This document shows positions 1-37,157 of a DNA stretch of 37,157 nt, one piece after another. The stretch's first letter is position 1. Every line of letters starts with the position of its first letter. The stretch is from a virus. Lineage: Duplodnaviria > Caudoviricetes. The notes beneath the pieces are model-generated. The model was not told the DNA's origin. It searched no databases and worked only from the letters and a program-made list of their open reading frames with translations. The stretch spans positions 1 through 37,157 of the IMG/VR virus record IMGVR_UViG_3300033417_000033. One strand, written 5' to 3'. The translations under genes were made by a program, and so were the position numbers.

Positions 1-2
1 AG

Positions 3-515
3 TCACTGAGTGGGGTGCAGTCGAGTGGGAAAACGGATGGCGGCACAGGCTCTAACATGTTTGGGCAACTTTTGACTTGGATGCAGGAGTCGAAAGCGAA
101 ACATTATATAGTTGCAACTTGTAATGATATTGAGGAGCTTTTTACCCTTAGTCAGGGCGCGCTTATTCGCCGGTTTGATGATATTTTCTTTGTGGATCTG
201 CCAAGTGCAAGCGAGCGAGCGGAGATATATCAAATCATGCTTGCACGGTATAAGGTAAGCGATCCGGCATTGCTGGCGCTGGATATGGGGGAGTTGGGAA
301 GTGAGTGGACAGGCGCGGAAATTGAGAAGTTTGTGAAGAATGCTATGTATGACGGGCTCGGGGTGGCGCTGGCGAACGTGCGACCAATTGCTCAGCAGAA
401 CCGGGAGAGGATAGCGAAGGCAAGGGAGTGGGCGCGGTATAATGCGATTGCTGCAAATGGGGATGGGGCGATTGAGCAGGTAAAAGGAAGACAAATAAAA
501 GGGGCAGGGGTATGA
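3..515 (+). CDS. AAA+ ATPase, C-terminal part (truncated by window start)
   Basis: Frame open from position 3. Sensor-1 'VATCND', Arg-finger region 'LIRRFDDIFFVDLP', lid motif 'WTGAEIE'. Confidence 0.85.
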   Translation, partial: SLSGVQSSGKTDGGTGSNMFGQLLTWMQESKAKHYIVATCNDIEELFTLSQGALIRRFDDIFFVDLPSASERAEIYQIMLARYKVSDPALLALDMGELGSEWTGAEIEKFVKNAMYDGLGVALANVRPIAQQNRERIAKAREWARYNAIAANGDGAIEQVKGRQIKGAGV

Positions 516-760
516 GGATTAGTAAAGAGGAATTACTGAGACAAGGGGATATTGCAGCGGCGGGCATGTTGGATGCAGCAAGTAAGAATGATGTAATTAT
601 ACTCGGGGAGGTGCACCCTTTTACATTCGCGGCAAGTGTAATGCTGTCACTTGTGTTGATGATTGCAGATTTGGGGAGTTTAGAGCGGGCGGTTGAATTG
701 CTTGAAACTATTAAGGGTGATTTGATGGAAGGACAAATAAATAAAGGGGAGGTGCAGTGA
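512..760 (+). CDS. hypothetical protein
   Basis: 82-aa ORF with ATGA overlap with the upstream gene, in the coding direction of the arm. Confidence 0.7.
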   Translation: MRISKEELLRQGDIAAAGMLDAASKNDVIILGEVHPFTFAASVMLSLVLMIADLGSLERAVELLETIKGDLMEGQINKGEVQ

Positions 761-761
761 T

Positions 762-1649
762 ATGACAATGCAAGCGGAGAATATTTTTGACAAGGGGTGT
801 TTGGTTCAATTGACTATTAGTGTGTGGGGCGGAGCGAAGAAGATTGATGAGGCGAAGGCGAAGGCGGCGCTCGGGAGTGAGTGGGCGCGGGCGAGGAAGG
901 CGCTGATTGACCCTGAGGCACTGAAACCGATAGGGAGGGCGCGGAATGAGGCCCGGGTTTTCTTGCGAGCACGGTCATTGCCTTTTCCCATCCATGGGGT
1001 GATGTTTGTCCCGTTCGAGTCGGTGGGCCGGATAGATGAGCGGTTGCAGGAGATGAAGGCAGGATTTGAAGTGGCTTGTGCTGCTTTCTATCAGGTGTAC
1101 GGTCAATTGAGGGAGGATGCCCGGTCAATGCTTGGAGAATTGTATGATGAAAGCGACTACCCGGCGGATATCAGCCAATTTTTCGCCTTTGACTGGCGTT
1201 TTATTACGATGCAGGCACCGGGCGCGAATAATGTGCTTGATCCGGCCCTCGTGGAGAGGGAACAGGCGAAATTTATAAATACGATGGAGGAGGCAAGAGA
1301 GATGGGCGTTCGAGCGCTTCGTGAGGAGATGGCCGGATTGCTGAAGAATTGTGTTGATCGGCTAAGCGAGCCGGGCGCCGATGGGAAGAAGAAGATATTT
1401 CGTGATTCGATGGTCGGGAATTTCTTCGAATTTTTTGAAACTTTTAAAGAGCGGAATATTTTTGCTGATGCGGAGTTGTCTGCATTGTGCGAGTCGGCTA
1501 AGGCGGTGCTGGGTGGCGTGAAGCCGGAAGATCTACGGGGGGATGACGGGCTGAGGGAGACAGTCCGGGCGAATATGGCGACACTTGCCGGGGTACTGGA
1601 TAATGCAATAGTGGCAATGCCAGGGCGAAGAGTGAAGATGGAGGATTGA
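762..1649 (+). CDS. DUF3150-like phage/ICE protein
   Basis: 'LVQLTISVWG..KK', 'KALIDPEAL' and a helical body resemble DUF3150 proteins, which often sit next to AAA ATPases. GGAGG RBS upstream. Confidence 0.6.
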   Translation: MTMQAENIFDKGCLVQLTISVWGGAKKIDEAKAKAALGSEWARARKALIDPEALKPIGRARNEARVFLRARSLPFPIHGVMFVPFESVGRIDERLQEMKAGFEVACAAFYQVYGQLREDARSMLGELYDESDYPADISQFFAFDWRFITMQAPGANNVLDPALVEREQAKFINTMEEAREMGVRALREEMAGLLKNCVDRLSEPGADGKKKIFRDSMVGNFFEFFETFKERNIFADAELSALCESAKAVLGGVKPEDLRGDDGLRETVRANMATLAGVLDNAIVAMPGRRVKMED

Positions 1650-1665
1650 TCGGGCAGGGTGAGGG

Positions 1666-1698
1666 GAGCGCTTGTCAAAGGGATAGGCGCTCTTTTTT
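1666..1698 (+). terminator. Rho-independent terminator
   Basis: GAGCGCTTGTC-AAAGG-GATAGGCGCTC followed by TTTTTT. Confidence 0.8.
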
Positions 1699-1727
1699 AA
1701 ATTATAACGAATGGTGAGGATAAAGAG

Positions 1728-2366
1728 ATGATAATAAGTCCGGACAATGCGGTAGTAGGGATGGCGGCGGCGAAGGGGAATGATAGCGCGTTTGAATTGC
1801 GTGCGGTTAAAGTAGATCCGGCGGAGAGTATGATCTATGGGAGTAATGGGCATTGTTTGTATTGGTCGAGGTTGGAGCATACAGATGATGAGTTCCCGGA
1901 TTGTGCGATTGCCGGCGCGGTGGCGAGTAAAGAGTGTGTGCTGATTCCGGCGGATAAATTAGAGAAGGCGTTTGCTAGTGTGGCATCGAAAAGTGTTATG
2001 CTGATATTGCAGTGCGTTCAGGTGTTGACGGATGAGACGCATCATCATCTGGTGACAACGGATTGCGATACCGTGCAGGATATGAAGGTGAAGCACTGTG
2101 AGTATGGGGATTGGCCAGCCGTTAAGCAGATACGGCAGGCGGTGGAGGTCGAGCGCGAGAAGGGTCATACGGGGGTGGTGGGAATCTCCCTTGAGGAGTT
2201 AGAGCGCTTGGTCAAGATGACGAAGAAGCTGAGCAAGGGGGAGAAGATGGCGGTGGTTGAATTGGAAATAAATATGATTGATATGGAGCAGAATCCGATC
2301 GGTGTCAAGCTGAGACATCGGGATGATTTCGGGGGGCTGATTATGCCTTGTCTGGTGGGGGGTTGA
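1728..2366 (+). CDS. DNA polymerase III beta-clamp-like protein (partial clamp fold)
   Basis: 'GSNGHCLY' resembles clamp ATDGHRL; 'YGDWPAV' resembles G.YP; C-terminal 'GLIMP' resembles YVLMP. Confidence 0.55.
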   Translation: MIISPDNAVVGMAAAKGNDSAFELRAVKVDPAESMIYGSNGHCLYWSRLEHTDDEFPDCAIAGAVASKECVLIPADKLEKAFASVASKSVMLILQCVQVLTDETHHHLVTTDCDTVQDMKVKHCEYGDWPAVKQIRQAVEVEREKGHTGVVGISLEELERLVKMTKKLSKGEKMAVVELEINMIDMEQNPIGVKLRHRDDFGGLIMPCLVGG

Positions 2367-2857
2367 TGGTAATGTCAAGTGTGATACCATTTGAGCGGTA
2401 TAGTGATGTACCGATACTGACGGATCTGGATACATTGTTGACGGGTGGGGAGAGTTGGCCGATTATTGGGGATCTGCTTACGGCGGCGGATTGTCGGCAG
2501 GTGGTGGCGCGTTTCACGAGTCTGTCCCGGTATGGTGATTGCTTCGAAAAAGCGAGGATTGCTCAGGACTGTTTGCGGTGGGCGGACTTTATGCTGGTAG
2601 CCGGCGAAATGCGCGTAGTCAGTGCGGACGGCGCAGGTTGCTACGGATTTGACTTCAATCCACCAGTGGAGTGTCATTGTTGGCTGACGGATCAGAAGGG
2701 GAGGGTGATTGACTTTGCGCTCCCTGGTGTAATTGAGACAGGTCTGAAGACATGTGACCAGGTGGGGCCGATATTAGTTGGGAGGGTGCCGGCGGTGCTT
2801 GCCGGAATTACACCAAGTTGGCTACGATATGGGGTAAAAGTGAGGTTAGCGCGGTGA
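2365..2857 (+). CDS. hypothetical protein (start uncertain)
   Basis: Long ORF in the coding direction. The ORF track starts at 2348; an ATG near 2365-2374 is more likely. Confidence 0.6.
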
Positions 2858-2958
2858 GTTGATATGGTGAGTAGTAGTAGGTGACGGTCGGGTAAACTGG
2901 CTCTAGGTGGGTGATTTCATTGTTAAATAATTTTTCTTATTTGGATGAAATAAAAAGG

Positions 2959-2988
2959 TTGACTGTTTTTTGATAGAAATGTTAGAAT
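2959..2988 (+). promoter_or_regulatory. sigma70-type promoter
   Basis: TTGACT-18 bp-TAGAAT with extended -10 TG, in an AT-rich intergenic region ahead of the replication operon. Confidence 0.65.
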
Positions 2989-3027
2989 TGTTTCACTTGT
3001 TTAGCTTTGTGGATGATTATTACTTAG

Positions 3028-3243
3028 ATGGGAGGTGAGATAGAGCAGATGGCAGATAGAGAGCAGAAAATACAATGGAGCACAAGAGGGATGTTGGTGA
3101 GGCATCATACGTTGATGCGGCGGCTCGCGGCAGACAAAAGAACGACGATGGAAGAGGTACACAATCGGGCGCTTGAGATTGGGCTGGGGGTGATTGAGCG
3201 GGAGGTATTTGAGCAATTGGTGAGTGAGGAGGTGGGGGGATGA
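3028..3243 (+). CDS. small DNA-binding protein, ribbon-helix-helix-like (start may be ATG 3049)
   Basis: 'HTLMRRLAADKRTTMEEVHNRALEIGL' fits an RHH helix pattern. First gene after the promoter. Confidence 0.55.
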   Translation: MGGEIEQMADREQKIQWSTRGMLVRHHTLMRRLAADKRTTMEEVHNRALEIGLGVIEREVFEQLVSEEVGG

Positions 3244-4187
3244 TTCAGGTAGATAATACACTATTATGTGATGTCGCCAAATGTGACGCCGCCGGGATTG
3301 CTCGTCATGTCTTGCACCTACGCGGCACCGGCGAGAAGGTCGCGGCGGATATCGGGAACTGCTTCCATGCGGGACTGGAGCAGCATTTCAGGGGTGCCGG
3401 TAAAGAGCAGGTGCTGGTAGCATTCCGGGCCGAGCATGCGAAGTTATTCCCGGCGCAACTCCAACCGGAAGAGGATCGCTTCACGCTGGAAAACTGCCTA
3501 CGCATAATGGGCCGATATTGTGACACGAGGCCCGTCGAGCGATTCCCGTTTGTGCCGGTTTCATTTGAGCAGACGGTCGGTTTTCCACTCGCGGAGGACA
3601 TAACGTTCTATGTGAAAAGGGACTTGCTCGTGCAGGATAAGGTCAGCGGCTTGAGTGCGCCCCTGGATCATAAAACGACACGTACAATCAGCGAGTGGTG
3701 GTCCGGGAAGTATCGGATGACGAGTCAGATGAGCGGCTACGTGTGGGCCGGCCAACAGGAAACGGGCCAGCCGATGGGGGAGTGCTATGTGAATGCTCTG
3801 GAGGTGATGAAGGTGCCCAATAGCACGAGAAAGTGCACGACGCATAAGGTGCCCTATGCGGAATGCGGAATTGAACATGTTAAGTTTGAGTTGCTTGTAT
3901 ATGCTCGAAGCCCGGAGATGATCGCACGGTGGAAGGAGGATGCGATTTTGTTGGCCGGGCAATTCGCTCTCCTGCAGAAAGCATTTCCATCGGTGGAATA
4001 TCTTCCGTATGCAAGACGAAATGGGGCATTCAATGACGGGTGTACATTTTGCGAGTTCAAGAAGTGGTGTGCGGTTGGGTTCGATGCTGGGATGGTGAGT
4101 GGGCTGGTAGAGTATGAGCGGTGGGAACCGTGGGCGGTTGGGCAAGGGCAGGATGGGCCGGTGCCGGCAGGCGAATTGCCCTACTGA
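3240..4187 (+). CDS. PD-(D/E)XK exonuclease, Cas4/RecB-like
   Basis: 'GNCFHAGLE', 'RDLL...DHKTT', 'QMSGYVW', and C-terminal 'CTFCEFKKWC' with an N-terminal Cys (possible Fe-S). Confidence 0.85.
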   Translation: MIQVDNTLLCDVAKCDAAGIARHVLHLRGTGEKVAADIGNCFHAGLEQHFRGAGKEQVLVAFRAEHAKLFPAQLQPEEDRFTLENCLRIMGRYCDTRPVERFPFVPVSFEQTVGFPLAEDITFYVKRDLLVQDKVSGLSAPLDHKTTRTISEWWSGKYRMTSQMSGYVWAGQQETGQPMGECYVNALEVMKVPNSTRKCTTHKVPYAECGIEHVKFELLVYARSPEMIARWKEDAILLAGQFALLQKAFPSVEYLPYARRNGAFNDGCTFCEFKKWCAVGFDAGMVSGLVEYERWEPWAVGQGQDGPVPAGELPY

Positions 4188-4297
4188 TACAAGCAGCTGG
4201 TGCCGGGTAGCGCCGGGTGGATGGATTATTGGCGGGCGTGGCCGAGCAGGCAGGGGGAGATGTTGGAGTGGCGAAATCAAATAGGGGGTAAGCTGAA

Positions 4298-4465
4298 ATG
4301 TGGGAAGTAAGAGAGGATGTGGTGAAAGACCGCAAGGGGAATGCTTTGGTTATCTTTTGGCGTATTGAAACGTCAAGCAATAAAAGAAATTTCACGTCAT
4401 TATCTGAACAAGATGCCAGGTGGTTAGTTGAGGTATTGAATGTTCACAATGATAAAGGGAAATAG
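4298..4465 (+). CDS. hypothetical protein (55 aa)
   Basis: Read manually: MWEVREDVVKDRKG...NDKGK*, G-rich RBS upstream. Confidence 0.5.
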   Translation: MWEVREDVVKDRKGNALVIFWRIETSSNKRNFTSLSEQDARWLVEVLNVHNDKGK

Positions 4466-4472
4466 GTGAGTT

Positions 4473-4718
4473 ATGATCCGTTTGATTTTAAAATGTAAAA
4501 GTTGTGGGGAGGAATTGGAGAAAAGCATGCCAGCAATAAATAGCACAAGTGACATGGTGTTGATTGTGAAGGTGTGTGAGAGGTGTGAGATTTCGCAGGA
4601 TGCTTATGAGGAGGTGATGGGGGAGTTGCAGGATTTGCAGCAGCTACTGGCAGAGAAAGAGCAACGGATCGCCGATCTGGAAGCTAAAATTGAACTAGAA
4701 CTAGGAGGTGTCGCGTGA
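4473..4718 (+). CDS. hypothetical Zn-binding/coiled-coil protein
   Basis: CxxC...CxxC followed by a heptad-repeat helix. Confidence 0.65.
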   Translation: MIRLILKCKSCGEELEKSMPAINSTSDMVLIVKVCERCEISQDAYEEVMGELQDLQQLLAEKEQRIADLEAKIELELGGVA

Positions 4719-5500
4719 CAGAGCAGACAGGACAAATAGCAGCAAATAGACCACCTCTTCACCTATTGTTGATGGGTGAGTCAGGATCTGGAAAGGATAC
4801 CTTCGCCGCAACCTGGCCAAAGCCGATGCTGGTTTGGCACCTGGACGGGTATGGGCAAGAGATGCCTTATATGAAGGGGGCCACTAGTGTCAGCGAGATC
4901 CAACAGTATCAGCTCGGTAATAGTGGCTTGATGATTCCGTATCGGGATATTGTGCGGCCGGACGGATTCGTGCGGATTGAGTATTATAGTAGTGATAACC
5001 CGGAGATGCCGAATGCTGTTGCGATGCTGACGGCAAGGATGTCGTATTTTGCAGGTGAGGTCAGTCAGTGGAAGACGCTTGCAGTCGGGAGCCTGAGCAG
5101 TATTTCGTTGGAAGCCCGCCTATATGAGCAATTTGTGCTGAATCCGCAATATAAGGACCCGCGAAAGTGGTTTGGGGCAGCGGCGGACATGCTGGAGCGG
5201 TTGATCGCCTTGCAGAAGGGCTTTCCAATTAATGTCGTCATGATGTGTCATGTGGCGCGGCAGATGGATGAGGTGGATGGTACGATGCTGTATACGCCTG
5301 ATCTGCCTGGGCGATTATCATACGGTGCGGCAAGGTATTTCAATGAAATGTATCGTATGTATGTTGCACGGTTGCCGGACGGGAAAACACAACGGGCTCT
5401 ACAGACGGATAATGATGGGAAATATCAAGCGAAGACGCATATTGATGCTCCAAGCCCTTGTTGGCCAACTTATGATTCATTATGGGTAAATTGGCGGTAG
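4715..5500 (+). CDS. Sak4-like/AAA_24 phage P-loop NTP-binding protein
   Basis: 'LLMGESGSGKDT', 'VVMMCHV', 'PDLPG', 'AKT'. Lies between the nuclease and SSB genes. Confidence 0.75.
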   Translation: MTEQTGQIAANRPPLHLLLMGESGSGKDTFAATWPKPMLVWHLDGYGQEMPYMKGATSVSEIQQYQLGNSGLMIPYRDIVRPDGFVRIEYYSSDNPEMPNAVAMLTARMSYFAGEVSQWKTLAVGSLSSISLEARLYEQFVLNPQYKDPRKWFGAAADMLERLIALQKGFPINVVMMCHVARQMDEVDGTMLYTPDLPGRLSYGAARYFNEMYRMYVARLPDGKTQRALQTDNDGKYQAKTHIDAPSPCWPTYDSLWVNWR

Positions 5501-5562
5501 GAGCTTTTGTTGGAGTTGAAACCGGGCGATTGTGTGTTAAAAATTAAAAGGAGGATGCTAAA

Positions 5563-5664
5563 ATGCGGGAACAGGCAAAAAATTTTGCAATAGCAGCATT
5601 GATTTTACTGATTGCGTGGGCAATATCCTTTATGGCTATTATAACAGCTTTTCCGCCTCCTTGA
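5563..5664 (+). CDS. small membrane peptide (33 aa)
   Basis: AAGGAGG RBS; MREQAKNFAIAALILLIAWAISFMAIITAFPPP*. Confidence 0.55.
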   Translation: MREQAKNFAIAALILLIAWAISFMAIITAFPPP

Positions 5665-5769
5665 TTGTAGATTGGTTCTGCGCTTTGATTGTGATTGTAA
5701 ACTGGTTGTAGCGGGGTAAGACGGGCAATAGTGCCTATTTAACAACAAACGGAGGGGTGGGAGTGTGCT

Positions 5770-5958
5770 ATGTTTATAGAAGTTGTGTGTATTGGGTCGG
5801 ATGATGTTTTAAGGCGGACTTTTATTAATGTGAATAAGATTGAAGCAATAGCGGAAAAGAACGGTGTTACTTTTTTAGGTACAAGTGATGGCATGTTCAA
5901 GGTCACAGACACCGTAGATGATGTCATGAAAAAAATTAACGCGGCAATTGCCGTATAA
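5770..5958 (+). CDS. small FlbD-like hypothetical protein
   Basis: 'FINVNKIEAI...F.VTDTVDDVMKKI' pattern. Confidence 0.5.
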   Translation: MFIEVVCIGSDDVLRRTFINVNKIEAIAEKNGVTFLGTSDGMFKVTDTVDDVMKKINAAIAV

Positions 5959-5987
5959 TCAACCAAAAACAGAAGGAGATTAAAAAA

Positions 5988-6734
5988 ATGCAGAACCAGA
6001 ATTATTTCCCATGGGAAGAAACAAAAGAGGACAATGTATTTCCGACGATGATCGGTCAATTCAAGGTGAAGTCGATTGAGGATGGGCAGTCGAACAATAC
6101 CGGTAAGCGGATGTTCAAGGCGATTTTCGAGTGCGTTGGTCCGGTTGAATTGCAGGGGATGTCTCATTTTGAGAATTACGTGGTCGGAAGTGATGAGCAG
6201 CCGCTGGCGATTGTTGCCGGGGCGATGGGCACCCGCTCGTTTAAAAAGCTTTGCAAGGCAAGCCAGGTACCGCCGAATAATGATATCGTTGTGCTGCTCG
6301 CAAGCTTGGAGAATTCAGATTTGTTGCTGTCGATTGTTGAGTATACTGAGACACAGGAAGGACAGTATAAGGGGACGAAGCGGAATCGGGTAACCGGATA
6401 TTTCAGAGTTGGGGAGAGGCAGATCGGGATTGCGCCTGCGGCAGGTCAGCCAGGGCAGACAAGTGGTCCGGCGATGGCAGGGCAGGCCGCTATGGCACCG
6501 CCTCCGCAGAATGCCCCACCGACACAGCCCGCGCAACCAATGCAGGCACCGCCTGCCCAGCCGACGGCACCACCAACACAACAGCAGCCCGCTCCGATGG
6601 CGCCGCCAGATCAGCAGGCACAGGTCGGCCCGATGCTCCGTTGCACGATCTGTAATCAGGATGTGAGTGCTATGGCCTTCGGGATGCACGTGGCCAGGCA
6701 TCAAAGTGAGCCGGGGTGGAATGGGATCGGTTAA
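5988..6734 (+). CDS. single-stranded DNA-binding protein (DUF669-like) with Pro/Gln linker and C-terminal C2H2-like motif
   Basis: OB-like N-domain ending 'YKGTKRNRVTGY', low-complexity PAQP linker, 'CTIC..HVARH'. AGGAG RBS. Confidence 0.65.
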   Translation: MQNQNYFPWEETKEDNVFPTMIGQFKVKSIEDGQSNNTGKRMFKAIFECVGPVELQGMSHFENYVVGSDEQPLAIVAGAMGTRSFKKLCKASQVPPNNDIVVLLASLENSDLLLSIVEYTETQEGQYKGTKRNRVTGYFRVGERQIGIAPAAGQPGQTSGPAMAGQAAMAPPPQNAPPTQPAQPMQAPPAQPTAPPTQQQPAPMAPPDQQAQVGPMLRCTICNQDVSAMAFGMHVARHQSEPGWNGIG

Positions 6735-6806
6735 TGCTTGCCGGAAAGTGTCTCACTTAAGAGTCGATACTTTCTGACGACAGGGCCGCGACTGTAACGC
6801 GGGATC

Positions 6807-6953
6807 AGAACGGTGGCGGAATTGGTAGACGCACTGCTGGAAAGCTATTCGAAAGATGTTGCAAATATAGCAGATTGACGGTGGAAACAAGCCCTTTTAA
6901 GGATGTCTTACAAGCCCGAAAGCCCAATGTAGGTTCGAATCCTGCCCGTTTTG
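6807..6953 (+). ncRNA. tRNA-like RNA with expanded anticodon/variable region (no assignable anticodon)
   Basis: Acceptor stem AGAACGG/CCGTTTT, Leu/Ser-type D-arm TGGCGGAATTGGTAGACGC, T-arm GTAGG-TTCGAAT-CCTGC, with about 95 nt between D and T arms. Confidence 0.7.
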
Positions 6954-7092
6954 ATTTTTCTTCGCATTATCAAGAATGTCCTGAGCGCTTAAATTCTTAC
7001 ACTGACAGGACATTTTAATATAACCAGGGAAAGAGTGACAGGCCGGAGAGACGGTCATTTTTATCCATTAACAACTAACAAGGAGAGATGAT

Positions 7093-7914
7093 ATGCAAGA
7101 GGATTTCATGCCAGCAATACCAGAGCAAGGAGCGCTTAGTGTGATGGCGACAATGCAGCCTGATCAAAATGCAGAACTCAAGGCGAATATGGAGCTGGCC
7201 CGCGCTGCAAGTGACGCCCAATTCCTGATGATCGTCGGGAAGCAGATGGCGTGGCAGCAGTCGAAGGCGAGCACTCCAACGACTATCACAACGGATGAGG
7301 AGTATGCACAAGCGGTCACAGTGGGTAAGGATATGGCCAGCGCGCTGAAGACACTGGAGGAGGTGCGCCTGTCGTATGTAGCATTCCCAACACGCGTCAT
7401 TGATATGATTAATGGACTATTTCGGCAGACGCGGCGATCGATTGAAGAAAATCGGGAATGGTTGAAGAAGCTGGTGGCGAAGAGGGATCATGAGAAGGAG
7501 CAGGCGCGGGCAAGGGAGCGAGAGGAGGCGCGCCGGTTGAATGAAGAACAAATGCGGACAACGCAGGCGGCAGCAATACAGCAAACCCAGCAAAGTGCTC
7601 CAGTCACAGGTGTGGTGAGTGGTGGAATGTCTTCTTTTGTTTTTATCGATCCGGAAATGCTAGGAGAACCGGAAGCGGAAAATAGCGTGAGCAGCACGAA
7701 GGGACCGGTGGCAGCAAAGGTGCCTGATTTTGATATCACCGTGACTGATAAGGTTGAATTCATGAAGCTGCTGGTGAGCAAGGCGGCGACGCAGATATGG
7801 ATTACGGAACATGCGAGTGAGCTGGTCACGATTGACGTGGAGAAACTCAAGCAGTTGTTGCGGGAGAATCCGGGGAAGAGGAAGGTTGCGGGGTGTGAGA
7901 TTACTAAGCGGTAG
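7093..7914 (+). CDS. phage coiled-coil hypothetical protein
   Basis: 273-aa ORF, AAGGAG RBS, long predicted coiled coil. Confidence 0.75.
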   Translation: MQEDFMPAIPEQGALSVMATMQPDQNAELKANMELARAASDAQFLMIVGKQMAWQQSKASTPTTITTDEEYAQAVTVGKDMASALKTLEEVRLSYVAFPTRVIDMINGLFRQTRRSIEENREWLKKLVAKRDHEKEQARAREREEARRLNEEQMRTTQAAAIQQTQQSAPVTGVVSGGMSSFVFIDPEMLGEPEAENSVSSTKGPVAAKVPDFDITVTDKVEFMKLLVSKAATQIWITEHASELVTIDVEKLKQLLRENPGKRKVAGCEITKR

Positions 7915-7925
7915 GGGGTAGGAGG

Positions 7926-8042
7926 ATGACAAAATGGCATTGGATGATGGAATATTGTAAAAAGAACGGTTATCCTCCAGCGCAAAAATGGGCCTGGGAT
8001 AAAGCAGAAGAGGCTTATAAAAAGGAGATGAATGGGCAATGA
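7926..8042 (+). CDS. hypothetical protein (38 aa)
   Basis: MTKWHWMMEYCKKNGYPPAQKWAW...; ATGA overlap with the next ORF. Confidence 0.5.
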   Translation: MTKWHWMMEYCKKNGYPPAQKWAWDKAEEAYKKEMNGQ

Positions 8043-8236
8043 ACAAAATAACACACCATTGTAATATTTGCTTAGAGTCAAACGAACACACCAAACTAAT
8101 CGGTTTAACTATGAACGAGGCTTGTCAACTTGAAAGGGAAACGTTAAACAAAACAGAGTTGCATATTTGTGTGGATTGTCTAATGGCAATTAAGGTTTTT
8201 AATTTTGATCCTACTGCAATGGAGCTAACAGAATGA
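8039..8236 (+). CDS. small Cys-rich hypothetical protein
   Basis: Two CxxC motifs; ATGA coupling at both ends. Confidence 0.65.
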   Translation: MNKITHHCNICLESNEHTKLIGLTMNEACQLERETLNKTELHICVDCLMAIKVFNFDPTAMELTE

Positions 8237-8523
8237 AAGGAAACGCAAGCTGTCATCTTCCGAATGATCGTTATCGGGAGGGGTGGGAGAGGGTTTTTGG
8301 GGCGAAGAAGTGTTTGAAGTGTGGGAAGGATTGTTCGACGGATTCTGACTCGCTTAATCACAAATACACCGGCGAGTGTGAAACTTGCTGGAACTCTCGC
8401 TGCATTAACTGCTTGAGTGATATGTTTGAAGAGGATGGTACGTGTAAAGGGTGTGGGATTAATCTTAAAAGGTATCGGGATATTGTGACTACTGCGATTG
8501 ATGAACATAAGGTTAAAAAATGA
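8233..8523 (+). CDS. Cys-rich (Zn-ribbon) hypothetical protein
   Basis: Four CxxC motifs; ATGA overlap with polA. Confidence 0.65.
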   Translation: MKGNASCHLPNDRYREGWERVFGAKKCLKCGKDCSTDSDSLNHKYTGECETCWNSRCINCLSDMFEEDGTCKGCGINLKRYRDIVTTAIDEHKVKK

Positions 8524-10418
8524 ACGCAGCAGCCGCATACGCCAGCCGAACACTCGGACGCTTCGTCCCAGATGAAGGGCCACTTGATGCACCTATACTC
8601 GTAATCGGTGATGTACCGTGGACACAAGAGGCGAATCTGGGCAGGCCGTTCGCCGGGCAGGCAGGTAAACAGCAGGATATCTGGTGGCGGGAGGTCGGAC
8701 TTGAGCGTAGCAAGATGCGCCTGATCAATCTCTATCCGTATCAGCCCGCCCGGAATGATGTAGAGAGTGTTCCAATCGGCGAGTTGGTGCCTTGGATCTC
8801 AAAATTGCATGAGCGGATTGCGGAAATGCCCGGGCTACGTGTAATCGTCACGCTTGGCAACTACGCTACGTTTGCACTCACCGGCAAAGGACAGGTAAAG
8901 GCAGCGGTCAGGCAGGTTTTCTCACCCGGTGAAGCAACGGTGATCGAGAAGAAGGCGGGCATCTCAAAATTGCGAGGATCTGTTTACCGGTATCGGGATC
9001 TCCGCGGGAGAGAGATAATCGTAGTGCCGATCACGCACCCATCGACAGTAATGTGCATGCAGAAGTGGGAGAAGCGCACAGTTCGGGATTGGCAGCGGGT
9101 GGCGCGGATACTGCGAGTTGGCCAGGTGCCGATTGAGCGCCGTCATATCGTAAGTCCCGATGAGTGGCAGGTAGCGGACTTCGCGAGGATGGTGGAAGCG
9201 AATGCAGGGGATATCGCTATGGCCACGGACATTGAAACGTGGGGCAGTCAGCTATCATGTGTCGGATTTGCACTCTCGCCTACTGAGTCGATTACAATTC
9301 CGCTTATTGGCCGGGCAAAAGATGTGATGATGCCGTATGTGAAAAGGCTATGTGAGTCGGCAGCCCCTAAGATATTATGTAATGGAATGTATGATGCCTA
9401 TTGGCTGGCCTGGTACGGAATATGGCTGGCGAATTTCACCTGGGACGTGCAACTGATGCACCATGCGATTGATCCGGCGGAGTCGCACAGCTTGGACTTT
9501 CTCGCCTCGATCTATTGCGACGACTACCGTTATTGGAAAGACGAAGGCAAAGATGGCGAGGAGGTGATCCGCTATAGTGATGAACTTGAAGCTCTATGGG
9601 TATATAACGGCCTGGATTGTTGTTATACGAGAGAGTTGCTCGATTGCATTTATGGAGATTTGTATCAGCAGGGGTTGGTGGATTTCTACTTCCGGCATTA
9701 TCAGGCGCTGCTTGATCCGCTGCTTAGAACAAGCCTGCACGGATTCCGGGTGGATAAGAAGGCGCAGAAAAGTTGGGCGAAACAACTTCGGGGGGAGCTT
9801 GAGGAGATACATGGGCAGCTTGTTGCAGCGGCAGGGGAGGAGTTGTTCGCGGAAGAGGAGAGGTGCGCATTAAGGGAGCCGACTACTGCCGAGTGGCAGT
9901 GCTTACTGGTGCCGGATATGAATGGGAAGTTGCCGGGTGTTGAGGTAGCGAATCCTCCGATAGCGAAACAGATAAGTAAGGAGGGGAGGGCAGCTCTGAT
10001 GACAAGCGGCCTCACGTATATGATAGGTGGGCAGAATGCTGGGAAGATTCGTTTCAAAGTGCGCTCGACCAAAAAGGATTTCAGCAAGGATAAGTTGATA
10101 CGGTTTTTCTATGAGACGCTCGGTCTTCCAAAGCAATTCAAGCTGTCGAAGGGGGTAGGCGGGAAAAAGCGCACTGTCTCACTGGATGAGGGTTCGATTC
10201 GTAAAATGACCGCAAAATGGCCGGATAAGATTGGCAATTGGGGGAATTTGCTATTGGCGTATCGAGAGAAGAAGAAGGAGCTTGACTACCTGAAAGGGTC
10301 GTATGACGGGGATGGGCGGATTCGTTGTAGCTATAAGATGTTGACTGAGGCGGGGCGGCTTTCGAGTAGTACGAATCCGCGTAGGACTGGTTACAATTTA
10401 CAAAACATAAAACGTTGA
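8520..10418 (+). CDS. polA: family A DNA polymerase, N-terminal part: UDG-like domain, 3'-5' exonuclease, thumb
   Basis: UDG motifs 'VIGDVPW..E...GRPFAGQAG' and 'THPS'. Exo I 'TDIET', Exo II 'NGMYD', Exo III 'YNGLD'. Ends 'GRLSSS..P....NLQNIKR*' before polymerase motif A. Confidence 0.9.
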   Translation: MNAAAAYASRTLGRFVPDEGPLDAPILVIGDVPWTQEANLGRPFAGQAGKQQDIWWREVGLERSKMRLINLYPYQPARNDVESVPIGELVPWISKLHERIAEMPGLRVIVTLGNYATFALTGKGQVKAAVRQVFSPGEATVIEKKAGISKLRGSVYRYRDLRGREIIVVPITHPSTVMCMQKWEKRTVRDWQRVARILRVGQVPIERRHIVSPDEWQVADFARMVEANAGDIAMATDIETWGSQLSCVGFALSPTESITIPLIGRAKDVMMPYVKRLCESAAPKILCNGMYDAYWLAWYGIWLANFTWDVQLMHHAIDPAESHSLDFLASIYCDDYRYWKDEGKDGEEVIRYSDELEALWVYNGLDCCYTRELLDCIYGDLYQQGLVDFYFRHYQALLDPLLRTSLHGFRVDKKAQKSWAKQLRGELEEIHGQLVAAAGEELFAEEERCALREPTTAEWQCLLVPDMNGKLPGVEVANPPIAKQISKEGRAALMTSGLTYMIGGQNAGKIRFKVRSTKKDFSKDKLIRFFYETLGLPKQFKLSKGVGGKKRTVSLDEGSIRKMTAKWPDKIGNWGNLLLAYREKKKELDYLKGSYDGDGRIRCSYKMLTEAGRLSSSTNPRRTGYNLQNIKR

Positions 10419-10433
10419 AATCATTAGATAAAA

Positions 10434-11165
10434 ATGCAATACCCCACCCAAATACTTATACCTGAGTTGATCCCGCGCAGTAGCTGGTTTTCGAACTTGC
10501 GCTCTCTCCTCTCGCAAGAGCAATGGGACATCATTCGAAAAGACAGCTACCGTGCGGCAGGCTACCGCTGTGAAATCTGCTGTGGGAAGGGGGAAAAGTG
10601 GCCTGTCGAATGCCACGAGCGGTGGGCGTTTGATGACGCGACGGGCATCCAATATCTGGAGGGGGTAATCGCGCTGTGTCCAATGTGCCATAAGGTGAAG
10701 CATATCGGGCTGGCTGAGACGAGGGGGGAGGGGACAGCGGCAATTGCTTGGATGGCTCGGGTGAATGGTTGGCCTTCTGAGGTGGCGAAGGCTGCGAGAG
10801 ATGGGGCATTTGTGCAGTGGGAAGAGCGCTCGCGGAGGAAGTGGCAGATTGATTATAGTCGAGCACCCTTTGTGATCCAGCAACTTGTGCGGGCGGTGGT
10901 GGATAGTACGCGGCAGCCTGCGCTTAAGGTACCGCCTGTGCCGGTGTCGAAAAGTAAACAATTGTTGCGAAAGATGCAGGCAGAGCGGATAAAGCAAAAG
11001 CAAGCAGATGACGGGCGACGTGAACTTGAAATGATCGAGCGATTGAGGATTACGAAGCAGACGGAAGCAACCGAAAGAATAGCTTATGATTCTGCGAAGT
11101 TCAAAACAAAAAAGTATTTGAGCAAAAACAAGCAAAAGCACCGATTCGCCAAATTCGCAAATTAA
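10434..11165 (+). CDS. HNH endonuclease
   Basis: 'ELIPRSSWFSNLRS', 'RCEIC', 'ECHERW', 'LCPMCHKVKH'; basic C-terminal extension. Confidence 0.8.
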   Translation: MQYPTQILIPELIPRSSWFSNLRSLLSQEQWDIIRKDSYRAAGYRCEICCGKGEKWPVECHERWAFDDATGIQYLEGVIALCPMCHKVKHIGLAETRGEGTAAIAWMARVNGWPSEVAKAARDGAFVQWEERSRRKWQIDYSRAPFVIQQLVRAVVDSTRQPALKVPPVPVSKSKQLLRKMQAERIKQKQADDGRRELEMIERLRITKQTEATERIAYDSAKFKTKKYLSKNKQKHRFAKFAN

Positions 11166-11201
11166 GGTTGGAAGATTAGATATTAGATTGAGGTTGGGAA
11201 G

Positions 11202-11292
11202 GTGTAACGACAAGGGTGAGCAGACCGGGCCACCTAAACATGAATAAAAAAATCAGGCGGTTCCCCGGTTCTGCTCTACCCGCTTGTTATGT
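11202..11292 (-). other. attC-like recombination site 1 (91 bp)
   Basis: Minus strand: ACATAAC-AAGCG-GGT[A]GAGC-AG[A]ACCGGG...CCCGGTCT-GCTCACC-CTTGTC-GTTACAC. Matches R''-5-L''...L'-6-R' with two unpaired bases. Confidence 0.85.
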
Positions 11293-11644
11293 GCTTTTGC
11301 ACGGAGGTCATTTATGGGAATTGATTATGATGGTGGGATGATTGTTGGTGAAATAGGCAGCAGATTGGGCTCTGTCGATGCTCCTGATGGACTGTCGGAA
11401 TGGGCAGAAGATAACGACATGAAAACCATGGCGATGCACTATGATGCTGATTCTGATTGGTGCTATTACGGATTTGAGGTGCCTAATGTCCTTGTCAGCG
11501 AGATAGACCAGGCGTGGCTTGATAATCTAAGAGCCAAAGCGGCCAAATTTGAAGAATTGACAAAAATCCCGGCTAAACTGGTTGGGACGCAAAACATTTG
11601 GTAGCACATAACGACAAGGGTGAGCAGACCGGGCCACCTAAACA
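11205..11644 (+). repeat. 36-bp perfect direct repeat (11205-11240 and 11609-11644); the second copy is an attC half-site
   Basis: TAACGACAAGGGTGAGCAGACCGGGCCACCTAAACA occurs twice. Confidence 0.95.
11314..11604 (+). CDS. cassette ORF, hypothetical protein
   Basis: GGAGG at 11303 and ATG at 11314; the stop abuts GCACATAAC. Confidence 0.8.
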   Translation: MGIDYDGGMIVGEIGSRLGSVDAPDGLSEWAEDNDMKTMAMHYDADSDWCYYGFEVPNVLVSEIDQAWLDNLRAKAAKFEELTKIPAKLVGTQNIW

Positions 11645-11656
11645 CAGGAGGTTGGT

Positions 11657-12007
11657 TTGGCGACATATAGATACCCGATTGTTCCAATAGACGATGACCT
11701 GCAACAGCTTGATATGGATGACATTAACAGCTTTGGAAAAGGTGAGGTCTGCCAGTATTTGAATGAAGTGCTTGAACACTACGGACCTCCTTGTGAGTTT
11801 TGTCGTCATTTCGATATGTTTTGCGAGCTAAAAATCAGGAACATAAAATACGATCTACGGATTGGGCCTTACGAGTCATGGCACATCAGAAAGTTTTGCG
11901 AAAAACACGAGGGCATAGATAACAGTGAGCAGCAGGACGAAGAGCGGTCGCGGATGCTGCGGAACCAATTAAACTGCGATGCTCAGACATACGGTTCAGG
12001 CTCATAG
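11657..12007 (+). CDS. cassette ORF, Cys-containing hypothetical protein
   Basis: AGGAGG at 11646, TTG start; 'CEFCRHF..FC'. Confidence 0.65.
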   Translation: MATYRYPIVPIDDDLQQLDMDDINSFGKGEVCQYLNEVLEHYGPPCEFCRHFDMFCELKIRNIKYDLRIGPYESWHIRKFCEKHEGIDNSEQQDEERSRMLRNQLNCDAQTYGSGS

Positions 12008-12011
12008 AGCA

Positions 12012-12087
12012 ATACAACGGCTGAATTAACCGGCGCGCGTTAGCGCGTCCGAGCGAGGAACGAGCGATGTTGAATGATTTGTTAGCT
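12012..12087 (-). other. attC-like recombination site (76 bp)
   Basis: Minus strand: AGCTAAC-AAATC-ATT[C]AAC...GG[A]CGCGC-TAAC-GCGCGCC-GGTTAAT-TCAGCC-GTTGTAT, with an extra insert of about 17 nt in one arm. Confidence 0.8.
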
Positions 12088-12279
12088 ACCGAGTGCCCGG
12101 AATGTGGCAGCACTGATACGGAATGGCACTGCACACAAACGACACGCAGCGGAGTTGTGGACGGTCGCCTGAGGCTGAACGAAGTAACCACGCTGTTTTT
12201 CTGTGGCTGCAATGAGTGCTCCGAAACCATTAAAACGGTGAGCGGTGACGAGCTGGCCGCAATAATGACAGGCAGCTAA
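12067..12279 (+). CDS. cassette ORF, Zn-ribbon hypothetical protein
   Basis: 'CPECGS...CNECSET'. The start lies inside the attC and the TAA stop lies inside AGCTAAC. Confidence 0.75.
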   Translation: MLNDLLATECPECGSTDTEWHCTQTTRSGVVDGRLRLNEVTTLFFCGCNECSETIKTVSGDELAAIMTGS

Positions 12280-12360
12280 CGCCGTTTTAACCAGCCGCGC
12301 CACAATGCGGCTATGAAAACCGGAACCGTTCGCGCGGTCTGGTTGAAAAATTTGTTATGT
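12274..12360 (-). other. attC-like recombination site (87 bp)
   Basis: Minus strand: ACATAAC-AAATT-TTT[C]AACC-AG[A]CCGCGC...GCGCGGCT-GGTTAAA-ACGGC-GTTAGCT. Both unpaired bases have the canonical position and identity. Confidence 0.88.
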
Positions 12361-12368
12361 GATTTTTT

Positions 12369-12716
12369 ATGATTACACAAATTGCTGACCACATGGCCCT
12401 GGTATGTCGCTGCGGCTGTGTCGGCTTTAATCTCCTCCGGTCAGTGCGTATAGAGTGCGAGGGCTGCGGGGAACAAAAAAACATGAGGTGGACAATGAAA
12501 ACGCTTGAAGGTTTGTTGAGAATGACGGTGCCCGCGAAAGACAAAGACGGCAATGATATCCAGATTACCCCGGAATTTCGGTTGTCTGTGCAGGAGACAA
12601 AAGCGATGGTCAACGGTGAGCCTGGAGTGAGAATTATCATCCACGCCGATGGCTATAATAGCGACACCCTGGATTATGTTGTTTCTGGCGATGAACTTTT
12701 GTCCTTAAACATATAA
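12369..12716 (+). CDS. cassette ORF, hypothetical (internal RBS + ATG near 12495 suggests two fused modules)
   Basis: N-terminal CxCGC...CxxC, then GAGGTGG-aca-ATG. Stop lies inside ATATAAC. Confidence 0.7.
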   Translation: MITQIADHMALVCRCGCVGFNLLRSVRIECEGCGEQKNMRWTMKTLEGLLRMTVPAKDKDGNDIQITPEFRLSVQETKAMVNGEPGVRIIIHADGYNSDTLDYVVSGDELLSLNI

Positions 12717-12863
12717 CGATGAAGCTCACCTGAACGACTATTGGTGGAAAAAGTTCGAAGCGGCCATGAAAGACACATAACATAGCAATATACGGCTGGC
12801 CACCGGGCTTGCCGAAACCACGCGGACGTTGTCCTGTCCGTTTAACTGGAGGATAGGTGATTT

Positions 12864-13058
12864 ATGAAAATAATAATCGTAGATAACTTTGATAGAGAGT
12901 CTTCTTCAGATACTCTTGTGGCAGAAAATATTAATAAATACTGGGGAGAAAAAGTCGTGGATTTTCTGAATAATAAATTCTCAGGTGATGACTCCCCTAG
13001 CTACTTCAAACTGGTTGAAGACGGTCACAAGCTATACATTTTTGAGCCTTACACTTGA
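12864..13058 (+). CDS. hypothetical phage protein
   Basis: GGAGG/AGGT RBS, 64 aa, AT-rich. Confidence 0.75.
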   Translation: MKIIIVDNFDRESSSDTLVAENINKYWGEKVVDFLNNKFSGDDSPSYFKLVEDGHKLYIFEPYT

Positions 13059-13064
13059 ACAACG

Positions 13065-13130
13065 GTGTTCGGCGGCCCAACGACTACTATTGAACGTATT
13101 AAAGCGGGTAAAACATGGCAACACATTTAA
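13065..13130 (+). pseudogene. C-terminal remnant of an HNH homing-endonuclease-type HTH
   Basis: Translates VFGGPTTTIERIKAGKTWQHI*, like the FGVS..TI..IK.GKTW.HI ends of phage HNH proteins. Overlaps the start of polA part 2. Confidence 0.55.
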
Positions 13131-13981
13131 AGAGTATTCGTGAGACGTTTTTACCCGATGAGGGGTGCGTATTCGTCCGGTGTGATCTTCAGCAAGCAGA
13201 GCACAGAATGGGCTTGATGTATTGCGGGACTCCGCGTATGCTTACCCATGTCAATACGAATGGCGCAGATTATGATTGCTTCACTGAGGAGATTGAGCCG
13301 ATTTTTGGCATAAATCCGCGTGCTGTGGATAAGGCGAAATTTAAGCAGATGCGCTACCTTACGAAGAAGATATTCCATGCGAGCTGGCGTTCAATGGCGG
13401 GGAATAAGATGTCCGAGTCGGTCAGTAAGGACACAGAAGGGCAGCTATTCATTAGCGCGAAGGAATGCCAACGCCTTATTGACACCTACTTGAAGAAGAA
13501 CCCAGAAATCACACAGATCTACATGCCGATGGTGCGGGAGCGGATTCGCTCAGTAGGGGTGCTAGAGACGAGCTGGGGTAGGCGGATTGACCTGAGAAGG
13601 CGTCGAATTGACGATGACCTTTATCGGATCGGGTATAGCTTTTACCTTCAGGCAGAAGTGGCCGATTGGACGAATCAATACGGCCTCATACCTGCTACCT
13701 ATTATATGCTCGGCAAGTACGAAAAACCTTGCAATGCTCAGGTGCATGATGAGATAATCGTGAGTGTGCCGATTGCGGATTCCTTTGACTATGCCATCTT
13801 CATCACCCTGGCCATGCAGCAGAGGCGGGAGATTCCAGCGGGGTCTGGGAATTGGCTGACGATTCCAGCCGGGGTGACAGTGGGGCGAAATTGGGGAGAT
13901 CCGAAGGGGGTGGAGTTTAAAAGGATGCCATCGAGGGATGAGTTCTATAATCAATTAAGAAAGGGGGGATTCAAATGCTGA
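13115..13981 (+). CDS. polA: family A DNA polymerase, C-terminal catalytic part
   Basis: 'IRETFLP', motif A 'DLQQAEHR', motif B 'RYLTKKIFHASW', 'TSWGRR', 'LQAEVAD', motif C 'QVHDEII'. Confidence 0.92.
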   Translation: MATHLKSIRETFLPDEGCVFVRCDLQQAEHRMGLMYCGTPRMLTHVNTNGADYDCFTEEIEPIFGINPRAVDKAKFKQMRYLTKKIFHASWRSMAGNKMSESVSKDTEGQLFISAKECQRLIDTYLKKNPEITQIYMPMVRERIRSVGVLETSWGRRIDLRRRRIDDDLYRIGYSFYLQAEVADWTNQYGLIPATYYMLGKYEKPCNAQVHDEIIVSVPIADSFDYAIFITLAMQQRREIPAGSGNWLTIPAGVTVGRNWGDPKGVEFKRMPSRDEFYNQLRKGGFKC

Positions 13982-14088
13982 TATTCTTACTTGGTCTGCT
14001 TGTTCTTGGAGTGCAGTTCGGCCCGGTGTGCAGTATTGAAGTGTTCATCCTGTGGGTTATTACTAACTTAATATGTAGGGAGAGCTGA
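13975..14088 (+). CDS. small membrane protein (37 aa)
   Basis: MLIFLLGLLVLGVQFGPVCSIEVFILWVITNLICRES*; overlaps the polA stop. Confidence 0.45.
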   Translation: MLIFLLGLLVLGVQFGPVCSIEVFILWVITNLICRES

Positions 14089-14090
14089 AA

Positions 14091-14264
14091 ATGCTGATGA
14101 GCGAGATTGAAGAGGAGAGGGAAGTGGATGAGAGTGGTAAGGTATTGCGATGCGGCGAGTGTTCGAAGAGTAAAGCGATAGGTGATATGGGGTTTATTGA
14201 GTGCTATCGAAATAAGCTAATCAGGCATAAAAATTCATTCTGTCAGATTGGGGAGGGCCAGTAG
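14091..14264 (+). CDS. small Cys-rich protein (57 aa)
   Basis: Read manually; 'CGECSK...C.......FC'. Fills the gap between neighbouring genes. Confidence 0.5.
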   Translation: MLMSEIEEEREVDESGKVLRCGECSKSKAIGDMGFIECYRNKLIRHKNSFCQIGEGQ

Positions 14265-14265
14265 G

Positions 14266-14580
14266 ATGAGCGCCACTAAAAGATATGATATAAAAAAAGC
14301 CCTATCTCGTTTCACCCCGGAAGAACAAGGCTCCCTTCAGGCGATGGCGACTATGAGAGTCGAGCATGGTGTGATGCAAAAGCAGCTCGCGGAGTTGAAG
14401 GGGGCGTATGACTCGCTATATGCTGTGATGGTGACACTGCTCGATGCGATGCCGGATAAAGAGATCCGACTCCATGCGAGTCAGCTGCTCAGGTTCAAGG
14501 CGGAATATCGAGTGGATCAGAAGAGGGAAGGGGAAGAATTTGTACTTCGGTTGCTTACTTTGAACGATGAGGTGGGGTAG
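14266..14580 (+). CDS. hypothetical protein
   Basis: ATG at 14266 after GGAGG; helical. Confidence 0.7.
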   Translation: MSATKRYDIKKALSRFTPEEQGSLQAMATMRVEHGVMQKQLAELKGAYDSLYAVMVTLLDAMPDKEIRLHASQLLRFKAEYRVDQKREGEEFVLRLLTLNDEVG

Positions 14581-15362
14581 TGATAGCTCGTCAGAGTTTT
14601 AGCCCGGTATTACTTCAAGGAGATTGCCTAGAGCTGATGAAGTATATTGAAAGTGACTCAGTAGACATGATACTGACTGACCCGCCCTACGGAACCACGG
14701 CCTGCAAATGGGATTCGGTTATCCCGCTTGAACCAATGTGGGAACAACTGAAGAGGATCATTAAGCCGAACGGGGCCATTGTAATGACGGCCAGCCAGCC
14801 GTTTACCTCGGTGCTAGTGTGCAGCAACTTGCCCATGTTCAAATACTCGTGGGTATGGAAAAAGACAAGACCCGGAGGCTTTGTGTCGGCAAAGCTAAAA
14901 CCGCTGAAAGATGTAGAGGATGTGTGCGTCTTTTCTGAGGGGGCAACGGCAAACGGAAGCAAAAGAAACATGCCCTACTACCCACAAGGGGTTAAGCAAG
15001 GAATACCGTGGAAGCGCCCAAAGAAATATGCAGGGAGCGAAGGGGTAAGTTACACCAGGGAATCGCACGCGCTTGAGAGAACGACCACCGGCTCAAACTA
15101 CCCCAGGGAGATTATAGAGTTTGCAAACCCCAACTCCGATGTGTTGCACCCGACACAAAAACCCGTAGCCTTGATGGAATACCTAATTAAGACTTACACC
15201 AATCAGGGAGACACGGTGCTTGATTTTACAATGGGCAGCGGCACAACCGGAGTAGCTTGCAGGAACCTGGGCCGGAACTTCATTGGCATTGAGCTCGATG
15301 AGCAATATTTTCAAATAGCAACTAAACGCCTACTAACAATCAACGATGAGATAGGAAGATGA
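14580..15362 (+). CDS. DNA N6-adenine/N4-cytosine methyltransferase (beta class), orphan
   Basis: 'GDCLELM', 'TDPPYG', 'HPTQKP', 'LDFTMGSGTTG'. Confidence 0.95.
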   Translation: MIARQSFSPVLLQGDCLELMKYIESDSVDMILTDPPYGTTACKWDSVIPLEPMWEQLKRIIKPNGAIVMTASQPFTSVLVCSNLPMFKYSWVWKKTRPGGFVSAKLKPLKDVEDVCVFSEGATANGSKRNMPYYPQGVKQGIPWKRPKKYAGSEGVSYTRESHALERTTTGSNYPREIIEFANPNSDVLHPTQKPVALMEYLIKTYTNQGDTVLDFTMGSGTTGVACRNLGRNFIGIELDEQYFQIATKRLLTINDEIGR

Positions 15363-15363
15363 A

Positions 15364-16572
15364 ATGTCCAAGCCATTCGTCCCGGCCCTCCAACGTACCC
15401 GTAATCTATTTGAACTCTATCAATACGCATGCGGGAAAAGCGAAGTCCCGGCTGTTTATAATTTCTGGTCCAGTGTAGCCATGCTCGCCGCTATCCTCGA
15501 AGGCAATATCTGGTATGAAAAGCACGCAGACGAGAAACTATATCCCAATCTTTATATCTTCTTGATCGGGAGTGCGGCATCCGGCAAAGGCACGGCAATT
15601 AGCTTCGCAAATAAATTATGTGATAGAAGTGTAGTGACTCCGAAATACCGGGGGAGTGCGACGTGCGCGAGTCTGATTGATGTACTCGGCAAAATAGAAA
15701 AAGACGAATACGGCGCGAAGAAGCTCGCCAGCCCTCACCTCTGGCTGATAATGGATGAGCTGAAGAATAATCTCGGCACAAACGTCCCACTAGTTGAGGC
15801 ATTTGTCGCATTAATGACGGAGCTTTTCACGGCGACCGGCTATACAATAAACACGTCTACCAGGATGTACGGAAAGATTGATGTGATTGATCCAATTGTG
15901 AACTGGCTTATCGGAACAACGGAAAGTGATCTACGCGGCATCCTGTCAAGAAAACTTGTCGATAGCGGTTTCAGTAGTCGTGTTTGCTTCATTTTCGGTG
16001 AGCGGGATTATAATATCCGATACCCTCGAATCACCTACCCGCCAGATCGTGATGAGGTGATGGAGCACTTGAAAATCCGCCTCTGGGCTCTCCAACAGAT
16101 GAAAGGGCGTGTATTGATGACACCGGATGCTGAGGCCATGCAGGATCAATGGTATATGACTCGGCCAAGTCCAACTGAAGAGTCACTTGCAGCGGCGTGG
16201 GTGCGACAACACGATATGTTGTTGAAGTTCGCACAACTTTGTTGCCTTGCAGACGGGGGGCCTCCTGTCATCAGAACGGGTCATCTGGCAAGAGCAAAAG
16301 CAATGGTGGCGAGTGTAGCGAGTTATTCAAGTAAACTGCTATCAGTAGTGCATGAGACATTCGAGACAAAGCCAAGTAATGATGTGGAGAATTACATAAA
16401 GAGACGAAAGAGAGATGTTGAACATTCACCGCTATTGAAGTATTTTAGAAGCAAGAAGGGAATGGACGCAAGTAAGGTTAAAAAAGCGTTGTGGGATCTT
16501 ACGCAAGAGGGCATGATTCGCGCAAGCAAGGGTCCAAAGGGCGGGGTTGTATACGAGTGGATTGGTGGGTGA
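15364..16572 (+). CDS. DUF3987-like P-loop ATPase (putative replicative helicase) with C-terminal wHTH
   Basis: 'SEVP..YNFWS', 'YPNLYIFLIG.AASGKGT', 'MDEL', 'GFSSRVCFI'. Confidence 0.7.
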   Translation: MSKPFVPALQRTRNLFELYQYACGKSEVPAVYNFWSSVAMLAAILEGNIWYEKHADEKLYPNLYIFLIGSAASGKGTAISFANKLCDRSVVTPKYRGSATCASLIDVLGKIEKDEYGAKKLASPHLWLIMDELKNNLGTNVPLVEAFVALMTELFTATGYTINTSTRMYGKIDVIDPIVNWLIGTTESDLRGILSRKLVDSGFSSRVCFIFGERDYNIRYPRITYPPDRDEVMEHLKIRLWALQQMKGRVLMTPDAEAMQDQWYMTRPSPTEESLAAAWVRQHDMLLKFAQLCCLADGGPPVIRTGHLARAKAMVASVASYSSKLLSVVHETFETKPSNDVENYIKRRKRDVEHSPLLKYFRSKKGMDASKVKKALWDLTQEGMIRASKGPKGGVVYEWIGG

Positions 16573-16582
16573 TTTCGCTATT

Positions 16583-16604
16583 TATCAAACAAGTATCAAA
16601 CAAG
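16583..16604 (+). repeat. 11-bp tandem duplication
   Basis: TATCAAACAAG twice, just before an RBS. Confidence 0.85.
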
Positions 16605-16619
16605 CGGGAGGACATGAAA

Positions 16620-17111
16620 ATGGCATTTCAAGAAGTTGAAGTTAAGAGCAGAATTAAGAAGGGAGAAGGAACAACGACAAAGATGCCGCACGTCACAATG
16701 ACGGACGGAAAAAAATTCGTATTCAATCTGGCCGCTGCGAATTTGGTCGGGAATGTCGAAGGGCTGAATGCTGCGATGCTGTATGACGCGGAGAGCGGGT
16801 CAGTTGGTTTTCGCTTTCGTGAAGAGGCCCCCTGTGAGGTTATTATCGGTACGAAAACGCTGACAATTAAAGGAAACATTACCAACGTGTTGCCGGATAC
16901 CTTGAAAGCTGGAAAATGGCAGGCACCGATCACCTGGAACAAAGAGGCGCAATTGTTTGAAATTCATTCTGATGAATGGTTGACAGCACTTAAAAGGGGT
17001 GAGAAGGAAGCGGCGAAATTGGCTGTCATGGCCCCGGAGAAGCGTGCGGAGTACCTGGCGAAGAAAGCAGCTCGGCAGGCTGCTGAGAAGGCGAAGAGGG
17101 CGGCTGCTTAG
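16620..17111 (+). CDS. hypothetical protein, Lys/Ala-rich C-terminus
   Basis: GGGAGG at 16606 favours ATG 16620 (or 16614) over the ORF-track start. Confidence 0.75.
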   Translation: MAFQEVEVKSRIKKGEGTTTKMPHVTMTDGKKFVFNLAAANLVGNVEGLNAAMLYDAESGSVGFRFREEAPCEVIIGTKTLTIKGNITNVLPDTLKAGKWQAPITWNKEAQLFEIHSDEWLTALKRGEKEAAKLAVMAPEKRAEYLAKKAARQAAEKAKRAAA

Positions 17112-17132
17112 TCGGGTTAAGCTTGTGCAGTG

Positions 17133-17169
17133 AGAAGGAGCATTTGTCGCGAGCAGATGCTCCTTTTTT
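17133..17169. terminator. terminator at the convergence of the two arms (possibly bidirectional)
   Basis: AGAAGGAGCATTTG-TCGCGAG-CAGATGCTCCTTTT-TT. Confidence 0.85.
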
Positions 17170-17179
17170 GCTCACTTAC

Positions 17180-17422
17180 TCAGGGACCATTCAACGATTT
17201 CGCAATAACAAAACCTGCGGTGATGAGGGCAGTGATAAGATTCAGTGAAAGGCCAACAAGGATTCCGATGATCCAATTCTTCCCGGCTCCAATTGCTTCT
17301 GATAGTTTGTCTATCTTATTCCACTGTATCGTTTCGCTTTCCTTCAGGCATCTAAGTTGTTCATAGTAACCAGAGCAGTGAAGGCAATCGGTGCGGCGTT
17401 CGTCTCCGGTGTAGTCTGACAT
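17180..17422 (-). CDS. small single-TM protein (holin/XhlA-like candidate)
   Basis: Coiled N-part and hydrophobic C-terminal helix; last gene of the late arm. Confidence 0.5.
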   Translation of the reverse strand: MSDYTGDERRTDCLHCSGYYEQLRCLKESETIQWNKIDKLSEAIGAGKNWIIGILVGLSLNLITALITAGFVIAKSLNGP

Positions 17423-17525
17423 GGACGGGGTCCTTTATTTAGAGGGGTGAGTGATGCTTAATTTAATTCTATTGTGGATCATAGTGCATGTTGCGCTTTG
17501 GGTTTATCGGCGGTTTATCGTTTAA

Positions 17526-19715
17526 TCAGCGATTGCGCCGAGTCATTCCACGGGTTTGCTCTGCAATTCTACGCCGCTCTGCTGCGGTAATCGAACCTTT
17601 TTCAACACTCATCATCTTCTTCCCACCAAGAACACGGAAAATTATATCGGCAGGTGATTCGCCTGTTGTCGGCGGATTCGGGTTAATCTGGCTTGCATAG
17701 GTTGATTGCTCCGCATTTAGTCCAGGCGCGGTGAATCCTTGACCGGGAGGAAGAGCGGGTTGTCTAACCTGTCTGGCAAGTTCAGGTGAATAGGGTGAAT
17801 AGACTTCTCCCGGTGCTCGCATAGTTACACCTGGTTCAGGTCCAGGAGGCGCTGGGAGGGCAGGACGCGGTTTCGGTCCAGCGAGGCGCAACTGCTTACG
17901 AAGCTCGTTTGCTATCTGTTTTGGCTCTGATACACCGAATGCTTTAAGTGCGTCGATGAGTTCGGATTGCTTACCACCGCGCGACATTATATTTTGAATA
18001 GTTTGTACTATTTTACTCGATGGTGTGAATGGTTCCGCTAAAACGGCCTGCTTCTCCATCAACGAAGATCCATTCCGAAACATCTTAACCAGTTGATTCC
18101 CTGTTGCTTTCGCAGCTTTCTCGATATCCTGCACACCTCTTGTCGCAGCAAGCGCAGATATTCCTGCATGACCCGTTACAGCAACTTTCATTGCCTCTAC
18201 AGTGGCATATATTTGAGAATATTTAAACCCCGCCTGCTCAAGTTTCGTCTGCACCTGACTCTCAATTCCCTTCTTGAATGTCTGTAATTCTCCCCATCGC
18301 CGGAGTGCATCGGCTCCCGCCGGATCAATCTTCTGGTAGAAGGAATCTCGAATGGCGTTAATGCCAGCATCCTCTAGGCTTTTGACTTTAATGTCGAACT
18401 TAGATGGAATACCGCCAACCTCATTCGCCGCTTGAAGCATTTCATGGGCGGTTCGGAGTTCGAGCGGACCATTCTGCTCGTAGTTTTTAATAATCTTTTC
18501 GCCTGCTTTTATAATCGCGGGACTGTCACTCTTCCCAATAAGAGCGGCTTCCTGCATTTTGGCTCGGATTGCGGCAATCGCAGGCGCGGGATCTATTGTG
18601 CTGTTTGCGGCCTTCGCATTATCGAGAGCTGCCTCTATCGCCGGACCATACTGCTTCTGCCTCTGCTCGATAATCTGCATCGTATCGAATATCGCCGTTT
18701 TCGGATCTTCAGGCAACTTGAACGCTTTCTGCTTATAATTCATATCCGTCAAATTAAACGTGCTCTTATTACTAATAAGATCCTTCACAGCGCTTTCAGA
18801 TTTATCAAGTGCGGCACGAGCGGATTGCGTCTTTGAGCCGGATTGGAAGAATTCAACGGAGCGCTGTAGGCGATCACGGATTTCGATGCTTAATCGTCTA
18901 TTCACCAAATTAGCCGATGTTGCTCTTGTTGCCGGTTTTACTCCAATTAAAGCGGCACTCGAAACATCAGATACGATATTTTTTGCTTCGGTTGCTGCAA
19001 TTTTCTCAAGCGGAATAAGCGAAAAAGCGAATAAGGATTCAACAGTTTCGCCGATTTCAGGATTCCTTTTAAGAAACGTTGCTGTTGAATCGTAACCTTT
19101 CGATAGTGCGTTAATAAACTTGTGGCCAATTGCTGTGCTTTGGAAATTATTAAATTTAGTCCCTAATGTCTGAGAGACAGCATTACCTTTATCGGCTAAC
19201 CACTGTTTGAACTCTTCTGGTGTGAGAGTATTCCAAGCGGATATAAGCGTCTGATTAATCGGATCAACTGTAAAGGCGCTAACGGCTTGTCCAAGTTCAT
19301 TTACCTGATTAAGTGCTTGTGCGCCGAGAGGGGTAAAGTTTCCCGCTTGCTGTTGTTCAGCAAGAGCAACATTCCTTTGATGGATGTCTTTTATATTTGA
19401 CCATCGCTGTTGCCAGTCTTCACCGAGTCGGCTGGCAAAGGAAGAGCTGTCTGGGATGCTCGGGGGCGGCTGACTCGGTACAATTGTTGAGATTGCTGTC
19501 GCTGGGATCGGACCGGCCTGTGCGGCAGGTGCGGCAACGGTTCCGCCATATTGCTTGGCAAGATCGGCGTAGTTGGTTGCTGCTGGTGCTGGCGCGGGTG
19601 AGGGTGCGGAGGGCGGTGGAATGGTTGCCGAAGATGTCGGCGGGGGTGTAGGTGGAGGTGCATCTGAATTCAAAACAGCCCCCCCATACTGCTTTGCAAG
19701 TTCCGTGTAGTCCAT
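17526..19715 (-). CDS. internal virion/DNA ejection protein
   Basis: Large helical protein, last large gene of the virion module; repeated 'Y..LAKQYGG' motif. Confidence 0.6.
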   Translation of the reverse strand: MDYTELAKQYGGAVLNSDAPPPTPPPTSSATIPPPSAPSPAPAPAATNYADLAKQYGGTVAAPAAQAGPIPATAISTIVPSQPPPSIPDSSSFASRLGEDWQQRWSNIKDIHQRNVALAEQQQAGNFTPLGAQALNQVNELGQAVSAFTVDPINQTLISAWNTLTPEEFKQWLADKGNAVSQTLGTKFNNFQSTAIGHKFINALSKGYDSTATFLKRNPEIGETVESLFAFSLIPLEKIAATEAKNIVSDVSSAALIGVKPATRATSANLVNRRLSIEIRDRLQRSVEFFQSGSKTQSARAALDKSESAVKDLISNKSTFNLTDMNYKQKAFKLPEDPKTAIFDTMQIIEQRQKQYGPAIEAALDNAKAANSTIDPAPAIAAIRAKMQEAALIGKSDSPAIIKAGEKIIKNYEQNGPLELRTAHEMLQAANEVGGIPSKFDIKVKSLEDAGINAIRDSFYQKIDPAGADALRRWGELQTFKKGIESQVQTKLEQAGFKYSQIYATVEAMKVAVTGHAGISALAATRGVQDIEKAAKATGNQLVKMFRNGSSLMEKQAVLAEPFTPSSKIVQTIQNIMSRGGKQSELIDALKAFGVSEPKQIANELRKQLRLAGPKPRPALPAPPGPEPGVTMRAPGEVYSPYSPELARQVRQPALPPGQGFTAPGLNAEQSTYASQINPNPPTTGESPADIIFRVLGGKKMMSVEKGSITAAERRRIAEQTRGMTRRNR

Positions 19716-21514
19716 TACTTAATACCTGCGGCTTGTTTGAATTGGTCAGCGGCTTGCTGATTGGGAAAAGTGAGAACTGTCCCATCTGGAGCTGTTACGG
19801 TGATTTGATCACCAGCAGGATTGGCTGCGGCAGACTCAGGTGGTGTCGCATTAGGCGTGTCTTTATGCAGTGATTGCACTTCTCCAGCAAGATCTGGCTT
19901 CAGTGCAACAAGAGTCTCCTGTGCCTTGGGTGAAAGAAGATCAATCCCATTACTTGAAATCCCCATGCCTTGGGTATATTTCGATCCAAGTGCCTGTAGT
20001 CGTCCTACCATGAGATCAATTGCGCTTTGCATTAGGGCATTTACCTGTTCAGGTGTAGCGCCGGTATTTTTCGTTTGATCTCGCCAAGCATTGATTTCAC
20101 CCTCGCTCATGCCGGTCTGCCGGAATACTTTCGCAAGTTCACCTGCAACACCTTCTCCGAGTGTTTTAATGCTGCCTGTGGATTTTTGAATTTTTTTGCT
20201 GCCAAATTGCGTACCGAGCCAATTAGCGGCAACATTCAAAGAAGGAAAATTACCGTTCTCAAGCCCATCGTAGGCGGTTTTAAGTGATTGAAGATGTGCT
20301 AGTGCTGTGTTGAGTGCAGTGATGTTATTCGAGTCCGTGCCGCTGGTGAAAGATTGCCTTGTTTTTGCTCTTGAGTTATAATTAATCGCATCGAATCCGG
20401 GATCATATTGCGATACTGCTTGAAGCATATTTTGCCAGTAGTCTGATTTCAGAGCAAAACCGGAGGGGAATTGCATCCTACCCTCTGCGAGAGCCTTCAC
20501 TTGATCCGCTACTCCCGGCTGAAGTGTCGAGAGGAATTCTGGCCCTGAGACATCCGTGTTCATTGCGCCAGCTTTACCGGGACCGAATAAACTTGCCGCA
20601 GATGGTCCAATGCCGACACGATATGCTCCAGTCGGTATCTTTGCACCTACTTCCTTCGGGAAATATTGAATCGTGCCATCCGGTAGCTGCCAGGCATCCC
20701 CTTCTTTCGCTTTCTCCTTTGAGCCTGTTTTAAAGATACTGCGCTTCAGCTCATTCCCATTCGCATCAAATAGCACAATTGCCGTAGTACCTTGGTCTGC
20801 TTGCTCAATTTTTTCCCAATGTGTTGCAGTAGTGCCGGTTTCTTTGCTCATGTAAGATTTACGGAGATCGGAATATTCTTGAGCGGTAATATCACCGTTG
20901 GCACGTAATGATTTAATGTCTGCGAGATGTTTTGATAAGTCGCTCTTGGGTGGTGCAGCTAAATTGAATGTCGTACTGCGCTCACCTTTGTCGTTTACAG
21001 TTTGACTGATATCGAGTTCCCGCCCGGCAAGAAGGTTCTGTGGAGCTTGTGCGGGGGCTGATTGTGTGATAGGGGTAGTTGCGTTATCCGTTAGCAGCCC
21101 TTGCTGAGGCATTTGCGTTTGACTCTGCATAGGGGCTTGTTGTGGTGGTGAACCTCCGCTGATGCTCTGCAAAAGTGACTTTAATCCCGTAGGATCGTCT
21201 CGTCTTTGCACTTGATCCTGCTCGTATTTTGCATGTGCATCATCCCCACCCTTTATAGCATAGAGTGATTGAATAACTTTAGGATAATAGCTCATCGCGC
21301 CAGGGTCATCTTTTAAGCGTTTGAGGACCGCGATGCTGTCGGGGGAGTTTGATTCGGCAACTTTTGTCAAGAGCGTTTTATATGCTTCTTGTTCGGGGTC
21401 TTTCTCCTTCTCACCACGTGAAGCAGATCGCGCGAAATCCATTGCATTCGATTGTGCTGATGCGGCACCGGAAGCAGCATTTGACATGATTCCCGATAAT
21501 AGGTTAGTAGCCAT
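19715..21514 (-). CDS. internal virion/DNA ejection protein
   Basis: Start MATNLL after GAGGT; Ala/Gln-rich helical; position typical of podovirus ejection genes. Confidence 0.6.
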   Translation of the reverse strand: MATNLLSGIMSNAASGAASAQSNAMDFARSASRGEKEKDPEQEAYKTLLTKVAESNSPDSIAVLKRLKDDPGAMSYYPKVIQSLYAIKGGDDAHAKYEQDQVQRRDDPTGLKSLLQSISGGSPPQQAPMQSQTQMPQQGLLTDNATTPITQSAPAQAPQNLLAGRELDISQTVNDKGERSTTFNLAAPPKSDLSKHLADIKSLRANGDITAQEYSDLRKSYMSKETGTTATHWEKIEQADQGTTAIVLFDANGNELKRSIFKTGSKEKAKEGDAWQLPDGTIQYFPKEVGAKIPTGAYRVGIGPSAASLFGPGKAGAMNTDVSGPEFLSTLQPGVADQVKALAEGRMQFPSGFALKSDYWQNMLQAVSQYDPGFDAINYNSRAKTRQSFTSGTDSNNITALNTALAHLQSLKTAYDGLENGNFPSLNVAANWLGTQFGSKKIQKSTGSIKTLGEGVAGELAKVFRQTGMSEGEINAWRDQTKNTGATPEQVNALMQSAIDLMVGRLQALGSKYTQGMGISSNGIDLLSPKAQETLVALKPDLAGEVQSLHKDTPNATPPESAAANPAGDQITVTAPDGTVLTFPNQQAADQFKQAAGIK

Positions 21515-21515
21515 C

Positions 21516-22211
21516 TTATTTACCTCGTCCGAAGCCCGCGCCCGTATTCTTACTATCGCCACTCGCCTTGACATTACCGCCAACAGCACCACTTAAACCG
21601 GAGAGAGCTGTCTGAGATTGACCAAGTACGAAATTCGGAAGCATACCGTATAGCGTTTTCATGACGTCTGTTTGTGTATTTGCAACATTCATACTATTTT
21701 CACGCTTACCTTGACTGAGGATAGATTGTCCGAACGGAGTACCGACAAGGCCGGTTCGAGCAAGTTCATCGCGTGTGCCTGATTGTGCCTGTGATCCTGC
21801 TCGTCTGGAGGCTTCCAACGCCTGGGCAATGATCGGCACTTGGACGCCGCCGCCGCGCTGGAAGTCAGATTTCTTTGGTGCGACTGGTGCGACTGGTGCG
21901 GCGTTGGGTATTACAGCACTTTTATACCACGGAACAGTCCCGGAGGGTTGTGAGCTGCCGCTACGATCCCCTGCTTCCCAGGCAGCCGTATCCGTGTTAT
22001 ATTTTTCAACTGCGGCATCATACCCCGCTTGATCAAAGCCAATCTTACCGGACGGATTGCTCAAAATGCCCATGAGCTGATTAATGAAGCCCGTGCGCAA
22101 ACCCGCTGTCTCTTTGGAGAATCCCTCTGAGATTTTTGCTAAGGTAGTGGCTGCTGCATCAGACTGTGAGCCGCTACTCGAACCTTTACTTCCTGAAATT
22201 CCTGTAGACAT
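21516..22211 (-). CDS. small ejection/pilot protein
   Basis: Gly/Ser-rich ends; first of three putative ejection genes. Confidence 0.5.
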   Translation of the reverse strand: MSTGISGSKGSSSGSQSDAAATTLAKISEGFSKETAGLRTGFINQLMGILSNPSGKIGFDQAGYDAAVEKYNTDTAAWEAGDRSGSSQPSGTVPWYKSAVIPNAAPVAPVAPKKSDFQRGGGVQVPIIAQALEASRRAGSQAQSGTRDELARTGLVGTPFGQSILSQGKRENSMNVANTQTDVMKTLYGMLPNFVLGQSQTALSGLSGAVGGNVKASGDSKNTGAGFGRGK

Positions 22212-22215
22212 ATTA

Positions 22216-22776
22216 TCACTCCTTTATCAGACCAAAATACTTGGATTCTGCGAATTGTTCTCTAGTCATTTGTACCAGATAAACAATATCTTGTCCAAGG
22301 AATTTGCGGAGATTACCCACCACTGAGTAGCCGAGTTTGATATGACGATTTAATATCGCCGGTTGCCAAGTCGTACCGACGATTGTTTCATAAAATGTGA
22401 AGACAAGAGAATAGAGCATTTTCAAACGTGCGAGATTTGTCTTTATTTTGCCGCTTGCCGGATCAATCCAGAGTCCGGCAAAGATAGAGACACCGGAAGG
22501 CTCTGTGAACCAGCAGGCAAAATTAATCTCACCGACACTATTTAGACCGTAGAAAAAAATACAAGGCAGTTGATATGTTTGCATGAACTTGTGTAAGCTG
22601 CGGCACCACGGAACAGCCAATTTATCAATATCACCTGTCTCATTGAGGCGCATCCACCATTTCACTAATAGCATATCTCCCGCACTTGACGCATTATACA
22701 CGGAGAGCTTCAAGCGGTCAAAGTGTGGTTGATATTGCTCAAGGGTAGTAGCTATAGTGTCGTTGTTTGGGTTCAT
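22216..22776 (-). CDS. GNAT-fold-like virion assembly protein
   Basis: Position between tail nozzle and ejection genes; 'HIKLGYSVVG' resembles a GNAT C-terminus. Confidence 0.45.
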   Translation of the reverse strand: MNPNNDTIATTLEQYQPHFDRLKLSVYNASSAGDMLLVKWWMRLNETGDIDKLAVPWCRSLHKFMQTYQLPCIFFYGLNSVGEINFACWFTEPSGVSIFAGLWIDPASGKIKTNLARLKMLYSLVFTFYETIVGTTWQPAILNRHIKLGYSVVGNLRKFLGQDIVYLVQMTREQFAESKYFGLIKE

Positions 22777-24431
22777 TTCGGCGTGTAGAATTCAGGTTTG
22801 ATTGAAAAGACTTCAATTACTGATGTGACTAATCCGGTAATGCGAAGGGTAAAAAGAGTGCCGACTTTCCCGATGTTGAAGAATACCTTCACACGGGCGG
22901 TAGATTGCATTACGCCGAGAACGGTGGTCACGCCATCAACAATGAGAGTCGCTGTGATTTGATTGCCACTTGTGTTAATATCAAACGTGAGAAACTGCAA
23001 CACGGCAGCTATAGAGCTATCTATATTGATTGAGGGCGGTTCAAGTATGATTGAAATTGCATCACCGTTGTCGGTGTAGATTAGGGGCTTCTCGAAATCG
23101 ACCACCTTACTGTTATAGGTTACTGCAAGTTGATCCGTTTCTTCGTTGTAATAGAGTGCGGAAAGTCCGACACCGAGATCACGGAAACGGCCCTCTCTAT
23201 TCACGGCGAGAGTTTGAACACCGTCACTACCGATATACTCATCACGAGCAAAGGTTGCCTGGATTACCGAAGAAAAAGCGGTAAAATCCCCTACACTTTC
23301 CCCGCGAACAATACGATCAACAGCTCCAGAGGAGATAACCGTGCTTGTGTTGCCGTCAAATAAGCGAAAGCCGTCGTGGGCGAGATAGGCAATACCAAAA
23401 GGAGTCTCGACGACTGAGAAGGGTTGGGTTGTGCCGGAGCAGTTTGGCACCTCTCGCGAGATGTATGGATTATCCCCGCCGATTAGGAAGATGCCACGTT
23501 CGGCAATAACGCCAAGTTGCCCTTGGAAGCGGAATATGCGTTGAAGAGGGTTCGTGTCGCTTGTGATCTCAATGAAGCCTTGCATCGCCTCTACGCGACC
23601 GATAGCGGAGTAGAAGAGCCGCCCACGCTGACCAGGTTCGGTGCGCGTGATCCAGAACATACTTGCGTTAAAGGGTCCAAGGCAGTCATCGAAGTAGGCA
23701 AAAGGCTTGATGTTGTCGAGGGGGAGCTCTTCGGTTGCAAGATCAATAGTGCCGTCGTCAGTGTATGTCGCTATTCCGGCGGCAATTTCATCGAGATAGA
23801 AAAAGAGGGAGCCGTTTGGTCCAGTGCGCCAAATCTCAACTGTGTCTATTTGACTGTCAAGTAATGAGCCATCGGGAATTGCAGATAATTCAATTGTTAT
23901 ATTACTACCGGAAGGTGTTGCACTGACAGCAACTAGGTTACTATTTGAACGATGTCCTGTAATGCTGTTTTTATATGTGATGAGATACTGATAAACATAA
24001 TCTGCTATGAGGGAACCGCCAGCGATAATTGCCGCAATAGGTGCAGATGCCGGAATATCAATACCCCAATTCTGTACAGTACCGTCTGCCTTACTCTTAT
24101 AAAGGGTTCCACCACCGGCGATAAATAGGTAATCAGCAATTCCGGCAACTGGAGGACATTTCACGAGGGATAGCCGATCTCCTGAGAGAGATAGAGAAAG
24201 GTCCACCGTATTACGGTAAAATGTAGTGCCGACTCCATACCAAAATACATCATCAAAATAGACAATAGAGTGTGCGTCAAGTTCCGCGAGAAGCTCTGAG
24301 CCAAAGCGAGAACGAAAAGATTCGGATGCCGTTGCTGAAAGGCCGCGATTACTCCGTGTAAAACCTTCCGGGATTCTGTCAGAGGGTCCGGCAAGCGACA
24401 GTCCAGATGTGAAATTTTTAATGGTTTCCAT
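22773..24431 (-). CDS. tail nozzle / packaged-DNA stabilisation protein (P22 gp10 / tail tubular B-like)
   Basis: 'NFTSGL', 'LFYSAIG', 'IAYLAHDGFRLFDG': beta-propeller-like patterns. Confidence 0.7.
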   Translation of the reverse strand: METIKNFTSGLSLAGPSDRIPEGFTRSNRGLSATASESFRSRFGSELLAELDAHSIVYFDDVFWYGVGTTFYRNTVDLSLSLSGDRLSLVKCPPVAGIADYLFIAGGGTLYKSKADGTVQNWGIDIPASAPIAAIIAGGSLIADYVYQYLITYKNSITGHRSNSNLVAVSATPSGSNITIELSAIPDGSLLDSQIDTVEIWRTGPNGSLFFYLDEIAAGIATYTDDGTIDLATEELPLDNIKPFAYFDDCLGPFNASMFWITRTEPGQRGRLFYSAIGRVEAMQGFIEITSDTNPLQRIFRFQGQLGVIAERGIFLIGGDNPYISREVPNCSGTTQPFSVVETPFGIAYLAHDGFRLFDGNTSTVISSGAVDRIVRGESVGDFTAFSSVIQATFARDEYIGSDGVQTLAVNREGRFRDLGVGLSALYYNEETDQLAVTYNSKVVDFEKPLIYTDNGDAISIILEPPSINIDSSIAAVLQFLTFDINTSGNQITATLIVDGVTTVLGVMQSTARVKVFFNIGKVGTLFTLRITGLVTSVIEVFSIKPEFYTPK

Positions 24432-24805
24432 TAGATAAACCCAATTTCACCCTCACCTTGGATACTTAGGGCCGTGGCTGTACCGGAACCGCCAACAAGA
24501 AAATCAGCGGCATCAAATCGCATTTGGCCGTACCAGTCATATGCTGAATTAGCCGGCACTGCCTGACCAACACCGACAACCTCAGTGCCGGCAGCGTTTG
24601 CGCCAGTTGCACCCTTCCAAAGGGAAAAGGTCGCAGCACTTGCTGTTTTATTCACAACTCGAAGGTGCTTAATAATAATATACGGTTGTGTCGCGGTAAA
24701 ACCCACCGGACCGGCTAATGATGTGATTGCCGGATTGAGTATATCCGTGGTAAGCGTAGTGGTAAGTGCAACTGGCCCGAAATTAAAAATTTTATTTGCT
24801 GACAT
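24431..24805 (-). CDS. small structural protein
   Basis: Beta-rich 124 aa in the tail module. Confidence 0.6.
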   Translation of the reverse strand: MSANKIFNFGPVALTTTLTTDILNPAITSLAGPVGFTATQPYIIIKHLRVVNKTASAATFSLWKGATGANAAGTEVVGVGQAVPANSAYDWYGQMRFDAADFLVGGSGTATALSIQGEGEIGFI

Positions 24806-24814
24806 TTTGTCACC

Positions 24815-25873
24815 TTATACGTAGAAGTTTGGTGCTTTTTGTTTGGTGGCCATATTAGTTGATTGATAGTGAATATCTATATAATGCAAAAAAGGTACTT
24901 GATCTAATGTATCTGCAGCATCAGTCGGATCTCGAAACCCTCTAACCATTATCAACCCATCAGGTTCAATAATACTAGAGTCTATTTCTGTTGCAGAAGG
25001 GGCTAATGACGAAAGTTGTACCTCAGAAATTATATGCTGATATTGTGTTGAACTAGCTGTAGCTATAACTGACGTTATGAAAGATGCAGGAAATGCAGCT
25101 TGATTATGCCCCTTTGCATAAGAGATTTCAAACTGCCACTTAACATCGCCAGGGACTCCAGCAGGACCTCCTGTATCAACTATATTTTGTGACCAATGAG
25201 TATGAATAAATATATCACTACCTGGAACATAGTCATGGGGTATATGAAAGTGAAAATGTGCCTCATTCGTTGACACATTACTAAATGAAAACGCCTTTAT
25301 GCTATCCCGAAAAACGACCAAAGTAGGATCGGTAGCACCAGGAGAAAGAATCTTTATTTCTCCAAGAAGATCCCGGAATCCGAAAGTTGGTGCATCAAAG
25401 TCAACCTTAATGCCTGATCCGCTCAATTTTGGCAATATCAAGCTATCCGTGATGATCAATACTGAATGGGTCGCCGCTTGATTTTGCGTGGCTGGTGGAT
25501 AAGGGAAGCATTCTCCACCGTCATCCCCATCTATTCCAATACCAGGAAGCCCTTGAATCCCCGGTACCCCTTGAGGACCCGGAATAATCGGAGCATCTTC
25601 ACCATCTTGGCCATCTTCACCAAGAATAACATTAAAGTTAAGAGACTCTTCTAGAGTATTCAAGGCAAGCTCAAGTTGTGTAACATTAACGGCATCACCA
25701 GCATCCGTACCGGCACCGATATCCGTAATTTTTTGACCATTGACTGAGATATCATTACCGACTTGCGATAAACTATTCAAGCGCCGAGAAATAGAATCAA
25801 GTATTCGCGCAAGTTCTCTTCGAAGAGATGCAATATCACCATTCAATGCGAGTGTGTAATATTCGCGAGGCAT
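24815..25873 (-). CDS. tail-associated protein with short collagen-like segment
   Basis: 'DAGDAVNVTQL' fibre motif and GPQGVPGIQGLPG. Confidence 0.65.
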   Translation of the reverse strand: MPREYYTLALNGDIASLRRELARILDSISRRLNSLSQVGNDISVNGQKITDIGAGTDAGDAVNVTQLELALNTLEESLNFNVILGEDGQDGEDAPIIPGPQGVPGIQGLPGIGIDGDDGGECFPYPPATQNQAATHSVLIITDSLILPKLSGSGIKVDFDAPTFGFRDLLGEIKILSPGATDPTLVVFRDSIKAFSFSNVSTNEAHFHFHIPHDYVPGSDIFIHTHWSQNIVDTGGPAGVPGDVKWQFEISYAKGHNQAAFPASFITSVIATASSTQYQHIISEVQLSSLAPSATEIDSSIIEPDGLIMVRGFRDPTDAADTLDQVPFLHYIDIHYQSTNMATKQKAPNFYV

Positions 25874-25874
25874 C

Positions 25875-26468
25875 TTATTTCACCAATTCAGCCAGTAGTT
25901 GCGCAAGGGTCTTACAAATATCAGCATAATCTGTATCTGTATGATTAGACGGGTAGGTAAACTCACGCGATAGAGCTTCCAGTATAATGGGAAGTGTGTA
26001 AATAGTCATTATCGGTGATTGCCTATCATCAGCGTAGATAAGAACAAGGTTATTTGCCGGATAGTCCTCTCCAAAAGGCTCCCCATGTATAGGTATAACG
26101 GAATCACTATCTTGTGCAGGATTCGGGTAAAGTGTATATGTCCGAGCAGTTAGTTCATCAAGCGTGATTGCTTTTGGTTCACTGTTATCAATAGGCCAGG
26201 TTGTTGCATAAGCATTTAAATCAGCACTACTCGAAAATGAAAGCATTTCATCGTTGAAAAAAGCAGCTAGCGGCTTAAGAGCATCCGATGGAAAATCATA
26301 TGTCGCTGTACCACCTGTAAGCGGTATAATCTCTGTTTTAATGAATTGCGGTATCGACAAAAAAGCGAGTTCATTAAATATATCATCTACGAACTGAGAT
26401 AGAGTATCAACATTAAAGGAGATAATCGTCAAATCAGCTGCAAAAGCTTTAAGATCAGCCCGAGTCAT
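25875..26468 (-). CDS. putative head-tail adaptor-like protein
   Basis: 'GTATYDFPSD', 'LYPNP' adaptor-like motifs. Confidence 0.55.
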   Translation of the reverse strand: MTRADLKAFAADLTIISFNVDTLSQFVDDIFNELAFLSIPQFIKTEIIPLTGGTATYDFPSDALKPLAAFFNDEMLSFSSSADLNAYATTWPIDNSEPKAITLDELTARTYTLYPNPAQDSDSVIPIHGEPFGEDYPANNLVLIYADDRQSPIMTIYTLPIILEALSREFTYPSNHTDTDYADICKTLAQLLAELVK

Positions 26469-27067
26469 ACTTTAATACCTTTTAAAAGCAGAAGTTCTTT
26501 AGCCCGGACAAGTCGAGAGGGGATATTTGAAAGTAGTCGGTATCGAGCAAGAAGGATAAGTTCTGCCAAAGTCAAAGCTATATCAACATCTTCGTCAGGG
26601 AGTTCGCTATCTGTATTGTACGAGGTAGCGAAATTTGTGTGCATTGTTAGGAGTTTAACATAGGTAATATCGACAGAATCAGCAGCAGCGAGACCGGGAT
26701 AGAGGATGAAGAGATCACGTCCGACTGAATGCCAGGCTTCAAAGCGCGTACCGGTAATAGATCGAAACCAGTTTGGGTCATAAGCGGAGAGTTCGTCAAG
26801 AGAGGCGAGTTTTATGATTTCACGGTTTGATTGGACGAAGGTAATGATAGAAACGGCGTCAGAGAACTCATCACGCAGAGTAAAGAGGAGTTTCTGTTTT
26901 GGGGCAGTGAAAGTGTTTGTAACGAGGATACGTTGAAAAGCGGTATTGACTATTTGCTCGCAAAGTGAATAGATATGAATGGCCAGATCAGGAGAAAGCG
27001 CAAGTCCTCCTTCTTGCCTGATTCGGCGCATTAGGATTTCGATTGTCGGCCCTATTTGTCGTGACAT
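26465..27067 (-). CDS. putative head-tail adaptor-like protein
   Basis: 'ELSAYDPNW', 'FILYP'; similar size and pattern to its neighbour. Confidence 0.55.
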   Translation of the reverse strand: MSRQIGPTIEILMRRIRQEGGLALSPDLAIHIYSLCEQIVNTAFQRILVTNTFTAPKQKLLFTLRDEFSDAVSIITFVQSNREIIKLASLDELSAYDPNWFRSITGTRFEAWHSVGRDLFILYPGLAAADSVDITYVKLLTMHTNFATSYNTDSELPDEDVDIALTLAELILLARYRLLSNIPSRLVRAKELLLLKGIKV

Positions 27068-27075
27068 TCATTCGC

Positions 27076-27231
27076 CTATCTCGTTGTTTTTTTCTTCGGC
27101 ACTTTGCCGACTTCTTTATAGTAATCTTTTGCGATGTCGGCAAGTTTTCGATCTTCGTGACCTTTTAGTGCAGCGCGAACTTCTTTTTCCGTTTTCGCTT
27201 TGGCAAGTGCTTCAACGATTGCTTTTGACAT
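27076..27231 (-). CDS. small basic protein (51 aa)
   Basis: AGGAGG RBS; MSKAIVEALAKAKTEKEVRAALK...KKKTTR*. Confidence 0.55.
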   Translation of the reverse strand: MSKAIVEALAKAKTEKEVRAALKGHEDRKLADIAKDYYKEVGKVPKKKTTR

Positions 27232-27243
27232 TATGTAAACCTC

Positions 27244-27642
27244 CTACATGCGGCGACGAACTCGGATTGTTGGTATGTATTTGTTTTTTATATCTTGAAA
27301 AGGATTATATGATACCGGTGCCTCAGACTCTTTACCCCCGCCGCCACCAGACATCACAGCTGACATTCCTTTGGATATACCATTTGATATGCCAGTTGAA
27401 ACACCTTTCCCGACTTCAGTTGCTATGGTTGGTGCTGCGGTTGCAGCAGTCGAAGCACCACTAGCAGCAGGAATAGCGGTTGTTGCTGCCGTAGTTGCAC
27501 CGGCGGCGGCGGGGGCGGCAGTAGTAGCAGCCCCTCCAACAGCGGCACCAGCAGTCGTACCACCAGCACTTGATAGGGCAGAAGCTACGCCGGAGCCGGA
27601 TACCGCTTTTATAAGTGCTGCAATGATTGCAGGTATAGCCAT
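27244..27642 (-). CDS. Ala/Gly/Thr-rich low-complexity virion protein
   Basis: AGGAG RBS; hydrophobic N-terminus. Confidence 0.65.
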   Translation of the reverse strand: MAIPAIIAALIKAVSGSGVASALSSAGGTTAGAAVGGAATTAAPAAAGATTAATTAIPAASGASTAATAAPTIATEVGKGVSTGISNGISKGMSAVMSGGGGGKESEAPVSYNPFQDIKNKYIPTIRVRRRM

Positions 27643-27651
27643 TTTTAGCTC

Positions 27652-28614
27652 CTATTGTTTCCAATTATCATGGACATAATCGTGTGCGTTACGTTGATCA
27701 TTTCGTCTGCGTGAGATTCCACGAGTCATACTTAAAATAAGAGTAATATCGTCTGCACCACGGCTGGTACGAATTGCATCTTTTACCTTATTTGCCCAAA
27801 TTGCGCGCTGTTTTGCTTGCTCGTTTGCGAAAACTGCGGCACCCTCAACACTGCCAAGTCGAATCTGAGCAATTTTCTCGTATTGAAAGAGGTCAATCAG
27901 GACACCTTCTTTTAGTACGTAAGAGTCAATCACAGCTGGGAGGGTGTCAGAGAAAGCGAGCGCCGTCGGCAAAGACCAATAGGTGTAGTGAATTAACTCT
28001 GTGTCTGTTGGAGGGGAGTAAATTTCGTACTTCAAATATCCTGAGCCGTCTACACCGACCTGTGCGACATGCGTCGGGTAAGAACCGGCGATAATGCGAG
28101 AAGGCGCATACATATCAAGTTCGTCCAGCGACAATTGCTCAAGCTCAAAACGGAGACGGTCGAAGATGAAAGTGCCGGTCCAGCGGGCGTCGGGAGCAAG
28201 AGAGTGCGTGCGTTTCGCGAGTGTGTAGGTGCCTGCGGTGACCGTGGTCTCGGTGAAGGCACTATCGAGAGTGATCGTGGCCGCAAGCGCATCCACTGAA
28301 GCGACGCGATACCAGACGGTGTTTGTGCGCAGATACCAGTGCTCATGCGCTGCCACACCAGGAGAGGTAATCCAGGCTGCTTGAGCAGTGGCATCCGGCG
28401 TGATTGTGGTGCTGCCTTTTGTCGCAGTGATGGTTCCGGCAGTCACGAGGGCAGGGAGGGCGAGTTCGCCGACCTGCCGCAGGTGCCGGAACTTCACACG
28501 GTTGACGAGTTCAGAATATCGATTGTTAATCCAACGGAGAATAAGAGGTGAACCCGCGGCGGTGCTCGTGGAGGCAATGAGGTCTCGAATAAGAGTATCT
28601 ACTGTCGTAGACAT
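27652..28614 (-). CDS. head-tail adaptor (tail tubular A-like) with inserted beta domain
   Basis: N-terminal helices 'LRWINN', Thr-rich insert, 'IYSPP...YTYWSLP'. Confidence 0.6.
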   Translation of the reverse strand: MSTTVDTLIRDLIASTSTAAGSPLILRWINNRYSELVNRVKFRHLRQVGELALPALVTAGTITATKGSTTITPDATAQAAWITSPGVAAHEHWYLRTNTVWYRVASVDALAATITLDSAFTETTVTAGTYTLAKRTHSLAPDARWTGTFIFDRLRFELEQLSLDELDMYAPSRIIAGSYPTHVAQVGVDGSGYLKYEIYSPPTDTELIHYTYWSLPTALAFSDTLPAVIDSYVLKEGVLIDLFQYEKIAQIRLGSVEGAAVFANEQAKQRAIWANKVKDAIRTSRGADDITLILSMTRGISRRRNDQRNAHDYVHDNWKQ

Positions 28615-28617
28615 GTG

Positions 28618-28836
28618 TTATCTCTTTGCCCGGATATGCGGCTGTTGGCCGGGAAGTTTTTGCGCGGGCTCAACGCTTTTTGCGCCAGCGTAGTCAGAAA
28701 GCTGACTGTCAGAAAGCGAACGGTCGCGGAAGAGTTTCCGGGCAGCACCGTGTAGACGGTCCGGCTCGATCTCACCCTTGCGTGCTGCAAGGGCAAGACC
28801 AAAGGAGGATTGGGGTTTTGCTTGAGTGGTAGACAT
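28618..28836 (-). CDS. DUF3008-like small protein
   Basis: 'GLALAARKGE....L.GAARKL...LS..QL.DYA'. Confidence 0.65.
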   Translation of the reverse strand: MSTTQAKPQSSFGLALAARKGEIEPDRLHGAARKLFRDRSLSDSQLSDYAGAKSVEPAQKLPGQQPHIRAKR

Positions 28837-28849
28837 CTTCTACTCCAAC

Positions 28850-29797
28850 TTATGCCGCATCCGGAGTTGTTGCAATCAGATTCTCCGTTGCAGCGGCAAT
28901 ATAAGGTACGCTACCGATAAAGATATTTGCTTTTGCGGCATCGGATACAATATCATCCACACCGGCAAAAGAACATCGACTGTCGAAATAGAGTTTCGCG
29001 TTACCGAGACCAGTTTCATCGATTGCATAGGTGAGAGATGTACCGATGTTGATGAATTGGCAGTTCTTGAAAATTGCAACACCTGATCCCATTCCGGCGA
29101 AGGTTTTAATGAAGAATGGGTCAGCAGCGTCGGCATTCATGATGAAAATACAGTCCTCAAAGACTGCACGACAAGAGCGATCAGAAGCACCGTAAAGCGA
29201 AAGAGCGGCGCCGGCAGACCATGCGACAGTGTCACCACCAATAACACAATCCTTTGCGAAAAACTCATTTGCCGCAACTGTGAGGAGAATGCTTGTTGCG
29301 CCATCAAGAGCGGTGGCCAGTGCCGGAAGGATATGACAATTAACGAGCGAATTTCGCTCACCTGTGACCTTAACCGGTGTAATGTCAGTTGATCCGACAC
29401 CAGCCGGAATATACAGGTTCGCGAAAAGATTGCCATAGCCGGATACCGTGAGCAGTGTAATAGTTGCGGCAGTAGCTGTAAGACGAGAACGCATATTTAA
29501 CCGCCCCGGAGCGCACATTCCGACAAGGTGTGTTGAGTTCTTGTTCCAGTCCACAGCGGCAGCCTGCGGATGAGCGTCCGGTGTGACAAGCAGGCAATCA
29601 TTTCGCCCGGTAGTCATGAGTCCAAGGGCTGTGCTCAGATCCGTGTGGAAGGATGGGGTATTCGACTGAGCAAATTGCTCCCAATACTGGTAGCCTGCGC
29701 CACCGGCAGCGGGAGCCAGAATATGGACATCGGCGAGCCCGGGGATACCGAAGCGACCGAGGGACGATGATGCGATTTCTCTAAGGCGGGATGACAT
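28850..29797 (-). CDS. beta-helix (pectin-lyase-like) capsid-associated protein
   Basis: Repeated 'F.NC.F/I' rungs; directly follows the capsid gene. Confidence 0.6.
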   Translation of the reverse strand: MSSRLREIASSSLGRFGIPGLADVHILAPAAGGAGYQYWEQFAQSNTPSFHTDLSTALGLMTTGRNDCLLVTPDAHPQAAAVDWNKNSTHLVGMCAPGRLNMRSRLTATAATITLLTVSGYGNLFANLYIPAGVGSTDITPVKVTGERNSLVNCHILPALATALDGATSILLTVAANEFFAKDCVIGGDTVAWSAGAALSLYGASDRSCRAVFEDCIFIMNADAADPFFIKTFAGMGSGVAIFKNCQFINIGTSLTYAIDETGLGNAKLYFDSRCSFAGVDDIVSDAAKANIFIGSVPYIAAATENLIATTPDAA

Positions 29798-29852
29798 AAG
29801 GTAGTTCTCCTTCTCTATGCGAGTTTTATTAATTAATGAGATTCAGTGCAAA

Positions 29853-30752
29853 TCAACCGGTAGAACCGTCCACTCCGTAAGGACTTCCAAATCCTTGACA
29901 ATGACGCTGATAGGCCGTAGCGACCGCATTCTTCGTATAAGGATCATCGAACATATCAAAGATTGGTTGATCACGCCAGAAGAAGTTCAGGTCGTGCTGA
30001 CCTTTGCCGGCGAGCATGAACCAGTAGGTTGATGTGCTCAGATAGTGGCAGACCATGAAACTGAGATCCTCGTCGATCAGGGCGTTGATCTCATTGTCGG
30101 CGGTGTACGGTTTGCCCCCGGAACCGAAAATCTCCCGGGCGACAAACTTATTCGACGGCGAGATGACAAGCATACTCGGGGCCATCAAGCGCGGCATAGA
30201 TCGCTCATCGGTCATGTTCTCGAAGCGGGTGATTGCGTTCTGGATGCCTGTGATGGAAAAGCCAATGTCCGGGGAAGGCCGATTCGCCCAACTCGTGCCA
30301 TCGAGCTTCGTCTGCGTGGTATCGCAGAGAGAGTTGCCGCTCGTGAAACCTGCGAAGGAAGTCGAGAAGGCGTTATTCAGGATGCTCCAAGCGGAAACCT
30401 CCTCCCGATTCCGTCCGGCCCGGGCCATGCAGCGGACCATCTCCTGCATCACACCGTAGAGCTCGTCGCGCCAAGCTTCCCAGGTGATTTCGACAGCCAT
30501 ACCATATGGGGTGGCGGTGTAGGATTTCGTGCCGCCAGTGATCAGCTCATCCATGGTGAATTGTTCACCTTCTGATTTACCCGGCATGGTGCCAAGACCA
30601 GAGACCTGGTAATCCGTGATAGGATTCCACTCCATGTCACCCACATTAAAGATGAGCGGATACTCCTTCGGGCGCTCCTTTCCAGTCTCAAAGTAGACCT
30701 GCCGAAGATCCGGGGCAAGCAAGCGGCTAATTGTTCCTCTTGATACGGCCAT
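29853..30752 (-). CDS. major capsid protein (HK97 fold, Mu gpT-like)
   Basis: 299 aa; 'LLAPDL', 'KSEGE', 'ITWEA..DELYG', 'LNNAF', C-terminal 'G.G...GVDGSTG'. Confidence 0.85.
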   Translation of the reverse strand: MAVSRGTISRLLAPDLRQVYFETGKERPKEYPLIFNVGDMEWNPITDYQVSGLGTMPGKSEGEQFTMDELITGGTKSYTATPYGMAVEITWEAWRDELYGVMQEMVRCMARAGRNREEVSAWSILNNAFSTSFAGFTSGNSLCDTTQTKLDGTSWANRPSPDIGFSITGIQNAITRFENMTDERSMPRLMAPSMLVISPSNKFVAREIFGSGGKPYTADNEINALIDEDLSFMVCHYLSTSTYWFMLAGKGQHDLNFFWRDQPIFDMFDDPYTKNAVATAYQRHCQGFGSPYGVDGSTG

Positions 30753-30792
30753 TTTTGTTCCTCCTATTAAATTTCGCGGTCGCGGTTATAGG

Positions 30793-31269
30793 TTAAATTG
30801 CATTGAAAAGAGAATCACAGAATGAGAAATGAACGAGAGCAAGATTATCGCCGATGTCATCTACAAATTCGAGAACGAGGGCCGCAAGGTCGGTGGTGTC
30901 GGATGAGTTAATGTACCAAGATGTGGAAGCATCAAGCGAAAGACCATATCGAAGATAGCGATTTGTAACAAGGGAGGTGTAGTCACCACCCGTATCACCA
31001 GCAGCAATTCGAGCGCTAAAAACTGCGTTCGGCAAGGCCGGGAAAATCAGTGCGGTTGTCGTATCGGCAACAGCAGCCTCTGCAGCAACACCGAGGATGG
31101 TGCCGGTTGTCGGGCCATCAGCAGCCTCAACAGCAAGACCGGAAGTCGCGATGATGATTGCGCCTTTTGCCCACGTAGTATCAGATGCCTTCGTAACGGC
31201 CATCATCGGAACCGCACCGCCACCAAGCATTTTTACAGCCTTAATATGATCACCAGTTGTCAGAGCCAT
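30793..31269 (-). CDS. capsid cement/decoration protein
   Basis: 'KGAII...G.A', 'ILGVA'; immediately upstream of the MCP. Confidence 0.65.
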   Translation of the reverse strand: MALTTGDHIKAVKMLGGGAVPMMAVTKASDTTWAKGAIIIATSGLAVEAADGPTTGTILGVAAEAAVADTTTALIFPALPNAVFSARIAAGDTGGDYTSLVTNRYLRYGLSLDASTSWYINSSDTTDLAALVLEFVDDIGDNLALVHFSFCDSLFNAI

Positions 31270-31314
31270 CTTTCATACCTCCTGAGTTTTAAAATTACTC
31301 TTATCTATATTATG

Positions 31315-31343
31315 TAAGTACAGGTTTTTTTGGTGATTGTCAA
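31315..31343 (-). promoter_or_regulatory. possible promoter for capsid genes
   Basis: TTGACA-17 bp-TACTTA (weak -10) in an AT-rich gap. Confidence 0.4.
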
Positions 31344-31345
31344 AT

Positions 31346-31543
31346 TTATTTTACCTTGTCTAATTCTGCCCGAACAAAACAGTCTTTTGCCTCAAGTAGT
31401 TTGCGCAATCCGGCTGATTTCTCAGCTCCATCAGGTAAAAAATCGTTCATGAAGTCAGCGGTAACTTTTATCTCCCTTGGAACATCCTGAAGATTCCGGG
31501 GTAAGTAATTATAAGCGAAATAACGCATTATTGGATTTGACAT
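31346..31543 (-). CDS. small helical-hairpin phage protein (possibly Acb2/Tad1-like)
   Basis: 'LPDGAEKSAGLRKLLEAKDCFVRA'. Confidence 0.55.
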   Translation of the reverse strand: MSNPIMRYFAYNYLPRNLQDVPREIKVTADFMNDFLPDGAEKSAGLRKLLEAKDCFVRAELDKVK

Positions 31544-31545
31544 AA

Positions 31546-32262
31546 TTATCCACGTCCACGAGACTGCCCCGGTAAAGGAATGCCTGGGACACCGCCGGGT
31601 TGTTTCATTTGACGTGCAATATTATTCACAGCGGTGTTCTGTGCGGATCGCTTCCGATTGATGATTTCCTGTGTACGTGGATCGAGTGTCGAATTATCGT
31701 CAGTACTGACATTCTTAAAGACATTCGGATATTTGTCTGCAATATTTCGCACGTCTGTCTCTAGTCCGTATTGCTGGCGCCGACGAGCTTCGTCTTCTTT
31801 TTGACAGATTGAAAGGTAGCGGTCAACTCGGATACACATCAACAGTACGTCGCCCACGCGAATTGTATTGTCTGCCTTACTGATGTCAGCGGCTTCGGGG
31901 AATTCTGTAGTTGTTGCAACTGACCAACCCTGGGATTTTTTCTTCCACACCGCGCTACCATTCACATTCACATAATTCACCCAACAGGTTTTCAGATAAG
32001 GGTGATTCGCGCCGATGTTCATGTAGTCATTTTCGATATCATTACGAATTTCCCGATCAATGTCAAAGGCACTTTCTGGGAGTCCGACTTTCTCCGGGCC
32101 TTGTTCAGCTGCCTGAGCGAGGGTGTCTGTGCGGGCCGCGAGAAGTTCGTCGCGCTGGTAGCCAGGTGGCGGAAGAGATGGTTCGATCCGCTCTGCCTGC
32201 TCCGGCTTAATAATACCTGGTGATTCGTTTAGTTCTTCTGCGCTGAATAGTGACATAATCAA
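31546..32262 (-). CDS. hypothetical head-module protein
   Basis: 238-aa ORF between scaffold and capsid genes (start may be ATG 32256). Confidence 0.7.
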   Translation of the reverse strand: MIMSLFSAEELNESPGIIKPEQAERIEPSLPPPGYQRDELLAARTDTLAQAAEQGPEKVGLPESAFDIDREIRNDIENDYMNIGANHPYLKTCWVNYVNVNGSAVWKKKSQGWSVATTTEFPEAADISKADNTIRVGDVLLMCIRVDRYLSICQKEDEARRRQQYGLETDVRNIADKYPNVFKNVSTDDNSTLDPRTQEIINRKRSAQNTAVNNIARQMKQPGGVPGIPLPGQSRGRG

Positions 32263-33056
32263 TTCTCCTCTCCGAAATAGTCTTTGCCTACCTTATTCCA
32301 ATAGTCTTCCCAACCATCGTAGCCGCGCCGTTGATACTCTTGATCAACTGAAACCCCTTTACTGCGGAGAGCGGTCAGCGCATCGCTACCCAAGACTTTC
32401 TTCGGATCTGGAATATCTGCGCCGTATTGCGCTCCGGTATTGCGTCCGCTTTGGCCAGATGGGGCCATTGTCAGGTCTGCCGCTGCCGATCGAAGAATCT
32501 CCTCTTTTTGCGCGGCCATAATTTTATCAACATTTTGGCCGACGGCGAGCTGATAGGCGGCTTTTCGCACCTGCGGATTCATGCGCTGATCTGCGGGAAG
32601 TTGGCGAAGATGGGCTTCCACGTCCTTTTGCACGATGTCATAATGAGGCATTTGACCGCGTGTGACTTCGCCGGTTAGCTGATTGATGACCTCGACACCC
32701 TGAGCGAATCGCGGTTCCATCTCCCGATTAATTTCCATGCGGATCTTACTGCTGTTCAGCTTATCCCGCTCGCGCATGAGTTTGGAAACTGGCTTTCCGT
32801 CTTCTACGGCGCTATCAATTGCCGCATCAAGGGAGTCGATTTGGCGGTCGATTCCTGCAATTTGATCGTCGAAGGTCGGGCCGCTCGCTTGAGGAGGTGC
32901 GAATTGCTGATGTTGTCCACCGCCGAAGCCCGCTGTTTCAAAGGCATCCAGGCGGTTACGGAGTGCGTCAAAATCGCTCTTCGGCACATAGTCAGGTGGC
33001 GTGGGTGGGGCTGATTGAACAGGTTGGCCGGTGATCGGGTCGATAGCGGGGTCCAT
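32259..33056 (-). CDS. capsid scaffolding protein (putative)
   Basis: Helical/coiled, Pro-rich N-terminus, between portal and MCP. Confidence 0.6.
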   Translation of the reverse strand: MDPAIDPITGQPVQSAPPTPPDYVPKSDFDALRNRLDAFETAGFGGGQHQQFAPPQASGPTFDDQIAGIDRQIDSLDAAIDSAVEDGKPVSKLMRERDKLNSSKIRMEINREMEPRFAQGVEVINQLTGEVTRGQMPHYDIVQKDVEAHLRQLPADQRMNPQVRKAAYQLAVGQNVDKIMAAQKEEILRSAAADLTMAPSGQSGRNTGAQYGADIPDPKKVLGSDALTALRSKGVSVDQEYQRRGYDGWEDYWNKVGKDYFGEEN

Positions 33057-33296
33057 TTATTTACCTCTCTCAAGTTGTGTCTGCCTCTCGCGGAACTCGG
33101 CACGGAAGGAAGATAGGATTTTTTCGTATACTGCGAGCTCTATTGCAAGTGGGGCGAGCTTTGCGCTATCGCCGCTCTTTGATACTTCGACTATTTGTTT
33201 GATTAGGGATTGTTGGATTTCAGCGAGCCAGGCGAGGAAATCTGCTTGGGCGGGTGCGTAGTTCATTAGGTATTCTTGCCAGGGGCGCATTTTCAC
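33057..33296 (-). CDS. small helical protein downstream of portal
   Basis: 79 aa; typical podovirus position. Confidence 0.6.
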   Translation of the reverse strand: MKMRPWQEYLMNYAPAQADFLAWLAEIQQSLIKQIVEVSKSGDSAKLAPLAIELAVYEKILSSFRAEFRERQTQLERGK

Positions 33297-33365
33297 TTAT
33301 TTCCATAAATAAAGATTAATTTACTGTATCCACATTTTTTACATTGTTTAAAACCTATTGTAATA

Positions 33366-33396
33366 ATTATATCACTATCAGTTCTGATATTTTCAA
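33366..33396 (-). promoter_or_regulatory. extended -10 promoter with a palindrome in the spacer
   Basis: TTGAAA-19 bp-TATAAT with TG at the extended -10 position; TATCAG-TT-CTGATA at 33376-33389. Confidence 0.5.
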
Positions 33397-33465
33397 CAAA
33401 GGTTTCTTTATCGTGCTTATGAAATAAATCTTTAAACCAAGTAAATACTTGCACTTTGCTGTCTC

Positions 33466-35334
33466 CTATTGTCCAAAAGGAAGAGCAAGCGGCTCACTGC
33501 CACCGCTGCCCGCCATTGCTCCACCCAGCATCCCCATCAGCTGTTGGAGTCCTTGTTGCTGCTGCGTATCAACTTCAATTTTGTTCATCTCATCTTCTAC
33601 CTCGATTAAGAATAGTGAGGGGTCGCGCACCTGATCAAATGTCCGCATTGTGCGATCTATGACTTCACCTGCGCTTTCTATAATCTTCCGCGCTACCGAT
33701 ACGACTTCTGGGGGTGTCTGCGGATTACTTGCAATCGTAATAAGCTCCAATGTGCGTTGGTAATATTGCGCAAGAATATTCGTGAGCATTATAGCATTTT
33801 GCCTTTCAGCCTCCCTATTTACCGTAGAAGATGAAGCAGTCAGTTCGATGTCTACTTGCTCGTCAAATGTCTCACTACGGAGCGCCGCAAGAACAAGCAG
33901 CCCATCCTCATAACCAAGAATTTGAAGTATCCCGGCCTCAGCGTTCACATCCCCCGACATGATTCGCTCTTGATAGCGATAAACAGCCTGTGCAATTGCA
34001 TTCGATATGCAAAGACGCATACTGTCGAAGGCCGGCACAAATCGGCGACTCACCTGTTGAATGAATGACATCGCAGTGATACCGGGTGTGCGCGATGGAA
34101 TACTGCTGCCTCTACTAACATCATTAATGCCGACACGCTGATTCGCAAGTTGCATTGTAACCATTTGGTCCTGCCAAATTGAGCTATAGACGTCTGCCAT
34201 CTGCAATGCTTGTAGGTCTTCACGAGGATTCGCGGTCTGCACATATTTCCCCGGCCAGATTTTCATCGTCTCAGACAGATTCTCACTACCTACCCACATT
34301 CGACTGTTTGCAAGCAGGACGTTCAGTGTCGCATAGTTATGAACGTCGCTGATCTTCTCCTCATAGGGCATGAGCATTTGCAGAACACCAAGCCCGTAGT
34401 ACATATGCTCACGTAATTGGTAAACCATTTTCTCAAGTGGCTTCCGGTCCTCTTGCGGGAATCCGACATACAAGATCTTCCGGCCAGAATGATTCCAAAT
34501 GACAAGTAGCTCCTCGTCGATACCATCAGAGTCAATGTCGAAATTACAATATACGCGCATGATGTCGTAATATTGCATACGCTGATTCGCCGGTTCGCTC
34601 ACCTTGCCTAGCGACTCCCGCACCTGGCGGATATCGCTCTTCTTGAAAATCGGCTGAATACCATCAACCTGCCAATTCCCCTTCCGAGCCATCATATTGA
34701 TATCATTCATCGTATAGTAGAAGCGGAGGCCCATTATCGGTAGGTCTTCAATTGACGAATAGGAACCAGCCGGTACGATGACATCTTCAATCGGCATCGC
34801 ATAAAAGTGGGGGCCGCTCGATAGCACCTTGGCCGATTTTGTCTTTTTTATCTTCTCCACCCAGGGGATGTAGATTTGGCCAGTCCCCAATTTAACGTCT
34901 TCCAACACGGCAGTCTCAATGGCCGGACGTAGGCCGAATTCAGTGGATGTCGCTATATGGTCTACAAATCGCTGAAAAGCCTTCGCTGTCGCTGCCGCTT
35001 GCGTGTCTCCCTTCATCTTCGGTTTGCTGCGGACGGTGACAAGTGGTGAGATATTAAAGATGAGATCAAGGGCCTGCGCATAGATTGTATCCGCACTAAT
35101 AGCGCCTATTGTAACTTCAATGTTCGGCGCATTCTCAACCGGCGTATCGCGCACTTCAAGTTTCGGCACCCCCTCGTACATTCGCAAGCACTCTTTCACC
35201 ACCTTATCGAATTGCCGCCGAAACATCATGGCGTCTTCAAATTCGTTGAAGATCCAATTTGCCAGGTCCGACATCCGTTGCTCGGTGATGTCAAGAATCT
35301 GTTTCGCTTTGTGCCTTGTGTAGAATTTTGACAT
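33466..35334 (-). CDS. portal protein (podovirus-type)
   Basis: 622 aa; 'KLGTG', 'YYGLGV', 'RTPGITA', Gln-rich C-terminus. Confidence 0.85.
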   Translation of the reverse strand: MSKFYTRHKAKQILDITEQRMSDLANWIFNEFEDAMMFRRQFDKVVKECLRMYEGVPKLEVRDTPVENAPNIEVTIGAISADTIYAQALDLIFNISPLVTVRSKPKMKGDTQAAATAKAFQRFVDHIATSTEFGLRPAIETAVLEDVKLGTGQIYIPWVEKIKKTKSAKVLSSGPHFYAMPIEDVIVPAGSYSSIEDLPIMGLRFYYTMNDINMMARKGNWQVDGIQPIFKKSDIRQVRESLGKVSEPANQRMQYYDIMRVYCNFDIDSDGIDEELLVIWNHSGRKILYVGFPQEDRKPLEKMVYQLREHMYYGLGVLQMLMPYEEKISDVHNYATLNVLLANSRMWVGSENLSETMKIWPGKYVQTANPREDLQALQMADVYSSIWQDQMVTMQLANQRVGINDVSRGSSIPSRTPGITAMSFIQQVSRRFVPAFDSMRLCISNAIAQAVYRYQERIMSGDVNAEAGILQILGYEDGLLVLAALRSETFDEQVDIELTASSSTVNREAERQNAIMLTNILAQYYQRTLELITIASNPQTPPEVVSVARKIIESAGEVIDRTMRTFDQVRDPSLFLIEVEDEMNKIEVDTQQQQGLQQLMGMLGGAMAGSGGSEPLALPFGQ

Positions 35335-35743
35335 TATTTATACCTTTTTGGAACTTGAGGGATATTGATCTTATTTTTGATTCTGGTATAGGTAGCGCTC
35401 TCCATGCTTCTCTTGGAATTTCTCTTGCCATGTTTTGATCGCCACACCCACACCGCACGATAGCTCATATGGTGAAGAGTATTCCACCGTCTGCCCAATT
35501 ATCAGGGCCCTTTCTCGTCAAAAGACTCATTCATCACCTTTTGGTCGATTAAACACCAGCCACAAGATTTGTTCAATTATTCTGTCATGTTTATGTGCCG
35601 TTTAGGTAGCTACCCCAGCGATGTGATCCACTCCGCCAATCAATCCCGTTCCGACCTCTACCCTGAATGAAGCGTAAACAAAGACGGAGCCAACTGAAAA
35701 GAAAGTTACCCCAGGAACATGATCCGCATGAAGTGGGCGCTCT

Positions 35744-37156
35744 TTACGGGAAGGTTATAGCACTTAGGTCAATAAATCCCTTAGAGGCTGAGTTCCCTAT
35801 CTTATAAATTTCAGCGGTATATACAAGTTTACTGTTGTGTGCTAGGTTATTAACTTGTTTTATTTGCACAGTGACAGTGTCGCCAGTTTCATCCTCGCTC
35901 ATTGTCGGGGTTATTACCAGAGATGAATACCCGTCTAAAGCTTGGACATCCCCGACAGAATCAGGTGTACCAACTGTGATATTCCCAGAGCTGTCTGATA
36001 TAGAGGTATAATATATAGTACCAAATGCTGAAAAATTTGTGGCGGTGCTATTTGCGCGTTCGACCAGATAATTTAACCTTACGCCAATACCGTTACCGTC
36101 AGGAATCGCAACTGAAAATATATCTGTGGTCACATTATCTGAAAGAGTTACACTATCCGACTCAACTATTTTAACAGATGGACCGTATATTCTATCATCA
36201 ACCAAAATAACGCCATGATTCTGGTATGTCCCATTTACAGAATCATGATGGTATTGTACCTCGGTATATGTAGATACGTTAATATCGGTTGTCGCCCCGA
36301 CTATATGGTTATTTTTAACAACAACCGCTGTAGGCTCAGTTGACCCGTAGCTTTCCTTTATTCCTGTTGTATATCCTATTATAGTGTTGTTTTCTATTAA
36401 GCACTTGTTTACATTATAGTAATTGCTATCACCGCCAGTCCATTGCTTGTCATTAACCCATATGCCGTTTGATTGTGCATCGACAGTCTTGATCAAATTA
36501 CCTCTAATCGTAATATTATCACCAGCACCAAATGCATATATCGCATTTGAACACACTACACCCGTGGGGATATTAATTACATTACCGCTCACCAGCACAT
36601 TGTCATTTTCTTTTAACGTAGCCCCGGCAGTTTCAAATGAAATATAGATGGCCGATGAACCGTCTTGTATGTACGTAATGTTATTCCCTGACACCACAAC
36701 ATCTTTCCCACCATTTACCAGTATCCGACCGCCGGTAGTTGTTATAGTGTTGTTTTTAATTAAAACATTTTCATTGTACCCATGCACAGCTATTGCATCA
36801 TCCAACGCACCAAGAATGGTATTGCCTGTAATCTGTTGATGCGATCCACTCGATAAACTTATCCCCTGTTCGCCTCCCGCCCCAGCAGTCGCCCAGGATT
36901 GTACAATGTACGTACTTGTTAACAGATTATCTTTAATCTGTGTATTATTTGCAGATATAGTGAATGCTGAGATAGCGTCACCGTAATAGTCATATATCTG
37001 GCAGTCATGTATGTTTGTGCCATTAACATCGGAACTGTCCCCATCGTACTGACCACCGATAATAATCCCCCCTATTCTGGCAGAGTCCCCGTCAACCCGA
37101 CCAGAATTTCTGAAATTTTGGTCCAGTGTAATACCGTGGATATGTATATTATCAGC
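35744..37156 (-). CDS. tailspike / right-handed beta-helix protein (5' end beyond the window)
   Basis: Frame stays open to the window edge; repeated 'I.GN.I / I.NN.I' rungs. Confidence 0.8.
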   Translation of the reverse strand, partial: ADNIHIHGITLDQNFRNSGRVDGDSARIGGIIIGGQYDGDSSDVNGTNIHDCQIYDYYGDAISAFTISANNTQIKDNLLTSTYIVQSWATAGAGGEQGISLSSGSHQQITGNTILGALDDAIAVHGYNENVLIKNNTITTTGGRILVNGGKDVVVSGNNITYIQDGSSAIYISFETAGATLKENDNVLVSGNVINIPTGVVCSNAIYAFGAGDNITIRGNLIKTVDAQSNGIWVNDKQWTGGDSNYYNVNKCLIENNTIIGYTTGIKESYGSTEPTAVVVKNNHIVGATTDINVSTYTEVQYHHDSVNGTYQNHGVILVDDRIYGPSVKIVESDSVTLSDNVTTDIFSVAIPDGNGIGVRLNYLVERANSTATNFSAFGTIYYTSISDSSGNITVGTPDSVGDVQALDGYSSLVITPTMSEDETGDTVTVQIKQVNNLAHNSKLVYTAEIYKIGNSASKGFIDLSAITFP

Positions 37157-37157
37157 C

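Follow-up and report, generated by a model that had tools for sequence, protein, structure and literature searches.

A decaying, integrase-less cluster of predicted attC sites with reversed phage-gene cassettes between the two polA genes of a phage

The locus between the two polA genes

The DNA analysed here (the window) is the whole of virus record IMGVR_UViG_3300033417_000033, a linear sequence of 37,157 nt estimated to be 73% complete. By a Pfam scan, the portal and capsid genes of the window are encoded on its minus strand and the replication module on its plus strand. The features of the region between and around the two polA genes are as follows.

8520–10418, plus: polA N-terminal gene (UDG, 3'-5' exonuclease and N part of the polymerase; PF03167, PF01612, phrog_17)
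10434–11165, plus: free-standing HNH endonuclease gene, not a cassette (phrog_5200, E 9.5e-49)
11202–11292, minus: predicted attC site 1, complete; crossover AA|C at 11207/11208
11208–11611: cassette 1, 404 bp, attC1 then c1
11314–11604, plus: c1, 96 aa, function unassigned, 34 homologues
11606–11644, minus: half-site, L'-R' arm only
11657–12007, plus: c2, 116 aa; own attC reduced to a half-site
12012–12087, minus: predicted attC site 2, complete; crossover 12017/12018; contains the c3 start codon
12018–12279: c3 cassette, 262 bp, attC2 then c3
12067–12279, plus: c3, 70 aa, Cys-rich, likely zinc-ribbon; N-terminus read from attC2
12274–12360, minus: predicted attC site 3, complete; crossover 12279/12280
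12280–12780 (501 bp) or 12280–12716 (437 bp): c4 cassette, attC3 then c4
12369–12716, plus: c4, 115 aa; an inner start at 12495 gives 73 aa
12711–12734, minus: half-site, L'-R' arm
12774–12848, minus: degenerate site
12864–13058, plus: c5, 64-aa phage protein (phrog_21874, E 2e-14)
13054–13080: 27-nt stretch, in some samples duplicated around an extra 435 nt (a 462-nt unit, present or absent)
13115–13981, plus: polA C-terminal gene with motifs A, B and C (PF00476)

A second record (G001) is identical to the window over the 12,864 nt compared and reaches 9.26 kb further left, the two together covering ~46 kb, and contigs from several sequencing runs follow the same path as the window. An assembly chimera at 11.2/13.1 kb, which the first-pass annotation had named as one way in which its reading could fail, is thus not supported. 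Near-identical DNA is carried by soil and sediment metagenomes, with at least half of the sampled words present in 9 of the 24 runs listed; among these runs no RNA run with near-identical sequence was found.

The array had been described as nested between the halves of polA. Its position was confirmed; the split itself, however, is found throughout the family. The N-terminal gene ends right after the NLQN motif, as it does in 18 relative loci (some of them redundant), and the C-terminal gene, which has 52 relatives of 158–504 aa, aligns to Taq polymerase starting just before motif A. Fused polA was seen in two loci (L034 and L035). The gaps between the two genes measure 252–4892 nt in the relatives and are filled with differing, unrelated small genes. 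In the closest relatives (~80% identical) the gap contains no attC; its genes are that of the HNH endonuclease and two others, and the HNH gene is likewise present without attC in L018, L019, L021 and L024. The attC covariance model described below matched none of 23 relative loci and none of six whole relative records, with all five controls positive, and the grammar scan of the relatives gave one lone match, in the gap of L006. Since the split is common to the family and the relatives are without the array, the split and the insertion hotspot are older than the array, which came later and in this lineage only. The earlier suggestion was that the phage keeps a gene-shuffling locus; the same counts speak against such a device being conserved in the phage family.

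Similar splits have been published. According to the available parts of the respective papers, polA is carried in two genes with a small ORF between them in phages MEP401/MEP402, which have split family A polymerases (PMC10580990), and in two genes in clade B T7-like cyanophages (PMC12695635). In comparison with these phages, the gap studied here is a variable hotspot of 0.25–4.9 kb, with attC cassettes in this lineage only. In four relative loci (L025 5400–5590, L030 400–645, L033 570–790 and L041 1660–1870), the first codons of the C-terminal polA gene recur in the ORFs inserted in the gap, either within them or at their beginning, which suggests insertion with duplication of the start of that gene; these inserts are without attC.

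Two minor features lie outside the array. A gene for an N6/N4 DNA methyltransferase (14580–15362) is situated between conserved genes, with no match in the relative loci and no adjoining attC. At 6807–6953 there is a weak 147-nt Rfam tRNA match of 31.3 bits, for which ARAGORN gave no confirmation.

Sites, cassettes and cargo

All three hairpins show the R''-spacer-L'' ... L'-spacer-R' layout with an extra-helical base beside L'' on the minus strand, and their L arms pair at 7/7, 6/7 and 7/7 positions in sites 1 to 3, respectively. We scanned the 37,157 nt with a strict grammar (R''-5 nt-L'' with one extra base ... L'-5/6 nt-R'), a looser form of which recovers the aadA1 attC of plasmid R100 as a control, and found exactly three sites, all on the minus strand. 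Among 1000 Markov shuffles of the 2-kb region none contained three or more such sites and three contained two. A covariance model, which we built from 72 bacterial sites with exclusion of the family used as the search pattern (that of site 2), gave 19.4, 33.0 and 32.8 bits for sites 1 to 3, again on the minus strand, the next match in the window being at 9.2 bits. Site 1 is the lowest of the three; experimentally validated attC sites of phage TJE1 score 24.9–29 bits with the same model. In the integrated form, folding in comparison to shuffled sequences gave z of -4.2, -0.1 and -2.05 for sites 1, 2 and 3, meaning that site 2 folds no better than shuffled sequence and that the fold support for site 3 is weak; the reconstituted circle junctions fold into long hairpins. 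Judged by the grammar scan and the covariance model, the three hairpins are genuine attC sites, as the first-pass annotation had claimed.

The coordinates of the sites had been given correctly in that annotation, but not their strand: a plus-strand reading was rejected, as the grammar scan and the covariance model both place the sites on the minus strand. The strand used by IntI is set by the extra-helical bases, according to the available part of PMC5027507. The extra-helical base and the spacer lengths assign the attC top strand to the minus strand; the predicted crossover of a site is therefore its left-hand AA|C, so that a site goes with the gene to its right. All the genes are on the plus strand, opposite to attC, so a cassette here consists of a site and then a gene. 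This layout is reversed with respect to a canonical cassette, in which the gene lies on the attC top strand and ends at the site; here the genes start at the site, on the opposite strand.

Site 2 is nearly letter for letter the same as a bacterial attC family found in 46 loci (e.g. L057, L069 and L070). IntI was found within 6 kb in six of these 46 loci, the enzymes being 45–58% identical to IntI1, and near-identical relatives of site 2 adjoin intI in Proteobacteria. A 34-nt part of the site was matched in one Methylobacter plasmid; the array had no long match among the annotated phages or plasmids searched. The family of site 1 also occurs in the viral loci L053 and L054. The pattern scan for relatives of site 3 gave a single, unrelated match, and that for the 12711 half-site gave only the identical contig. 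Given this near identity with integron sites, together with the positions of the extra-helical bases and the matched cassette ends, there is scarcely any likelihood that the hairpins are RNA elements, i.e. terminators or processing sites, even though on an mRNA they would fold between the genes; nor is there an excess of terminators. We give the same negligible weight to the intron and chimera readings of the region. Phage polA genes with group I introns are known (cited in the available part of PMC10580990), but Rfam gave no attC-like or intron match at E up to 1, and the gaps of the relatives vary in length and hold unrelated content; the chimera is contradicted by the second assembly and the contigs described above.

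The ends of a circular cassette had been expected to be complementary. This was the case for cassette 1, whose ends at 11286/11610 match over 10 contiguous bp with a repeat spacing of 404, and for the c3 cassette (12081/12278, 7 bp). The pair proposed for attC3, 12354/12711, contains a mismatch and has 5 contiguous bp; the best partner of attC3 is instead the core of the degenerate site, at 12774–12781, with an 8-bp match. No matching end pair was found for c2 and c5.

The half-site following c1 includes an exact 36-nt copy (11609–11644) of 11205–11240, and part of the degenerate site (12799–12848) is found also in another context. We ranked 997 GTT positions with a half-site profile, the training set of which included relatives of sites 1 and 2: position 12717 came third, 11612 fourth and 12781 eighteenth. 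The proposed half-sites at 11923 (rank 173/997) and 13063 (rank 415/997) had no support from the profile. Thus, support is good for two of the half-sites, weak for one and absent for the other two. At its left edge the array has a bare GTT core, set in phage spacer DNA. The array, as indicated by its half-sites, is decaying.

The array had been reported to separate five small ORFs; because a second ribosome-binding site and start codon are present at 12495 within 12369–12716, the number is five or six, and the 73-aa part of c4 has 84 matches. The c3 gene lacks a start codon of its own, since its ATG sits in site 2, within the same cassette. Its homologues (n=23) have a constant core and variable termini, and four of them share the initial residues MLNDLL. 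The stop codons of c3 and c4 fall within the core, those of c1 and c5 just ahead of it. Homologues of c1 were found in ten other viral loci, two of them as partial matches, and in none of the ten are they flanked by attC; c1 is therefore a finished cassette here and an ordinary gene in the other ten. A 39-nt part of c1 was matched in 15 Vibrio phage records. Two PHROG families match c5, and an 18-kb contig whose downstream flank differs contains a copy of it with 88% identity. No PHROG match was obtained for c2 and c4, no family match for c2, and no tblastn match for c2–c5 in the fetched loci. The cargo had been likened to phage early genes rather than host genes, and the homologues of c1 and c5 bear out that it is of phage type.

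Reversed arrays in phages and possible sources of integrase

With three predicted attC sites in 1.2 kb and no intI found in the ~46 kb searched, the cluster is placed in the CALIN class. It does not make a complete integron: no intI was found, no attI was recognised and there is no promoter excess. The first-pass annotation had stated that no tyrosine recombinase is encoded in the window, and we found none there or in the ~46 kb covered together with G001. PF00589 also had no match in four complete relatives; on this evidence the phage probably does not integrate, with a few kb of its genome lying beyond the sequence searched. For serine recombinases the search was confined to the Pfam scan, which covered 43 ORFs of the window.

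The first-pass annotation had attC arrays as mainly described in bacterial chromosomes and plasmids; attC clusters of virulent phages have already been described and shown to recombine with IntI1 (PMC9892861). Phage TJE1 (Qi 2023, PMC9892861) resembles the phage studied here in having several attC sites between small genes, similar scores of these sites with our covariance model and no integrase; its genes are canonical, whereas here they are reversed, and here the array lies between split polA genes and includes half-sites. A second published CALIN, in MW202573 (L242, 2069–3738), has minus-strand attC and plus-strand annotated genes, and is thus reversed by our own check; the available text of PMC9892861 does not mention the reversal.

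We surveyed gene orientation in viral and bacterial arrays, both surveys being seeded with one attC family. The pattern scan of viral contigs gave at least 121 loci; flanks were fetched for 80, and with three further loci 124 were examined. Among the matches listed there were 29 non-redundant viral arrays of at least two sites, of which 26 were reversed, two canonical and one a tie. The 46 bacterial loci contained 28 qualifying arrays, 22 of them canonical and six reversed, four of the latter by a margin of one or two votes. Reversed arrays are thus commoner in viruses (26/29 among the matches listed) than in bacteria (6/28; Fisher p 7e-8), with the orientation score being a crude ORF heuristic that scored TJE1 as a tie although its annotated genes are canonical. 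The reversed layout is the rule in the surveyed phage arrays and not in bacteria. We found no published description of reversed cassettes as a phage rule in a library that was thin in subscription journals and did not contain bioRxiv supplements.

Several loci of the survey deserve mention on their own. Two arrays from a single bacterial bin, assigned to Saccharibacteria, are strongly reversed (L080 and L093), and their contigs may belong to phages; PHROGs matched only 2 of 15 ORFs, and both arrays were left in the bacterial count. L054, which shares the site-1 family, is a reversed array (1841–4956) in a 39-kb phage record that is 100% complete, and two of its genes, judged by eye, resemble DNA methyltransferases. 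An apparently canonical gene adjoins a small reversed cassette in L050 (2467–2950) and L051; the terminal inverted repeat of this cassette measures 12 bp.

The viral contig G052 (L251, 82–6778) carries 12 minus-strand attC sites with plus-strand genes, and its cassette ends match at 7/7 positions in 10 of 11 cases. It also encodes a full IntI (4569–5591; 476 bits, 59% identical to IntI1), which is followed at 5600–6778 by a second recombinase-like gene. On these features G052 is a phage-borne integron with backwards cassettes. It was the only one of 50 attC-bearing viral records, most of which are fragments, with IntI above the cut-off; none was seen in five others. A host IntI is just as possible a source as that of a temperate phage, because IntI1 recombines phage attC (PMC9892861) and, according to the available part of bioRxiv 10.1101/2022.09.11.507474, inserts cassettes at GWT sites.

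Origin of the cluster and present-day variation

We regard it as probable that the locus is a decaying, integrase-less attC cluster of reversed phage-gene cassettes, assembled by an IntI that came from outside, be it from the host or from a temperate phage, and then placed in the polA hotspot. IntI binds the folded bottom strand of attC and cuts at AA|C. Here the bottom strand would be the plus (coding) strand, and IntI would move a circle made of the site and then the gene. The hotspot between the two polA genes may later have received the cluster, or the cluster may have grown there. The genes would be read from the rightward replication operon of the phage and would not need an integron promoter, and a site could supply a start codon (c3) as the stop of a gene could form the core (c3 and c4). 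Loss of a hairpin arm by slippage or phage recombination would then fix the cassette in place. Folding of attC is favoured on the lagging-strand template (available part of PMC8946536); if replication runs with transcription, the lagging template would be the bottom strand, which would then recombine more readily.

Known integrons of Beta- and Gammaproteobacteria, both chromosomal and class 1 (aadA1 attC; L057, L067, L069 and L070), share with the cluster the anatomy of the sites, the site-2 family and an end complementarity of at least 7 bp; unlike them, the present cluster has no intI, attI or Pc that we could find, the gene follows the site and the cargo is of phage type. One could propose that ordinary bacterial integron cassettes were transduced as cargo, considering the near identity of site 2 to a bacterial attC and the canonical arrays that do occur in phages (TJE1). 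We consider this very unlikely: the genes are reversed and thus out of reach of an integron promoter, homologues of c1 and c5 are found in phages, and in bacteria most arrays of this site family are canonical. SALINs, formed by cassettes inserted at attG, are similar to the cluster in their bare GTT left edge and in the attC arm loss by slippage proposed for them; they differ from it, as far as the available part of bioRxiv 10.1101/2022.09.11.507474 describes them, in having canonical cassettes, a location in bacterial chromosomes and no strand bias of insertion.

Integron cassettes are usually described as bacterial, promoterless units with the gene ahead of its attC. A more speculative proposal, which we hold to be rather unlikely, is that phages run an integron system of their own with backwards cassettes, in which IntI recombines an attC landing upstream of an ordinary phage gene with the TAA-C stop of that gene and so makes a cassette, and the IntI of temperate phages serves non-integrating phages in trans. 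A gene end of the TAA-C form would offer a core on the needed strand, and excision between an upstream attC and the stop could make a new cassette. Off-site excisions have been reported for attG insertions (available part of bioRxiv 10.1101/2022.09.11.507474). If true, this would be a direct, testable route to how cassettes are made, and a pool of backwards phage cassettes common to unrelated phages would be a site-specific route for exchanging small accessory genes, beside homologous and illegitimate recombination. As for the present locus, it is small and in decay, and no function is known for its cargo.

The probable origin given above and the main competing explanation differ in present activity only. 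The latter, to which we assign an appreciable though minority chance, is that the block is a fossil, taken whole from the integron of another phage by illegitimate recombination and changing only via short-repeat recombination or slippage, never by IntI in this phage. The two or more half-sites and the exact 36-nt repeat are in line with it, as are the inserts of L025, L030, L033 and L041, which duplicate the start of the C-terminal polA gene without attC. However, three sites retain the extra-helical base, the spacers and matched ends.

Present-day variation at the locus also bears on this point. In runs X3 (record 15) and X4 (record 30), one contig has the extra 435 nt between two copies of 13054–13080; run X2 contains both the short and the long path, and run X6 the window form and a second path entering at the same place. 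In X2, X4 and X6 the differences between the second copy and the window extend to ~13070, which puts the breakpoint in 13071–13080, off the AAC at 13061–13063; X3 lists no differences and cannot place it. Thus, in three of four runs the sole difference in content that was seen lies away from the AAC crossover, which is in agreement with the fossil and lends no support to the gene shuffling envisaged in the first-pass annotation. The 462-nt polymorphism looks like repeat-mediated recombination rather than IntI cutting, and the locus seems to change at present at least partly via short repeats. The depth of cassette 1 is about that of its flanks in X2–X5 (it is not listed for X1 and X6), a value uninformative on circles or loss as the 36-nt repeat collapses contig paths. 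The phage also encodes, at 3240–5500, a PD-(D/E)XK nuclease and an AAA_24 ATPase, which we take to be a Sak4-type recombination module; it is likely a module of phage recombination that could act on the repeats of the array, as the fossil explanation would have it.

Follow-up and report, generated by a model that had tools for sequence, protein, structure and literature searches.

The window, the whole stretch of 37,157 nucleotides analyzed here, is a 37-kb virus record rated 73% complete, in which portal, capsid, primase, methyltransferase, and family A polymerase genes are present. The polymerase gene is in two halves, between which lie an endonuclease gene and a run of small reading frames interspersed with attC-like sites:

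8520..10418, plus: N-terminal half of a split family A DNA polymerase, with UDG-like and 3'-5' exonuclease domains (left context)
10434..11165, plus: HNH endonuclease gene just 5' of the array (phrog_5200, E 9.5e-49)
11202..11292, minus (top strand): attC site A, complete; 30.6 bits; fold z -4.1 on minus and -2.7 on plus
11314..11604, plus: orf1, 96 aa, phage protein family of no assigned function; 34 homologues; 25 Vibrio phage records
11606..11644, minus: half site B, consisting of R', spacer, L', and part of the stem
11657..12007, plus: orf2, 116 aa; no homologue found
12012..12087, minus (top strand): attC site C; 31.7 bits; boxes complete, inner stem degenerate
12067..12279, plus: orf3, 70 aa; 23 homologues; 17 phage records; four invariant cysteines (two CxxC pairs)
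12274..12360, minus (top strand): attC site D, complete; 49.9 bits; fold z -1.8 and -2.1
12369..12716, plus: orf4, 115 aa; conserved core from 12498; stop TAA within the next R' box
12711..12730, minus: probable half site, with R', 6-nt spacer, and L' GCTCACC; read from the sequence, no match to the model
12775..12858, minus: probable degenerate attC site E; read from the sequence, no match to the model and no significant fold
12864..13058, plus: orf5, 64 aa phage protein (phrog_21874, E 2e-14)
13057..13075, minus: possible attI-like terminal half site, weak, with a loose by-eye likeness to the motif 5' of phage intI genes
13115..13981, plus: C-terminal half of the split DNA polymerase, with its own ATG (PF00476; right context)

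The polymerase is of the UDG-fused family A type and is broken directly after the NLQN motif (window 8520-13981), with each half having its own start and stop. The phrog_17 match of the C-terminal half covers positions 995-1244, resuming after position 985 in the N-terminal half. A short polymerase form of 600–660 aa was found in most of the top 58 among 120 listed relatives, and the split is a clade-wide feature. The gap between halves was 0.3–4.9 kb in the four relatives with both halves and was filled by small unrelated genes in all three relatives inspected; the covariance model found no attC at six split-clade loci. Gap contents vary among relatives, and the gap is thus a variable accessory-gene slot, occupied here by the HNH gene and the attC array. 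A group I or II intron was considered and rejected: no Rfam match lay between the halves, each of which is a separate reading frame with its own stop or start codon at the gap, and the relatives' gaps hold unrelated genes. Elsewhere in the window, GC skew is positive across the left arm, and positions 6807-6953 give a weak Rfam tRNA-family match (31.3 bits) that ARAGORN does not confirm. At 13054-13100, one contig of run X5 has other upstream DNA joined, with four differences, and is possibly from a related phage carrying another last cassette.

Strand of the attC sites and of their genes

Scanning both strands of the entire window for attC geometry, with an inner-stem filter, returned three sites (A, C, and D), and in all of them minus is the top strand; a looser scan gave these three and five low-quality matches. 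Shuffling 11151-13120 three hundred times yielded a mean of 0.07 sites and a maximum of 1, compared with the 3 observed. In each site the spacer is 5 nt, L' is 7 nt, and L'' is 8 nt with an unpaired fourth base (GGT[A]GAGC, ATT[C]AACA, and TTT[C]AACC), which is the first extrahelical base. The AAC/GTT cores of the R boxes, R'' (RYYYAAC) and R' (GTTRRRY), are exact at all three while outer bases vary. The covariance model R1, trained on 51 bacterial sites with normal-sense genes (90.7% of cells paired), scored minus best at every site (49.9 bits for D, 31.7 for C, and 30.6 for A), and the sole plus match at these sites was 13.0 bits; the training sites were chosen by the same geometry scan, so that the model tests strand and is not independent proof of attC identity. 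Folding energy was tried as a strand test and discarded because it did not discriminate between the strands. The plus strand of the window has the layout of the published attC-aadA7 bottom strand (table S3), and the crossover predicted for site A is AA|C at 11207|11208 on plus.

These results bear out the preliminary description, made from the sequence alone, in placing the canonical attC geometry on the minus strand only and all array reading frames on plus. It had also described a second extra base, which is clear in A (at 11202) and D (at 12274); at 12012, site C, the inner stem is broken, fold z is about 0, and four positions are unpaired in the model alignment. The three complete sites lie within the span it gave to the array, 11202..12360, and the array continues beyond this to approximately 13075.

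All five reading frames of the array are on plus, and homologues support four of them (orf1, orf3, orf4, and orf5); orf2 is without a match in cultured phages and its atlas scores are under 0.9. The orf4 core has 82 representatives, a few of which are repeat-protein noise, and the N-terminus is covered by one. The start codon and ribosome-binding site of orf3 (plus) are inside site C, and its TAA is part of the R' box of site D. The resulting MLNDLL start, which is the site read in frame, occurs in 5 of 23 orf3 homologues. A DNA search of the site C-D stretch against cultured phages gave no match. No promoter excess was found, with 6 promoter-like sites versus 7.0 expected, and the promoter and terminator scan was at chance level.

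The locus has three same-polarity attC sites within 1.2 kb, and no integron integrase was found on the 37-kb record (73% complete), as in a CALIN. Of the other parts of a complete integron there is a weak attI-like half site only, with no promoter excess. Only two sites (A and D) seem to fold well and the others are half or degenerate; the array is small, partly decayed, and integrase-less. In the canonical cassette the gene is on the top strand, 5' of its own attC, and here the genes are on the bottom strand.

Gene orientation in viral and bacterial arrays

Phage genomes with attC arrays were reported by Qi et al. 2023 (PMC9892861), who include CALINs, i.e. attC clusters without an integrase; the present array resembles these in having attC sites without intI and small genes of no assigned function. 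Among the four integrase-less arrays in their figures, all compared here with the sequence records, PH101 has four sites (30919-32987) opposed to minus-strand genes, and both assayed bottom strands are the coding strand; ctTUS972 is also reversed, with five sites on minus amid plus-strand genes (2069-3738). TJE1, checked against its record, has the normal orientation, and in P12002L attC1 is reversed and attC2 lies between convergent genes. In the assays of that paper IntI1 recombined five of six phage attC sites, P12002L attC1 being the failure, and bottom strands outperformed top strands, PH101 included, with top strands recombining too at low rates (PMC9892861, PMC8946536). By analogy with PH101, prediction of the plus strand as the folded substrate in our window, which was also the earlier proposal, already has experimental support in another phage. 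TJE1 and PH101 are labeled typical by Qi et al., and the passages of their text on these arrays do not discuss gene strand relative to attC strand.

A survey with one pattern and one pipeline covered those loci that had flanks, 80 of 121 viral and 80 of 126 bacterial. Its counts are bounded by a seed of one L-box type, our own simple gene caller, removal of only identical sites as duplicates, and contigs not collapsed to species; at 40 viral and 44 bacterial loci the filter left no new site, and these are uncounted. Viral sites were reversed in 82 cases, normal in 16, and mixed in 4, versus 9 reversed, 62 normal, and 9 mixed among 80 bacterial sites. By array, 25 of 28 viral arrays were reversed and 3 normal, versus 1 of 17 bacterial arrays reversed, 14 normal, and 2 mixed. 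A check by longest reading frame agreed (viral 35 reversed, 6 normal, and 12 ties; bacterial 3, 25, and 2). The reversed layout is general among the phage arrays sampled. It is not universal: TJE1 is normal, and further counter-examples are 3 of the 28 viral arrays and 17 of the 68 sites close to a viral intI gene.

Self-promoting reversed cassettes exist in hosts, e.g. toxin-antitoxin cassettes, and the window could have acquired cassettes of this kind by chance. Reversed sites do occur in bacteria (the 9 of 80 above, including a chromosomal array), but the cargo here consists of phage families, promoter-like sites are at the number expected by chance, and reversed polarity predominates in viral contigs, all of which make this explanation highly improbable. 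The chromosomal array, in a Planctomycetaceae bin (L213:409-5614, G002:C102), lies near the end of a contig with housekeeping flanks and combines, under a single attC polarity, cassettes of normal sense with a reversed block. Phage-family matches were found for 3 of 5 genes in its reversed block versus 0 of 4 normal ones. This mixed array hints at cassette exchange with hosts, or it may be a misassembly.

Integrases were surveyed at the best 80 of 282 viral IntI loci, and upstream of intI at these loci all 68 distinct sites had the bacterial attC-intI polarity. Genes at those 68 sites were reversed at 49, normal at 17, and mixed at 2, and 8 more sites were downstream of intI. All four integrases tested passed the TIGR02249 cut-off. 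Eight reversed intI loci that were inspected resemble phage early regions, and three neighbouring genes scanned from these loci, apart from one second integrase, match phage replication or recombination families. Trees were built by a quick method and by FastTree; 41 of 71 viral integrases formed a virus-only group with support of 98 against 32 bacterial rows, a thin sampling that came mostly from 401 genomes of one class, as the proteins there most similar to a phage integrase; the remaining viral integrases fell outside this group. Genes were read toward intI on its strand at 44 of 71 viral loci versus 3 of 32 bacterial loci, of which 20 were divergent. A conserved half-site motif (R box, 6-nt spacer, and L-like box) was present 60–170 bases 5' of intI at 26 of 71 viral loci (L324-L403) and is likely a compact attI. 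Separately, a divergent viral IntI-like group (L329-L332, L360, L363, L365-L368, L371, L372, and L381) has co-oriented upstream genes and almost no attC by scan.

The orientation survey and the virus-only integrase clade agree with the suggestion in the preliminary description that a distinct phage class of cassettes exists, with antisense genes in most viral arrays. The system shares with bacterial integrons (class 1 mobile and sedentary chromosomal) the R''-L''-L'-R' order, the extra bases, complementary R boxes in each cassette and, in related phages, the orientation of attC with respect to intI. It differs in that the gene is on the bottom strand after its site, without a cassette promoter, and in that genes of related phages point to intI on the same strand as intI. 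Inverted-integrase integrons (PMC13323075) are alike in having intI and cassette genes on one strand. In those, however, intI and attC share a strand, whereas in related phages all 68 upstream sites are opposite the intI strand and it is the genes that are flipped.

The mobile unit and the origin of the cassettes

Taken together, we consider it probable, at roughly 75%, that this is an integron-type attC array with genes on the bottom strand of its sites, in which the unit is likely attC followed by gene, acted upon by an ordinary IntI from elsewhere. IntI would fold the plus strand and cleave it at AA|C, which is how it treats every attC, and the chemistry would be normal with only the cargo flipped.

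R boxes on either side of the genes are complementary at 10, 9, and 8 of 10 bases, with 10 of 10 for orf1 and with R' of site E matching R'' of site D at 8 of 10. Such complementarity across a gene is a mark of a unit that has circularized, and is silent on which site body travels. For the four variable R-box bases, reversed arrays show a match from one side of the gene to the other in 39 of 68 cases and within one site in 18 of 147, and normal arrays behave likewise (29 of 40 and 11 of 98, respectively). Which site travels is addressed by an orf3 relative (L441) with 56% amino-acid identity, in which 56 of 62 bases of site C and 120 of 186 of the gene are kept, falling to 33 of 62 past the downstream AAC. 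Homology extends from the left R box to the next AAC, where the integrase cuts, and there is a compensating change in the two R boxes. Because the orf3 homologue keeps the upstream attC and not the downstream one, the mobile unit is likely attC then gene, cut at AA|C, i.e. the normal G|TT cut viewed from the other strand; the loss of identity at the downstream AAC supports the earlier proposal that a cassette here is attC followed by its reading frame. The orf1 case is weaker. In a frameshifted orf1 copy (L298), identity runs from the upstream spacer and R'' to one base past the downstream AAC, and the L boxes of its upstream site are unlike those of site A (left half 20/37). An all-against-all comparison of 150 inter-site segments gave duplicates and partial matches only, and contigs from 4 of 24 listed public runs, with fragmentary coverage, gave no joints. 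The orf1 copy lies in a long reversed array (L298:964-2764) with one site whose arms are seemingly from different attC types.

It could instead be that the chemistry itself is reversed, with the minus (top) strand recombined or the cut placed in R'', and the gene and its downstream site moving together in the bacterial manner. Low-rate recombination of top strands is seen in the assays cited above, and the left arms in L298 fail to discriminate between the upstream and downstream site. Against this, orf3 moves with its upstream site, attC polarity relative to viral intI is bacterial, and the PH101 assays favour the bottom strand (PMC9892861), such that we give this explanation very little weight.

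A second alternative is a fossil array, or homologous recombination between similar hairpins acting as hot spots and translation starts, with no integrase acting now. The half sites, the exact 36-nt duplication (11609-11644 in half site B is a copy of 11205-11240 in site A), the degenerate site C, the contig without an integrase, and the hybrid-looking site and frameshifted orf1 in L298 would all be consistent with this. It is nevertheless unlikely, given that the L441 homology is bounded by the left R box and the next AAC, that the extra-base geometry is preserved, and that many phages have intI beside reversed arrays.

A different question is where such cassettes come from. They may have been made in place if gene-less attC inserted at TAA|C after phage stop codons, with the enclosed gene becoming a reversed cassette; this would be a harmless insertion in a dense genome, would explain how the polarity originated, and is compatible with the reading preferred here. 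Insertion at TAA|C would spare the upstream gene. Cargo families are mostly plain phage genes, with attC beside the gene in 2 of 22 other loci for orf1 and 1 of 23 for orf3, and formation in place is thus a possibility. At 47 of 124 gene ends near reversed sites the TAA of the R box serves as stop codon, but normal cassettes also have their stop on the first R box, in 22 of 86. Insertion at genomic attG sites is published (10.1101/2022.09.11.507474) and is similar in offering a route for a first cassette into DNA without attI, although attG insertion alone predicts no bias of gene strand relative to attC strand. R-box complementarity across genes and site-derived starts suggest that these units arrived already formed, and an origin in place would need later selection as circular cassettes to account for the 8–10 base complementarity and those starts. 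Formation in place is a tentative idea, more probable than the fossil or reversed-chemistry explanations and less so than the reading preferred here.

Expression and exchange of reversed cassettes

Under the preferred reading, attC followed by gene with normal chemistry, the cassettes would have no promoter of their own and would be transcribed by the phage replication operon running through the split polymerase gene; an attC site may itself provide a ribosome-binding site and start codon, as for orf3. Plus-strand expression would come from a phage transcript, and such cassettes, of which L213 is the one chromosomal example, may be silent in a host integron. The integrase could act in trans, supplied by the host or by a co-infecting phage with intI, attI-like half site, and reversed array in one operon, or could be encoded in the unsequenced part of this genome. 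If attI is at the downstream end of the operon beside intI, only reversed cassettes would be read by the phage promoter. It is also conceivable that coding strands co-oriented with replication serve as lagging-strand templates, which would favour bottom-strand folding (PMC5371416).

Phage attC arrays were already published; their reversed polarity we did not find in print in a search that covered mostly literature outside subscription journals; the relevant passages of PMC8946536, PMC8876359, PMC5371416, PMC13323075, and 10.1101/2022.09.11.507474 do not describe reversed phage cassettes. Search tools list such arrays without a strand flag, which may explain why the polarity was overlooked.

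Integrons are viewed as bacterial devices, in which strand selectivity serves to place genes under the cassette promoter. Reversed polarity across phages would mean that this chemistry also serves another logic of expression and, probably, another pool of cassettes. We regard it as an even call that phages run an integron system of their own, with a virus-specific IntI clade, a compact attI-like half site at an operon end, and a separate pool of reversed cassettes made from ordinary phage genes, which would be expressed in phages, stay silent while in host integrons, and pass into phages that lack an integrase. Likely, phages shuffle accessory genes via a reversed cassette pool of their own, and reversed cassettes would offer a site-specific route to phage accessory-gene mosaicism. 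If this is true, gene families that exist both plain and as cassettes would expose how cassettes first form, and the question of cassette origin becomes testable by comparing, within one gene family, the plain members with those in cassettes.
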